Shown in pieces: positions 1 through 64,000 of a DNA stretch of 64,000 nucleotides. The notes below the pieces were generated by a model. The model was not told the origin of the DNA, searched no databases, and saw only the letters and a program-made list of their open reading frames with translations. The translations under genes were made by a program, and so were the position numbers. How positions within the stretch are numbered: the stretch's first letter is position 1; every line of letters starts with the position of its first letter. The DNA is taken from positions 77,659 through 141,658 of the forward strand of contig JAEOTR010000060.1 in the NCBI GenBank assembly GCA_016839705.1, written 5' to 3'. Source of the DNA: Promethearchaeota archaeon. Its GTDB lineage: Archaea; Asgardarchaeota; Lokiarchaeia; Sigyniarchaeales; SOKP01.

Positions 1-3
1 GAT

Positions 4-726
4 GTGATAAAAAGTGTTTCTTTAGGAATGACTTTTATTGAGGGATATTTTCCACTTTCTCTTGTCAAAGCAGTATTAGATAAAGAAATAAATCCATTTC
101 AAGCAAACCAATTAGTAGTCGAAAACCCTAACAAAACATTTATCCCAAATTATACTCAATTCGTTCAATCGTTTAGAGAGTTTCTATTTAGTTTTGTTTT
201 TAAAGAAAAGAAATTTGTTTATGAAGAATTAAAATCTGATTTTGCTTCAAAAATAGATCAATTACTTCTATTATTAGATTTAACAAATGAATTAAACGGC
301 TTGAATTTACCTTTTATCGAAATCATAAATGACCTACTATCTCTAGATCTCAATTTAAATGATATGAGATCTAAAATTTTAAGTGAAACTCATAGATATA
401 TAAAAAATATTTTAGATAAGCGAATTCGCGGAAGTACTGAGCTATTTGAACTGAAAAAGTTAAAGAATTCCCCGTTCATAAAATATACGAATGAGATTTT
501 AAAAATAAGAAAAGAAGAATTTGAAGCAACAAACGTTTTAAAATATTATGAAGATGGTGAACTAAAATATGATCTTACTGAAATAAGTAAAACATATTAT
601 GGTAAAAAATTCTTGGGGATTCTTCAATGTAGATATTTGACCCTGAAACCAGATGAATTCAAAAAATTCCAAAAATATTCTTTAAAATTGAACTTTCAAT
701 TGAATATTATCGAAAATCACACTTAA
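4..726 (+). CDS. Hypothetical protein, probably the 3' part of a gene that begins before the window
   Basis: 240-aa open frame at the window edge with host-like composition; no recognisable motif. Confidence 0.6.
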   Translation: MIKSVSLGMTFIEGYFPLSLVKAVLDKEINPFQANQLVVENPNKTFIPNYTQFVQSFREFLFSFVFKEKKFVYEELKSDFASKIDQLLLLLDLTNELNGLNLPFIEIINDLLSLDLNLNDMRSKILSETHRYIKNILDKRIRGSTELFELKKLKNSPFIKYTNEILKIRKEEFEATNVLKYYEDGELKYDLTEISKTYYGKKFLGILQCRYLTLKPDEFKKFQKYSLKLNFQLNIIENHT

Positions 727-728
727 CA

Positions 729-1055
729 TTAATTCATTGAATTAAATCTCAATTTTCCATAATTTACTTCATAACCTGGCATATACAAATAATTTCCTGT
801 TCTTATATTTGTAATTGCATAAATTAAATTCTCGGGTAATCCTTCAAAATTGCTGTTTCCTTCCCATATATTAAATTCACCTCTATTATTAGATATGAGT
901 GTATTATAGATTGTTAAATTTATTTTAGAATACTCTGTATCTCCTAATATTTTAGCTATTGAATGCAGAAGTGGGACAATATATTGAAATTTTTGATTAA
1001 TTGGAGTTTTCTGATCACTTAATTTATATACTTGAGAAATCAATCCTTTTGTCAA
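729..1055 (-). CDS. Hypothetical protein
   Basis: 108-aa ORF converging on ORF1; the frame stays open upstream to about 1127 and adds a CPYC motif, so the start may be earlier. Confidence 0.45.
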   Translation of the reverse strand: MTKGLISQVYKLSDQKTPINQKFQYIVPLLHSIAKILGDTEYSKINLTIYNTLISNNRGEFNIWEGNSNFEGLPENLIYAITNIRTGNYLYMPGYEVNYGKLRFNSMN

Positions 1056-1227
1056 GTCTTTAAAGCAATAAGGACATTTATTAATGTTGAGTTTAGGACT
1101 ACATTTTGAAATAAGAATTAATAAATTTTAGAAATTGAGATATGAATATGTTTTTATTTTGCATAAATTTTATTCTAAATAGAAACTGAAAGTTAAATTT
1201 AAAAATAGTAAATATAACCCTCTAAAA

Positions 1228-2514
1228 ATGAAAAATAGTAATCTCCAACATCCCTCTAAAGATATTATTGAAAGTAAAGGAACAATTCTTAGCGGAAAGA
1301 CTATCTGTTTGTGTTTAACTGGCTCTGTGGCAGTCGTTTCTTCTCCTATTGTTGCACGAGAACTTATGAGGCTAGGTGCCGAAGTAATTTCTGTTATGTC
1401 TAAAGCTGCTACTGAATTAATTAACCCTGCTTTAATGGAATGGGCAACGGGAAATAAAGTTATCACTAAATTAACTGGGGCTGTTGAACATATATATTTA
1501 GCTGGAGATAGACCAGGAGCTAAGGGGAAAGCGGATTTAATTTTGATTTGTCCTGCTACTGCAAATACCATATCTAAAATTGCGTGTGGAATTGATGACA
1601 CCCCTGTAACCACTGTAGCTACCACATCGTTTGGTTCATCCATCCCAATTGTTATTGTACCTGCAATGCATGAAAGCATGTACAAACATCCAATATTGCA
1701 GGAAAATGAAACTAAATTAAAAGAATGTGGAATTGATATATTAGTTCCAAGAATTACAGAAGGAAAAGCAAAAATTGCTCGAATTGATGACATTATTGAT
1801 AGAGTTATTGATATATTAGTCTCTAAAAAAGATTTAGATGGAAAAAAGGTATTAATTACTGCTGGACCAACTAGAGAAGCAATAGATTCAGTTCGATTTG
1901 TTTCAAATAAGTCCTCTGGAAAAATGGGAGTGGAAATTGCTAAAGAAGCAGCAGCTAGAGGAGCGGAAGTATTACTAATTGCGGGAAAATGTAATGTTAA
2001 GTTGCCGGAGTATATAGAGACTATTCACGTGGTTTCAACTGATGATTTTATTAAAGCAGTCAAGGATGAAATCTCATATAAAAACTACGATCTTTTTATC
2101 TCTGCGGCTGCTATTAGTGACTATAAACCAATCGAATGTATTGAGGGTAAAATCTCTTCTGATAATATTGAAGAAATACATCTCAATATGAAATTAACAC
2201 CCAAAATAATAAATGTCGCAAGGAAAAAAGATTATAACTTATTTATTGTTGCATTTAAAGCAGAAACAAATGTATCTAGAACAGAATTGATTAATAGAGC
2301 ATATAATAGGCTAGTTAAATCTGAAGTTGATTTGATTGTGGCAAATGATATCGGGAGGGATGATATAGGATTTGCTAGTAAACATAATGAAGTTTATATT
2401 ATCGATAAAAAGAAACATATAACTCACGTGGAGAGAAATACTAAACGATATATTGCATCCAAAATTCTTGATGTTGCTTTAGAGGTATATAAAGCAAAAG
2501 AAATTAAACATTAG
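1228..2514 (+). CDS. coaBC: Bifunctional phosphopantothenoylcysteine decarboxylase/phosphopantothenate--cysteine ligase
   Basis: LTGSVA, PATANTISKIACGIDD, PAMHESM (CoaC); ITAGPTREAIDSVRFVSNKSSGKMG, AAAISDY, FKAET (CoaB). Confidence 0.96.
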   Translation: MKNSNLQHPSKDIIESKGTILSGKTICLCLTGSVAVVSSPIVARELMRLGAEVISVMSKAATELINPALMEWATGNKVITKLTGAVEHIYLAGDRPGAKGKADLILICPATANTISKIACGIDDTPVTTVATTSFGSSIPIVIVPAMHESMYKHPILQENETKLKECGIDILVPRITEGKAKIARIDDIIDRVIDILVSKKDLDGKKVLITAGPTREAIDSVRFVSNKSSGKMGVEIAKEAAARGAEVLLIAGKCNVKLPEYIETIHVVSTDDFIKAVKDEISYKNYDLFISAAAISDYKPIECIEGKISSDNIEEIHLNMKLTPKIINVARKKDYNLFIVAFKAETNVSRTELINRAYNRLVKSEVDLIVANDIGRDDIGFASKHNEVYIIDKKKHITHVERNTKRYIASKILDVALEVYKAKEIKH

Positions 2515-2778
2515 TTCAATCCAGAATAGAATTTTTACGTCTTCTCTTGAAATTAAAATTTTTTTATACTTTTTTCAGTAAGGTAAATATTTAAATACTA
2601 AATTAATTACAGTAAGAAGTGAAGAAACAAGTAAATTTAATGCAAAAACAAAACAATTATAATATTAGTTTTTCAATCTGAGAAACTAAATCTTCTTAAA
2701 AATCTGGAAAAAAAAGAATTTATATTCTTATTTTATTTTAAAGATTAATGAGTAAAAAAGTAAAAGAGTGCGTTTAAA

Positions 2779-5700
2779 ATTTCATCAAAAGAAGAAGGAA
2801 AGATAAAACAAGGTACGATCGCAGAATATATGCGAAAGAGAACCCAATTAGTTGGATTTGAATACGGTTATTGGAAACATGTTCAATACTGTGCTGAATT
2901 TATTGATAATGCACTTGATGCAATAGAAAGCTTCCAATGGAAAGAATTAAGAAAACCAGATTCAAAAGTTAAATTTTCTCTTGACCAAGAACTATTTTTG
3001 GAGAAGTTCTCGATTGTAGAAGCTGCAAAAGAGGAAAAAAGGACTCAACACTTAAATAATGAGGCAAAACATACTCTAATGCGAGAATTAGGGATAGAAA
3101 CATCTAAATCAGAGCAAAATTCTGTTTTGAATTTAGAAGTAAAAGATGAGGAATCTGGGGAGATTATTGACAAAGAAGAATTAGAAGTGGAAGAAGAAGT
3201 AAAAAGGATTATTGATGACATGCAAGAAATCATTAAACCCGTAGAAAATATAATTGACGTGGAACCGATAGTTATTGTTCGAATTAGAGAATATGAAGCA
3301 CCATCATTTTTAACGTCTGAAATAAGTCAAAAAAATGTTATGAGCTTTATTTTTGAGATATTTGATAATGGAACTGGAATGTCGAAAATTGATTTAAGAA
3401 AATTTGGGAAATATCTTGCTTCATCAAAATCACTGGAATTAAAACAAACAAGAGGTAGTCAAGGTTTTGGATCTCCAAGCGCCTTTAGCGATGCACAAAA
3501 CACAACTGGAAAGCCAATTGTAGCTGTTTCGAAGTCTGCGGAAAATGTTTATGCCACCGTTAGTGAATTTTTTACTACCTCTAAAAATGAGAAGAAATAT
3601 TTAATTCACCCATCCGATATAGATAGTCCATTTTTACATGGAACATACATTAAATTAAATTATTTAAATGTTAAATATGTTAGAGGGTATGTTGAGAAGT
3701 ATATTGAAGAAACCGCCTTTATGAACCCTCATATTACTGTTATTTATATTGATCCATACGGAAAAGAAAAAATTTATCGCCGATTGGCGTCTTATTTTCC
3801 AAACGAGCCTAGATATGCAAAACCTCATCCCTCATCGGTTAATATTGGTGATCTCCAGGATTTAATCTCAAAATCTGAAAACAAATCAATCTCAGCATTC
3901 TTAAAAGAAAATTTTGTAAGGATTACGTCAAAAACAGCTAAGGAAATTATTGATCTAGCTGAAAAAAACCTTCAGGATAAATTTAATCTTTTGATTCTTA
4001 AAGAGGGATTTGTTAATAAGATTCAAAAAAAAGGAGAAAAAATCCAGTTTTTAAAATTTGAAAAAAGAGTGTTTGGGCGTTCAACTAAACCAAGAGATAA
4101 ACTAATAATTTATGAACTTAATTCTGAGGAACTTATTGAAAATTATTGGAATATAATACAAAAGTACATAAAAATTGATAAGGATCAAGAAAAAATCAAT
4201 AAAGAAATCAAAAAAGTCAATATACGAATAGAACAAGTTGAAACTCAAAAGGATAAAAAGAATCTGGAAAAGGAACTAAAAGTATTATTTAAAAAAATTG
4301 ATGAAATTAAATCTGGAAAGGAAAAAATTAAACTAGAATTGGATAATTTATTTAAAACGAATAAATCGGGATTAATTGAATTAAAAAAACTCACAAATCG
4401 AAGTGATTTTGAAGATTTAATAAGAGAAGTAGATTTATCTAAAGCGAAACCAAGCGATATTACAAAAGAGCAATTTAATTCACTTTTCTTTGCATTTAAA
4501 TCAATTAAATACATGGCACCGCCAACCGATACGGCCATTCCTGTTGGAGAATTGATTTTGGAAAATACTTTAATAAAAGAAATCGGGCTTAAAATATCCG
4601 TAGATATTGATAATTTTGATATACCAATAGAAAATATTAATAAAACTATTGATATTATATCTGAAGAGAAGAAAAAAATTTTAAATGATGAAGATTCCAA
4701 GAGGGATTCTGAAACTAGTAAAAGTATTACTGTTCAATCAGAAGAAATCATTAATCTTAATTCTGACATATTAAGAGATGTTAATATAATCGATGAGAGG
4801 ATAGAAGATCAACAGATAAAACAAATATTCGAAGATCTTATAGGAATTTCTGAAGTTGAATCAGTTGATAATTATGGGGATGTATTTGAATATTTTATTG
4901 AAAATTATACAAAAGATGATGATTTTGTCTCAGCAGAGACAAGAACACCTACTAGTGGAAAGGGATTAGCATATGTTGTTGAAGCTGTTTTGGCTTACTC
5001 AAGAAATATTGAAGTTCCAAAACGTTCAAGAGATGTATTGTCTAGATTTGTGAATAGAACACCCAAGTTAAGAGATAGTGCTGATTGTGCAATCACAAAA
5101 GCAGTTCAATCAGTAAACTGGAAAAATTACAATCTTGAGAGCTATGATAATGGTTTACCAAAAGGTCCTATAAAATTACTCGTAAACGTTTCTGGGCCAT
5201 TTGTACATTTAATGTTTAAATCTCAATCAAAAAATGCTTTAGCTGATGATGAAGATTTAATAAAAGAAATGAAATATTGCCTCGAGGCAATAGGAAGAAG
5301 ACTTCGAGTTTACATTAATCGAAAAGCGAATATTCATAGAAGTGAAAAGAGATCTAGTTTAATCGAAAAGTATATCCCCCGGTTCGCTGAAACCGTGTAT
5401 AATATCGCCTCTAAGGGAGAGAGTAAATTTAAAGCAAGGCTTGATCTTAAAGAAATTGAAACATTAATGAGGGAGGCAATTGGGAAGAAATATATTCCAC
5501 CTATTAAAAGAGATTTGAAACCCGAAAAACCTGAAATAGAAGAAGTTAAAGAGATACAAGAAGTTAAAGAAAAAGAAAAAGTACCAGAAGAAACAAAAAT
5601 AATAGAGAAAGAAAAACCAGCAGAAAAAGAACAAATCTCTAAAATAGAAAAACGAGAACCCTTGATAGATGTAAAAAAAGAAGTTAAAACCCAAATTTCA

Positions 5701-5976
5701 AAACCGACAATTAAAAAAGCACCCAAAAAACCTATCACAAAACCACCAGCTTCAAAACCAACATCTACTCAAATGACTCTACCAGTTATAACTACTGATG
5801 CGATTTTAAAAGTTTTATCCAATGATTGGCAAACAATTAAGCATCTGATTTTTAAACTAAAAATTAAAGATATGATGGATGCAAGATATCTCCAACTGAA
5901 ACTCAAAGAATTAGAACGTAAAGGAGAAGTGTTAGTAGAACTAAAAATGGGAAGAAAGCATTGGAAATTGAAATAG
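2779..5976 (+). CDS. top6B: DNA topoisomerase VI subunit B, greatly enlarged by insertions
   Basis: GHKL motifs EFIDNALDA, DNGTGM, QTRGSQGFG; NPH, KPHP, APPTD, RFVNRTP, VNWKNY; adjacent to top6A. Start placed at in-frame ATT 2779 behind GAGTG (first ATG is 2830). Confidence 0.92.
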   Translation: MSSKEEGKIKQGTIAEYMRKRTQLVGFEYGYWKHVQYCAEFIDNALDAIESFQWKELRKPDSKVKFSLDQELFLEKFSIVEAAKEEKRTQHLNNEAKHTLMRELGIETSKSEQNSVLNLEVKDEESGEIIDKEELEVEEEVKRIIDDMQEIIKPVENIIDVEPIVIVRIREYEAPSFLTSEISQKNVMSFIFEIFDNGTGMSKIDLRKFGKYLASSKSLELKQTRGSQGFGSPSAFSDAQNTTGKPIVAVSKSAENVYATVSEFFTTSKNEKKYLIHPSDIDSPFLHGTYIKLNYLNVKYVRGYVEKYIEETAFMNPHITVIYIDPYGKEKIYRRLASYFPNEPRYAKPHPSSVNIGDLQDLISKSENKSISAFLKENFVRITSKTAKEIIDLAEKNLQDKFNLLILKEGFVNKIQKKGEKIQFLKFEKRVFGRSTKPRDKLIIYELNSEELIENYWNIIQKYIKIDKDQEKINKEIKKVNIRIEQVETQKDKKNLEKELKVLFKKIDEIKSGKEKIKLELDNLFKTNKSGLIELKKLTNRSDFEDLIREVDLSKAKPSDITKEQFNSLFFAFKSIKYMAPPTDTAIPVGELILENTLIKEIGLKISVDIDNFDIPIENINKTIDIISEEKKKILNDEDSKRDSETSKSITVQSEEIINLNSDILRDVNIIDERIEDQQIKQIFEDLIGISEVESVDNYGDVFEYFIENYTKDDDFVSAETRTPTSGKGLAYVVEAVLAYSRNIEVPKRSRDVLSRFVNRTPKLRDSADCAITKAVQSVNWKNYNLESYDNGLPKGPIKLLVNVSGPFVHLMFKSQSKNALADDEDLIKEMKYCLEAIGRRLRVYINRKANIHRSEKRSSLIEKYIPRFAETVYNIASKGESKFKARLDLKEIETLMREAIGKKYIPPIKRDLKPEKPEIEEVKEIQEVKEKEKVPEETKIIEKEKPAEKEQISKIEKREPLIDVKKEVKTQISKPTIKKAPKKPITKPPASKPTSTQMTLPVITTDAILKVLSNDWQTIKHLIFKLKIKDMMDARYLQLKLKELERKGEVLVELKMGRKHWKLK

Positions 5977-5989
5977 GGTGAACAATTTA

Positions 5990-7177
5990 ATGGCAAAAAA
6001 GCAAAATAGTAAAGAATTAGACTTACGGGCAGCAAAGGAACTTTATATTGAATATTTAGAAAAGGGAAGAGTAAAAAAAGATATCACTCTTCCTCCTGAA
6101 ACTGTAAAAATTGATGATCTTAATAGGAGAGAAACTCTCAACAGATTATATAAATTGGTTGACGATGTTCTTGAAAAAATTTATAATACTGGAAGACCTT
6201 CAATCGAGTTACCTTCTAGATCAGGAGCGAATATAATATGGGATGAAGAAAATGATTTGTTACTCCTTGGTAGACAAATTATGGAAAAACAATTCCATAC
6301 TTTAACAAGCGTTGCGGACATAACAAGATTAATGCGTGTACTAGAAGTTGTAAATGAATTACTTAATGAAGATATTCATGCTACAAAAAGGGAGGTTTTC
6401 TATACTGATGTAAATTTATTTCAAGAACAAAAAAATAGCGATAAAAGTATTGAAGATGTAGCAACAATGCTATATACAACAAGAAACTCTACCCATATAG
6501 TAGCGGCTCCAAAAGGTACTTGTGTAGGTAGATTAAGAATTCGGGATAGAAATGATATAATCGACTTAGAAGGACTGGGGAGTGGAGGATGGACAATCTC
6601 ACCAATGTTAGACAACATTGATATAATTGAATCAGACGCAGAATTCATACTTGTAATAGAGAAAGATGCAGCAATGATGCGTTTAGCAGAAGCAAGATTT
6701 TGGAGGAAATATCCTTGTATACTCTTAACAGCTCAAGGAGTTGGAAATGTAGCCGTTCGAATGTTTTTAAAAAGGTTAAGTAAAGAATTAAACCTTCCAG
6801 TATTCAGTTTAGTTGATAGTGATCCCTATGGTCATTACATTCATTCAGTCTATTTGAGGGGATCTAAAAGATTGAGTTATGAATCTCCATTTCTTGCAAC
6901 CCCAAATATAAAACTATTAGGAGTGTTAACGAGAGATTTAGATGAGTATAAAATTCCTCAAGAAGTGAGGATAAAAATGAATAAACAGGATGAAAAACGT
7001 ACTAAAGATTTGCTAAGCGAGGATTTTGTCAAGAAGAATAGAGCTTGGGAAACTGATCTTAAACTTGCACTTAAACTTAAAATAAAAGCAGAAATACAAG
7101 CATTTGCTTCTCATGGATTTAAATTTTTAACTGACAGGTACCTACCTGAAAAACTTACAACAGGTGATTGGATATAA
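5990..7177 (+). CDS. top6A: DNA topoisomerase VI subunit A (Spo11 family)
   Basis: ATKREVFY (catalytic Tyr), VIEKDA, DSDPYG Toprim motif, KAEIQA; GGTGA at 5977-5981 precedes ATG 5990. Confidence 0.96.
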   Translation: MAKKQNSKELDLRAAKELYIEYLEKGRVKKDITLPPETVKIDDLNRRETLNRLYKLVDDVLEKIYNTGRPSIELPSRSGANIIWDEENDLLLLGRQIMEKQFHTLTSVADITRLMRVLEVVNELLNEDIHATKREVFYTDVNLFQEQKNSDKSIEDVATMLYTTRNSTHIVAAPKGTCVGRLRIRDRNDIIDLEGLGSGGWTISPMLDNIDIIESDAEFILVIEKDAAMMRLAEARFWRKYPCILLTAQGVGNVAVRMFLKRLSKELNLPVFSLVDSDPYGHYIHSVYLRGSKRLSYESPFLATPNIKLLGVLTRDLDEYKIPQEVRIKMNKQDEKRTKDLLSEDFVKKNRAWETDLKLALKLKIKAEIQAFASHGFKFLTDRYLPEKLTTGDWI

Positions 7178-7686
7178 AGGTTTTTAAATTGAAAAATGGT
7201 GGAGTAGTACAATTAGCTGATAAGGAAAAAATGCAAGAATGGCCAATTGAATTACCGTTACTTTTTATTGAATATATAAAAAGTAAACAAATAGATAGTT
7301 ATGGGAGTGCGAAAAGGGAGGTTGAGAAATATCTCGATGAAATTTTAAAAGACGTTGCCATTCCTAGATTAATAGCTGTTTTGAGGGGAGATGATAATGA
7401 AGAAATTGTATTAGCTTTAACTCGTATTGAAGAAATTTCAAGAAAAAATGTAGACATGGCTAAACCAATAAGCAAATATCTTGGCGATCTCTTAAAGAAA
7501 AATGATAAAAATATAGTAAAACTAGCCAAAACTATTTCAGACAATTTTGCTAAAGCAGAAAGAAAAGAAGAATTGGCGAAAAAAAGGAAAATAATGCGCG
7601 ATAAAGAGAAACTGTTTTTGGAAGGAAAAATTAATGGGGAAGAATACGCTAAAGCTAGAAGAGAATATTTAACTTTAAAAGATTAA
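7174..7686 (+). CDS. Hypothetical alpha-helical protein with a SHOCT-like C-terminus
   Basis: Overlaps the top6A stop; C-terminal LFLEGKINGEEYAKARREYL resembles SHOCT; start is TTG 7168 or ATA 7174. Confidence 0.7.
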   Translation: MKVFKLKNGGVVQLADKEKMQEWPIELPLLFIEYIKSKQIDSYGSAKREVEKYLDEILKDVAIPRLIAVLRGDDNEEIVLALTRIEEISRKNVDMAKPISKYLGDLLKKNDKNIVKLAKTISDNFAKAERKEELAKKRKIMRDKEKLFLEGKINGEEYAKARREYLTLKD

Positions 7687-7697
7687 TTTTAATTCTT

Positions 7698-8378
7698 ATG
7701 AACGGGGAATTTGATAAGGATAATTTTTATCAGTTTATATTTAAAAACAAAATAATTGGATTTTTTGAAGAACCGATTAAATTAAAATCTGGTAGACTCT
7801 CATATTGGTATGTAAATTGGAGAAATATATCAGAAGATGTATTCTTACTCGATAAGTTATGTGATTACATCTTACAGTTTATCAATCATCTAGATTTATC
7901 CCCAGATTGTTTTTATGGGGTACCAGAGGGTGCTACTAAATTGGGTATAATTACGCAATTTAAATGGGCTAAAAGTCAGGAACATTATAACTCTGGAAGA
8001 TTTAGATTATCAATGGGAAGAGGGAGACCAAAAGAACATGGGGATCCAAAAGACAGGTACTTTCTTGGTCAACCACAGGGAAAAGTAATAATTTTAGAGG
8101 ATGTCATTACCACAGGTACATCTTTAATTGATAGTATTAAAAAATTAAAAGAATTAAATATAAATGTAATAGCTGCTATTGGTTTAACAAATCGAAACGA
8201 GTTGCGAAATGACGGTAAAAGTGTTGAAGAGGTCATTCTAAAAGTAGGTGTTAAGTTCTATACAATGAGCAATGCAATAGATCTCTTACCAGCTCTTAAA
8301 CCAAATAAAAATATTGCTTCAAAAATTGAAGCCTACTTTAAGAAGTATGGGACTAAAGATATCAAAATGTCCTATTGA
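7698..8378 (+). CDS. pyrE: Orotate phosphoribosyltransferase
   Basis: LKSGRLSYWYVN, RGRPKEHG, PRPP-binding motif VIILEDVITTGTS. Confidence 0.88.
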   Translation: MNGEFDKDNFYQFIFKNKIIGFFEEPIKLKSGRLSYWYVNWRNISEDVFLLDKLCDYILQFINHLDLSPDCFYGVPEGATKLGIITQFKWAKSQEHYNSGRFRLSMGRGRPKEHGDPKDRYFLGQPQGKVIILEDVITTGTSLIDSIKKLKELNINVIAAIGLTNRNELRNDGKSVEEVILKVGVKFYTMSNAIDLLPALKPNKNIASKIEAYFKKYGTKDIKMSY

Positions 8379-8413
8379 TTTAAAGGATTAAAGATCTAAA
8401 AGGATACTTATTC

Positions 8414-8986
8414 TTATTCACTATTTATAAAAAAATCTCTCCAATTTTTAATAATTTTAAAAAATATGTCAAATAATAACTTCTCGGATATCGTAAGTCG
8501 TCTTTCATCATCTAAAGATAATTCTGTTTTTGCTAATTTTAATAACTTAAATAGTCGATTATCAACTATACTTGTTGAATAAGAATTATACCTATCTAAA
8601 TTAATTTGAGGTATATTCTTGTTTTTAATATCATTCTTCATGAATTGCTTGAATACTTTAATCTTATTCAAGAAAAAGTTATCCTCAGTTTGGATTAATT
8701 TCTGATCATCTCTTTCACTTATAGCATACCTCTGCACGTCAACATTATCACATTTTTCAGATTGGCTAATTTCTAAAACTTCATTAATAATAAAGGGAAT
8801 TGCAGAAAACAACTTAATCTTATATTTTTTTCCCTTCTCATAAGGCCCAAAAGATTCACCTAACAATGTAAATCCATCATAACTCTTTACACATTCAGTA
8901 GTAATTTTTTCATTTTTAAACATAAAATTTATTCTTTTAAGGGAATAGGTTAACTGTCCTCCTAGGTCTTCCATTATTTTTCTCAC
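8414..8986 (-). CDS. GINS complex subunit, Gins23/Psf2-like (B domain first)
   Basis: N-terminal beta region FGPYEKGKKYKIKLFSAIPFI followed by helical region ending RLFKLLKLA...LTISEKLLF...WR; lies near mcm. Confidence 0.7.
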   Translation of the reverse strand: MRKIMEDLGGQLTYSLKRINFMFKNEKITTECVKSYDGFTLLGESFGPYEKGKKYKIKLFSAIPFIINEVLEISQSEKCDNVDVQRYAISERDDQKLIQTEDNFFLNKIKVFKQFMKNDIKNKNIPQINLDRYNSYSTSIVDNRLFKLLKLAKTELSLDDERRLTISEKLLFDIFFKIIKNWRDFFINSE

Positions 8987-9002
8987 CAGATTTATTAAAC
9001 TA

Positions 9003-9019
9003 TAAAAACTTTATATATT
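9003..9019. promoter_or_regulatory. Probable BRE/TATA element between the divergent GINS and HEAT-repeat genes
   Basis: AAAAACTTTATATATT in a 95-bp divergent intergenic gap. Confidence 0.4.
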
Positions 9020-9081
9020 ATACAAACGTACTACAAGAGAAATAAACTTAATATTAATTTATTAATATTTTAAAAAAGTTT

Positions 9082-12000
9082 GTGAAGATTTTGATTATAG
9101 AAATTATCCTACTAATAATTTTCCTAATATTTTTCGCAATTGGATTCTATATTATTTATAGACAAGTTGCTCTAGTAAAAAAAGGGGAATTCAGTAACAA
9201 AGATCGGCTTCAGTGTGTTATTTACGGTTTCATTTTTAGTTTAGCTATAATGGTAGTCATCGCTGTAGCATTTATTTTTGCTGTAGAATTATGGGGTACA
9301 ACACCCATAGAAGTTAATCCTTTGATTTTGCTAATACCTTTTGTTTTTAGTTTAATATATATCTCATTCTATCCTCTTATAGATTTTCTTTTTATTGCTT
9401 TGAGTAAAGAATCCGACGAAGGATTAACTCCATTTCACAAATTCATTAGTATTAAAATAATTAATAGACTCGAAAAGACACCATTGAAAATATTGATCGC
9501 TATTACTTTTTATGTTTTTGTATTCTTTCTGCCACCTTTTCTCCTATCTATTATTGGTTTACCTTTTATAATGATTTGGGTAACTTGGGTGTTATTTTAT
9601 CCTTTAATGATTTTAACTTTCTATGGCTCAAAAGGATATATTGCAGGAATATCAAATGCTTTTTATCACATCCCAAATATAAATAGATCAATATTTATTA
9701 ATTTTGAAGATCCGAAAAGAGGAGTAAAACAATTTCTTTCAGATCCCGGTCCTTATATTATTTTAGGATTAATGATATTCGTGTTTGTATGGGCATGGAT
9801 TTCCCTCTTTCAGACAATTGCCTTTTTTTTTACCGGGAAATTAGCTATTTCAACAATGTCTTCCTATTTTGTTTTTGTAACATTAATATTCGGAATACTG
9901 GGATATTTTACTCGTTTTTGGGGGAGAAAAATAAAATATCGCGGAATAGATATTTACTTTGCAGCCTACCTTATGGCTTCGATTGTTATTAATGTGCTTG
10001 TTAACTTTTTGATTGTCAATCGTGAAAACTTATCTGAGGCTTTTAGCATATGGATTGTAACAAGCCAAATAGTTCCCAACTATTTAAAATTTGCATTCGC
10101 AGCGGTAATTGAAGAAATTGTATTAATAATTTTTACATCTTATTTCTTTTTAGCAAGAAATAATAAATTTCTAAAAAATATTCGATATTCCAAAATTACA
10201 GAATGTGGTCAAACATTTGATCCAATTCCTTTGTTTAATTTTATAAAAAACCGTGATCCTGACATAAGGAAACATGCAGAAGATACTTTGTTTTTTATGT
10301 TTGAAAGAATTCCTCTTAAACCTGAAATAGATCTTAATAATTGGAAATATAGAAATGCAATAATGGATGGTTTGTGTGATCAAAATCCCAAATCAAAAAG
10401 AATTTGTTATAAGATTTTAGTTCAATTAGAAGAAGATGTTCCAGAAATAACCTTACCTTGGATAATCGAATCACTTAATTCCCCGAATTATGATAGAAAT
10501 ATTCCCATCCTAAAATCCCTTCTAGAGATAAAAATCGACGTTCTTGATGAATTACCATATTATCTATATATAAATCTATTGAATGACGCAGATTGGAGAA
10601 TAAAATTGTTGGGATTGAAATTATTAACACGTTTATTAAAAAAAAATAGTGCAATTGCTTCAAAAATAAATTTTGATAACTTAGTAAATGACCCTAATTA
10701 TCAAATTCAGGTAGAACTCCTTAATATCTTTTCAGAAATTCCTCGTAAACTCCCTGAAGAGATAATTTTGGAGAAAATATTTCATAGCAATAAAGAAATA
10801 AGTGCTGCGGCTATAAAAAACTTGAAATTTCTAAAAAATATTGATTTTAATAGTAAATTTGTATCAAAAATCATTCATTTAATGGAAGATCCATCAAGTT
10901 TAGTAAGAGCTTCAATTTTTGAAATTTTGGGAAGGATAGGGAATTTTAAGAAAAGTAAAATTCCAATCTTGCCTCTCCTCGAGGGATTGATTGATCTTGA
11001 TGAGAATGTGAGAAAATCCGCAGCAAATGCACTAGAAAAATATTATAATGAAGAACCTAAATTGTTAGATTTAGATGGCATTATAAGTAAAATTGACCCA
11101 AACAATGTTGAAATATTAAATAGTATATTATCTTTACTGGGGAGATTATGGGAAAAAAATCCCGAAAAAATCTTAACAACATTACTAGTTTTTATAAAAT
11201 TCGAAAATACTCAATTAAAACAACTTATCTCAGATATTTTAATAGAGAAATATAAAGAATATCCAGATTTAATACTTCAAAATTTAATAAAAATTCCTGA
11301 TGACTCTGGATATATAACAAAAGGGATTGTTGCTAAAACACTTATCAATATTGGTAAAAATGATCCAAAGAATATTATTCAGAAATTAATACTTTTTCTT
11401 GAAAATGAGAATAATGAGATTAAACTCAATTCAATTATTTCTTTAGATGGATTAGTAGAAGAATTTCAGGATGGTCTTAATGTTAAACCTATTATTAATT
11501 TAATCCAAAGTAATGAAAGCAATCAAATAAAAAAGGAAGCTTCGAAACTTACTTCAAGAATTGCTAATAAAGATCCCAGACTGATACAACCATTAATACC
11601 TGAACTTATTAATTCATTAACTGAACAGGAATCATCTGTAAGAATCGTTCTGTTTAAATCAATATTAGAGATCTCAAAATCTTCACCTGATATAATCCCG
11701 ATTCAGACAATTTCTAATTTCCTTTCAGATTCTGATTCATTCATACGTGAAATAAGTACAAAAATACTAGGTAATATAGGATATAAAAGACCTATGATTG
11801 TAGCCGATAATATTATTAAGATTGCGTTAGTAGATGAGGATTGGATTGTTAGGGAGGCAGCGGTTTCGAGTCTGGGAGCTATTATTGATCATTTAGAAGA
11901 TAAGAAAAGAATTATTGAAAAACTCACAGTCTTACTCGATGGTGAACAGGGTTGGGTTAGGCGATCAGCTCTTATGATATTATCAAAAATTGAGGAAGTA

Positions 12001-12420
12001 GATGAAACTTATGTACCTTTCAATAAACTTCTAAATTGTTTAATTAATGAAGATCCTAAGGTAAGGGAAGCAGCAGTTGGGTTGTTAAAGATTTATAGTA
12101 GCAATATTGAAGAAATCTTTGATAACATTGTAGAATTATTAGGTGATCATGAAAAGGAAGTAAGAACAGGCATAATCAATAGTATAGTAAATATAATACA
12201 AGAAGTAGGACTAAACCAAATTTTATCAAAGCTTTTAAAGAATTTAAGTGATACAGGATCTATTGAGATTCAGCGTTCGATATCATTGATTTTAGGAAGA
12301 ACAGCAAAATATGAAAATGAAAAAATAAAGAAACGTGTGATATCAGTCTTGAAAATTAGATGTGAGATGAGCCAAGATCCAATAATATGTGGTACCCTTC
12401 AACAATTGAAAGAAAGTTAA
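9082..12420 (+). CDS. Multi-pass membrane protein with a long C-terminal HEAT-repeat solenoid
   Basis: About 9 hydrophobic helices in the first ~360 aa, then repeated HEAT signatures (DPSSLVRASI, DENVRKSAANAL, DEDWIVREAAVSSLG, EDPKVREAAV). Confidence 0.85.
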   Translation: MKILIIEIILLIIFLIFFAIGFYIIYRQVALVKKGEFSNKDRLQCVIYGFIFSLAIMVVIAVAFIFAVELWGTTPIEVNPLILLIPFVFSLIYISFYPLIDFLFIALSKESDEGLTPFHKFISIKIINRLEKTPLKILIAITFYVFVFFLPPFLLSIIGLPFIMIWVTWVLFYPLMILTFYGSKGYIAGISNAFYHIPNINRSIFINFEDPKRGVKQFLSDPGPYIILGLMIFVFVWAWISLFQTIAFFFTGKLAISTMSSYFVFVTLIFGILGYFTRFWGRKIKYRGIDIYFAAYLMASIVINVLVNFLIVNRENLSEAFSIWIVTSQIVPNYLKFAFAAVIEEIVLIIFTSYFFLARNNKFLKNIRYSKITECGQTFDPIPLFNFIKNRDPDIRKHAEDTLFFMFERIPLKPEIDLNNWKYRNAIMDGLCDQNPKSKRICYKILVQLEEDVPEITLPWIIESLNSPNYDRNIPILKSLLEIKIDVLDELPYYLYINLLNDADWRIKLLGLKLLTRLLKKNSAIASKINFDNLVNDPNYQIQVELLNIFSEIPRKLPEEIILEKIFHSNKEISAAAIKNLKFLKNIDFNSKFVSKIIHLMEDPSSLVRASIFEILGRIGNFKKSKIPILPLLEGLIDLDENVRKSAANALEKYYNEEPKLLDLDGIISKIDPNNVEILNSILSLLGRLWEKNPEKILTTLLVFIKFENTQLKQLISDILIEKYKEYPDLILQNLIKIPDDSGYITKGIVAKTLINIGKNDPKNIIQKLILFLENENNEIKLNSIISLDGLVEEFQDGLNVKPIINLIQSNESNQIKKEASKLTSRIANKDPRLIQPLIPELINSLTEQESSVRIVLFKSILEISKSSPDIIPIQTISNFLSDSDSFIREISTKILGNIGYKRPMIVADNIIKIALVDEDWIVREAAVSSLGAIIDHLEDKKRIIEKLTVLLDGEQGWVRRSALMILSKIEEVDETYVPFNKLLNCLINEDPKVREAAVGLLKIYSSNIEEIFDNIVELLGDHEKEVRTGIINSIVNIIQEVGLNQILSKLLKNLSDTGSIEIQRSISLILGRTAKYENEKIKKRVISVLKIRCEMSQDPIICGTLQQLKES

Positions 12421-12587
12421 GAAATAAGTATAACTACTAAGTCTATTACTAAATCTTTTCTCTCACTCAATTTTTAAATTTGGAGTTTTATTCACTGTTT
12501 AATAACCTATCCCTTAATATTCATCATTAAAATAGCATAAAATAAATTATTAAAATATTCGATTTATAAAAATAAGAGTGATTTGAC

Positions 12588-15500
12588 ACGACAACCCCAC
12601 TTTCTAACCCGACAATTCCAATAAATAGAATCCAAAAGTTTGAAGATTTTTATCGACTGTTTCAAGAAAAACCTGGTGTATATAAATACTTAGACCAAAT
12701 TAACAATATAACCTCAAAGGGGGGAAATACGTTAATAGTTTTTTATGAGGATTTATTAGCATTTGATCCCCAGATTGCAGATAAATTAAAAACTGATCCC
12801 GAATCGGTGCTAGAAGATGCTATTGAAGCATTTACAAACATTCTAAAATTTCAAGGAATAGTAGTAAGTAATCTTAATTACTTTGTTAGGGTTACAACTA
12901 ATGACAAAAAATGCCCATTGTATATACTCCTAAGAGGTCTTAGAGCAAAAAATATAGACAATTTTATTTGGTCAAATGGGATTCTAATTAGAAGTTCAAC
13001 AATTAGACCAAAGTTAATAAAAGCTACTTTTGAATGTACGCTATGTGGAAGCAAATTTGAGGTAATTCAGCTGACATCGAGAATTAAATGGCCTAATTTC
13101 TGCAGTAATCAACGATGTAAAGCCAAAACTCAATCAGATTTTAGGCTTATCTCAAAAAGTTCAGAATTTATTGATTGGCAAAGTATTATGATCCAAGAAA
13201 TTCCTGAAGATTTACCCCCAGGAAGAATTCCCAGATCAGTTCAAGCAATACTAACACATGATTTAGTTGATACAGTTAAACCCGGAGATAGAATAAAGAT
13301 AATGGGCATTTATAAATCCGTTTTAGCTCAATCAACCCAAAGTTATAACTCTACGCTATTTAAAACCTTTATTGATGTTAATTTTATTGATCCTGAAGAT
13401 AAAAGCGAACAGATTGTCGATCTTTCAAAGGAAGATAAAAAAATAATAGAAGAAATGTCAAAAGAACCGATGATCCAAAAAAAAATTGCTCGTTCAATTA
13501 GCCCTAGTATTTATGGTCGGGATCAATTAAAAATGGCATGTGCTTTGAGTTTATTTGGAGGGACAAGGAGAAAAAAACCAGGTGGTGGATATAAAAGAGG
13601 GGATCTTCACTTTCTTGTCGTAGGCGACCCCGGTACTGGAAAATCAGAAATTTTAAAAGGAGCGGTTGATATCTCCCCCCGAGGATTATATACCTCTGGT
13701 AAAGGATCAACAGGCGTTGGGCTTACCGCTGCTGTAATAAAAGAAGGCGACACAGGACAAATGAATCTTGAAGCGGGTGTTGTAGTACTAGCCAATGGAG
13801 GGATTGCAGCTATCGATGAGTTTGATAAAATGGACACCACAGATCGCTCAGCTTTACATGAGGCGATGGAACAACAATCTTACCATTATAATACTGAAAT
13901 TCTAAGTGTAGATGGTAGACGAATTGTTATTGGAGAATTTATCAATAATTTAATGGATCAAAATAAAGATAAAATAATATTTGGTAAAGATTGTGAAATT
14001 TTACCATTTAATGATTTAAAAATTTACACCAGTGACTTTAAGAAAATATTTAAGACTAATGTAGATCGAGTAAGTCGTCATAAAGCACCTAACAGTTTTT
14101 ATAAAATTACATTTACTAATGGGAGATCAATAATAATTACACCCGAACATCCAATATTCGTGTTTCGAGAAGGTATTTTATGTTGTATTAGTGCAAAAGA
14201 TTGTATTAAAGATGACTTCATCCCTATCCCTAAATATTTACCAAATTCAAGTGATATTATTGAACTACATGATAATCATGGTTCAAATCATCCGCTAGCT
14301 AAGGAATTAACCATGCCAAGACGTCTAACTCCTAAATTAGGAAGTTTGCTTGGATATATAGTTACTGAAGGCCATAGCTATAAAGACTCTGGAGCAGAAA
14401 TAGGATTTTCAAATATGGATGACATTTTGCTTAAAGATTTTTATAAATTGATGAAAGGTGAATTCAATATTGAACCTTCTATAAATGAAAGGGATGATGG
14501 ATTAAAAACACTCAGATATATATCAGTTAATTTGTATGAATGGATGCTAGAGAATTTTCCAGAAGTTATGACAATATCAAAATTTAAACGTATACCAAAT
14601 AAAATATTATCCAGCAGTCGTAAGATAAACAAGGAATTCTTGATTAGTGCTTTTAAAGGTGATGGAAGTGTAGAATCTACAGCAATATGTTATCGAACGG
14701 CTTCTAAAGGTTTATGTGTTGATTATCAAGATTTACTATTGAAATTAGGAATTCACTCTCGAATTACTTATGATAAGTATAATGATTCCTATAAAGTCTA
14801 CATTCGGGTCCAATCTTTAATTCAATTTTATGAAGAAATTATTCAAGATAATGATCATAGAATTGAAAAAATCAGAAATTTAATTAAACCTGATGTATCC
14901 AAAACCCATCATCATGATATATTTCCAAATTCAATAATAGACATGATTATTAATCTTAAGCATAAATTAGCTATTTCATACGATGGATATTTCCATGAAC
15001 ATTTAAAAGAAAATCATGGAATTACTCGTAATGTCTTTCAAAAAGAGCTAGTTCTAATCAAACATAAATTCTTAAAAATTAAAAAAATTTTTGATAAAAA
15101 TATTGACATTAAAGAAATCAGAAATAAAACGGGGTATTCTCAGGAAAATTTAGCTCAAATGGCTGGTCTTAATCGAAGTAATATTGATTATTATGAAAGA
15201 GGAGGATATGATAAAAAACAGAAGGAAAAATTAATATTAAAGATCGTTTCCTCTCTTAAAACCAAAATAAAAGAAGCTGAAGAGGAAATCGACTACTTAG
15301 ACTCTTTATTAGAATCAGACATTTGTTGGGATAGAATTAAGAAAATTGAGTGTATCCAAAATAAGAAAAAGAATTATACACCATGGGTCTATGATATAAC
15401 TGTAGAACCGAATCATACATTTATTAGCCAAGGAATTGTTCTTCATAACACTGTAAGTATTGCCAAAGCAGGAATAGTGGCTACTTTAAAAGCTCAAACC

Positions 15501-16289
15501 GCTATTATTGCGGCAGCTAATCCATATTCAGGAAGATATGATAGATATAAAACACCTACACAAAACATTCGTCTGCCACCATCTCTTTTATCTCGTTTTG
15601 ATCTAATCTTCGTAGTAGTAGACCGACCTAATCCCTCTGAAGATGCCCAAATGGCAGAATTTATTTTGAAAAACGCTATGGTAAAGCCAGAAGAGGACTT
15701 TGATGATCAAGGTGAAAGTATTGCCCCAATTCCTAAGGAGCTTCTTAAAAAATACATTAAACATGCGAAGAGAACATGTCACCCTGTTCTGTCAGATGAA
15801 GCTAAAGAAAAAATAAAAGAATTTTATTTAGAATTAAGAGGTCAATATGATAGTGAAGATGCAATCATTTCGATCTTAGCAAGAAATTTAGATGCTCTTG
15901 TAAGGTTGTGTGAAGCTTATGCAAAAATGGCTTTAAGAGACAAAGTTATTAAAGAAGATGTTGAAGAAGTTATGAAATTATTTAAAAGATACCTTAAAGA
16001 TACTGGCTATGACGAAACTTCTGGGAAAATTGATATGGATAGAATCTTTGTTGGGCAATCTAGAAGTAATCTGAACAGACTTGAGTCATTAATGAACAGA
16101 CTTAAAGAAATATTCGAGGAAAATAGTTGGAAACCTTTAGAGAGGATTAATGTAATTCAAATCTTAGATTTAGAAGAGAAACTAGATAAGAAATTCATTG
16201 AAAATGCGCTTGAAGAATTGATAAAAGAAGGAACTCTTTATGAGCCAAAAAGTGGATTTATCAAGTTCACTAACAAAGAATCAGTCTAA
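12588..16289 (+). CDS. mcm: Replicative helicase MCM (intein-containing precursor)
   Basis: C4 zinc finger, QEIPEDLPPGRIPR, Walker A GDPGTGKS, Walker B IDEFDKM, SRFDLIF, C-terminal winged helix. Frame is open from 12582 and encodes the MCM N-terminal subdomain upstream of the GTG at 12807; exact start uncertain. Confidence 0.95.
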   Translation, partial: TTTPLSNPTIPINRIQKFEDFYRLFQEKPGVYKYLDQINNITSKGGNTLIVFYEDLLAFDPQIADKLKTDPESVLEDAIEAFTNILKFQGIVVSNLNYFVRVTTNDKKCPLYILLRGLRAKNIDNFIWSNGILIRSSTIRPKLIKATFECTLCGSKFEVIQLTSRIKWPNFCSNQRCKAKTQSDFRLISKSSEFIDWQSIMIQEIPEDLPPGRIPRSVQAILTHDLVDTVKPGDRIKIMGIYKSVLAQSTQSYNSTLFKTFIDVNFIDPEDKSEQIVDLSKEDKKIIEEMSKEPMIQKKIARSISPSIYGRDQLKMACALSLFGGTRRKKPGGGYKRGDLHFLVVGDPGTGKSEILKGAVDISPRGLYTSGKGSTGVGLTAAVIKEGDTGQMNLEAGVVVLANGGIAAIDEFDKMDTTDRSALHEAMEQQSYHYNTEILSVDGRRIVIGEFINNLMDQNKDKIIFGKDCEILPFNDLKIYTSDFKKIFKTNVDRVSRHKAPNSFYKITFTNGRSIIITPEHPIFVFREGILCCISAKDCIKDDFIPIPKYLPNSSDIIELHDNHGSNHPLAKELTMPRRLTPKLGSLLGYIVTEGHSYKDSGAEIGFSNMDDILLKDFYKLMKGEFNIEPSINERDDGLKTLRYISVNLYEWMLENFPEVMTISKFKRIPNKILSSSRKINKEFLISAFKGDGSVESTAICYRTASKGLCVDYQDLLLKLGIHSRITYDKYNDSYKVYIRVQSLIQFYEEIIQDNDHRIEKIRNLIKPDVSKTHHHDIFPNSIIDMIINLKHKLAISYDGYFHEHLKENHGITRNVFQKELVLIKHKFLKIKKIFDKNIDIKEIRNKTGYSQENLAQMAGLNRSNIDYYERGGYDKKQKEKLILKIVSSLKTKIKEAEEEIDYLDSLLESDICWDRIKKIECIQNKKKNYTPWVYDITVEPNHTFISQGIVLHNTVSIAKAGIVATLKAQTAIIAAANPYSGRYDRYKTPTQNIRLPPSLLSRFDLIFVVVDRPNPSEDAQMAEFILKNAMVKPEEDFDDQGESIAPIPKELLKKYIKHAKRTCHPVLSDEAKEKIKEFYLELRGQYDSEDAIISILARNLDALVRLCEAYAKMALRDKVIKEDVEEVMKLFKRYLKDTGYDETSGKIDMDRIFVGQSRSNLNRLESLMNRLKEIFEENSWKPLERINVIQILDLEEKLDKKFIENALEELIKEGTLYEPKSGFIKFTNKESV
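13878..15449 (+). mobile_element. Intein (524 aa) with LAGLIDADG homing endonuclease, inserted in MCM
   Basis: Splits the conserved HEAMEQQ|TVSIAKAG; Ser1, block B ITPEHP, LAGLIDADG-like LGYIVTEG and FKGDG, block F VYDITV, terminal HN followed by Thr+1. Confidence 0.93.
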
Positions 16290-16331
16290 TTTTTTTTAAA
16301 TATCTTATTTTTTCGTTATAATCTGAACAAT

Positions 16332-16856
16332 CTATTGAAGATAGTTAATCGCCTGTTTAGCTATCAACTTGAATGCCAACTCTACGTTATCACCTGATTT
16401 TGCTGAAGTAAAAATAATTGTCCTAGTATTAATTCGCTCCCCTAATGAATCGATGTATTGTTTTTCTATTTCATATAACAAATCACTTTTATTCGCAATC
16501 AAAATGATTGGTATTAGAGAACAATATTGATCTAAATCGGGTACCCAAAATTTTTCAATCTGATCAAATGTGTTACTTCTTGTCAAGTCCCCTACAATTA
16601 TTACTCCTTTAGCACCTGAATAATATGGACGTCTCATACTTATCCATCTTTCTTGTCCGGCAATATCCCAAAGTTGAAGAGTTGTTTCTGTTTCATTTTC
16701 TAAAACGATCTTTTTTGTAAAGATATTTGTTCCGATACTGGAACGGTAATCTGTAGTAAATCGTCCCGATACAAATTTCTTGACTAGACTGGTCTTGCCA
16801 ACTGCCGGTTCTCCGATTACAATAATTTTAAGAGTAATTCTCTTGGTATTGTCCAT
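16332..16856 (-). CDS. Rab-like small GTPase (Ras superfamily)
   Basis: G1 GEPAVGKTS, G2 SIGTNIF, G3 WDIAGQE, G4 NKSD, G5 TSAK. Confidence 0.93.
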   Translation of the reverse strand: MDNTKRITLKIIVIGEPAVGKTSLVKKFVSGRFTTDYRSSIGTNIFTKKIVLENETETTLQLWDIAGQERWISMRRPYYSGAKGVIIVGDLTRSNTFDQIEKFWVPDLDQYCSLIPIILIANKSDLLYEIEKQYIDSLGERINTRTIIFTSAKSGDNVELAFKLIAKQAINYLQ

Positions 16857-16957
16857 ATATAATTATTTTTATGAAGAAACTTTTTTAAGTTTATATATAA
16901 ATATTAAAATAATCAAATCCTAAAATAACGAAAATTAAAAGATAGCAATATAACATT

Positions 16958-18049
16958 ATGGTCACCGGTATAGTGTATGATGAAATTTACCTAGAACATA
17001 AAACTGGAAACCATCCAGAAAGCCCCTCTAGATTAATTGCTATAATGGATTTCTTAAAAGAAACAAAATTGCTAGAAGATCCAAACTTTAAAATCATTAA
17101 GCCGAGAAAGGCTACTCTAGACCAAATAAGATATGTCCATAGAGAAAGATTAATAAAAGAAATCCAAGAAATTTGTGAGTTAAGTGCTAAAACGCGTCGT
17201 CTTCAAGAAATAGATTGGGATACTGTAGCATCCCCTAAAACTTATGAGGCATCCTTATACTCAGTCGGTGGTAATTTACAAGCAATAGATAAGATAATAA
17301 ATGGTAATATAAAGAATGCATTCGCTTTGGTTAGACCTCCTGGACACCACTCTAATTCACATCGATTCGCTGGATTTTGTATTTTCAACAACATTGCTAT
17401 CGCAGCAGAATATCTTTTTAAAGAAAAAGGAATAAAAAGAGCAGTTATAATTGATTGGGATTGTCATCATGGAAATGGTACACAAGATATTTTTTATCAC
17501 GGTTCTAAGTCAGAATCAGGTGAATTAGTAATGTTTAATTCACATCAATATGGTAATTTTTATCCAGGTACAGGTAACTATGATGAAATTGGCACAGATA
17601 AAGGAATAGGCAAGATTATTAATTATCCAATGCCCGCTGGCTCTACTGATGATGCTATTCCTATTTATTTTGATGAAATAATTGTACCTATATGTGAAGA
17701 GTTTAAACCAGAATTTATCCTAATTTCTGCTGGTTTTGATACCCATTGGACAGATAGAAATACAGATATGAATTGGACATACCAAGCACCAGCAAATTAT
17801 TTAAAAAAAATTAAAACAATCGCACAGAAATATGCAAATAATAGGATTCTCATAACATTAGAAGGTGGATATGAATTGGATAAACAAGCTCGAGCTGTTT
17901 ATAACTGTTTAAAAGTACTTAATGATGAGGATGATAGTTTAATACAAGAAGAACCAAGAAAATCTAGATCTGAATTGTTAAATTATTTTAAAAAAAGATT
18001 AATCCCTGCCTTAAAGGAAAAATTAAAACCTTATTGGGCTTGCTTCTAA
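16958..18049 (+). CDS. Zn-dependent histone deacetylase family protein
   Basis: HPESPSRL, RPPGHH, GFCIFNN, DWDCHHGNGTQDIFY, SAGFD, LEGGY. Confidence 0.93.
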   Translation: MVTGIVYDEIYLEHKTGNHPESPSRLIAIMDFLKETKLLEDPNFKIIKPRKATLDQIRYVHRERLIKEIQEICELSAKTRRLQEIDWDTVASPKTYEASLYSVGGNLQAIDKIINGNIKNAFALVRPPGHHSNSHRFAGFCIFNNIAIAAEYLFKEKGIKRAVIIDWDCHHGNGTQDIFYHGSKSESGELVMFNSHQYGNFYPGTGNYDEIGTDKGIGKIINYPMPAGSTDDAIPIYFDEIIVPICEEFKPEFILISAGFDTHWTDRNTDMNWTYQAPANYLKKIKTIAQKYANNRILITLEGGYELDKQARAVYNCLKVLNDEDDSLIQEEPRKSRSELLNYFKKRLIPALKEKLKPYWACF

Positions 18050-18164
18050 AGTTCTTCACTAAGAATAATACATATAACAATTATGCATTAATTTATAAAC
18101 TTGAATACTATATTAAAAATAAATAACCAATTATTATTTCATAAAAATACCTAAGGAGATTATT

Positions 18165-19115
18165 TTGTCGTACGAATATGAAAGAGAAGAGGAAGAAGAA
18201 AAAAAAAAAAAATCTATTTCGCCACCTCCCTCAATGCCACCCCCTTCAATAACTCCTGCAATGCCACCTCCCTCAATGCCACCCCCACCATTAAGACCTT
18301 CACCGGAACAACCATTAACCCCGCCTCCCTTTGAAACACCTCCACCCGCTCCGAGTATAAGTTTAACTCCTCCTGTAATTGATACACCTACACAACCTTC
18401 ATATGATCCTTCACCAGTTCCTACATACACATCTGCGCCATCAATTTCTACTGGACATTCACAGGTAGAATATAATTCTCTAATAGCTCAACTTGAAGAA
18501 AGAGAATCAAGAATTAATCAGTTACAGAGTAACTTAAATGAGATTAAAACTCAAAGTTCTTCGTTAAATGCACAACTTCTTGAAAGGGACAACCAAATTA
18601 ATCATTTGCAAAATCAAATCCAATCTCTTCAAACTTCTGCTGAGGCTTACCAAAAACAAGTTAATCAACTTACAGATGAGAATGCCCAATTACAAGCACA
18701 TATCCCAGGCTTACAACAGCAAGTTCAAGACCTACAGCAAAATAATTCTATGCTACAACAACAAATTAGCCCATTACAATCGCAAATTTCTAAACTTCAA
18801 GAAGAAGTAGCCTATAAGGATAGGAGAATAAATGAACTTAAAGAACCCAAGGCTGTAATGCCGTCGAGCTTAGCACAAGGGATTACCGCTCAATCATCAT
18901 CCGGATATGAGCCTAGCTCAACTTATAGCCCTCCTGCAACTCCTGCTCCAAGTCCGGCTATCCCAATAGGAACTGGAAGAAGGATATGTCCTAACTGTGC
19001 TGCGTCAGGATTTGCTGTAAAAGAGGTTGAAGATAGAAGTCGTATAATAAGCTATATCCCAAAACCAATATACGCAAAGAAATTTGTATGTACTAAGTGT
19101 GGATTCGAGTTCTAA
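18165..19115 (+). CDS. Proline-rich, coiled-coil protein with C-terminal Zn ribbon
   Basis: PPPSMPPP repeats, Gln-rich heptad segment of about 125 aa, CPNC...CTKC; GGAG upstream of the TTG start. Confidence 0.85.
   Translation: MSYEYEREEEEEKKKKSISPPPSMPPPSITPAMPPPSMPPPPLRPSPEQPLTPPPFETPPPAPSISLTPPVIDTPTQPSYDPSPVPTYTSAPSISTGHSQVEYNSLIAQLEERESRINQLQSNLNEIKTQSSSLNAQLLERDNQINHLQNQIQSLQTSAEAYQKQVNQLTDENAQLQAHIPGLQQQVQDLQQNNSMLQQQISPLQSQISKLQEEVAYKDRRINELKEPKAVMPSSLAQGITAQSSSGYEPSSTYSPPATPAPSPAIPIGTGRRICPNCAASGFAVKEVEDRSRIISYIPKPIYAKKFVCTKCGFEF
18221..18286 (+). repeat. 24-nt direct repeat (two copies) encoding proline-rich motifs
   Basis: GCCACCTCCCTCAATGCCACCCCC at 18221-18244 and 18263-18286. 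Confidence 0.8.
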
Positions 19116-19470
19116 ACGATTTTGCAGATATAATCTGCATTTTATAAAAATGGGGAGAATATTACACATTTGCTAAAAAATTTGGATTTTTCTGCTTGTG
19201 ATTTCACTAAAAACTCTGAGTTCTGAAATTAGACTTAGAGTTATTTAATGTTCAATCTTCGACTTATCTTCTTCTTATCTTCTTACCATTATGACGTATT
19301 TCTTTCTCTTTTTAATCCTAACTACAATTTAAAAAGAATGTCAGATAAATGGTATTAATTTAAGAAAGTTCAGACTAATATGTTATTTATGTAGAAAATT
19401 ATTTAAATAATAATTTTGATTAATATTCTAAACTTTTTTTCGATAATAATTACGTTCAATTTACGTTAAT

Positions 19471-22400
19471 ATGTCAGAATTAAGGGAAGAAATACTCGGT
19501 GCCAGTATTAATAAAAAGAGAGTATTGGGAGTGATACTGGTTGCCGTCCTATTAATTTCTGTATTTGCTTTCTCAATGGTTTTTATCAGTTTATTATTCG
19601 GTGGCCAAAGATTGGATCCTAGTGATAGAAAAGTTGATGCTGACGAAGAAATCCCCCTTTTAATAGCACCACCTTATCCTTTTGATGAAGATTTCTGGCG
19701 AGATTTATTTGATGATTTAACTCCAGAAGAACTACAAGATTTGATGGATATGCTTTCCGAAATGTTTGATGGAGACATCGATGAGCTAGATTTAGGAAAT
19801 TTTTCGCAAGAACTCCTAGATCTTCTATATACAAGTGCAGGAGATGTAGAGGTTTTTCGAGTTTATGATTATTTAGATTTTGCTAATATGGAAGATGTTC
19901 TATGGAAATATGAGAGTTTTGATCAATATACTGGAGAAGGATGGGAATCAACAGCAGGTTCTGATATTTACAGTTTTTTTACATATGGTGAGTATTATAG
20001 TAAATTTCCACCATATCCAGAAATTCTAAAAATAAAGATGCCACTATCCCCGAATATTGGGATAAATTCAATGGTACTACCATCCCTTTTTCCTACTCCC
20101 AATATAATGGAAAATAGCGTTTCTGCTCCAAATCTGATACCTGACTCGACAACCTTATATAAAACAGACTATAATTCTTCTACTTTAGATTTATCTTTTT
20201 CTTCAGATGAGGATGTTAATATGACCTATAAGTTGTTTGGATTTGATCTACCCTCTGCTTCAGAAATCAATAACAGTGCAATAGAGGCAAGATGGACTCC
20301 CGTTCCTATTCAGGCTAAATATTTACAATTACCTCCTGATATTGATCTTTATAAAAGCAACAACCCCTTCTTCACAAACCATGTGAATATTTTAAACGGA
20401 ACAATTAACGACACCGATAACGCATTTGAAGTAGCAGTTAAAATAAGAAATTATTTACAAACCCAATTTTCTTTTCCCCTGAGTCCTGATGACTATAATC
20501 CTGCACCGGAAGGAAGAGATATCATAGATTGGTTTTGTGAGACCCAACAGGGATTATGGTCCGATTGGGCTTCCGCTTTTTGTGGTTTTACTCGTGTTTT
20601 TGGGATCTCAAGTCGATTTGTAGATGGATTTAATAACCTAAATACCACACAATTTTTTGATAATGATGAGGGACAGTGGGGTTTTGCGATAAAATATAAA
20701 AATCTTTATAATTGGGCAGAAATTTATGTTCCAACAGATATTACAGGGAATGGGAATTGGGTTCAAGTAGATATTTTTGAAGATTATGCTGGAACCCTAC
20801 CGATATCACAAGGAAATTATTCTATTACAGTTTCCCTAGACAAGTTAACGGTAAATAGACCAGATGTCATAAATATAACAGCTACTATGTCTTCTGATGG
20901 AGGAGATTCAATAGATAATAATAGAATAATATTTACAGATTTAACAGCTGGACAGGAGATTGGGAGTGTTTATACTGATTCTTTCGGAATGGCTTCACAA
21001 TTATATAATATCAATAATTCTCATGTTGTGGGTCCTCACCTAATTGAAGCTAGATATGATTTCTTTACTAGAGGTGGAAATATTACTACAATATTAGGAA
21101 ATATAGATGTTAATCTTACAACTGTTAACCCACAAGTAGTTAATCGTTCAGATACTTTTCCAGATACCATTAATATTCAAGGCTATTTATATGACCCCAT
21201 AAATGGAGAAAGAGTCGAATACGCAAGTGTAAATCTCCTTTTATTTCAAATTGGGACGAGTTTTGAAGAAGTTGGGGCATTTAGTCCGTCGTCAATTATA
21301 TCAGATAATAATGGTAATTTCGATGGTAATTTTGACATAAGTCAATCAGTACCCGCAGGACAATATGAAGTTCGCGCTGATTTCAATGGAACGTGGATCT
21401 TTCCTTACCCTCCCCCTCTCTATGTGCCAATCATAAACGATTCAAGTAACAGAATGGGATTAAATATTACTACAGCCCTAACAACTTGGTTTTATATAAA
21501 TGGTTATTCAACCACGAATCCCAATTTACCCTCTATTTCTAGATATCAAGTATTAAATCTAACAGCACAAGTAATTTTGGAAGGTTTCGGCCCAATGTCT
21601 AACGAGGTAGTTTATTTTTATGACTATACTAGAGGAAGTATTCAGATTGGATCCGATACTTCAGATTTAAATGGATTTGCTTCGATTAACTACACCGTTG
21701 GAGTTAATAGCTTAACTGGTCCTAATTTATTGTATTCAATGATAGGCTCACACATGAATTATTCCTACTATATTTTAAATGAAGAGCCTACAATTAATGC
21801 TATTTCAGGCCCTACACCACAAGTAATTAATCGTACGGGGATGGGTGATACAGAGTTCAATATTGTTGGGGACATTACTGATACTACTAATCCTTCCAAT
21901 CCGCTAAGTTTCTCTGAAATTACTTTAAAACTAATGAAAGGTAGTACAGATTATTCTTCTTATTTAGTACCCTTTGAGGGTTATCCTTATCAAACTGATA
22001 TAACAGGTACTTTTGATCTAACTTTTGGTGTTGCTCCCAATACCCCACCAGGAAATTATTCACTAAGGTTAGATTTTAATGGAACTATCGATTTATCAAG
22101 TTATCCTTATCCTAATTATTTCACCTTATCATATATCAATACTTCAACTTATTATAGTATTGAACTTAAAATTGATGCAGAAACATCTTTAGATTTTTGG
22201 ATAAACGGAATACCTAATGATGATGCATATAATCCAGTAGTATACAGAGATGATTCTCTTAATCTTTTAACCAAAGTGCACCATGCAGGAGTTCCGGTGC
22301 CCGATGGTGAGTGGGTTTATTTTTATGATGGTACACAAGATAATTTTTTCATTGGTTCTGCTCAAACAATTGGAGGATTTGCTCAAGTTTTTTATAACAC

Positions 22401-23922
22401 AAATTGGAACACAACAGCAGGACCTCATTTAATATATGCTACTTGGAATAACAAATTCAATTTCTCTTATTTTATCCTTGATGCCCCAATCTCAGTAAAT
22501 CTTGATATCTGTCCACAACCAACAGAAATAAACCGAAGCGGAACAATTGGAAGGAATTTTTGGATTCATGGGTATTTAAATGATTCTTTTAACGGAAATA
22601 CTATTAAATTCAGTCAAATAGAAGTTCGTCTTTACGATCCTGCTGATGTATCGTTTTATTTAAACGAACCAAGGTTTACTCAACTTGGTGAGACTGGAGA
22701 GATAAATCTATTCTATACTGTTTCACCCTCAACACCAGCAAAAAATTATACTCTTCAAGTTCGGTTTGATGGAATTTTTATTTATGCGAATCCATTCTAT
22801 CCTCAATTTTTTAATCTCAATTTTCTTGGAAATATGACAGATAGCGCAAATGGATTCTTTGATTTAAAAGTCATCGATCCAGATGATATAGATATATTTT
22901 TCTTCATTGATGGAAATCCAACTTTATCCTTTTATTGGAATGGAGCTCCACCTGAAAGTTATAATGGTGGAGAAATGATTAATTTTAGTGTTTACATAAC
23001 TCAAGGGGGTCCCCCAGTTAACTCCGGCACCGTTTCATTTACTGATGTGTATACCGGTGATCCATTAGGAACTCAACCTGTAGTTCTCGGATACGCTTCA
23101 ATTTTGGCTAATTCTACGACTTGGCATGCAGGGCTCCATCGAATAAAGGCTCAATGGTCTGGATCAGCCTCATTTAATACAACATATATCGTAATAAATA
23201 AGACGGTTAGTATTTTTAGTTCAATTGACACATCTTCTATCTTGAGAAATGTTGATATCTTTTCTGTTTCAGGTACAGTTCAGGAAGGTGTTGTACTTTT
23301 AAGAGGTTTAAGAGTTAACCTTATATTATTAGATGGAACTTTTAATGATGTTTCTGGATATCTCGTCCCTCCTCCTCCTCGAACACTTACTACAGATAAT
23401 GCGGGTTATTATCAATTTGTCAGTTCAATTAATTTAAATTGCCCACAAGGACAGTACTATATCAATATCAGTTTTACAGGGGACATTGATGCTCCTGGTA
23501 TTTGGATGACAAACTTTATGATCCATAATAGTAGTATTCTTATTCCAATAAACATCACCGCAGGTACTAATATAATAGAAAATACTTGGTATACTGATTA
23601 TGATTTCATATATCCAGAATATTCTGATAGATGGATAATTAACGATACACTTCATGTAATTGGAACTTTAACATGGGATAATGGGTCAGTAATGTCAGGT
23701 ATGTATGTTAATGTAACCGTTAAATTACTTGATGGTACAATTATTGCATATAATGATACGGTCCAAACGGACATTTCTGGAGTATTCAATGTATCAATAT
23801 TTATTGATGGTTTTTCTGGTTGGCCTGATTTTAGAAATGAATCTGAAATATGGGTTTATTTTGATCCTGTTGTAAACAGTATTCAATATGTTGAAGGATC
23901 TGAAAATGAATTTACATCATAA
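19471..23922 (+). CDS. Large membrane-anchored surface protein with a transglutaminase-like domain and Ig-like beta repeats
   Basis: N-terminal TM helix, FDQYTGEGW, DIIDWFCETQQG, GISSRFVDGF, WAEIYVP, then repeated beta-rich modules with many N-x-S/T sequons. Confidence 0.8.
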   Translation: MSELREEILGASINKKRVLGVILVAVLLISVFAFSMVFISLLFGGQRLDPSDRKVDADEEIPLLIAPPYPFDEDFWRDLFDDLTPEELQDLMDMLSEMFDGDIDELDLGNFSQELLDLLYTSAGDVEVFRVYDYLDFANMEDVLWKYESFDQYTGEGWESTAGSDIYSFFTYGEYYSKFPPYPEILKIKMPLSPNIGINSMVLPSLFPTPNIMENSVSAPNLIPDSTTLYKTDYNSSTLDLSFSSDEDVNMTYKLFGFDLPSASEINNSAIEARWTPVPIQAKYLQLPPDIDLYKSNNPFFTNHVNILNGTINDTDNAFEVAVKIRNYLQTQFSFPLSPDDYNPAPEGRDIIDWFCETQQGLWSDWASAFCGFTRVFGISSRFVDGFNNLNTTQFFDNDEGQWGFAIKYKNLYNWAEIYVPTDITGNGNWVQVDIFEDYAGTLPISQGNYSITVSLDKLTVNRPDVINITATMSSDGGDSIDNNRIIFTDLTAGQEIGSVYTDSFGMASQLYNINNSHVVGPHLIEARYDFFTRGGNITTILGNIDVNLTTVNPQVVNRSDTFPDTINIQGYLYDPINGERVEYASVNLLLFQIGTSFEEVGAFSPSSIISDNNGNFDGNFDISQSVPAGQYEVRADFNGTWIFPYPPPLYVPIINDSSNRMGLNITTALTTWFYINGYSTTNPNLPSISRYQVLNLTAQVILEGFGPMSNEVVYFYDYTRGSIQIGSDTSDLNGFASINYTVGVNSLTGPNLLYSMIGSHMNYSYYILNEEPTINAISGPTPQVINRTGMGDTEFNIVGDITDTTNPSNPLSFSEITLKLMKGSTDYSSYLVPFEGYPYQTDITGTFDLTFGVAPNTPPGNYSLRLDFNGTIDLSSYPYPNYFTLSYINTSTYYSIELKIDAETSLDFWINGIPNDDAYNPVVYRDDSLNLLTKVHHAGVPVPDGEWVYFYDGTQDNFFIGSAQTIGGFAQVFYNTNWNTTAGPHLIYATWNNKFNFSYFILDAPISVNLDICPQPTEINRSGTIGRNFWIHGYLNDSFNGNTIKFSQIEVRLYDPADVSFYLNEPRFTQLGETGEINLFYTVSPSTPAKNYTLQVRFDGIFIYANPFYPQFFNLNFLGNMTDSANGFFDLKVIDPDDIDIFFFIDGNPTLSFYWNGAPPESYNGGEMINFSVYITQGGPPVNSGTVSFTDVYTGDPLGTQPVVLGYASILANSTTWHAGLHRIKAQWSGSASFNTTYIVINKTVSIFSSIDTSSILRNVDIFSVSGTVQEGVVLLRGLRVNLILLDGTFNDVSGYLVPPPPRTLTTDNAGYYQFVSSINLNCPQGQYYINISFTGDIDAPGIWMTNFMIHNSSILIPINITAGTNIIENTWYTDYDFIYPEYSDRWIINDTLHVIGTLTWDNGSVMSGMYVNVTVKLLDGTIIAYNDTVQTDISGVFNVSIFIDGFSGWPDFRNESEIWVYFDPVVNSIQYVEGSENEFTS

Positions 23923-23941
23923 AAAAGTGAGGAAGATTAAG

Positions 23942-25528
23942 ATGATTAGGAGCAGTAACCCAAAAAGAATTTTGGTAGGAATTCTGTTCATATCATTTTT
24001 TTCAATCCCATTAATATTAATAGAAACTGATAAAGACTTCTATAATAATAATCATAATCAATTGAATGAGGAATCAAACCCAAAAACTTCAATTACATGG
24101 GGATGGGTAAATCTTACGAATTATGACGTTGATAATACTCGTCATTACCATAATGATATAGTCACACTTAAAGGAAGAGTTTTTCATTTACCATCAAACC
24201 TCAGCTATGTTGGCTATTCTGTGTCATTAGTAGTTGATGGAGTAACCCTTCCTTTGTACTCTGATACAACTGATGTATTTGGGAAATTTGAGTTTGATTA
24301 TACTATTCCTTACTCAAGCAATATATATTCTGATCACATATTTGAGGCGGTAATTAATAATCCAGGGGGAGATGTAATATATCTAAATTATTTCACTATT
24401 AACTCCAAATCCAGATCCAAATTTGAAAATCTGTTATATGATATATCAATCCCTCTACTTACTGAAGAAAATTTTGTAATAAACGGAGATCTAAGATATG
24501 AAAATGGATCGAATATCCCAACTTCAGAAATTCATTATTATTGGATAAATAGTTCTGATATTAATGATATAATTGACAGTGGATCTATTTTTACAGATTC
24601 CTTAGGAGTTTTCTCAAATATTCAGACGCCCCTCACAAGCTTAATCGGTTCTTTAAGCTTACTAACTCTTAAATTAAATTACTCTTTTCTACCATATGTA
24701 GAATATTCAGAAATTTACATCTTTAATATAGCAGTGTTCCCTGATATTCAATGGGTTTTAAATATTGATTATAATACAATGGAAGGAGAACAATATACTT
24801 TAACAGGAACATTGATATCCAGCACAGATCCTTCTTTAAGAATAAGTAATAGAGAGATAAGTATCCATCTGAATGGGACTTTACAAGCTATAACAACAAC
24901 TGGTTCCACTGGTACTTTTTCCTCTACTTTTCAAATACTCCTGCAAAATGGGACAGCATCAATTCAGGTTCAACTAAATAATACTGCAGGTAAAATAATT
25001 ATTTCCCCAATACAATTTATTACTGTTGAAAGTAGACCACCCTCAACTCAAAGACCAATTGAGTTACCCCCATTCTTAATTTTTTCATTGATTTTCTTTC
25101 CTATTCTTATCGGAGTTGTTGTAGGGTTAGCTGTTTATGGATTTTTCTTTTATAAAAAACAGGAAGAAGAATCAAGAGTGGTAGCTATACCTCTGGAATC
25201 AAAAATTTTAAATCTTAAAATTCTAAAAGATTCTGGAAGATTAGAAGAATCTTTATCATATTTATTCAATGCCATTTATATGGATTTAGTAAATGCAAAG
25301 TATAATAGAGTTAGAAAAGATAATGAAACAATTCGGGATTTTGCAATAATCTCAGTTAAAGAGTTAAAATTAACACCCGCTTCTATCTATCCATTTATTC
25401 AACAGGTTGAAGAAATAATCTACGGGAAACCCTACAAAATAACTGAAGAAGATTTCTATAAAACCTGCGAGTTATTCTCACCAATCTATTTTCAATTAAC
25501 TAGACACAATTTTGTTTTAAATTTTTAA
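23942..25528 (+). CDS. Membrane-anchored beta-rich surface protein with C-terminal TM helix and DUF4129-like cytoplasmic domain
   Basis: Signal/TM segment, Ig-like modules, TM helix, then ETIRDFA...VEEIIYG; start 23942 preferred over 23888. Confidence 0.7.
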   Translation: MIRSSNPKRILVGILFISFFSIPLILIETDKDFYNNNHNQLNEESNPKTSITWGWVNLTNYDVDNTRHYHNDIVTLKGRVFHLPSNLSYVGYSVSLVVDGVTLPLYSDTTDVFGKFEFDYTIPYSSNIYSDHIFEAVINNPGGDVIYLNYFTINSKSRSKFENLLYDISIPLLTEENFVINGDLRYENGSNIPTSEIHYYWINSSDINDIIDSGSIFTDSLGVFSNIQTPLTSLIGSLSLLTLKLNYSFLPYVEYSEIYIFNIAVFPDIQWVLNIDYNTMEGEQYTLTGTLISSTDPSLRISNREISIHLNGTLQAITTTGSTGTFSSTFQILLQNGTASIQVQLNNTAGKIIISPIQFITVESRPPSTQRPIELPPFLIFSLIFFPILIGVVVGLAVYGFFFYKKQEEESRVVAIPLESKILNLKILKDSGRLEESLSYLFNAIYMDLVNAKYNRVRKDNETIRDFAIISVKELKLTPASIYPFIQQVEEIIYGKPYKITEEDFYKTCELFSPIYFQLTRHNFVLNF

Positions 25529-25643
25529 TCAAATTCAACGTAATAATAATTAGATAAAAAAGAAAAGGAAGTACAAAAAATTATAAATTCAAAATAAATT
25601 ATTAATTAAATCGTTTGAAAAAATACCGAAATAGGTTTAAAAA

Positions 25644-26021
25644 ATGGCTAAAAAGAAAAAGAAAACACCAGAACCAGAAATAGATATTAAACAAAAGTTT
25701 GAAAATGTTAAAGTGTTAGTTGATACAGAGAGACCGAAAGAAGCAATAGCTTACATATACCTAGTTTACGACGATCTCATCAATGTGAAGTTTAAAAAAC
25801 CTAGACAATCACATCAGACTATTCGAGAATATGCAATAAATTGTGTAAACGAATTAGAGAAGAAATTAAAACCAGAATCGGTTTATCCGTTCATTAAAAA
25901 AATAGAAGATATCATCTATGGAGGCATAGAACCTACTACAAAAGAATTGAATTTTACTATTGATCTATTCTCTAATTTATACAATGAAATCACAGGAAAA
26001 ACTGTTAGTTTCTCGTTGTAA
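25644..26021 (+). CDS. Stand-alone DUF4129-like protein
   Basis: QTIREYA...SVYPFIKKIEDIIYGG closely parallels the C-terminus of the upstream gene. Confidence 0.7.
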   Translation: MAKKKKKTPEPEIDIKQKFENVKVLVDTERPKEAIAYIYLVYDDLINVKFKKPRQSHQTIREYAINCVNELEKKLKPESVYPFIKKIEDIIYGGIEPTTKELNFTIDLFSNLYNEITGKTVSFSL

Positions 26022-26085
26022 TATCAACTTCATGAAGACACGTTTCAAATCAAATCAAATTAAAATTTAGCACTTAGGAATTAAA

Positions 26086-27888
26086 ATGGGTAAGAAAGGA
26101 AAAACTTCACAAAGGAGTATAAATATATCTAAAGGGATAATCTTTACATTTTTCATAATTTATCTCTTAGTGTTCGGCGTTATTATAAGTGGATTTTCCA
26201 GCGCCTTACAATTAGCAAACCCAGAGACTTTTCCTATTTTCATTACCTATATCCCACTATTATGTTATATTGGTGCCCTATTTTGTGGGATTGGATTTCT
26301 TATATTTATCAGAAATGCTACTGCTCAGAAATCGCGTGAAACTCAATCTCGTAAAAAAATAAAATCTGGTTCATTGTATAAACAAGCTCTATTTCTCATA
26401 ATATTTATTTTTGCTTTTGTTCCAATACTTTCACCAGCAATCGATAAAGGGATAAATTCACAACATTTTTCAGTTTATAATTCCAATTGGAATGGGGCTT
26501 CTAAGTTAAAAGATATAATTCAACAGCCGGTGGCAGCTGGTGGCTTAGGATATGATGTAATGACTGTACAGTCAAGTTTGAGTGCTACTGAAAGGTTAAT
26601 AAATACCACAATTAATGGTAATAAAAAAGAATCTATATTATTAATTTTGTTAGGCCCTAACCAATTTTATGATCCTATCTTTGAAATTCCATATTTTATA
26701 TCATTTTTCAATGGTTCTAATTCCCTCCTTATATGTCATGATCATGGCTCTACTAGCACCCTCTTATGGGAAATTATGATTGCTAGTGTATTTGATCCCA
26801 CCATTCAAGTTCCAGTTACGATATTTCCTAACGGAATATTGCGCGATAATGAATCTTTTGATACAAATCCCGAATTTCCTGTAATCACGCAATTTGAGGC
26901 TCACGAAACAACTGTAGGCATTAACAATGTTATTCTTTCTCGATCTTCTTGTGCTGTAGGTGGACCTTTCATTAAAGGATTTGGATGGACATCAATAGGA
27001 ACAAGTTCAGACAAATATTCCTTTATCGATAAAAATGGAGATGGACAGTATATTTCTGCTGATGATGATCTTGATCTAGGATTTATGAGTTTTTTTGCCA
27101 GTAGCTTACCTTTTGAATTACCTACTACATTTCCCCTTGAAGGGTATGCTCAACATGTTTTTTTAGCAAATGATATGGGAAGGCAGCGATTATTTGTATC
27201 TGCTGATGCGAGTTTATTTAATAATGATTTAATTGACGATTCAGAATATGATAACACTCAGTTTGCAATAAACATTATAGAATGGCTTACTTATGAAAAT
27301 GATCCTAGTGATACAAGAACTAAAGAAGATTGGGTAATTGTCTTTGATGAAGCACATATCAGACCAGAACTATCGAGAGATCTTACCTCCGCGGGAATTT
27401 TTGGATTCATTATGCAATATATTGTTCATCTTTCTACAAATCCCATAACAGCATGGATTTATCCACTTCTTGCTCTTTATACATTGAGAAAGTATCTTCC
27501 TAAAAAAGATAAAAAGGAAGAAGAGAGAAAAAAAGCTGAAGAAGAAGAAAAAAAAGAAGAAAGGGCTCGATACAGAACTTCATCGTTTTTTGCCCAAAAA
27601 ATTGAAGAATTTCGGGATAAAAATAAATATGGGGATGCTTTAAAATTACTCTATAGAAGATTAGAAAGAAAGTTACATGCCCAATTACGAGAAGAAAAGA
27701 TTACTACTCAAAATATAGTAAATTTGGTTGTTGCTAAAGATCCTTCTACAACAAAATTTAAAATTAAAAGGTTGTCTAAATTTATGGATAGAATTATAGC
27801 TCTAAAAGAGGGAAAATATAAGGTTAGAACCGAAGAAGATTTCGAAGATCTATTTTTCGAAATGGGTTGGGCAGTTGAAAATATTTAA
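26086..27888 (+). CDS. Membrane protein with DUF4350/GldG-like extracellular domain
   Basis: Three N-terminal TM helices, FSVYNSNWNGASKL, SADASLFNN, NTQFAINIIEWL, VFDEAH; typical MoxR-operon member. Confidence 0.7.
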   Translation: MGKKGKTSQRSINISKGIIFTFFIIYLLVFGVIISGFSSALQLANPETFPIFITYIPLLCYIGALFCGIGFLIFIRNATAQKSRETQSRKKIKSGSLYKQALFLIIFIFAFVPILSPAIDKGINSQHFSVYNSNWNGASKLKDIIQQPVAAGGLGYDVMTVQSSLSATERLINTTINGNKKESILLILLGPNQFYDPIFEIPYFISFFNGSNSLLICHDHGSTSTLLWEIMIASVFDPTIQVPVTIFPNGILRDNESFDTNPEFPVITQFEAHETTVGINNVILSRSSCAVGGPFIKGFGWTSIGTSSDKYSFIDKNGDGQYISADDDLDLGFMSFFASSLPFELPTTFPLEGYAQHVFLANDMGRQRLFVSADASLFNNDLIDDSEYDNTQFAINIIEWLTYENDPSDTRTKEDWVIVFDEAHIRPELSRDLTSAGIFGFIMQYIVHLSTNPITAWIYPLLALYTLRKYLPKKDKKEEERKKAEEEEKKEERARYRTSSFFAQKIEEFRDKNKYGDALKLLYRRLERKLHAQLREEKITTQNIVNLVVAKDPSTTKFKIKRLSKFMDRIIALKEGKYKVRTEEDFEDLFFEMGWAVENI

Positions 27889-27957
27889 TCATGTTAATAA
27901 ATTTAAAAAAAAATCAAGAAATATAAAATAATAAAAAAATAGAAAGGTGAAAAGAAA

Positions 27958-28938
27958 ATAGAAACTTCAGATAAAGCAAAATATTATGAAAAAGAAGCTA
28001 TTGACGTTGCTCCAATTCGTGAAATAGCTCAAGAAGTTCTTAGCGAAGTAAGCAGGGTAATAGTCGGATACGGTGATATACTCCAACAACTCTTTGTCGC
28101 ACTCCTTGTCAACGGACATGTCCTCCTTGAAGGAGTCCCAGGACTAGGAAAAACAGTAATGGCAAAAACATTCTCTAATACACTAGGGATTTCGTTTAAA
28201 CGCGTTCAATTTACACCAGATTTACTCCCAGCAGATATAACTGGCACAAAGATTTTCGATCAAAATGAAGGGGCTTTTGTTTTAATGAAAGGACCGATTT
28301 TTGCTAATGTAGTTCTTGCTGATGAGATAAACAGAAGTGCTCCTAAAACTCAAGCAGCCTTGCTAGAAGCTATGGCTGAAAGACAGGTAACCATAGAAGG
28401 CCAAACTTTAAGTCTTGAAAAACCATTTATCGTGATAGCTACTGAAAACCCAGTTGAAATGGAAGGAACATACCCATTACCTGAAGCCCAGGTTGACCGG
28501 TTCCTATTTAAACTCTGGCTTGATTACCCTGAAGATTCGGAGGAAGTGGAAATTATGAGGAGACAATTATCCGGTGACATACCGTCAGTTGAGGCTATAA
28601 CTTCAGGTGAAGAAATTCTAGCAGCTCAAAAAATAATGAATTTGGTGTATATCGATGACAGAATTCTTAAATATATCAGAGATTTAATAATTAAGACACG
28701 AAATCATCCCCAAATAGCATTGGGTTGCGGACCAAGAGCAAGCCTTACTTTAATGAAATGTTCTAAAGCCCGTGCAGCAATACTAGGAAGAGCTTATGTA
28801 ACTCCTGATGATGTGAGGGCCTTGATTATTCCAGCATTGAATCATAGATTATTATTGAAACCTGAAGCGGAACTTGAAGGACTTGACGCTAAATCAGTGT
28901 TAAATTCAATCATAGAAGAAATTCCAGTTCCTATTTAA
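27958..28938 (+). CDS. moxR: MoxR-family AAA+ ATPase
   Basis: GHVLLEGVPGLGKT (upstream of the first ATG), RVQFTPDLLPADITG, LADEINR, NPVEMEGTYPLPEAQVDRF; start ATA 27958 behind GGTGA. Confidence 0.95.
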   Translation: METSDKAKYYEKEAIDVAPIREIAQEVLSEVSRVIVGYGDILQQLFVALLVNGHVLLEGVPGLGKTVMAKTFSNTLGISFKRVQFTPDLLPADITGTKIFDQNEGAFVLMKGPIFANVVLADEINRSAPKTQAALLEAMAERQVTIEGQTLSLEKPFIVIATENPVEMEGTYPLPEAQVDRFLFKLWLDYPEDSEEVEIMRRQLSGDIPSVEAITSGEEILAAQKIMNLVYIDDRILKYIRDLIIKTRNHPQIALGCGPRASLTLMKCSKARAAILGRAYVTPDDVRALIIPALNHRLLLKPEAELEGLDAKSVLNSIIEEIPVPI

Positions 28939-29020
28939 AAAACATCAATTTTTTTAATATTGATGAAGTACCAAACCATTAGAGATAGTATTAAGGTAAA
29001 ATATAGAGTGGTGTTGTAGC

Positions 29021-30349
29021 ATATTAGGAGGAAAGGGTAGAAGTTTAATTTTGTTTGCTGTTTTCTTTCTTACAGCGGGATTTGCATTTGAAAATTATTT
29101 TCTTTTGTATTTTGCAATTCTATTGCTATTTAGTACCATTATAAGTTTACCTGTTTTCCACTATAAAATGAATGTAGAGGAATTGCGGGTATATAGAGAA
29201 TTAGAAAAAGAGAAAGTATTTAAAGATGATTTTGTTCATATTAAGGTAATTATTGAAAATATGGGCAAAAATAGTTTTGACTTTCTTGAAATACGAGATA
29301 ACTATAATCCTCAGCTTTTCAGGCTAATTTTAGGGGAAAATTATATTTCGACGCGTATTGGACCAAAAGATATAGTAAAATTTTCCTACGTTTTAGAACC
29401 AAAAGTCAGAGGTGAATACGCTCTTGGACCTCTATCAATAATCATTAAAGATAGATTAGGTTTTAATTCTATAGAAAGAATAGTACCAGATAGTGTTACA
29501 GATATCCTGGTATATCCCCCCTATGAAGATATCAAAAGAATTGAGATCTTAGGATCAAAACGATCTCTTCAATTAAACTATGGATTACAAAGATCAAAAC
29601 AAAAGGGTTTAGGATCAGAATTTTACGGAATGCGAAAATACGTCTTTGGTGATCAATTTAGATTAATCGACTGGAAAGCAAGTGCCCGAACCCAGTCATT
29701 AATTGTGAAAGAATTTGAAGATGAAAGAGACGTTACTGTTATGATATTGGTAGATTCTTCGGAAACAATGGCAGGTGGTGCTATCGAAAACACCAAATTT
29801 GAATATGCTATAAGAGCTTGTATGCTTTTAACAAAAGTGGCCTTGACAAGGAGAGATAATGTGGGAGTATTTACTTATTCTGATAAGAAAAATTTTAGAT
29901 TCTTGAAACCTAACGGAGGAGAAGATCACTTTTATCAAGTCTTAGATTTTGTAGCACGAGTTAAACCAGAAGGAAAATGTAGAATTACTGAAGCAATGGA
30001 TTTTTTCGCCCGTAGGTTTCAAAAACGCAGCTTAATTTTTATTATATCTGATTTGGAAGCCAATCCTAAAGAAATTAGTAATGCCATAAAAAAATTGGTG
30101 CCATTCAATCATACCATAATAATTATCAATCCTTTTAGCCCATGGTTCGAAATTCATGAGATTAACTTATCTTCAACTGATAAAGCATTAGCAGAAGCGA
30201 TAAGTGAAGCAATGATGGAGCATATTTTAACAATAAAACAAGGAGTTCGTAATCTTGGAATAAACCTTATTACTTGTGGTCCTGATGATATAATGAACCA
30301 AGTCTTAAGTAATTATATGGAAGCAAAGAAGAAAGGGAGGGCTTATTAG
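29021..30349 (+). CDS. DUF58/vWA-domain protein (MoxR partner)
   Basis: EFYGMRKYVFGDQFRLIDWKASAR, MIDAS-like DSSETM, IISD; probable start ATA 29021 (TTG at 29051). Confidence 0.9.
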   Translation: MLGGKGRSLILFAVFFLTAGFAFENYFLLYFAILLLFSTIISLPVFHYKMNVEELRVYRELEKEKVFKDDFVHIKVIIENMGKNSFDFLEIRDNYNPQLFRLILGENYISTRIGPKDIVKFSYVLEPKVRGEYALGPLSIIIKDRLGFNSIERIVPDSVTDILVYPPYEDIKRIEILGSKRSLQLNYGLQRSKQKGLGSEFYGMRKYVFGDQFRLIDWKASARTQSLIVKEFEDERDVTVMILVDSSETMAGGAIENTKFEYAIRACMLLTKVALTRRDNVGVFTYSDKKNFRFLKPNGGEDHFYQVLDFVARVKPEGKCRITEAMDFFARRFQKRSLIFIISDLEANPKEISNAIKKLVPFNHTIIIINPFSPWFEIHEINLSSTDKALAEAISEAMMEHILTIKQGVRNLGINLITCGPDDIMNQVLSNYMEAKKKGRAY

Positions 30350-30352
30350 AAA

Positions 30353-31828
30353 ATGGTACGTAGTTATTTATTAACCTTAAAAATCATCAATATAGTCGTT
30401 TATGTCTGGCTATTATTAATTTTTCTTTTATCAATTTTTAATTTTGATGCGGTAGTTACCACTGCAGACAATGAATTCGTTATCTTTGCTTTCTTTGGTG
30501 CAATAAGGAATGTTTTTTCATATCTAATTTACTTTGGTGGTTTAGGTATTGGATATGTATGTGCTTTTATCAACCCAGCTTTATCTAGGTTTGTATTAAC
30601 ATTCTTTAAAAAATTTTTACTATCGTGGTTTCCCTTTAATGAGGATCATGTTAATCAGTTTTTAGGCACTAATCCCATTAACGATTTACATGAATTAGAT
30701 TTCAATCATTTTCTCCCATTATTAATGGGGGAGGGTGAAATACTCTTTAATGATTTATACCTTTTTGCATTTCAAATTCTGTTCCTTATTTCAGTTATCT
30801 ATGCTATTAGAGCTTTCTTCAAAAGCGATCCAAAAAATCATCTTGTTGCACTTGGATCAATAATGATGATGATTGTCCTACCTTTGATAATTTTTGGTCT
30901 AAGAGATATGCTAAACTTATTTACTATTCAATTCGATTATTTGAATAACATGGCCGATCCCTTAAGTCCGAGTCTATTTGAAATTCCCTTAGACAACTTA
31001 CTCCAATTCATATTTAGTCCCGTCATTGGATTTGCTATTATTTCTTACATTTATTTAGAGCTAGCTTTTCAAATTAATTACACAGATACAGTAACAAAAC
31101 CATCATTAGAAAGAACAGATAGATTAGAAGCTCAATTGAACGTTTTGGCTAGAGAATCTTATTTTATCACTGCCAATGTGGATAAAATCAAAGCAGAAGC
31201 TAAAAAAAGAATTGAAGAAATTGAATTAGAGCAAAAAGAAGGGTTGATAGTAGGTAAATTTTTCGCAAAAACAGGGAGACGATTCTCATACGTAAAAGAA
31301 ATGATTGAAAAAAGAAAACTAGAAGAAGAGGAGAAAAAATTAGTAACTGCAGCATCAAAGACCAGAAGACTTGGGAGATATATAGATCGCCTCTTTCAGG
31401 AGGATAGGGAATCAAGAGACACATTAACTGCGAGTTCTTCTGCCCCTCGAGCGACTAATTTAGCAGTATCAACAGTAGTAAATTTTGTTTATCGGGTAGG
31501 TCTACTCTTAATTATTAGTTTCATAATCATCCATCCTCTTTGGTTTTTAGACACCATTATTCAATTACCTGATGCGATAACAGAAAGTGTAGCAATGTTT
31601 TCCCCGGAAGTTATAATTATTTTACTTCTTCCAATCACGCTAACTTTTCCCGTGATTTCTCAATTAATATCATTCGTTAAACACAGAAATCTAATAGTGA
31701 AATTACAACAAGAAGGCCGAATTAAGGAACTTTTAGCATCCGTTGGGGATTATGTAAAAAGGGGAGATGTTAAAGCAGAAGAAACAGGACAAGAAGGAAC
31801 AGAAGTTGTAGCAAGCGAAACTACCTAA
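30353..31828 (+). CDS. Hypothetical multi-pass membrane protein, last gene of the MoxR operon
   Basis: About 7 hydrophobic segments and a charged helical loop; 3 bp after DUF58. Confidence 0.75.
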   Translation: MVRSYLLTLKIINIVVYVWLLLIFLLSIFNFDAVVTTADNEFVIFAFFGAIRNVFSYLIYFGGLGIGYVCAFINPALSRFVLTFFKKFLLSWFPFNEDHVNQFLGTNPINDLHELDFNHFLPLLMGEGEILFNDLYLFAFQILFLISVIYAIRAFFKSDPKNHLVALGSIMMMIVLPLIIFGLRDMLNLFTIQFDYLNNMADPLSPSLFEIPLDNLLQFIFSPVIGFAIISYIYLELAFQINYTDTVTKPSLERTDRLEAQLNVLARESYFITANVDKIKAEAKKRIEEIELEQKEGLIVGKFFAKTGRRFSYVKEMIEKRKLEEEEKKLVTAASKTRRLGRYIDRLFQEDRESRDTLTASSSAPRATNLAVSTVVNFVYRVGLLLIISFIIIHPLWFLDTIIQLPDAITESVAMFSPEVIIILLLPITLTFPVISQLISFVKHRNLIVKLQQEGRIKELLASVGDYVKRGDVKAEETGQEGTEVVASETT

Positions 31829-31841
31829 TGTTATATTTTTT

Positions 31842-32777
31842 TTATTCGTTTAAAGTCATCAAGAAATGTGCCAGAGCTTGTTTTTTATTAATATTCGTCA
31901 TCAAAGTGTCATAACAATAGGTACTAATGCCTAATTTTTCAATTTCAGGTTTCAAATTGCAATCCTTATTATCAATAATAAAATGACCTAAGAAATCTTT
32001 GTAATAATTCGCAACTCCTACGCTTGAAACTTCTAAACCAATGCATTTCATTAATTTATCGGCCGGTCCTTTTACTGTAGCACCTTCGATAATTGGGCTT
32101 ATTCCGTAAATTTTATTTTTGACTTTTATAAGAGATTCTCTGATGTTTTTCACTTGGATTATTGTTCCTATTGACACTATAGGGTTGGATGGACAAATAA
32201 TTATTCTCTTTGCTTTATCTATGTATTCTAATGTCTCCTTTATTGGTAGTGCTTCATTTATTCCTCTAAATTCCACATCCAGAACTTCTGGGTCACAGTG
32301 ATACTTTATGAAATATTTTTCGAAATGCATTACTTCAGTTGGAGTTTTTATATATGTTTCAACTTGTTCGTTACACATAGGAATAAGATGAGCTTTTACT
32401 CCTAAGTTTCTACATATCATATCTGTTATTTGAGCTTTAGTATATCCCTGGTTAAATAAGTCAGTACGATAAATATGAGTAGCTAAATCTTTATCACCTA
32501 AATTGAACCATCCTGTATCATAAAATTTTTTTAAAACTTTTAAACAGTTGAACGTGTCATCTATAAAACCCCATCCTTTTTCCTTATCTACCAAATCTGC
32601 TAGAGTATAAGTTATAATATCCAGATCGGGGCAGATTTTAAGACCAAATAATTCAATATCATCACCAGTATTAACTACTATTTTAAGTAATTCTGGGTCT
32701 ATAAGCTTAGCTAATCCTTCGATTAATTTAGCTGCCCCTACCCCTCCTGCTAATATTAAATAGTAATTTTCACTCAT
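31842..32777 (-). CDS. cofD: 2-phospho-L-lactate/PEP transferase (F420 biosynthesis)
   Basis: LAGGVGAAK, VNTGDD, ICPDLD, WFNLGDKDLATH, PSNPIVSI, KGPADKLM. Confidence 0.95.
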   Translation of the reverse strand: MSENYYLILAGGVGAAKLIEGLAKLIDPELLKIVVNTGDDIELFGLKICPDLDIITYTLADLVDKEKGWGFIDDTFNCLKVLKKFYDTGWFNLGDKDLATHIYRTDLFNQGYTKAQITDMICRNLGVKAHLIPMCNEQVETYIKTPTEVMHFEKYFIKYHCDPEVLDVEFRGINEALPIKETLEYIDKAKRIIICPSNPIVSIGTIIQVKNIRESLIKVKNKIYGISPIIEGATVKGPADKLMKCIGLEVSSVGVANYYKDFLGHFIIDNKDCNLKPEIEKLGISTYCYDTLMTNINKKQALAHFLMTLNE

Positions 32778-32791
32778 ATTTTTTAACTCAT

Positions 32792-34204
32792 TTAAACTTT
32801 AGGCTCATAAATTACATCCTGGAGTTTTTTACGAGATGGAACTGGCATAGTTTTTAATGGATATCCTACTGTAAAAAATGCCATAGGCACATAGGATTTA
32901 GGGAGATTTAGAGTTTCTTTTATTATCTCCTTAGTAAATATTGGAGCACAATACCAGCATGAAGCTAAATTCTTGACTTCTAAAGCAAGGAGAAAATAAG
33001 TCGCTGAACTACTTATGCTCTGAATCCCTAAAATATACTCATTCTCTCTTCGCTCATCATCAGGATAATCCTCGAGTTCAATCTTATCTAAACATAATAA
33101 AATCAAAACTGGTGCTTTAATAAAATTCAATTTAGCTTTTTTTATTTTATTTTTGATGTATTCTTCGGTTTTCCCATCATTTTTTAAATCATTTCTTAGT
33201 TTTTGGTTCATCTTATCTATCACTCTTTCGCGTAGCTGTTGATTATCTAATATAATATACCTCCAGAATTGTCCATTATGAGCACTTGGAGCCCATCTTG
33301 CAACTTCAATACAATCTTCAACTACTTTTCGATTAACTATCTTATCATCAAAAGCAAATTTGTAACTTCTTCGACTCTTCAGAACTTTGGTTAACTTTGA
33401 ACCTTCCGGCCCTCGAAATAAATCGATACTCTTGTTTCTTATGATAGAGTTGATACTGCTTTTTTCATCATATTCAAAATTATAACCTCTAATTAGAACC
33501 ACAGGAATCCCCTCATCAGATTCCCCCATTACCAATTGGGCTGCAGAAGAAAGGCTATCTGCTTGACCAATAATTGTAGATTGCAATTTATATCCAAATA
33601 AATCTGTTTTTCCTCGCATATCTAAAATTGGATTTATTCCTGATACTCCAATTGATACTCCTACAGCACCTACTCTAAATGATCTACCAAATGAATCTGA
33701 TATTATCACTGCAATTTCTTTATGACTTTTCTTCTTCAATGATTTTCTAATTTTTTCAGCTTGGTAATCTGGATCTTTTGGTAACAATGTAACAATTCTA
33801 TTCCCTTCAATATTAGATTTATCTATTCCAGCATCTGCACAAACAAATCCATGTTTCGTTTCAGTTATCAACACATGTTCTGTCTTAATAATTTCTTTGG
33901 CTTCATCTAATATTAACTGAATCAAATGAGGATCCTTTTTGGGCAACCCTTGTTGTTCTGCTTTTGGGGCTATAATATTGAAGATTTCGTGAGCTTTCTC
34001 GCTTGGTGTGATATCATCTAAATTTCTAACTTGTCCTATACTTTTAGATACCAATGATTGAGCGATCACGATTATATCCTTATCTTTTAAAGACAAACCA
34101 TTATACTTTAAAGAGTTAAGTATAATTTCAGGAATATTGTCACCCGTTTTAATTAATGGGATTCCTTTAAGTCCTATTATTTCAATTCCATACTTATCGT
34201 TCAT
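32792..34204 (-). CDS. cofE: Coenzyme F420:L-glutamate ligase fused to a nitroreductase-fold domain (FbiB-like)
   Basis: AGIDKSN, LLPKDPD, ISDSFGRSFRVG, VMGESDEGIPVVLIRG; then RRSYKF, WAPSAHNGQFWRY, SCWYCAP. Confidence 0.9.
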   Translation of the reverse strand: MNDKYGIEIIGLKGIPLIKTGDNIPEIILNSLKYNGLSLKDKDIIVIAQSLVSKSIGQVRNLDDITPSEKAHEIFNIIAPKAEQQGLPKKDPHLIQLILDEAKEIIKTEHVLITETKHGFVCADAGIDKSNIEGNRIVTLLPKDPDYQAEKIRKSLKKKSHKEIAVIISDSFGRSFRVGAVGVSIGVSGINPILDMRGKTDLFGYKLQSTIIGQADSLSSAAQLVMGESDEGIPVVLIRGYNFEYDEKSSINSIIRNKSIDLFRGPEGSKLTKVLKSRRSYKFAFDDKIVNRKVVEDCIEVARWAPSAHNGQFWRYIILDNQQLRERVIDKMNQKLRNDLKNDGKTEEYIKNKIKKAKLNFIKAPVLILLCLDKIELEDYPDDERRENEYILGIQSISSSATYFLLALEVKNLASCWYCAPIFTKEIIKETLNLPKSYVPMAFFTVGYPLKTMPVPSRKKLQDVIYEPKV

Positions 34205-34217
34205 AATTAGTCAAATT

Positions 34218-35273
34218 TTAGAGGTTCAAATATCTCTTGATATCAGATTTTTCACTTTTAGCGAATTTTTCATATTTTTCAGGAATGGCACAACAAGCAG
34301 AAAAATATTTGAAATTAATACCCGAATTCTGCTTCCTTAACCATTTAATCGTACCTTTAGAAGGGATTTCAATTCTAGTTATCCCCGCTTTTAACGCATA
34401 AATCTCAACTTCTGACTTAATATTTCCACGAGGTCTCATACAACCTAATGAAATTTCTGTGTTAGGAAATATGAACCTGATTAAAGCTATAGTTTTTGCT
34501 ATAATTTCTGGATTTGGAGTTTCAAATTTCATGTTGGAATGTTTTGGAGGAATTAAGGCAATCACAACGATTAGTGAAGGGTTTAACAGAGTTTCTTTTA
34601 TGAATTTTATTGATTCTATCTCTTTATGGAGCTTGCCATAATTTAATCCCACACAAACATGGGGTACAACACTTAAGTTATATTTCTGTAATAATTCAAT
34701 TGATCTTCTATACTCATCCAATTCTACATCCAAATGATAGACATTTCTTATAACTTCCTCATCCATGTTGACATCAAAAGAGACTATGTCTACATTAGCC
34801 TCACTAAGTTTTTTAGCTGTTTCTTCTTTTAGAAGGCCAGTATGAGCGTTTATAATCAGATTGGTTTCTTTCTTCACTTTTTTAATAGTATCTAAGAAAT
34901 TTAATAAAGGTACTGACCCATCCAAATCACTTCCTCCAGAAATTAAAACACCTATTCCATTCTCCTTAGAGAGAGATAATAAAAATTGTTCTAAATCTTT
35001 TTCTTCTAATATCTGTTTCATACCTTTCAAATATTTCTTATTACAATGTTCACAATTTAAAGCACATTCACTCCCAGTTATACTAATAGCAGGAAATTTC
35101 TTTGTAGGGTTATAAATCTTTATAATGTTTCCAAAATTCCTCTTGGTAATACTCTGAGCTAGATTAAGGAATGGTTCTAAGTACTTAGATTCTAAGTTTA
35201 AAAATTCTGAATAATCAATCCATGAAGCAACTCCAGATTTTATTCTATTTAATAATTGCTGAGCATCAATCAT
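34218..35273 (-). CDS. lipS1: Radical SAM protein, archaeal lipoyl synthase subunit LipS1-like
   Basis: CALNCEHC cluster motif, LGCMRP and terminal CC motifs; next to lipoate ligase. Confidence 0.75.
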   Translation of the reverse strand: MIDAQQLLNRIKSGVASWIDYSEFLNLESKYLEPFLNLAQSITKRNFGNIIKIYNPTKKFPAISITGSECALNCEHCNKKYLKGMKQILEEKDLEQFLLSLSKENGIGVLISGGSDLDGSVPLLNFLDTIKKVKKETNLIINAHTGLLKEETAKKLSEANVDIVSFDVNMDEEVIRNVYHLDVELDEYRRSIELLQKYNLSVVPHVCVGLNYGKLHKEIESIKFIKETLLNPSLIVVIALIPPKHSNMKFETPNPEIIAKTIALIRFIFPNTEISLGCMRPRGNIKSEVEIYALKAGITRIEIPSKGTIKWLRKQNSGINFKYFSACCAIPEKYEKFAKSEKSDIKRYLNL

Positions 35274-36045
35274 ACTTTTTTAACCACTTTATATTTGAAT
35301 ATTTATCTTTTACTAATTTCTCTGCTAAATTTATCTCATCGCGAGTAAAAGTTCCTTCTTCTAATTCTATTCCTAAAGACTTTTGAAAACCTCTCTCTAA
35401 AGAATCTATTAATTTTTTTTCATCATAATTTTCAATTTGATTTTTGATACCAATGCATTTAGCACGAACCGATTGAACCATCCGGGATTTCCCAACATTT
35501 TCCGGTGCTTTTAATACTGAATACATTAATTCTGGATCAATATCTAACAAAATTGTTCCATGTTGCAGAATATAACTTTTCCTCCTTACCTGTGCATTTC
35601 CGGAAAACTTTTTTCCATCTAGTAAAATAGCGGGACAATGGATGATATCTTTTTCAGGTTTCAATCCGTAAATCATTAAACCAAAAATTATTCCTTGAGT
35701 AATAATCTCAAACTGATCAATGACTTTTTTTGCACCTAAAGCCTCTAACTTTTTTATGGGACATACAATTGAATATGTTAATTCCCGTATCTCATCGTGA
35801 AAAACAGCACCTCCTCCAGTTATCCGTCTAACGATATTAAAACCCTTTTCTTTCGCAAAGGTAAGATCTATCTCATCTTGCAAACTTTGATTTCTCCCAA
35901 TGCTTGCAGTTGATGGTTTCCATTTGTAAAACCTTATAGTATTAGGTACATATTTTTTGATCGCATTGCTAAAGATGGCCTCATCTAAAGCCATATTCCA
36001 GTAACCATTTCTAATTTCCAGTGGTAAAATTCGCCATGTATCCAT
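35266..36045 (-). CDS. lplA: Lipoate-protein ligase A family / octanoyltransferase
   Basis: NMALDEA, VRRITGGGAVFHD, GKKFSGNAQ, LQHGTILL. Confidence 0.9.
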   Translation of the reverse strand: MDTWRILPLEIRNGYWNMALDEAIFSNAIKKYVPNTIRFYKWKPSTASIGRNQSLQDEIDLTFAKEKGFNIVRRITGGGAVFHDEIRELTYSIVCPIKKLEALGAKKVIDQFEIITQGIIFGLMIYGLKPEKDIIHCPAILLDGKKFSGNAQVRRKSYILQHGTILLDIDPELMYSVLKAPENVGKSRMVQSVRAKCIGIKNQIENYDEKKLIDSLERGFQKSLGIELEEGTFTRDEINLAEKLVKDKYSNIKWLKKYD

Positions 36046-36062
36046 ATTTACTCAATGTATTC

Positions 36063-37064
36063 CTAATTTACAAATCCATTTAATATCTTATAGACTTCTT
36101 CATTTTCAATTTCTGTTACCTTTCTAGGATAATTATAAATAGGACCCGACGGTTTTGAGGTGTAATAGGGACGATTACATCCAGGACATCCTGAAGTTAA
36201 GAACGCATCTGTATCTTTTATAATATCTTTTAATTCTTTTTTATTAATATTAAAACGTACAATATCCCCATTAATATTAAAAGTAAAATCACTTCGACTT
36301 TTCTCTTTATTAACAATAAGATGCCTCCCTAATTGTAATTTCCTAAAGTTTAGAAGAGATGGTTGACTAATGTCTTCAAATTTTGTCCCTTTAATCGGAG
36401 TGAAGGCAAAAAGCGATACAAGAATTTTCAAATTATGTAGCTCTTCAATACGAAATATTACATCTTTTTCCATCTCTCCTAAACCAATTATTAGGTGGGT
36501 GCTCACAAATCCTTCTGAAAAAATGTCTATTGCTTCAACTAAATTCTGGAAATGTTGATCCCATTTATAGGGGCCATCTACTTTATCACCCTTGATTTCA
36601 TTAAAGATTTCCGGAGTAGTACCATCTAAAGCAATTCCAACCCTTTCAACACCAGCCAGTTTTAATTCTTTTAATCTATCCTTTGACATGGGAGGGATCG
36701 CAACTGAAATCGGGATTTTGATATTATATCTAATCTGAGTGATAATTTCCATTAAATCTCTAAAATTTTCAGGATAATTAAGAGTCTGTATACAGATCCT
36801 TTTAAACTGTTTTGACGAACGTAAGTATTTCAACTTTGTCAAGTAATCTTTAAATGGAAATATTGGCCATGTAACTCGAGACAGCATTTCTTCAGAGCTC
36901 TTTGATGATCTTGCTTGTGGACAAAACCCACAATTCGCAGTACAATGTCCATCCTTATAAGTCATAATGTAGCAGGTAGTTGGGGGATCTTTGAATTTCG
37001 CCATCGACCCTAATCCTAAAACAGAAGCACTCCCTATTGACACCCTTATTTTTTCAACTTTCAC
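36063..37064 (-). CDS. lipS2: Radical SAM protein, archaeal lipoyl synthase subunit LipS2-like
   Basis: CTANCGFC cluster motif and TSGCPGCNRPY motif. Confidence 0.75.
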   Translation of the reverse strand: MKVEKIRVSIGSASVLGLGSMAKFKDPPTTCYIMTYKDGHCTANCGFCPQARSSKSSEEMLSRVTWPIFPFKDYLTKLKYLRSSKQFKRICIQTLNYPENFRDLMEIITQIRYNIKIPISVAIPPMSKDRLKELKLAGVERVGIALDGTTPEIFNEIKGDKVDGPYKWDQHFQNLVEAIDIFSEGFVSTHLIIGLGEMEKDVIFRIEELHNLKILVSLFAFTPIKGTKFEDISQPSLLNFRKLQLGRHLIVNKEKSRSDFTFNINGDIVRFNINKKELKDIIKDTDAFLTSGCPGCNRPYYTSKPSGPIYNYPRKVTEIENEEVYKILNGFVN

Positions 37065-37260
37065 AACTCTCCCTAGTCAAAAAGCAAAATTAAGTTTTAT
37101 TCCTTCAATTTATAATTTTTTTTAGTCATTATAATTATTGTTGTTTTAAGAAATATCAGAAATTCTTGAATTTTCTCTCTACAAAAAAATTTATTGAATC
37201 AATTATTAAAATATTAAATATAAATTACACCCCCAATTTTCAAAGAAGTGTTGACGTTTT

Positions 37261-40050
37261 ATGGTTGAATATAACCCAAAAATAATTGAAGAGAAATGGC
37301 AAAAAAAGTGGGTAAAAGACAAAATATTTGAAGTCAAAGAAGAACCGAATAAGAAAAAATATTATGTATTAGAGATGTATCCATACCCATCAGGTAAACT
37401 ACATATGGGACACCTTAGAAACTATACTATTGGTGATTGCTATGCTAGATTTAAACGAATGAATGACTTTAATGTTCTTTATCCGATGGGTTATGACTCG
37501 TTTGGTATGCCTGCAGAAAATGCTGCTATTGATCACGGAGCTAATCCAGAGGATTGGACGAATAAAAACATAGAAACAATGAAAAAGCAACAGAAGAGGA
37601 TTGGATTATCATATGATTGGACTAGAGAAATTTATAGCCATAATCCTAATTTTTATAAATGGGATCAATGGTTTTTTTTAAAAATGTTAGAAAAGGGGTT
37701 AGCCTACAGGCAAGAAAGTTATGTTAATTGGTGCCCAAAATGCGCTACAGTATTAGCCAACGAGCAAGCTCAAGGAGGAAGATGCTGGAGATGCAATAAT
37801 CTTGTTGATCAAAAATTTCTAACACAATGGTTTCTTAAGATAAGGGATTATGCTGAGGAACTACTCGAAGGATTAAATACAGTTGATTGGCCTGAAAAAG
37901 TAAAAATAATGCAACGAAATTGGATAGGTAGATCAAAGGGTACTATTATAAAATTCCCAATTGTTAAAGAAGAAAAGACAATCGACATTTTTACGACAAG
38001 ACCAGATACTCTTTATGGAGTTACCTTTATGGTTTTCGCTCCCGAACATCCATGGGTTCGTGATTGGGTGAAAGGAACGAACTATGAGAAAGAGTTTGAA
38101 AAGTTATACGATGAAGTTATGCATCAAGATAAATTTGAAAGAACAGATATTGAAATAGAGAAAAAAGGGATTTTTATCGGAAAATATGCAATAAACCCAA
38201 TAAATAATGAGGAAGTACCGATTTTTATTGGTAATTTTGTTATCTATGAATATGGTGCAGGTGCCGTTATGGCAGTACCCGCACATGACCAAAGAGATTT
38301 TGAATTTGCAAAAGAATATGATATTCCAATTAGAATAGTAATTCAACCACATGACTACGAATTGAATTTAACTAAAATAAATAGAGCATTTGAAGGTGAT
38401 GGGGTTCTTGTAAACTCCGATGAATTTGATGGGATGGAGAATCGATCTGCAATCAATGCAATTACAGAGAAATTAAATGATAATAATTTAGGGTATGCTA
38501 CAATTAATTACAAATTAAGAGATTGGGGAATTTCACGTCAACGGTATTGGGGCTGTCCAATTCCCGTTACTTATTGTGAAAAGTGTGGTATGGTTCCCGT
38601 ACCATATGAAGATTTGCCAGTTTATTTACCAAAAGATGTTTCTTTCACCGGAGAAGGTAATCCATTGGAAACAAGCAAAACTTTTATTAATACAAAATGT
38701 CCGAAATGTGGTGGGACTGCAAAACGCGAGTCTGATACGATGGATACTTTTGTAGATAGTTCTTGGTATTTCTTCTCCTTTTGTGATCCACCTTCTGTGG
38801 AATCAGAGCTTCCATATAACAAAGAGGTTGTAAATTATTGGGGTAATGTTGACCAGTATATAGGAGGAATTGAACATGCTGTTATGCATCTAATATACGC
38901 ACGGTTCTTCACAAAAGTTACACGAGATCTCGGTCTTCACAAATTTGAAGAACCTTTTCAATCCCTACTTACTCAGGGAATGATTAATAAAATTCATCCC
39001 TATTGTTCTAACTGTAACGCTTTCCTAATGGAAGCAGATCTAGAACTGATGAAATGTAAGAAGTGTGGTAATACTAACCTAATTGAAAAATCCGTTAAAA
39101 TGAGCAAAAGTTATGGTAATACAGTAGATCCTGGTGAAATTATTGGTAAGTATGGAGCAGATGCGGCAAGGTTCTTTATATTATTCGGAGCTAGTCCTTC
39201 CTCCGGATTAGAGTGGTCTGATGAGGGTGTTGATTACGCTTATAGGTTTATTAAGAATACTTTTACACTATTAACCGATCCCCCAAAAAATGTAAGGAAG
39301 GAATTAACGATTAGAGACACACTGATTAAATATTATTTAAATAAGACTATCAAGGAATTTACTGGTAACATGCAGAATCTTGCAATTAGAAATGCGGTTA
39401 ATAATATAATACAATTTGTATCAGAGCTTGGTAAGTATAAAGAGGAGGGTATAAAAAATGAAATTTTCGAAGAATGTCGAGAAAATCTACTGATACTTTT
39501 GCATCCAATTGCCCCACATATGACTGAAGAAGTTTGGGAAGTCATTGGTAAGAAGGGATATTTAAGTCTAAATCTCTGGGCTAATTATAACAAGGACCTT
39601 CTTACAGAAGAATCAGATTATAAGTGGGGATTAATGAATAACATCTTGGATGATATAAACAATATAAAAATAGCGATGAAGAAAGAAAACTTAAATTCCA
39701 TTTCAATTATAATCGCTAATGAGTGGAAATTGAAACTTTATAAAACCCTAGTGCCATTGTTAGAAGAAACCAAAAATCAAGGGGAAATAATGAAAAAATT
39801 AATGCAAGATAATGATCTCAAGAAATATACTAAACAAATCGTGAAAATCGTGAACCGAATATTAAAGAATATAGGTAAATTTCCAAAATTTTGTTTATCT
39901 CCAGACGATGAATTTGAATTTTTTGATGAAATCAAACCGATTATTGAAATGAAGTACAAAAGTGATGTTAAAGTTATTTTTGAGAAAGATTCAACCGAAC
40001 AAAAAGCATCTCAAGCACTCCCAAGTAAACCTGCAATTATAATCCAATAA
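37261..40050 (+). CDS. leuS: Leucine--tRNA ligase
   Basis: [12 protein letters not shown] (HIGH), CP1 editing FTTRPDT and [29 protein letters not shown]. Confidence 0.96.
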
Positions 40051-40215
40051 TAACAGGAATTTTTCTTCCCACTTTTCTTCAAAGTTTAGTGCACTTGTTA
40101 AGAGTAGTTTATTAACTTAAGATTAAATAAATTATTTTTATTCATAAAACCTTAAATCTAATTAAAAAATGGATTTGTTTAATTCTAAGAAAATGTCAAA
40201 GGATTTTATACTAAA

Positions 40216-41085
40216 ATGACAATCTACGAACTTAGTATCATCTCAACAACTGGGTTCCCATATTATAATAAGGTAATTAACCCTATACCTGAAGGAGTAA
40301 GAATTTTTCTTAGATTTTTTGATTTTTCCAGTGATAAATCCATTATCCATGACCAATTAGATTCCGATTCAAAATTTGATCTTACTGCCGGATTAATATC
40401 AGCTTTATTCGAATTTGCTCGCAATATAGATAAAAAAATTGTAAGACTTGAATTTAAAGCAAAGAAATCACCTAAAAATTCCAAAAAAGTAGAAGAAAAA
40501 AACAAAGAGAAAGGAGACGTATTGGTTACAGCCCAAACAGAATCATTTCTACTCCATAATTCAGTGCGTGAAAAGGTTAGATTAATTTATAAGAATTTTA
40601 TAAATGCTAAAGTTCCTCTCGACTCTGCGGATTCGATTATAAAAAATGAAGAGAATAAAATTATTGATATTTTAACAGATTCAAAAGCGAGAAAAACGAT
40701 TTCTAATCACCAAAGTGAACTTAAACATACCGCAAACAACTTCATGAGTGAAATGAAAGATTATGGTCTATGGGGAATATGCATAACGTCATTTGATCTA
40801 TCTCCTATAGTTGCATATGGCAAGAAATATTCCCTCAACCATGTCAATGAAATTTTAAGGCATATCAGCTATATCCCTGATATTGATCCTTTAGAATGGA
40901 TATATAGACAATCATTCTTTTCTGAGGAACAAATCCAAGTCTGCATTATCAAATCAGGCATAGGACCAACAATTGAAGATACATTATTCGAGCCCTATTT
41001 TTATCTACTATTTGCCGATCCTCAAAGTTATTTTGGAGAATTCCCTGCTAAACTGACTGCTGCGTTCAATAATATCCTTGGATAA
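40216..41085 (+). CDS. Hypothetical protein, possibly longin-like
   Basis: IYELSIISTTGFPYY and LTAGLISALFEFARNI patterns resemble the longin beta1-beta2/alpha1 region. Confidence 0.55.
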   Translation: MTIYELSIISTTGFPYYNKVINPIPEGVRIFLRFFDFSSDKSIIHDQLDSDSKFDLTAGLISALFEFARNIDKKIVRLEFKAKKSPKNSKKVEEKNKEKGDVLVTAQTESFLLHNSVREKVRLIYKNFINAKVPLDSADSIIKNEENKIIDILTDSKARKTISNHQSELKHTANNFMSEMKDYGLWGICITSFDLSPIVAYGKKYSLNHVNEILRHISYIPDIDPLEWIYRQSFFSEEQIQVCIIKSGIGPTIEDTLFEPYFYLLFADPQSYFGEFPAKLTAAFNNILG

Positions 41086-41112
41086 AAAACCTAAAATTCA
41101 AGAGATATAAGA

Positions 41113-41883
41113 CTATTGAATACTTTTCTCAGCAGCTTGCACTATCTCAGCTAGGGACTCTGATTGAAGTGAAGCCCCACCAACTAAACCACCATCAATA
41201 TTCTCTTTGCTAAATAGGATTTCAGCATTTTGTGGCTTTATTGACCCACCATATTGTATCCTTACTGAATCTGCGGTCTCTTGGTTATATTTTTGAGAAA
41301 TTAATTCACGTATAAACATGTGAATCTCCTCTGCCTGCTCAGGAGTCGCTGTTTTTCCTGTACCTATTGCCCAGATTGGTTCATATGCTATTACTGTTTG
41401 AATCATCTGATCTCTCGTAAGATCCTTAAAAGATCCCATCATTTGGTTTTCTATTACATCTTTGGTTCTTCCTGTTTCTCTTTCCTCTAGATGTTCACCA
41501 ATGCATACTATAGGTTTTAAACCAATCATTAAAGCTTTTTTCAATTTTTTATTAACTATTACATCTGATTCATTGAAAATATTTCTTCTTTCACTATGTC
41601 CAAGAATAATATATTCAACTCCAATTTCCTTTAAAAACTGTGGTGATATTTCCCCGGTAAAGGCTCCCTTTTCTTCATAATACATATTCTGAGCTCCAAG
41701 CTTAACATTTGTATCTTTTATAATTTCATAAGCACTTATCAATCCCGTAAATGGAGGTGCGATTACCACCTCAACATTTATTACATTTTTAATCAGAGGA
41801 ACGAAATCAATCAACATTTCTTTCGATTCTTTCGGTGTACCTCTATTCATCTTCCAATTTCCCCCAATTATTGGTTTTCTCAA
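41113..41883 (-). CDS. tpiA: Triosephosphate isomerase
   Basis: GGNWKMN, GAFTGEIS, LGHSERR, AYEPIWAIGTG, YGGS, LVGGASL; start TTG 41883 behind GAGG. Confidence 0.96.
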   Translation of the reverse strand: MRKPIIGGNWKMNRGTPKESKEMLIDFVPLIKNVINVEVVIAPPFTGLISAYEIIKDTNVKLGAQNMYYEEKGAFTGEISPQFLKEIGVEYIILGHSERRNIFNESDVIVNKKLKKALMIGLKPIVCIGEHLEERETGRTKDVIENQMMGSFKDLTRDQMIQTVIAYEPIWAIGTGKTATPEQAEEIHMFIRELISQKYNQETADSVRIQYGGSIKPQNAEILFSKENIDGGLVGGASLQSESLAEIVQAAEKSIQ

Positions 41884-42005
41884 CTTCTTTAACCTCAAAA
41901 TATTTTTAAATATTAAAAATACCAATTTTCGTTATTTATCAATTAAGATACAGAGACTATTAAACTCTCACGAAAAATTTAAAAAATATAATCAAAAAGA
42001 AAGAG

Positions 42006-42515
42006 CTAAGATAATTCAGATTTAGGAAGTTTTTCAGGTAGTTTAGTGGCTTCTAAGAGCTTTTTTACTTCATCCATATCAGGAGCCATTATCTCTGGCA
42101 AACCTAATTGTGTACGCCTTCTTTCTATAGCAGGTTGCATTGGAATTGCTTTTCCATGCTCTAACACTGTTGAAGCTTGACCTGTATAATGAACAGGTGC
42201 TTCACCTCTCTCTACACTCATATTTTTTAAAAGTGTAAAGATCTCTGTTAGCTCAACTTTTTGAGGACATACTTCATCACACGTGTCACATACAGTACAT
42301 CCCCAAATATTAAAAGCATTCTCTGGTCCAAATATTTTCTCTTTAAGACCTAATAGGGCATCTAAAATTAACCGCCTCGGGTTGTATCTACCCTCAGTAA
42401 CCTGCGCTACCGGACATGCTCCACTACAAGTTGCACATTGATAACAATATGCTAATGTATTACCAATCTCATTTCCAAGAATTTGGTTTCTGAAATCAAA
42501 ATCTATAGTTGCCAT
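42006..42515 (-). CDS. hdrC: Heterodisulfide reductase subunit C-like 2x[4Fe-4S] protein
   Basis: CYQCATCSGACP, YNPRRLI, IWGCTVCDTCDEVCPQ, RRTQLGLP. Confidence 0.88.
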   Translation of the reverse strand: MATIDFDFRNQILGNEIGNTLAYCYQCATCSGACPVAQVTEGRYNPRRLILDALLGLKEKIFGPENAFNIWGCTVCDTCDEVCPQKVELTEIFTLLKNMSVERGEAPVHYTGQASTVLEHGKAIPMQPAIERRRTQLGLPEIMAPDMDEVKKLLEATKLPEKLPKSELS

Positions 42516-42921
42516 ATGAATTGATCTGTTTATCTTATTATTATCTAGTATAACTTATTGTCGATTTTAAAATTAATTCTTTTAAAATTTAGTTTTAAAA
42601 TTAGTAAATTCACTTCATTTGCAGAAGTTTCAACTCTGATTGTTTCAAGTAATCTAATGATAAAATATCTATCAAAAATTGTTGCTTCAATGCTTATTTA
42701 CACTTTCGTGTAATGTTATTCTTAACACATGAGATAAGGTATTATTTTAGTTAGAAGTTCCAGTATTATTGTTAAATAGATCGGTACCTGCATTACTTTA
42801 TCGCGATTTTTGAACTTTATGCTCTTTTCAGCACACACATTTATAGTTAGAGTTTTTATTTATTAATTAACAATTTTGTATATTTTTTCTTAAAAATCTA
42901 TTCAAAACACTGAGTAAAAGA

Positions 42922-43626
42922 TTGCCAGGTATGATAAAAGAAGTAATAATACGTGTATCTGAAAAATTTATTATAGTTATTATTTCCATCTTTTTGTATG
43001 TACCAATAATAGTTGGTATTTTATCACCAATGTTAATATTCTTCCCACTTGATCTTTATATTTCTTGGTCATTAATCGGAGATAGGCTGTGGATGTGGGG
43101 TTATTATCTAATTCCTTCACACTCACTTACTCTGGTAATCTCGATTGAAGCGTTTCTATTTTGCTTTGGATTAGGATTACTTCTATCTGGGTTATTTACC
43201 TTGGTAAAAGAAAAAATAAAGGGAGTTGGGTTGGTTAAGACCGGAATATATAAATATTTTCGACACCCGCAGAATTTAGGCATTGTCCTAATGGTGCTCC
43301 CATTCGCAATATACGTTCCAGGATTCAGAGATATTGGAATTAGAATGGGCGAGATAGCATCTTGGCTATATTTTGCCTTCTTTATGTGCCTCTATTCTTT
43401 TTATGAGGAATGGCGTTTATCAAGAAAATATGAAAATGAATACCTAGAATATTATGGAAAAACAGGACACTTCATTCCTAAAATAAAAGATAAAAAAACT
43501 GAAACTCCACCAAGAATAAATTTCCTAAAGAAAATTCTAATAACAGTTTTAGTATACGTGTCCTTTTATTTTCTACTCGACTTGATAATACGATTATTCT
43601 TTGATTTAATAATCTATTACAAATAA
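42922..43626 (+). CDS. Isoprenylcysteine carboxyl methyltransferase / phospholipid methyltransferase family membrane protein
   Basis: LVKTGIYKYFRHPQNLG, EEWRL...EYLEY...FIP; several TM helices. Confidence 0.8.
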   Translation: MPGMIKEVIIRVSEKFIIVIISIFLYVPIIVGILSPMLIFFPLDLYISWSLIGDRLWMWGYYLIPSHSLTLVISIEAFLFCFGLGLLLSGLFTLVKEKIKGVGLVKTGIYKYFRHPQNLGIVLMVLPFAIYVPGFRDIGIRMGEIASWLYFAFFMCLYSFYEEWRLSRKYENEYLEYYGKTGHFIPKIKDKKTETPPRINFLKKILITVLVYVSFYFLLDLIIRLFFDLIIYYK

Positions 43627-43900
43627 AACATAGGTTTGATTTTTTCTGGTGTAATTTCATACAAATAACCGATAATATTTGTAAAGGAGTAAGCCGAAAT
43701 GCTGCTGTTGAATATATAAAGGAAATGAGTTTATGGGAAATTCAACAATAGTACTGGGTAACAATGTTAAGTTTCTAAATATCAGTCTCATCAGTATTAA
43801 ATTCATTTAATTTAAATATTATAATTGTATAAAGAATATCTTGAAGGGTAAAACTATATCGAGTATTATTAAGTAAGTATGTTAAAAAAAAAAAATTTGT

Positions 43901-46003
43901 ATGCCATCCCAGAAATTAAGTTTATTAAGCTTAGTAAGGTATACCAAGAACGAACTTCTACTTGAATCGTTCCTACAGGCAAAAGGTGAACATCGATATA
44001 GGATTTTAGAAAGATATAAAAAGAAAGGGCGTTCACTCAAACTTAAAGTAATAATTACTAAAATCATATATGCGGTTATATTTGGCATTCTTCCTATAAT
44101 GCCATTATTAACTTATTTTCAAATTATCGAAAACCTTATAGAAAGTCCTGTTTCAATTGAAAGTATAATATTTTTTGGAAGTATTCTCTTTACATTGTAT
44201 TTTAGTCTACAATTTTTTAATTTCTTTCTAATGGGGCTATTAGAATCTGGTATGATAATGTCTGGTATTATCTTTCGTTGGCTTGAAACTTTGCCAATTT
44301 CAAGAGATAAATTACACAAATTAGCTTATTTAACTATATTCCGAAGTTTTGATATCCCGATGATTGTAATTGTATTAGGGTTTCCAATTGCAATACTCGT
44401 TGGAACTCAGAACATCCTAATTTTTTTTGTAGCTTTAGGTATTTCACTCTTAAATATTATTTTTTCCTTTAATCTTCTTATTATTTTTGGAGAAAGACTC
44501 AATTGTGTCTTAGATTTTAACAAAGGTAGTTCGAAACGATCACTTTTAATTAGGTTGTTTCATATCCTGAGTTATTTAATAGTAATTCTTGGAAGCATAT
44601 ATATAATCCAGTGGGTTTTTAGCTCACTTGATGAGATTTTTCGATTAATTATAGAACTCGAATACCCTTCAATGGTAAATCTTATTCTTAGCATGATACC
44701 ATATCCCTTCAATCCAAGTTATTTATTCTCAAGAATTATTACATTTAATCAAGGTTCTTTAGAATCCTGGGTCAGTATCTTTATTGGTTTAGGGCTATTT
44801 ATAATTCTAACCTGGTGGAGTCATCTAAAAGCATCAAAAACACTTAAAAAAATCACATATACGAAATATCGAAATACTAATAAAGATGGTCGTTCAGAAT
44901 TAGTAGGAAATGAAATTCACATTAGGATTAAAACTCACTCTCCAATTGAAGCATATTTACGTAAAGATTTATCCGCAGCTTCACACGATCTTAAAACACT
45001 TCTATCTATGATAATGCCTATAATCCTCTCATGTATTTTTTCCTTTTCCTTTAATATTGGTAATATGGGAGTTGCGATTTTATTAGAAAGAGATCTATTT
45101 TATAATTGGGTGGGTATATTGTTTTTTAGTCCAGTAATATCCAGTATGCTAGTATATGGGGTATTAAATATAGAGATATCCGGTAAATCTGTTATGGCAT
45201 CGCTACCGATCAATCCTCGAGAACAAGCAATTGCAAAATTTGAATTATTAATAATTCTTCAAACACTTGCAGTATTTACTCCTCTCTTGATATATATAAA
45301 TACAGACAAATTTCTTCTTTTACTCTTCACAGTATTATTAACTCTACCTACAGTATGGGTATATATAGTTTTAACTTTTGAATTAAGAGTTCTCTATTTT
45401 GGTAAATTTAAAAACCATTATGTAGTTGATGAAGTTAATCCAGAAAGTAGGAGTTTTAAATGGATTTTAATCTTGTGTATTCAAGATATTATCTCTTTCT
45501 GGCAAATCTCAGTCTTAATTACATTTTATTTAAATCAGCAATTTCTTAATTCATTAATTTTCTCCTTTTTTGCAGTAGATTTAATAGGATTCCTAAGCGT
45601 TGTTGTTTTATTTGAAAAAATTTTCCCAGATCTTCCAGCATTCAAAACAATTCCCATATTTCAATACGATTTCCAAAATTTGCCCAAATATACATTAGAT
45701 GCAAAACTTACCACGCTTCCTTCAGCTGAGAAAGCACAAATAATTAAAGAAATGAATAAAAATCCCGATGTATATTCTGATAAGATAAAAGAGAAAATTG
45801 ACCTAGGAAATAAATTAATGAAACAAGAAAAATTCGATGAATCAATACATGAATTTCAAATTGCTTTAACTCTTATTAAAGAGAAATTTAACATTTTACC
45901 CGATACAATAAGAAATAGGTTTAATGAGGGAAACGAAATTAGAGAAATTTATAGTTTAATTAATCAATTGGAAATTAATAAAATTAAAAACAAGGAGCAA
46001 TAA
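43901..46003 (+). CDS. Multi-pass membrane protein (ABC-exporter permease-like) with helical C-terminal tail
   Basis: About 13 TM segments, two LxxLPI motifs (LETLPIS, MASLPIN), TPR-like end. Confidence 0.65.
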   Translation: MPSQKLSLLSLVRYTKNELLLESFLQAKGEHRYRILERYKKKGRSLKLKVIITKIIYAVIFGILPIMPLLTYFQIIENLIESPVSIESIIFFGSILFTLYFSLQFFNFFLMGLLESGMIMSGIIFRWLETLPISRDKLHKLAYLTIFRSFDIPMIVIVLGFPIAILVGTQNILIFFVALGISLLNIIFSFNLLIIFGERLNCVLDFNKGSSKRSLLIRLFHILSYLIVILGSIYIIQWVFSSLDEIFRLIIELEYPSMVNLILSMIPYPFNPSYLFSRIITFNQGSLESWVSIFIGLGLFIILTWWSHLKASKTLKKITYTKYRNTNKDGRSELVGNEIHIRIKTHSPIEAYLRKDLSAASHDLKTLLSMIMPIILSCIFSFSFNIGNMGVAILLERDLFYNWVGILFFSPVISSMLVYGVLNIEISGKSVMASLPINPREQAIAKFELLIILQTLAVFTPLLIYINTDKFLLLLFTVLLTLPTVWVYIVLTFELRVLYFGKFKNHYVVDEVNPESRSFKWILILCIQDIISFWQISVLITFYLNQQFLNSLIFSFFAVDLIGFLSVVVLFEKIFPDLPAFKTIPIFQYDFQNLPKYTLDAKLTTLPSAEKAQIIKEMNKNPDVYSDKIKEKIDLGNKLMKQEKFDESIHEFQIALTLIKEKFNILPDTIRNRFNEGNEIREIYSLINQLEINKIKNKEQ

Positions 46004-46192
46004 CCAAATTTTCGTCAATCTTCTTCACTTACTAACTTTTTTAAACGAACTAATCTAACTATTTAGAACATCTTAAGAAACAATAACTAGATTTTTTAAT
46101 TGTGGTTATTTGGAAATACTTTGTCTTAGGGTAAGTGACTATTCTGGAACCTGCTACTGATAATAAAAAAGAAAAGAAAAAAAGAAAAAATT

Positions 46193-46297
46193 TCAGATTT
46201 ATTAAGGATGGTTTACCTTTCGAAGGTTCCCCATCCCATCTCACTGTGATTTATGCATTTTTTGATTTCTTATGATATACTAAAATGATTTCATCAT
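46193..46297 (-). ncRNA. Candidate small RNA (box C/D-like ends, internal GC-rich hairpin)
   Basis: Minus strand: ATGATGA at 46297-46291, hairpin GGATGG-GGA-ACCTTCGAAAGGT-AAA-CCATCC at 46236-46206, CTGA at 46196-46193, then a long T-rich tract. Confidence 0.3.
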
Positions 46298-46409
46298 TAA
46301 AATCCATTTATAAATTCTAAATAAAACCAATAAAAGCAATTAAATATTTATTCCCACAATTATATAACAAAAACAAAAATAATTGTAAAACACACAAAAT
46401 TGAATTATC

Positions 46410-46796
46410 ATGACAAAAATAGAAGAACTCCAAGAATTTGGACTTGAAATCACCGATGACCTAAAAGAAGGCAAGGTTATCCTCGATGTATACACTGAAA
46501 TTTGAGTGAATATATCACTCAAACAGGATTGGTGTGGACCTTGCAAATTTGTTAGCCCTGTTCTAGAGAAACTGAAGAATGAAGGATTAATTAAGTTATT
46601 GAAAGAGGACTTAGATAAAAATCGACCACTCGGCGAAAGATTTGGAATTACTGCCATACCAACATTGCTTTTTTTCAAAAATGGTGAACTCTTAAACCAC
46701 CCGATAGAAGTTCAGGGCCAAATGCTAGTAAGAAATGGTGTGATGGTGGGGGCTGCCGGGGAGCCTATTTTAAGACAAATTATTGACCAGATGTAG
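46410..46796 (+). CDS. trxA: Thioredoxin, split by a putative 30-nt intron (exons 46410-46499 and 46530-46796; 118 aa spliced)
   Basis: Spliced frame reads MTKIEELQEFGLEITDDLKEGKVILDVYTE-WCGPCKFVSPVLEKL...FGITAIPTLLFFKNG; unspliced frame has TGA at 46503. Confidence 0.85.
46500..46529 (+). other. Putative tRNA-endonuclease-type (relaxed bulge-helix-bulge) intron in thioredoxin mRNA
   Basis: ACTG-AA/A-TTTGAGTGA-ATATA-TCACTCAAA-CAGG-AT/T: perfect 9-bp inner stem, 3-nt bulges, central ACTG:CAGG helix with one mismatch; removal restores the active-site context. Confidence 0.75.
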
Positions 46797-46871
46797 AATT
46801 TGGAAGGAATACATTACTTTTTTATTTCATTTTTTTATTTAAGTAAAAGGAATCTCATTTTAGCAAATTGA

Positions 46872-47120
46872 TCATCCCTTTCTTAGTAAGGTCGTAACTT
46901 TTCTATAATCTGCATCATTTTCAGTAATAACCGTTTTCAGGGCTTGAAATTTGTAGTGAAGCTTTGAGTTGTCTTCAGATTTTATCAATTTCTCAATTGA
47001 GTTAAGTTTGGAATTCAATTTTTTTCTAATTTTCCTTAATCTATAAGTTTCATATAGAAGATCTAATTGATTATAATCTTCAATTCTCTGAATTGGCTCT
47101 TTAAATTTAATTTCTGTCAT
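46872..47120 (-). CDS. Small hypothetical protein (helical)
   Basis: 82-aa ATG-initiated ORF in otherwise unoccupied space. Confidence 0.5.
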   Translation of the reverse strand: MTEIKFKEPIQRIEDYNQLDLLYETYRLRKIRKKLNSKLNSIEKLIKSEDNSKLHYKFQALKTVITENDADYRKVTTLLRKG

Positions 47121-47221
47121 TTTTTTGGTTAGAAATATTTCAGTGATAAAGAATAAATTCTTGTATATTTAAACAAAAAAAAAGAGAATTTTTTATATAT
47201 AAAAAAATAATTAAAAAAGGT

Positions 47222-47467
47222 TTGAAGTTTAAGATTTTTGTTGAAACGCAAGAAAATGAAGTTTATAAAATACGGATGAGAAGGAGTAAGCAACCAACGA
47301 AAATTCAAAAAGAAATAGTAAGTAAGATAAGCTCATATAAAACTGATAAGAAGTTTAATTCTGTTGAGATTCAATTGGAACTCCATGAAAAATTATTAGA
47401 TATTTATTTAATGCACTCTGACAGGCAAACTAAAACACTTTTAGATTTTAAGTCTATTGCTAAATAA
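47222..47467 (+). CDS. Small hypothetical protein
   Basis: 81-aa ORF with TATA-like TTTATATA upstream. Confidence 0.5.
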   Translation: MKFKIFVETQENEVYKIRMRRSKQPTKIQKEIVSKISSYKTDKKFNSVEIQLELHEKLLDIYLMHSDRQTKTLLDFKSIAK

Positions 47468-47582
47468 GAATATAATTCTTCTTAGTATAACATTGTTAGT
47501 ATAAATCATACGAATAATCTGTTAAAACGGTTACAAATTTTTTATTTAATGCTATTTTTTCAATATTAAATTAAACATAGGA

Positions 47583-48110
47583 TTGCATAATAGAAAGATG
47601 AATTATACAAGGGCAGATTTAACGCAAACGGATGCAACCATGAACCAGATGAGAAATGCTGTGTATGAGTTAGCTCGATTCATGGAGAAAAATGGGATAG
47701 CAGATTTAAAGAATAAATTAAGGAAGATGGGAAGAAATATTGCCAGAACCTACGTTCGATACTGGAAACCAACAAATCAAGTTATTGACTCCAATTTAAA
47801 AGACGTAATTACAACTATTTATCAAAAAATTCTCAACAGTTCTGTTTCTATTGAAGTTGTTGATAATGAAAATTTGGTTAAAGTTCAAGATTATAAATGT
47901 GCTTTATGCAAATATCAGTACGATGATATAGAAATAGCAGGGTGTGAGATTATCTTAGGAATGGTGTCTGAAATCATAAACCTTATCAATGGTGAAGTTA
48001 AAAATACCTCTTCTGTATTTATAGAACCATTAGAAGTAGCAGAATCTCGAGCATATGGGAATAAAGTCTGTATTCAAGTATACAAATACAAAATTGGTGA
48101 GGGGAGTTAG
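47583..48110 (+). CDS. V4R/TRAPP-Bet3-like domain protein
   Basis: LRKMGRNIA helix, CALC, GCEIILGMVSE, EVAESRAYGNKVC; start may be ATG 47598. Confidence 0.65.
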   Translation: MHNRKMNYTRADLTQTDATMNQMRNAVYELARFMEKNGIADLKNKLRKMGRNIARTYVRYWKPTNQVIDSNLKDVITTIYQKILNSSVSIEVVDNENLVKVQDYKCALCKYQYDDIEIAGCEIILGMVSEIINLINGEVKNTSSVFIEPLEVAESRAYGNKVCIQVYKYKIGEGS

Positions 48111-48112
48111 AA

Positions 48113-49582
48113 ATGGGTGCTTTTCAATGGTTAATGAAAAAAATTACGAAGGTTTTTGGGCATTCTACTAACGCTCTTTTTTACACACTGCTTTATAGGG
48201 AAATTCTTAAGGAAATAAACGTGATTACTAATAAAGAGGAAGATAGTCTTGCAATCCTTAAAGAAATTGGCAAGAGAGCTGCATACGAATCATGTGAACG
48301 CCATTCAAGCATCTTTAAATTTATGCCAGGATCTCCTAAAAAGATCTTAGAATATTTTGAGATTCTATGGGTCGTTGTATTTGGAAGAGAGTTAGACGAT
48401 TATTCTTATGAAGAAATTTCTAAAGAGGATTCAAAGTATAATGATTATATTTTAAGTATTAGCAAGTGTCCTATATGTGCAGGTTATGGTCAAGATACTG
48501 AAGATACTTTTGATTTTAGTAAAACAAAAAATGAGAAAACAGAAGGTTTAGCGTGTGGATTATGTGGGATGCTGGAAAGTGTTGCTAATTTTATACTAAA
48601 AATAAAGAGAAATGATTATAGAATTCAAATAATTGAACAAGACTGTATAGCAAAGGGTGGAGATTCACTACAATTTGTCTGTAAAATATATGACTATAAT
48701 CAATGGAAAGAACTTATGGATTCAAAGGATCCCCAGAAAGTTACAATAGACGCTTATTTTGGAGAACGGTTGGAAGAAGAAATTGTGCAAGAAACCAAAC
48801 TTGATATTATTGATAAACTCCAAGATGTTATATCAATTGATAAACTAGAAGAATACCTTGATGAGCCACTTGAAACCATCAAGGAACGTGTTTCTGATAT
48901 TATTAGAGATAAATTGAACATGGAACCTGACCATTTTTTTGACTATTTTAGAAATTATGAGGATGATATGATTAGAATAATTGGATATCTAGGAATTCAT
49001 CTTCTAAACGAGTATGGTGGAATATTAGAAAAATCTCTCAAAAATGAATGGCTTGCTAAAGTTTTTGGATATTTATTTAAGCAAGTTAAAGAAATGGTTT
49101 TATTATTCATTCCGTTAGATGTGATCCGAGATTACAATGAATTACTCGTAAATTTTCTAGAAGGGATGGCGCCAGAAGAAATGATTGATAATATTAAACA
49201 GATTACAGGAAGGGATACAATAAATTTGATTTTTGAGGGAGCCCAAATGGCTCTTGAAAATTTAGGAATTGCGTTCACTGAATTAAAAGAAAATGTGTGG
49301 GAAGAATTAAAGAAAGAAAGAGAAGATGGATTAGTTTCATCTGATTCAACCACAGTTGATAAAACTCGCGAAAGAGTCCCACATATTATCAATATACTTC
49401 AAGAAATTTTAATGATAATTACTGATATTCTCACTTTACCAATTCGTGTTTTAATTTCTGAAAGCCATTACGGGTTAAAAGCTGCAATAAATTCAGTTAT
49501 ATCTGAAGAAGAAGGATTATATGGTTCAATAAGGGAACGGTTTGATAACATCTTTGATCAGATCGAAGAGATTAGAAAGTAA
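48113..49582 (+). CDS. V4R/TRAPP-Bet3-like domain fused to an acidic helical C-terminal region
   Basis: LKEIGKRAA, LWVVVFG, CPIC, ACGLCGMLE, EQDCIAKGGDS. Confidence 0.65.
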   Translation: MGAFQWLMKKITKVFGHSTNALFYTLLYREILKEINVITNKEEDSLAILKEIGKRAAYESCERHSSIFKFMPGSPKKILEYFEILWVVVFGRELDDYSYEEISKEDSKYNDYILSISKCPICAGYGQDTEDTFDFSKTKNEKTEGLACGLCGMLESVANFILKIKRNDYRIQIIEQDCIAKGGDSLQFVCKIYDYNQWKELMDSKDPQKVTIDAYFGERLEEEIVQETKLDIIDKLQDVISIDKLEEYLDEPLETIKERVSDIIRDKLNMEPDHFFDYFRNYEDDMIRIIGYLGIHLLNEYGGILEKSLKNEWLAKVFGYLFKQVKEMVLLFIPLDVIRDYNELLVNFLEGMAPEEMIDNIKQITGRDTINLIFEGAQMALENLGIAFTELKENVWEELKKEREDGLVSSDSTTVDKTRERVPHIINILQEILMIITDILTLPIRVLISESHYGLKAAINSVISEEEGLYGSIRERFDNIFDQIEEIRK

Positions 49583-51022
49583 TTAATGATTTTTTTTATT
49601 ACTCTTCTCCTTTTCTTTCAAGTATACCTCATAGAACCAATTAACGATATATTGATAAAAAAATCGTTCTCGCAAAACATCATAGTGTGATTTTCCCTTT
49701 AAACTTGTCAGTTTTGCTATATCTTCAGATTTGATTTTCCCTTTTTCTACTAATTCCATTCGAGTTATAAATTGATCTTTTAGTTTGATTTTTCTTAAAA
49801 TTTGGGTAACAGCTTTAGAAATTTTTTCTATAATTTCTTCTAATTCAATAGTTTTTATTTGTTGGAAACCATCAATCTGGTATAACTCGTATCTAATTTT
49901 CTTTAAAATTGAATTCTTATCATAGAAATTAACTATTTCCTTATTACTAAGAAAATCAGATAAAAATTCAATTATTCTCTTTCTAAGGTCAAGCTTTATA
50001 TCTAAATTTGATAACTCCTTCTCTAATTTATTCAAGAATTTATTTCTTAAAAATTGTTTAAATTTAATTATGATCGCTTCAGATTCTTTCTGATCTGAGC
50101 ATATTTCAATGATTTCTCCTTTAGGAGTAGAATAAGTAAAACCCAAACCTTGCGGTCCTAAACCTCCAAGAAGAACCATAGAAATACTATAAAAATTATA
50201 GTTATCATTGGCCGTTATATTATCTATATTTTTAAAAATATTCTCTGGTGCAACAAAGTGTTTTTTTACTTCTTGATACTCATGATTCTCTTCAGCATCA
50301 TAATAAATCGTTTTATAAATTACATTAAATTCAATAAATTTCTTTTTTTTATAATTAGCATTTTTTTGTAAACTAATCTCTTGGTTTTTTAACGAGTGGT
50401 AATACTGCTTAAATGTCTCAATGAATTGCTTTTGAGAGCTTAAATATCTCACACTTAATCCATATATTGTATATTGGTTAAAAAAATGGTTCTTAATATA
50501 GTATAATAATGCTTCTCTATCAGGGAAGTATTCATTTGGTCTACTCATAAAATAGTTGTAGAGAACTCGAGGTAATCCTAAGTATACATAAGAAATGAAA
50601 GAATCTGATATACTACCAAATAAATCAACTAAGTTTCCAATAAATAAATTATCATTTTTGATTTTACCAATTAATTTTCTTTCATCTTCATTTAATTCTT
50701 TTTCAAATAAATTAAACTCATTACAAAATCTTAGAATATCGATTTGATCCCCAAGTGCTGAAGTTTGGTATTCTGTTGAAACTCTTTCATAACAATCTAA
50801 GATTAATTTTGAAATTAACTCGATTCGATTAGGGATGTTTTTTACCTCAATAAATATATTAAAATCAACTGAAGCGTTGAATAACTTTCTGAAACTATCA
50901 AAATATCCTTTTCTCAGACAATTTGCTAACCCTTTATAATAATTTCTTTCAAGAGATTCTTTATCTTTCGAAACTGAAATCTTGATTTTAAGGTTATTAA
51001 ATATTTGATCTGAATTGGTCAT
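49583..51022 (-). CDS. Hypothetical protein
   Basis: 479-aa ORF with a conserved-looking core LGGLGPQGLGFTYSTPKGEIIEICSD. Confidence 0.75.
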   Translation of the reverse strand: MTNSDQIFNNLKIKISVSKDKESLERNYYKGLANCLRKGYFDSFRKLFNASVDFNIFIEVKNIPNRIELISKLILDCYERVSTEYQTSALGDQIDILRFCNEFNLFEKELNEDERKLIGKIKNDNLFIGNLVDLFGSISDSFISYVYLGLPRVLYNYFMSRPNEYFPDREALLYYIKNHFFNQYTIYGLSVRYLSSQKQFIETFKQYYHSLKNQEISLQKNANYKKKKFIEFNVIYKTIYYDAEENHEYQEVKKHFVAPENIFKNIDNITANDNYNFYSISMVLLGGLGPQGLGFTYSTPKGEIIEICSDQKESEAIIIKFKQFLRNKFLNKLEKELSNLDIKLDLRKRIIEFLSDFLSNKEIVNFYDKNSILKKIRYELYQIDGFQQIKTIELEEIIEKISKAVTQILRKIKLKDQFITRMELVEKGKIKSEDIAKLTSLKGKSHYDVLRERFFYQYIVNWFYEVYLKEKEKSNKKNH

Positions 51023-51093
51023 ATAATTACAGGGGGATGGAAGTTATTAGAAATTATAATTTCTTATACTAATTTAAATCTGCTTAAAAACCT

Positions 51094-51465
51094 TTAATCT
51101 AATAATTCAGCTATTTTGTTTGAAACACTTTGAATATTTAAGAAGACCATTCCAAGTGAAGCCTCGCTTTTAGCTAAGGTACATAAAATGGCGTTTTCGC
51201 CAGCCTTTGAGAGTATTATAATACCATCAACACCCTCTATGAGAATACGCTTCAAATCTCCTCGTGCCAACTCCTCAACGGCACGTTCGGATACACTTAA
51301 AATCGCAGCACTCATTGCACTTACTATCCCATCATTCACATCCCTTGCAAGCGCACTACATATCGGAAGGCCTTGAACACTCACTATTGCTGAACCTTGA
51401 ATATTAGGATTAACGGCTTCCATTTCTCGTAAAAGTTCGGTAAGTTCAGCGATGTTTTCACTCAA
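51094..51465 (-). CDS. Roadblock/LC7 (MglB-like) domain protein
   Basis: IQGSAIVSVQGLPI, SAMSAAILSVSERAVEEL, ILIEGVDG, SLGMVF. Confidence 0.92.
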   Translation of the reverse strand: MSENIAELTELLREMEAVNPNIQGSAIVSVQGLPICSALARDVNDGIVSAMSAAILSVSERAVEELARGDLKRILIEGVDGIIILSKAGENAILCTLAKSEASLGMVFLNIQSVSNKIAELLD

Positions 51466-51623
51466 AGAATAATCAACTTGAATAAATAAGTGCTTAATAT
51501 TCTAATAAGAAAATTATATTATAAAATTATTTTTATTTTTGATCTAATTTTAATTTTCACTTTAATATTAAAGTTAATTCATATTTAAAAAATATTTTTA
51601 TCGAAGTCATATTAGTAAATTTA

Positions 51624-52610
51624 ATGACTGAGAATCAAAAAACAAATAATGAAACCCAAAAAACTCAAGAAGAAAAAGGAAATGAAGAGTTAGAAAAGGA
51701 AGAAGAGGAAAAATTAAAAATCGAGTCATTAAGAAAAGCGGGAAAAATAGCTCAAGATGTGAAAAATTATATAAAGCCGAAAATCAAAGCGGGTGCTAAA
51801 GTATTAGATATCGTTTCCACAACTGAAGCTAAAATTGAAGAGTTAAACGGATTATGCGCATTTCCAGTAAATCTATGTATAAATAATATCGCAGCCCACT
51901 ATACATCTCCCCTAAAAGATGATGGTCTATTAATTAAAGAGGGAGATCTAGTTAAAATTGATTTGGGTGTACATATTAAAGGGTATATTGTTGATACTGC
52001 CTTTTCTGTTAATCTCAGTGAAAATAATGCACTTGAAAATATAACCCAAGCCACTGAGGTAGCATTAGATGCCGCAAAAATGATTGTAAAACCGAAAGTA
52101 AATACAAAAGATATAGGAAAAAAGATTGAAGGCATTGTGAAGGGATTCAACTATAACCCCATAAAAGAACTAGGTGGTCATCAAATTGAGAGATGGACGG
52201 TTCATGGGAAAAAACAATTACCAGAGTTAGGCTCTCAAGGAGGAGATATAATGGAGGAGGGGGAAATATTTTCCATAGAAATATTTGCAAGCACAGGTGT
52301 AGGTTCAGTCCATAATACCCAATATTCACATATCTATGAGCTAAATCCATATTCAGGAAGAGTTCCTTTACGTAGAAAGACTTCGAAGCAGCTACTAGGT
52401 TTCATTAATAAAAATTATAAAACTTTACCATTTGCGGAAAGATGGTTAGCAAAAGAGTTTAGAATGGGAATTGCATTTGGTTTACAAGAATTAGTACAAC
52501 AAGGGAAATTACAAGCTCACTTTGTATTGTCAGAGAAGAAAGGGATTTTTGTGGCCCAAATAGAAGAAACAGTTTTAGTTACCGAAGATGGGTATGAACT
52601 ACTAACTTAA
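51624..52610 (+). CDS. map: Methionine aminopeptidase type 2
   Basis: AFPVN, AAHYT, KIDLGVHIKGYIVDTAF, GGHQI, IEIFAS, helical insert with LPFAERW. Confidence 0.95.
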   Translation: MTENQKTNNETQKTQEEKGNEELEKEEEEKLKIESLRKAGKIAQDVKNYIKPKIKAGAKVLDIVSTTEAKIEELNGLCAFPVNLCINNIAAHYTSPLKDDGLLIKEGDLVKIDLGVHIKGYIVDTAFSVNLSENNALENITQATEVALDAAKMIVKPKVNTKDIGKKIEGIVKGFNYNPIKELGGHQIERWTVHGKKQLPELGSQGGDIMEEGEIFSIEIFASTGVGSVHNTQYSHIYELNPYSGRVPLRRKTSKQLLGFINKNYKTLPFAERWLAKEFRMGIAFGLQELVQQGKLQAHFVLSEKKGIFVAQIEETVLVTEDGYELLT

Positions 52611-52621
52611 ACAAAGTAGAA

Positions 52622-53761
52622 TTGATAACTATCTTTAACTTTGTGATAATGATGAAAAAATTGAATATATGCCTTGTTTCTTTAACTATCGCTCCAGATA
52701 GTCAAGATGGGGCAGGAAAAGCGTTCAGAGGTTTGTTTGATTATCTTAGAAAGCAAGGTCATAAAGTTAAACTGGTCACAGGAAAATGGAATATAGATCT
52801 CAATGATCCTGATATTATTCAGTTTGATTTAATACGAAAACGCTTTCTCTGGGCACCACATTTTTTAATAAAGGCAGTTAAATATATAAATAGTCATGAT
52901 TTTGATATCATTCACGGAAATGCCCCTAAAGGCACTTTACCTGTAATTTTATCTAAGAAAAAAAAGTTTATAACTACTATTCATGACTTAGGCCCATTTG
53001 AAACCACTTTTACAACAATACCAATTGAAAGAAATTTACTCAAGTTGGCTGTAAATAGAGCATCAATTATAACAACTGTATCTAATTTCATTAAAAGAGA
53101 AATAAAGTATTACATTCCAAAAACAAATAAGGATAAAATTTATATACATTACAATGGTATTGATGAAAAATTTAAGCCTTATCCCAATGAAGCAAAGAAA
53201 TTAAAGGAGAAATTAAAAATTGATGGTCCAATACTATTGTTTATTGGAAGAGTTGCTTTTTATAAAGGAGTGGATGATATCATTACAGCATACCAAATTG
53301 CAAAAAAATCTATACCCGATCTTAACTTTGTTATAGGAGGTACACCTGATTTCCAGATGGAAAAAAAATATCAGGAATGGAAAACCAAATATAGAGATAT
53401 TCATTTTGTTGGTTTTGTAGAAGAAGGAGAGTTACCATATTACTATTCTATGGGTGACGTTTTTGTTACATATTCATTTGCTTCTGAAGGATTTGGATTA
53501 ACACCTATTGAAGCAATTGCTTGTGGGACTCCTGTTATTTGTTCTTCAATGATTGCTTACAAAGAAATTTTGCAGGATAATGCGATATTTGTCCCCCCAA
53601 AAAGTCCCTCTCTATTAGCCCAAGAAATTATCAATTTATTGAAAGACAAGTCAAAAAAAATTGATTTAATGGACAATGCTCAAAAGTTTATAAAGAGATA
53701 TTCATGGAATTCTGTGGGGGAAAAACTTGAAAAAATTTATAATAAATTCTTAAATTTATGA
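52622..53761 (+). CDS. Glycosyltransferase family 4
   Basis: TIHD, YNGID, FIGRVAFYKG, EGFGLTPIEAIACGTPVI; start probably at MMKK (about 52649). Confidence 0.92.
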   Translation: MITIFNFVIMMKKLNICLVSLTIAPDSQDGAGKAFRGLFDYLRKQGHKVKLVTGKWNIDLNDPDIIQFDLIRKRFLWAPHFLIKAVKYINSHDFDIIHGNAPKGTLPVILSKKKKFITTIHDLGPFETTFTTIPIERNLLKLAVNRASIITTVSNFIKREIKYYIPKTNKDKIYIHYNGIDEKFKPYPNEAKKLKEKLKIDGPILLFIGRVAFYKGVDDIITAYQIAKKSIPDLNFVIGGTPDFQMEKKYQEWKTKYRDIHFVGFVEEGELPYYYSMGDVFVTYSFASEGFGLTPIEAIACGTPVICSSMIAYKEILQDNAIFVPPKSPSLLAQEIINLLKDKSKKIDLMDNAQKFIKRYSWNSVGEKLEKIYNKFLNL

Positions 53762-53782
53762 AAACTTCTTTTATTTAACTTA

Positions 53783-54907
53783 CTACTTCTTACTTAACAG
53801 TTTATTTTTCACAAAGTTAAAACAAATTTCTATAGGATTTTCAAACTTACTTATTTTCTCTCTGAATATTTCAACTTGAAATCTTCCTGAAGAAGGGCCG
53901 TTATTGAGTATTCTGATTGCACTTTCAATTATTTTATGATTTTCTCTAATATGTTCTAACGGAAATCCATTCTTTATCAAGAAATTCTCTTGAGGTGCTG
54001 AATCACCCGGGAAGAATTCTATACTAGGAACATTTAACAAGCTTGATTCCCTTACTATGGTTCCACCACCACTAATTATTAAAGCACCATAAAAACATAG
54101 ATCAACAATATCTGGTAAATATTGGGTTACTAAGATATTTTTCTCCTCCTTAAATTCTTTTAACTTTTTTAAGAGGAACTGTTTTTGTTTATCCGAACGG
54201 ACTAAGAGGAGATATTTATAATTTGGAAACTCTCTAATAATGTCTGGAAGGAATTCGCTTATCATAGTTTCATCGGGTTTGAGTTTGTTAATAAAATAAC
54301 TAGCATGAACTGGTTCGGTTCTAATTAGGAGGTATTTACCCTTATCTAAGTCAAATTTATCAAGAATTTTAGGATTAGGAACATATTCTGAGAGCCAAGC
54401 AATTTCATCTAATCCATTATATCGAATAATTTTTTCAGGATCAGCGTACAGACGAGTATACCACTCTAAGGGAATGCATTCCGGGGTAATAATATTATCT
54501 ATAAATGGGTGAAGCAATTTACACACAGGTTCATTGCGTGGTTCATCATTAATACCAATTGAAGGAATTTGTAGACCATAAGCGATTCTAGTACCTTCTA
54601 TGGATAAAAATGTTACAAAATATTCTGGTGAAAATTCTTTTACTAGAGGAAAAAGATCTTTTAAGCGATCTATATAAGTATCTAATTTATTAACTAGTTT
54701 TTCTCCACCATGTTTGCCAATCTTCTTATAACTAACATTATTATCATCTAAAATCTGACAGGTCGCATCATAATCTCTTGCAGTTATCAATAGATTCGAT
54801 TCTTCATTTTCAAATCTTTTTATTAGTGATTGAAACATTATAGCAGTTTTCGATTGTTCAATATCAATCCAAATTTTCTTGTTACATAAACTCATAATTT
54901 TTTCCAA
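53783..54907 (-). CDS. DUF354 family GT-B-fold protein
   Basis: KIWIDI, ITARDY, IGKHGG, GGGTIVRESSLLNVPSI. Confidence 0.8.
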   Translation of the reverse strand: MEKIMSLCNKKIWIDIEQSKTAIMFQSLIKRFENEESNLLITARDYDATCQILDDNNVSYKKIGKHGGEKLVNKLDTYIDRLKDLFPLVKEFSPEYFVTFLSIEGTRIAYGLQIPSIGINDEPRNEPVCKLLHPFIDNIITPECIPLEWYTRLYADPEKIIRYNGLDEIAWLSEYVPNPKILDKFDLDKGKYLLIRTEPVHASYFINKLKPDETMISEFLPDIIREFPNYKYLLLVRSDKQKQFLLKKLKEFKEEKNILVTQYLPDIVDLCFYGALIISGGGTIVRESSLLNVPSIEFFPGDSAPQENFLIKNGFPLEHIRENHKIIESAIRILNNGPSSGRFQVEIFREKISKFENPIEICFNFVKNKLLSKK

Positions 54908-54990
54908 AAACTAAAACTTATTCTTGTGTTTTTACCTAAAAATTCAGTTATTTTTTTAAAAATTTTAGCGGTTTATAGAATTTTCTATAA

Positions 54991-55317
54991 TTAAGAGATA
55001 TTATTTTCTTTTGGCTTCAAATTTAATTTCCCACAAATACAAGGATTAGATTCGCATTTTGCACACATATTAGGATATTTATCATATAAGGAATGTTCAA
55101 GGTCAATTTCTAATAAATTAGCTAAAGATGTTGTCCATGCAATAATATCCGCTATTTCTTCAGATGCATTATCTGAATCAATTTCCTGATTCTTTAAAAT
55201 ATGCGCTAATTCACCTATTTCCTCTATTAACCACGTAAATGTTTTATGAATTCCCCTTTTTTGATCTTGTTCAAAATATAGGTTTTTTATTAGTTTCTGA
55301 AATTCAGATATTTTCAT
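54991..55317 (-). CDS. MazG-like nucleotide pyrophosphohydrolase
   Basis: WLIEEIGEL, EEIADIIAW, KYP...CxxC...PCxC. Confidence 0.88.
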   Translation of the reverse strand: MKISEFQKLIKNLYFEQDQKRGIHKTFTWLIEEIGELAHILKNQEIDSDNASEEIADIIAWTTSLANLLEIDLEHSLYDKYPNMCAKCESNPCICGKLNLKPKENNIS

Positions 55318-55363
55318 TTAAAATAAATAAGAAGGTAAATTAATAATAAATTAGAATTAACGG

Positions 55364-55585
55364 TTACCCCCCACCTGGTGTAAAAAGCCAGTTGAAAACT
55401 CCTACATGTGCTAATATTACTAACATTATTAATGCTACTGATAAAATTATCGTACTGATAGGTCCAACTTTAATACCAATTGAACTATCTTCAAAAAATC
55501 TCATTAAACCAGCGCCTCCCATAGGCATAGGGGCACTTCCACTTCTTCTTTTTTTACGTCTAGATTGAGAGCTACGAGTTGACAT
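55364..55585 (-). CDS. secG: Protein translocase subunit Sec61beta
   Basis: Basic N-terminus, GAGLMRFFEDS-GIKVGP, single C-terminal TM helix ending in H. Confidence 0.9.
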   Translation of the reverse strand: MSTRSSQSRRKKRRSGSAPMPMGGAGLMRFFEDSSIGIKVGPISTIILSVALIMLVILAHVGVFNWLFTPGGG

Positions 55586-55739
55586 TATTAATAAAACCTG
55601 GGGCAGTATGTTTTATATTATGCATTAATACATGAAAAAATATAAAATTTTATCTCAATATTTAAAAATTAAGTTTTAATAAATTTTTATATGTTATTTT
55701 AATTATTCCTAGATAATTTGTAAAAGATAAGTTAGAATA

Positions 55740-57590
55740 ATGTCAAAGAGAAAAAGCCTTATTATTATTTTTATTGGATTTCTAATATTCAATATTACTA
55801 TTTCCTTTATCACTACTCCTAATGACTTAAGCTATAATAACCAACAGACTATAGACAAACCAAAAACTGCTGCAGATTTGGTAGGTGCCGAAAATATTAT
55901 AATTACAGAAACTTCTAGACAGGCTCACATGGAGATTTATGGTTTGATCTCTATATCTGATGAGTTAACTATAAAAAACTTAAATGATAACCCAGTAAGT
56001 TCAATCTTAATCGGAATCCCATTAAGTGATATAGATTATTTAGTCTTTTTTGAAAGTGAAGGACCTTATGAAACCACATTATTTACTGAGCGTTTATTTA
56101 TGATAATTGATGAATTTGAAATGTTAGCTATCTATTTTAATTCTCCCATATTACCACATCAATCAATTACTATTACATTTGAACATATTTACAAGGATCT
56201 AATTAAATATAACTGGTATGAAGGTGCCCAGATTGTTTTTTATAAGAGTTTTACTTTTCCTATATTACCTTATCGAATGGAAGGCAAAATCGAAAGTGTT
56301 TATTACACACCCCAATCAGCTGATGAGGTCGATGGAGGATGGGGATTCCATAACCCGGGAATTTTTGCTGTACAATATTTATTTGATGAAATAAAAGCTG
56401 AAATTGGAGCTAATTATATCACACCATTCTTAGATAATTTAAATGATAAAAAAAATATGGAAGTCGGATACAATCTTAAGGAAGGCTCAAAAATTGAGAT
56501 AGAGGAAATAACTAGAGATATATTAATTTCACCATGGGGTACCATAAGAGTAAAAGAGAACATTATGATAACAAATTTAGGATTTAAAGAGTTTCGAGAT
56601 GTTTCATTTAATATCCCTCAACAAGCAATAGGAGTTTATGTATCTGATGTTTTTGGGGAAATATTAGGTACAACAATTCAACCACTTGCAGACTCAGAAT
56701 ATAAAAAACTTAATATTAACTTATTAACAAATCGCGTACTTTTGCTACCCAATTCTTCGTTTCTGTTTAATATTGAATATCATCTACCTTTTGAGAATTA
56801 TTTCTCAATGAATTGGTTTCAAGAATCAATTGAAATCGATATATTTACCACTATTTATGAATATTTGGGAAGACAACAAACTATTAAAATAAATATTGAA
56901 GGTTGTTACAGCATTGATCATATTACCGATCCTCCTGTATCTATTAAAAAATCTCAAGGAGCTACAACATTGGTTTATACATCTGAAGATGTTACTTTTG
57001 ATTTAAGAAAAGTGATCCAATTCACCTTTACTATTGATCTATTCGATTTGTTTTTAAGACCTACTCTTATTATACTAATAATCGCATTAATAGGTTCAAT
57101 TTATGTGCTATCTATAAAAACTAGAAAGAAAGAATTTGATACCGAGATATTAAAAAAGGAATTCATCCCTGTGAATGAAATAAGAGAATTCTGCGCTTTA
57201 TTTGAAGAAAAAAATGCTTTAACTTTAGAGATTAGGCTAACAGAAGAAGATACTAAACGAAAAAAAATTGCTAAAAAGAATTTTAAAAATATATTTAATA
57301 AAAATACATCAAAAATAGAAAATATCCAACAAGAAATTATCCCATTCAAAAAAGTTTTAACACAAACTGGTGAGATTTTCGAAAGTATCATTAATAAGTT
57401 AGATATCCTAGAGGCTGAGCGAATTAGTATTAAAGATAGCTTGAATCTTTTAGAATCTCGATATAAGAGAGGAAGATTACCCTCCAGAGCTGCATTTTTA
57501 AAATTATCGAATGATTTCAAGAAGAGAAGGAAAAAAATAGATAGATCTATTGACAAATTAATTCAACAATTAAGGAGTTATCTTTTATAA
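55740..57590 (+). CDS. Ribophorin I (OST1/RPN1)-like protein
   Basis: Signal anchor, two beta-rich lumenal lobes (ITRDILISPWGTIRVKENI, VSDVFGEI), one TM helix, cytoplasmic helical bundle. Confidence 0.7.
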   Translation: MSKRKSLIIIFIGFLIFNITISFITTPNDLSYNNQQTIDKPKTAADLVGAENIIITETSRQAHMEIYGLISISDELTIKNLNDNPVSSILIGIPLSDIDYLVFFESEGPYETTLFTERLFMIIDEFEMLAIYFNSPILPHQSITITFEHIYKDLIKYNWYEGAQIVFYKSFTFPILPYRMEGKIESVYYTPQSADEVDGGWGFHNPGIFAVQYLFDEIKAEIGANYITPFLDNLNDKKNMEVGYNLKEGSKIEIEEITRDILISPWGTIRVKENIMITNLGFKEFRDVSFNIPQQAIGVYVSDVFGEILGTTIQPLADSEYKKLNINLLTNRVLLLPNSSFLFNIEYHLPFENYFSMNWFQESIEIDIFTTIYEYLGRQQTIKINIEGCYSIDHITDPPVSIKKSQGATTLVYTSEDVTFDLRKVIQFTFTIDLFDLFLRPTLIILIIALIGSIYVLSIKTRKKEFDTEILKKEFIPVNEIREFCALFEEKNALTLEIRLTEEDTKRKKIAKKNFKNIFNKNTSKIENIQQEIIPFKKVLTQTGEIFESIINKLDILEAERISIKDSLNLLESRYKRGRLPSRAAFLKLSNDFKKRRKKIDRSIDKLIQQLRSYLL

Positions 57591-57617
57591 AGCATTCTCT
57601 GTTGTGTGTTTGAGATT

Positions 57618-58241
57618 ATGAAACCATGGTTATTTGATATATTAGCATGTCCTATTGATAAGTCCTTCCCCTTAGAATTATATATTTTTTCCTATGATAC
57701 TAAATCAGAAGATTTTCAAAAACTTATTGAAATATACAAGAAAAGAGATTTAGAAATTATTAAAGCAGAAAAAATCATCAAAATTTCAAGAGAAGAGGAC
57801 ACAGTCTTTTTAAACGATAATATTGTTATGGAAAAAACTCAGCTTAAAACCTATCTTAACATAATCATATCCAGTATAAATGAATTAAACAATATATCCG
57901 ATAAGACATCGAATAACTTGAGTAATAAATGTTTTGATTTAATTAAATCAGAGGTTAAATCTAACATTAGAGATTTCTTAGAAAATATCAATAATGATAA
58001 GATTGAAGAAATTTTTCCAGAATTGTTTTTCTTGAATAAAATTAAATTAGAAACAGAAATCTCTTCAGGACTTCTATTTTGTAAAACATGTTTTCGATGG
58101 TATCCAATAATTGACTCTATACCACAAATGCTTCCCGATGAATATAGAGATGAAAAAAACGAAATTAACTTTCTTCAAACCAACAAAAATTTAATGGATG
58201 AAAAATTTTTTAAACAAGAATTAAAGCCATACAATCTTTAA
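57618..58241 (+). CDS. Trm112-family methyltransferase activator with large internal insertion
   Basis: MKPWLFDILACPIDK...GLLFCKTCFRWYPIIDSIPQMLPDE. Confidence 0.85.
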   Translation: MKPWLFDILACPIDKSFPLELYIFSYDTKSEDFQKLIEIYKKRDLEIIKAEKIIKISREEDTVFLNDNIVMEKTQLKTYLNIIISSINELNNISDKTSNNLSNKCFDLIKSEVKSNIRDFLENINNDKIEEIFPELFFLNKIKLETEISSGLLFCKTCFRWYPIIDSIPQMLPDEYRDEKNEINFLQTNKNLMDEKFFKQELKPYNL

Positions 58242-58262
58242 TAATTAATAAATCAAGAATTA

Positions 58263-58393
58263 AGCCCGGTAGTGTAGGATAATACAAAAAATTGTATTAT
58301 ACAGAATGGACAAGCATTTAGGGCTTTGAACCCTGAGACCACGGTTCGAAAATTTACGAATTCGTTCGTCAATCGAAAATCCGTGCCGGGCTA
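58263..58393 (+). tRNA. tRNA-Gln(UUG) with two introns (58278-58306 at 15/16; 58351-58379 at 59/60)
   Basis: Acceptor AGCCCGG/CCGGGCT, anticodon arm TAGGG-CT-TTG-AA-CCCTG, T stem CACGG/CCGTG; removing both hairpin introns restores GTGTAGTGGACAAGCAT and TTCGAAT; CCA not encoded. Confidence 0.92.
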
Positions 58394-58401
58394 TTTTTTT
58401 T
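58394..58401 (+). terminator. Oligo-T terminator after the tRNA
   Basis: T8 run directly after the discriminator base. Confidence 0.6.
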
Positions 58402-58626
58402 ACAACATTAGCAAGAATTTTAATATTCTAAAAACCAACAACTTTAATTTTTAAACTTAAAGCGTTAGCTATTTTCAACATAGTGTATAATAAAAGATCG
58501 AATCTTCTTCTTTTTTTTTTAAGTTGAGAATAAAAATAAAAAATTATAATACATCAAATATTTTTTTTTTCATTCGTAAACTTTGATTATTGATAATTTT
58601 ATTGTATAAAAATATTCCATTCAAAT

Positions 58627-59994
58627 ATGATTCCTTTATCAGATTTAAACTGGGGTTTCTTTGAAATTTTTGGTTTAGTTGTTATTTTTATAATAGGTTT
58701 TTTAGTTACCTATCTCATCTTACCTTATATTGTAAAATTTATGAAGACAAGAAAATATGTGGGGTATGACATTCATAAAAACTCACGGCCCGAAGTTGCG
58801 GAATCTGGCGGGCTTAGTATTGTAATTGGATTTGGGGTTACATCAATACTTTTGATGATTTTCTTTCCTGTTTTCCTAAATGAAATCCTTATTTTCCTAT
58901 TTACAGTTTTGTTAGCTGGTATCATTGGTTATATTGATGATAGAAAAAAACTTAGATCACGAAATAAAATCTTACTCTCAATCTTTTCTGGAACCGTGAT
59001 TTTTCTTGCAAACTTATTTGGATTTGTCAATATTGCTTCACCTACGATTCCTATTCTTGACCAGACTAGATTAACTATTATTTATCCATTCCTAATTCCT
59101 ATTCTCATTGCAATTTTTACAAATACAGTAAATATGTTAGAGGGATATAATGGTGAGGGTTCTGGTACATGTTTAATTGCGATAATTTTTCTCTTTATAT
59201 GCGCTCTTATCTGGAATTCTACTCAAGGAGTTATTTTTACAATTCCAGTTATAGCAATTTTAATCCCTTTTTATATTTACAATAGATATCCTGCTAAAGT
59301 TTTTCCAGGAGATATCGGAACTTTAAGTATGGGTGCTATTATTGCGTGTATCATGTTATTTGGTTCACTTGAAGTTGCGACGTTTTGCGCCATATTAATT
59401 CATGTAATTAATAGTTTTTATGTAATTTATTCTGTCCGAGGCTTTCTTGAAAGTGATACTATTAGAGAAAAGAAGGATGATATTATACTACTTGAAGATG
59501 ATCGAATTAAAGCATCCGATCAGAAAGAGGCAGCGTTAACTTTACCAAGGTTAATTTTAGCAAAAGGGCCTTTAAGAGAACCAGAATTAGTTAAAAATTT
59601 TTATATAATTTCTATAATATGTGGAATTTTAGCTATACTCTCAGTTGTTTTTACACAATTTACTATGGGTACTATAGATATTACCATATTAATTATTACT
59701 ATTATCATCATTACTGCTCCAATCTCGTATCTTTTATACAAATTCAATAGAATAAGAGGAGTAATTGCATTAATGATTATACTCCTAATTATGGGAGTAA
59801 TTTTTCTTATTATAGTAGAATATGTTATTTTTCCATTGCCTCTTCCTATTATTACCTTAGGAACCATTGAAATTCCTACTAATCTAATTTTTATTTTGCT
59901 TATTTGTATTGCAGGTTTTATTGTGTGGTATTATATAACTATCAAATATTTTTGGAAGCAAATTTATAAAATGAAAATCAAGAAATCTGAATAA
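58627..59994 (+). CDS. aglH: UDP-GlcNAc:dolichol-phosphate GlcNAc-1-phosphotransferase (AglH/Alg7, MraY superfamily)
   Basis: GYDIHK, VAESGG, GYIDD, NTVNMLEGYNG, YPAKVFPGDIGT; extra C-terminal TM helices. Confidence 0.85.
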   Translation: MIPLSDLNWGFFEIFGLVVIFIIGFLVTYLILPYIVKFMKTRKYVGYDIHKNSRPEVAESGGLSIVIGFGVTSILLMIFFPVFLNEILIFLFTVLLAGIIGYIDDRKKLRSRNKILLSIFSGTVIFLANLFGFVNIASPTIPILDQTRLTIIYPFLIPILIAIFTNTVNMLEGYNGEGSGTCLIAIIFLFICALIWNSTQGVIFTIPVIAILIPFYIYNRYPAKVFPGDIGTLSMGAIIACIMLFGSLEVATFCAILIHVINSFYVIYSVRGFLESDTIREKKDDIILLEDDRIKASDQKEAALTLPRLILAKGPLREPELVKNFYIISIICGILAILSVVFTQFTMGTIDITILIITIIIITAPISYLLYKFNRIRGVIALMIILLIMGVIFLIIVEYVIFPLPLPIITLGTIEIPTNLIFILLICIAGFIVWYYITIKYFWKQIYKMKIKKSE

Positions 59995-60011
59995 AATTAA
60001 AGGTCAATATT

Positions 60012-62558
60012 GTGCAATTGTCATCAAGATATTTACTCCTTTTTAGTTTTTTGTTTGGTTCCATATCCATTTTTTATATTATCGTCATTCTCATACTTCA
60101 AATTACATGGGTTCAACTAATCCAAGATTGGACTTTTATTTTAACTATTATTTCCTACTTATTCGCAATTGAAGAATTTCATAAATGGGTGAAAAATGGA
60201 AAAAGAAGTGAAATGAGTGATATTGTAGCCATTTTCTTCTTTTTCTTCCTCATTTTCTTCTTTTCAAAGGATATTTTGACTTCTTTAATGGGAGCTTTTT
60301 CAATTTATTTGTGGATAGGTATTTTTGAACTAAAAGAATATCCTGTGTTAAATAAGATCCTCATAATTTCATTAGTAACCTACAACATTATATTTATTAC
60401 AGGGATTATCTCTTTCAATTTAGATGACCCTATTTATGTTAATACAAGTTTTGCGTTTTCTTTCTGGATTATTCTTATATTAGGTTTTATATTGTTTGGA
60501 CGTAAATACCTGATCGTATGGAGATTTTTAAGCCCGGAATATTTAACTCTCTTTATATATATTATCGCTTGGCTCGCTATAGTGTTAATTAATCAATATA
60601 CTCCATTTAACCTTATTACAACGAGTCCTTTTAGCTCTAACAATTTCAAATTTATAGATTTATTTCTAAATATTTATTTTGCCCTAATTTTTGTGAATTG
60701 GTTAATATACTTTATTTCAGGACCGATATTAGACAAATTGCTAGGGATTGAAAAAGCAGAGAACTCTACCCTCATAAAAATAGTAAATGAAGTAAAAAGT
60801 AAAATAGGTATTAAGAGTAAAGTTAAAATTGGTTTTGGAAAATACCCTATTTTAAATGCAATGGCATATGGGTCTTTTTTTGATAAAAGAATAGCAATAA
60901 TTGCAGAAGACCTCAATGAGATTCCAGAAGATGAACTAAAAGGAATTGTTGCTCATGAATTAGCTCACACAAAAGGAAAACATACCCTTATATTGACAAT
61001 CATTACATCTGGCGATCTTTTAGTTAGAATGCTACTTGGAATTCCCGCAACTTACTATGATTACACATTTGGGAATCCTCCTATTCCATTGTTTTTATTC
61101 ATTCTCCTAAATCTGTGTATATATGTGATTCTCTTCATATTTGTAAGGATCTTAGAAGGTAGAGCAGATTTAAAAACGAAAATATCAGGATACGGAAATG
61201 AGCTTGTTAAAGCTTTATATAATTTAGAAAGCTATTATGCTTCTGGGAGAGAAATTGGGTTAAACACGATGCTATTATGTGATGAAAAAATATCAAAAAA
61301 TAATCAGCTTCTAGATTACCTAAACACTGCTTCCTACTTGAATCATTCGATGATTAAACCTTCCAAAGCTTCTCTTCTAGGAACTTTCTTAAATTCTCAT
61401 CCACCAAGCTACTTTAGAATAGCAGCAATTTTAAGTAATGAATTAAAGCCAACAAAAGAAGCAATTTTACCTTTCATCTGTTTAAAAAAATCAAAACAAA
61501 GGAAGTATGCTAAAATTTTTGAGGATTCTCGACAAGCATTTAAAATTATAGCTAATGAAAAATTTAAGGAACTATTTCAAATTGAAGATGTTTCACTTCT
61601 TTTAAATGATCTAAAAAGAAAAGAAACCTATAAATATGATATCAATAAGGATTTTCTTTTTACAAACAATATCACTAATAAAAGGATTTTTGGGCATATT
61701 AATGAAATTGAATTTCTTGATGATGTTTCTGACAGTGATCAATTTAATGTTACCAATTTAAAAACCCATGAATTAGAATCTCTAAAATCTTCTCTCTATT
61801 CTCGGACCCAAATTGATTTGAATGAAAAATATTATCTACAAAAAAATTCTCCTTTAATTTTAAAAGATATTGCATTTGATGATAAAATGGAGAACGGAAA
61901 TTATGTTTTTTTTGACCAAAATAACCACCAAATTGATAAATCAATTCTAAAAACAAAATTACCTTATTCAGAAGCTTTCCTAGCAAATTTGGAAAAAAAA
62001 GTAATTTTTTTTAAGTATAAAGGTAAACTAGATGTTCAGGAATGTGTTGAAGTATCAAAAGCTACCAATTTAGAAGAATATGAACTAATTCTTTCTAATT
62101 TTAATAACATTAATAAACGAGAAAAAGAACTCCGAAAATATACTCTTAAAGAGTTAATTATTCGACCAAGAAGAATATTCTTACCAATAAGTAAAAATAT
62201 TAGTTTTAGAAATTCTGAAGCGAGTGTTATAAACTGGCTAAAAAAAAATCAACTTTTAATATACTTGTATTTAAAAAAACCAGTAAATAATTTGGAAATT
62301 GGTTATATTCAAAGGCTAACAATGGATCTTAATGATCTCAAGAAGAAATCTAAAACCGATGAAAATAAAAACGAAAATTCTATTGTGCTAAAAAACATAT
62401 TTAGGGAAGAAGTTGAAATACCTTATAATAAAATAGAATCAATAGGTTTTGAATACAGTAGCGCATTGATTCAAATAAGATCTGCAACAAGCATCTCCAG
62501 CCGTTTAGGCTATAAAATATTAAAGAAATTTAAACCCGAGAAAATAATAATAACCTAA
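60012..62558 (+). CDS. Membrane zinc metalloprotease, M48 (HtpX/Ste24) family, with N- and C-terminal extensions
   Basis: NAMAYG, ELKGIVAHELAH, EGRAD, SHPPSYFRI. Confidence 0.85.
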   Translation: MQLSSRYLLLFSFLFGSISIFYIIVILILQITWVQLIQDWTFILTIISYLFAIEEFHKWVKNGKRSEMSDIVAIFFFFFLIFFFSKDILTSLMGAFSIYLWIGIFELKEYPVLNKILIISLVTYNIIFITGIISFNLDDPIYVNTSFAFSFWIILILGFILFGRKYLIVWRFLSPEYLTLFIYIIAWLAIVLINQYTPFNLITTSPFSSNNFKFIDLFLNIYFALIFVNWLIYFISGPILDKLLGIEKAENSTLIKIVNEVKSKIGIKSKVKIGFGKYPILNAMAYGSFFDKRIAIIAEDLNEIPEDELKGIVAHELAHTKGKHTLILTIITSGDLLVRMLLGIPATYYDYTFGNPPIPLFLFILLNLCIYVILFIFVRILEGRADLKTKISGYGNELVKALYNLESYYASGREIGLNTMLLCDEKISKNNQLLDYLNTASYLNHSMIKPSKASLLGTFLNSHPPSYFRIAAILSNELKPTKEAILPFICLKKSKQRKYAKIFEDSRQAFKIIANEKFKELFQIEDVSLLLNDLKRKETYKYDINKDFLFTNNITNKRIFGHINEIEFLDDVSDSDQFNVTNLKTHELESLKSSLYSRTQIDLNEKYYLQKNSPLILKDIAFDDKMENGNYVFFDQNNHQIDKSILKTKLPYSEAFLANLEKKVIFFKYKGKLDVQECVEVSKATNLEEYELILSNFNNINKREKELRKYTLKELIIRPRRIFLPISKNISFRNSEASVINWLKKNQLLIYLYLKKPVNNLEIGYIQRLTMDLNDLKKKSKTDENKNENSIVLKNIFREEVEIPYNKIESIGFEYSSALIQIRSATSISSRLGYKILKKFKPEKIIIT

Positions 62559-62587
62559 TAAAGTTTAATATAAATGTACTGTTAATA

Positions 62588-63520
62588 GTGTCAATAATGC
62601 TAGGGAAAATTAAAGATATTTTACACCTTTTACGTGTACGGCAGTACTATAAAAATGTAATGATATTTGTTGGAATATTTTTCAGTCAGAAATTATTTGA
62701 AACAACTTTATATTTTAATCTTTTCATAGGCTTTCTACTATTATGTTGTACATCTTCATTTAACTACATTATTAATGATATAGCAGATATTGAAAATGAC
62801 AAATTGCATTCAGAAAAATTAAAAAAGAAACCTCTTGCATCTGGAGCACTCTCAATCGGTTTCGCAATATTTGTCTTAATTATATTAGTTTTTCTCATTT
62901 TCGTTTCTTTTATTTTCTTAATCCCTAATTTAGGCTTTATTATAATGATTATTTTAATAATTATAACCGGACAACTATATAACCATTTATTTAAGAATTA
63001 TGCCTTCATTGACATTCTTATTCTATCCACAGGATATTTATGGAGAGCCCTAGCAGGATGTATGATAATTCAGGAATTCATTTCTGCTTGGCTATTTTTA
63101 GCGATTTTTGAAGTAGCCAGCTTTTTAAGTATAGCTAAACGAAAGGGAGACTTGAAACTTCTTGGAAAAGAAGTTGCTGTCGAGCATAAAAAAGTCTACG
63201 ATCAATATTCTCTCAAGCTATTGGATCAGTTCCATGTATTAATAGCCGGATCTTTATTCATGACATATTCATTATATCTTATTTTAAAATTTAACTTATT
63301 TGAGCCTGGAAGCGCAACATTTTTTGAATATATAGCAATACTTACAATTCCTATTTCTTTATATATTCTAATGAGGTACATGTATTTAACTTCAGCAAAG
63401 CCAGCAATCGCACGTAGTACAGAAAAAGCTTTTCTTGATAAAGGGATGATAATAGCAGCGCTATTACTCATTATCATTCTATTCTGCTCATTTTATTTTG
63501 ATATACTATTTATCATCTAA
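62588..63520 (+). CDS. UbiA-family prenyltransferase (polyprenyl-phosphate phosphoribosyltransferase-like)
   Basis: LRVRQYYKN, YIINDIADIENDKLHSEK...PLASG, AKRKGDL. Confidence 0.85.
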   Translation: MSIMLGKIKDILHLLRVRQYYKNVMIFVGIFFSQKLFETTLYFNLFIGFLLLCCTSSFNYIINDIADIENDKLHSEKLKKKPLASGALSIGFAIFVLIILVFLIFVSFIFLIPNLGFIIMIILIIITGQLYNHLFKNYAFIDILILSTGYLWRALAGCMIIQEFISAWLFLAIFEVASFLSIAKRKGDLKLLGKEVAVEHKKVYDQYSLKLLDQFHVLIAGSLFMTYSLYLILKFNLFEPGSATFFEYIAILTIPISLYILMRYMYLTSAKPAIARSTEKAFLDKGMIIAALLLIIILFCSFYFDILFII

Positions 63521-63815
63521 AACGCCTTCAAACAATTCCCAATTGATTCCCATTTCACAAATTTGTACTGGGCACATATGATAAATCTCGATTTAGTTTT
63601 ATTATTGCAGAACAATTACAAAATATTAGAGGATAATTTGCCTAATTTGAAAGTCCTTAAAGTAATTTATACAATAATTATTGAACCATTTAGGATTTCA
63701 AAAAACAATTCGAAAAAAAGGATAAAACTTATAAGCTTACAAATTCAAACACATATTTAACAACAAATCTAAAAAAAATGACCAAAAAAAATTTAAAAAT
63801 TATAGTGAAATTAAT

Positions 63816-64000
63816 ATGGAAATGGAAAAGAAAAATTTAGCTATAATAATACTCGCAGTAGTTTTGGCAGCTTCTGGAATAGGAAATATTATCTTAGCCA
63901 TCACTGGTGGCGGACTACAACTTGCTCCAGAGGATAAAGAAGTACTTAAAGTAGCGGTAACATCGAATCCAGTTACCTTTGATCCTATTGATACATGGGA
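63816..64000 (+). CDS. 5' end of an ABC transporter substrate-binding protein (family 5), truncated by the window edge
   Basis: MEMEKKNLAIIILAVVLAASGIGNIILA...LKVAVTSNPVTFDPIDTW: signal anchor followed by the family-5 PxxxDP motif. Confidence 0.65.
   Translation, partial: MEMEKKNLAIIILAVVLAASGIGNIILAITGGGLQLAPEDKEVLKVAVTSNPVTFDPIDTW

What the first reader, a model, noticed from the sequence alone, without database searches (positions are those of the whole stretch)
46410..46796. Thioredoxin gene interrupted by a 30-nt tRNA-type (bulge-helix-bulge-like) mRNA intron
Seen: from ATG 46410 the frame reads ...KVILDVYTE-I*VNISLKQD-WCGPCK, so ten extra codons with a TGA separate the thioredoxin beta strand from the WCGPC active site. 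The insert folds as ACTG [AAA] TTTGAGTGA-ATATA-TCACTCAAA CAGG [ATT]: a perfect 9-bp inner stem, a 4-position central helix (3 pairs plus an A-G mismatch) and two 3-nt bulges; outer exon pairing (TATAC/GTGTG) is weak. Known: the archaeal splicing endonuclease cuts after the second base of each bulge. Applied here, that removes exactly 46500-46529 and yields ACT GAA TGG TGT GGA CCT TGC (TEWCGPC), a 118-aa thioredoxin. The tRNA-Gln introns in this window have nearly the same size (29 nt), and one has the same relaxed geometry. Archaeal mRNA introns are very rare (crenarchaeal cbf5 is the classic case). Inference: an mRNA micro-intron system in an Asgard archaeon that gene callers miss.
Basis: partly seen in the sequence, partly recalled or inferred. 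Interest (0 to 1): 0.95.

Follow-up and report, generated by a model that had tools for sequence, protein, structure and literature searches.

The report
tRNA-type mini-intron in Asgard thioredoxin
A thioredoxin gene of an Asgard archaeon is broken just before its active site by a 30-base hairpin that evolves like the introns normally cut out of tRNAs, so its messenger RNA very probably has to be spliced; the papers I could search show this inside a coding sequence for only one other archaeal gene (cbf5).

Summary
Confirmed. A 30-nt insert (46500-46529) with an in-frame TGA and a 9-bp hairpin splits a thioredoxin gene. Cutting by the archaeal splicing-endonuclease (EndA) rule gives TEWCGPC, 118 aa, the junction of the closest intact orthologues.

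The same-site insert occurs in 6 of 51 genus genomes, two other genera and many metagenome contigs (Promethearchaeia). Across 13 versions 96% of pairs hold, with compensatory changes in the stem and in the exon-intron helix. Exons stay under purifying selection. One relative has a 32-nt frameshifting version without UGA, which argues against selenocysteine read-through.

The genome holds at least six more well-formed inserts (EF-2 family, dodecin, two small GTPases, RNase HII, iscU), a tRNA-Gln intron of the same relaxed shape, RtcB, and an EndA with the broad-specificity loop.

Caveats: the motif is relaxed (3 of 4 pairs, no outer helix), a competing fold is predicted 1.9 kcal/mol more stable, and no RNA data were available, so splicing is inferred.

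The scan reported this class before on other DNA (66 notes, at least 38 genomes), including this intron in another genome.

The parts
46410..46499 (+). Thioredoxin exon 1 (30 codons, ending ...VYTE)
   Evidence: aligns to intact orthologues
46500..46529 (+). Predicted 30-nt intron
   Evidence: only 30-nt deletion that gives the motif; recovered without the motif against an intact orthologue
46494..46497 (+). Exon half of the central helix (ACTG; first base unpaired)
46498..46500 (+). 5' three-base bulge; predicted cut between 46499 and 46500
   Evidence: sequence plus the EndA rule stated in PMC2738675
46501..46509 (+). 5' arm of the 9-bp intron stem
46503..46505 (+). In-frame TGA inside the intron, invariant in all 30-nt versions aligned
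46506..46508 (+). GTG used by gene callers for a 96-aa truncated call; not conserved (GAG in G109)
46510..46514 (+). 5-nt loop, the most variable part of the insert
46515..46523 (+). 3' arm of the intron stem
46524..46527 (+). Intron half of the central helix (CAGG; last base unpaired, G or C in relatives)
46528..46530 (+). 3' cut region; predicted cut between 46529 and 46530; no contiguous outer helix
46530..46796 (+). Thioredoxin exon 2 (WCGPC active site to TAG)
   Evidence: PF00085 E 4e-14
58263..58393 (+). tRNA-Gln(TTG) with two 29-nt introns (58278-58306, 58351-58379); internal comparison for the relaxed geometry

Best explanation
The insert is a real intron of the archaeal tRNA type inside a protein-coding mRNA. 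The pre-mRNA folds so that the end of exon 1 pairs with the end of the intron below a 9-bp hairpin. The splicing endonuclease EndA cuts after 46499 and after 46529, and a ligase, most likely RtcB, joins the exons to give a 118-aa thioredoxin. Unspliced messages stop at the intron's UGA. It is one of several such 25-34-nt introns in this genome and its relatives, which are gained and precisely lost over evolution. Shown: the insert, its conservation, covariation, selection on the exons, presence of the enzymes. Inferred: folding in the cell, cleavage, ligation, and the direction of gains and losses.
For: (1) The EndA rule picks the one deletion whose junction codons equal those of the nearest intact orthologues G032 and G025. 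(2) Same-site insert in G000, G002, G018, G027, G067, G069, in G109 and G146 of other genera, and in metagenome contigs. (3) 13 distinct versions: 96.2% of cells paired, 0 of 500 shuffles as high, 31-44% when partners are slid; U-A to C-G double changes in the stem (two sequences) and in the exon-intron helix (G109), plus three G-U changes. (4) Carrier exons: pN 0.13, pS 0.72, similar to non-carriers at 0.09 and 0.64. (5) Motif-free comparison with 2.36 Mb of G006: 7 of 8 frame-breaking inserts of 22-45 nt carry the motif against 1 of 7 in-frame ones (Fisher p 0.01; chance 0.75-7.6%; two of the eight were positive controls). (6) The same anatomy at 2 sites in an EF-2-family gene, 4-5 in dodecin and 3 in thioredoxin, each time complementary to the local exon. 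(7) The window's tRNA-Gln intron has the same relaxed shape. (8) EndA keeps the K44 and R46 of the Aeropyrum loop that confers broad specificity (PMC3241643); RtcB is intact.
Against: No RNA, peptide or enzyme evidence was obtained. [quoted passage not shown] The central helix is not in the predicted best fold: probability 0.08 here, 0.01-0.05 in five relatives, 0.71 in G109. The double change in the central helix rests on G109 in the alignment (G146, not aligned, has the same C-G pair), and the shuffle control ignores relatedness. No EndA beta subunit was found. Another thioredoxin-domain gene exists, so this one need not be essential.
Confidence: 0.88

Rival explanations
1. The ribosome, not a nuclease, skips the 30 nt (programmed bypassing over a stop and a hairpin), or another RNA-processing route removes them.
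For: A stop followed by a hairpin resembles known bypass signals (own knowledge of T4 gene 60). The BHB-type helix is not the best predicted fold.
Against: Take-off and landing codons do not match at most sites: GAA/GAT here, GAA/CAA in G002, GTA/GAA in G109, GAT/AAA in EF-2. Covariation lies in the helix that EndA reads. Boundaries follow the bulge rule at every well-defined site.
Confidence: 0.04
2. The gene is dead or yields only a 96-aa product from the GTG at 46506, and the hairpin is an inactivating or regulatory insertion that is never removed.
For: Gene callers report the 96-aa form. Another thioredoxin-domain gene is present.
Against: Exon 1 and exon 2 remain under purifying selection across carriers with saturated silent sites. 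The GTG is not conserved. The short form loses the strand before the active site (Pfam match from position 29 rather than 17). The same inserts break RNase HII, an EF-2-family gene and iscU in conserved motifs.
Confidence: 0.05
3. The UGA is read as selenocysteine and the protein carries ten extra residues.
For: The genome has tRNA-Sec and apparent selenoproteins. The TGA is invariant in all 30-nt versions while its pairing partner varies.
Against: G146 has a 32-nt frameshifting insert without UGA at the same site. The UGA does not align with a cysteine of any homologue. Variation in the insert follows base pairs, not codons. Sister inserts use TAA or TAG or shift the frame.
Confidence: 0.02
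4. Assembly artefact or a recent miniature mobile element.
For: Short hairpins are typical of both.
Against: Identical in a separately assembled contig; present with divergent sequence in many species; no 16-mer of it elsewhere in the genome; no target-site duplication.
Confidence: 0.01

Closest known systems
cbf5 pre-mRNA intron of Crenarchaeota (Desulfurococcales, Sulfolobales; PMC2738675)
   Same: Short intron (16-44 nt there) in a coding sequence, at a catalytic motif, often with a relaxed BHB, cut after the second bulge base by a broad-specificity EndA, with lineage-specific losses.
   Different: cbf5 is one gene, one site, an RNA-modifying enzyme, and its splicing is shown experimentally. 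Here the host is a metabolic gene in Asgard archaea, there are three sites in this gene family and several introns per genome, one relative has a 16-nt micro-exon, and splicing is only inferred.
Non-canonical tRNA introns of Asgard archaea (10.64898/2026.10.13.758758)
   Same: Same motif classes, repeated gains, unknown route of arrival; the window's own tRNA-Gln introns match in size and shape.
   Different: That study treats tRNA genes only; the word mRNA does not occur in it.
BHB intron in the 5' UTR of Haloferax HVO_1309 (PMC7714728)
   Same: EndA substrate in an mRNA.
   Different: 46 nt, untranslated region, does not interrupt a reading frame.

Membership tests
Strict BHB intron (hBHBh' or HBh') | All four central pairs form | tested here: not met
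   Three pairs plus A.G or A.C in all versions
Strict BHB intron (hBHBh' or HBh') | 3-nt bulge on the 3' side closed by an exon helix | tested here: not met
   No contiguous outer helix; at best a loop of about 6 nt before exon pairing
Relaxed BHB-type EndA intron | Three of four central pairs and a 3-nt 5' bulge | tested here: met
Relaxed BHB-type EndA intron | Intron-side helix | tested here: met
   9 bp, 94.9% of cells paired, double and G-U changes
Relaxed BHB-type EndA intron | Cut after the second bulge base restores the sequence of intron-less orthologues | tested here: met
   Junction codons equal those of G032, G025 and L270
Relaxed BHB-type EndA intron | Host encodes EndA with the broad-specificity loop, and a ligase | tested here: met
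   EndA aligns to A. pernix alpha subunit with K44 and R46 kept; RtcB
Relaxed BHB-type EndA intron | Second (beta) EndA subunit of the heterotetramer | tested here: inconclusive
   Not found with two Pfam models or phmmer; genome 93% complete
Relaxed BHB-type EndA intron | Removed from the RNA in the cell | not testable with these tools
   No RNA run was listed for this stretch
Relaxed BHB-type EndA intron | Cleaved by EndA in vitro | not testable with these tools
   Needs a bench assay
Selenoprotein (UGA recoding) | UGA aligns with Cys or Sec of homologues and the frame is kept | tested here: not met
   UGA lies in an insert absent from homologues; G146 version shifts frame and has no UGA
Selenoprotein (UGA recoding) | SECIS element in the 3' UTR | tested here: inconclusive
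   My pattern found none, but it also failed on two apparent selenoprotein genes
MITE or other repeated mobile element | Multiple copies and target-site duplication | tested here: not met
   No other 16-mer match in the genome; no duplication in the sequence
Group I or group II self-splicing intron | Ribozyme core of hundreds of nucleotides | tested here: not met
   30 nt; no Rfam match in the window
Thioredoxin (PF00085) | Domain match and WCGPC motif | tested here: met

The most novel reading that the evidence does not exclude
Promethearchaeia carry a genome-wide, still spreading population of spliceosome-independent mRNA micro-introns that is also used for control. Length-3n introns are kept under selection for an in-frame stop so that unspliced messages abort, and in thioredoxin the splice-competent helix competes with an exon-exon fold, which would make splicing a switch on enzyme output.
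Probability: 0.2. Interest if true: 0.93.

Novelty: new variant of a known kind. Interest (0 to 1): 0.8.

Why it matters
In the papers I could search, splicing inside an archaeal coding sequence is documented only for cbf5 (PMC2738675; PMC7714728 calls it the one example), and a search for Asgard mRNA BHB splicing since 2024 returned nothing. If these inserts are spliced, the closest prokaryotic relatives of eukaryotes routinely splice ordinary mRNAs with the tRNA machinery, with intron gain, precise loss and even micro-exons. That bears on how exon-intron gene structure could arise without a spliceosome, and on why eukaryotic EndA and RtcB also act on mRNA. It also means Asgard annotations contain truncated or mis-read core genes (96-aa and 128-aa thioredoxins, 694-aa EF-2 frames). 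The claim is cheap to test.

Tried and rejected
RNA evidence: no RNA holder was listed for 46250-46950; this is no evidence either way, and read laying could not be used. A search for an assembled spliced product among public proteins found no 118-aa protein identical to this genome's exons. The nearest (107 of 118, P0046) and two short-contig candidates differ at 73-83 of 357 nt, so they are intact genes of other species.

A pure motif scan of the genome was too noisy to count introns (19,366 raw hits, 37 after filters, most false). ARAGORN and Rfam miss the tRNA-Gln until its introns are removed. My SECIS pattern failed its positive control and was set aside. No EndA beta subunit was found. 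Bacterial promoter and terminator scans gave chance-level counts. One alignment (A2) used a wrong reference and was discarded.

The census is therefore a lower bound and cannot see introns shared with G006. The thioredoxin tree rests on 348 nt of one gene and cannot fix the order of gains and losses.

Full report
Observation. The frame from ATG 46410 reads as a thioredoxin with ten extra codons, including TGA at 46503-46505, between VYTE and WCGPC. The insert holds a perfect 9-bp hairpin (z -4.2, none of 200 shuffles as stable). No site with three Watson-Crick central pairs and nine perfect stem pairs turned up in 956,868 sampled 30-nt positions of the genome. Of 19 possible 30-nt deletions, several restore the frame, but only 46500-46529 gives the central helix plus stem, and it yields TEW rather than TDW. 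A contig assembled separately from a public run is identical over 887 nt.

Organism and machinery. Carriers are Promethearchaeia (Lokiarchaeia-type Asgard) genomes. The genome encodes one EndA catalytic subunit whose best structural relative is the Aeropyrum pernix alpha subunit. It keeps K44 and R46 of the loop that lets that enzyme cut non-canonical motifs (PMC3241643). RtcB is intact. No beta subunit was found. The window's tRNA-Gln(TTG) at 58263-58393 has two 29-nt introns, and removing them gives a clean tRNA. The D-loop intron has three central pairs, an outer mismatch and a 9-bp stem, as in thioredoxin. Its anticodon arm occurs once in the assembly, so the cell presumably splices this geometry (inference).

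Same-site relatives. The insert is at the same position in 6 of 51 genus genomes with a match (G000, G002, G018, G027, G067, G069) and in G109 and G146 of two other genera. Of 145 public proteins retrieved, 52 are 96-aa or 128-aa calls that show insert-derived residues. In 13 distinct versions, 96.2% of cells pair, none of 500 shuffles reaches this, and sliding the partners drops it to 31-44%. The loop varies freely. A U-A pair becomes C-G in the stem in two sequences. In G109 a silent exon change is matched by a change in the intron half of the central helix. These counts are of related sequences and overstate independence. Carrier exons remain under purifying selection (pN 0.13, pS 0.72). 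The closest intact genes have exactly the predicted junction. In the gene tree, intact genes are nested among carriers and one clade of genus carriers is rejected (AU p 0.014). This fits one gain with several precise losses, though a short single-gene tree cannot exclude repeated gain or transfer.

Other sites and genes. The same thioredoxin family has 30-32-nt inserts right after WCGPC in six genomes and 25-26-nt frameshifting ones near residue 66 in four. G146 has two introns around a 16-nt exon that encodes the active site. A motif-free comparison with 2.36 Mb of G006, plus two control loci, recovered thioredoxin and dodecin and found frame-breaking inserts in an EF-2-family gene, a small GTPase and a NUDIX gene of this genome, and in uL11, an UppS-like gene and a third gene of G006. 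Seven of eight frame-breaking inserts carry the motif against one of seven in-frame indels (p 0.01; chance 0.75-7.6%). The EF-2 gene has introns at two sites in 15 and 4 genomes, with 97.6% of cells paired at the first. Dodecin has four clear sites and one weak one. Leads from other readers of this genome were checked and hold for RNase HII (30 nt), iscU (27 nt) and a second small GTPase (29 nt); an activase insert has the hairpin but an off-register helix. The genome thus has at least seven well-formed cases and two weaker ones.

Mechanism. Most likely EndA binds the helix between the exon end and the intron end, cuts after 46499 and 46529, and RtcB joins the exons (inferred from PMC2738675 and PMC7714728). 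Unspliced messages stop at the UGA after 31 codons. The A of that UGA never changes although its pairing partner is T, A or C, and every length-3n intron I examined has a stop. This suggests selection for the stop itself, but some loci were chosen because their frames were short, so the point is not established. The main weakness is thermodynamic: an exon 1-exon 2 fold is predicted 1.9 kcal/mol more stable and leaves the central helix at probability 0.08, against 0.99 for the EF-2 site and 0.75 for tRNA-Gln. Splicing may be slow or depend on enzyme binding. A regulatory role is speculation.

Rivals. Selenocysteine is unlikely because the G146 version shifts frame and lacks UGA. A dead gene is unlikely given selection on both exons. 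Ribosomal bypassing lacks matched codons. Artefact and repeated element are excluded.

Comparison with what is known. It works like the cbf5 intron of Crenarchaeota and fits the relaxed class of EndA substrates. It fails the strict BHB definition, and removal from RNA was not testable. Literature searches found no report of such introns in Asgard coding genes; the library is incomplete, and PMC2738675 mentions unconfirmed predictions in other archaeal genes. Earlier notes of this scan describe the same class in at least 38 genomes, and some report spliced RNA for other genes. I did not check those RNA claims and do not count them as support.

Verdict. A real feature, very probably a spliced tRNA-type intron in a coding sequence (0.88), and one case of a multi-gene system. 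New variant of a known kind; interest 0.8.

Noticed in passing
G000:C82:11187-11216 (+), L053 688-717: 30-nt canonical insert with TAA in an EF-2-family gene; same site in 15 genomes, a second site in the P-loop in 4.
   Followed up: yes
G000:C29:83095-83064 (-), L054: Dodecin split by a 32-nt frameshifting insert; relatives have inserts at four other positions, G066 has two.
   Followed up: yes
G000:C97:90099 (-) and G000:C82:13897 (-): Two small-GTPase paralogues are interrupted at the same point before the P-loop (30 and 29 nt) by inserts of different sequence.
   Followed up: partly
G000:C25:55280 (+), C85:74326 (+), C87:33239 (-), C56 near 55469 (+): Further inserts in RNase HII and iscU (canonical), a NUDIX gene (weak stem) and an activase (9-bp hairpin, helix off register).
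   Followed up: partly
G006:C1:1129379 (+), 1505072 (+), 1621977 (-), 1410049 (-): The relative has its own 28-30-nt frame-breaking inserts in uL11, an UppS-like gene and two other genes.
   Followed up: partly
L202 (G146:C270:14600-15400): Thioredoxin with two introns (32 and 31 nt) around a 16-nt exon that encodes WCGPC.
   Followed up: yes
window 58263-58393: tRNA-Gln(TTG) with D-loop and T-loop introns, missed by ARAGORN and Rfam until spliced in silico.
   Followed up: yes
L211 (G079:C174:4150-4900): Thioredoxin paralogue with TGA in place of the first active-site Cys: either a selenocysteine thioredoxin or a broken gene. My SECIS test was uninformative.
   Followed up: partly
L209 (G155:C52:12300-13050): Orthologue with an altered active site and an in-frame TAG but no insert; looks like a true pseudogene.
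   Followed up: no
window 47583-49582 and 42006-42515: Two coupled genes without significant Pfam match lie downstream (other readers call them V4R/Bet3-like; not tested). A 4Fe-4S (HdrC-like) gene lies upstream and sits next to the thioredoxin in relatives (L270, L272).
   Followed up: no
G000:C56:35901-36494 (L031 1180-1773): Only one EndA gene was found; if the beta subunit is truly absent, a homomeric enzyme with the specificity loop would be unusual.
   Followed up: partly
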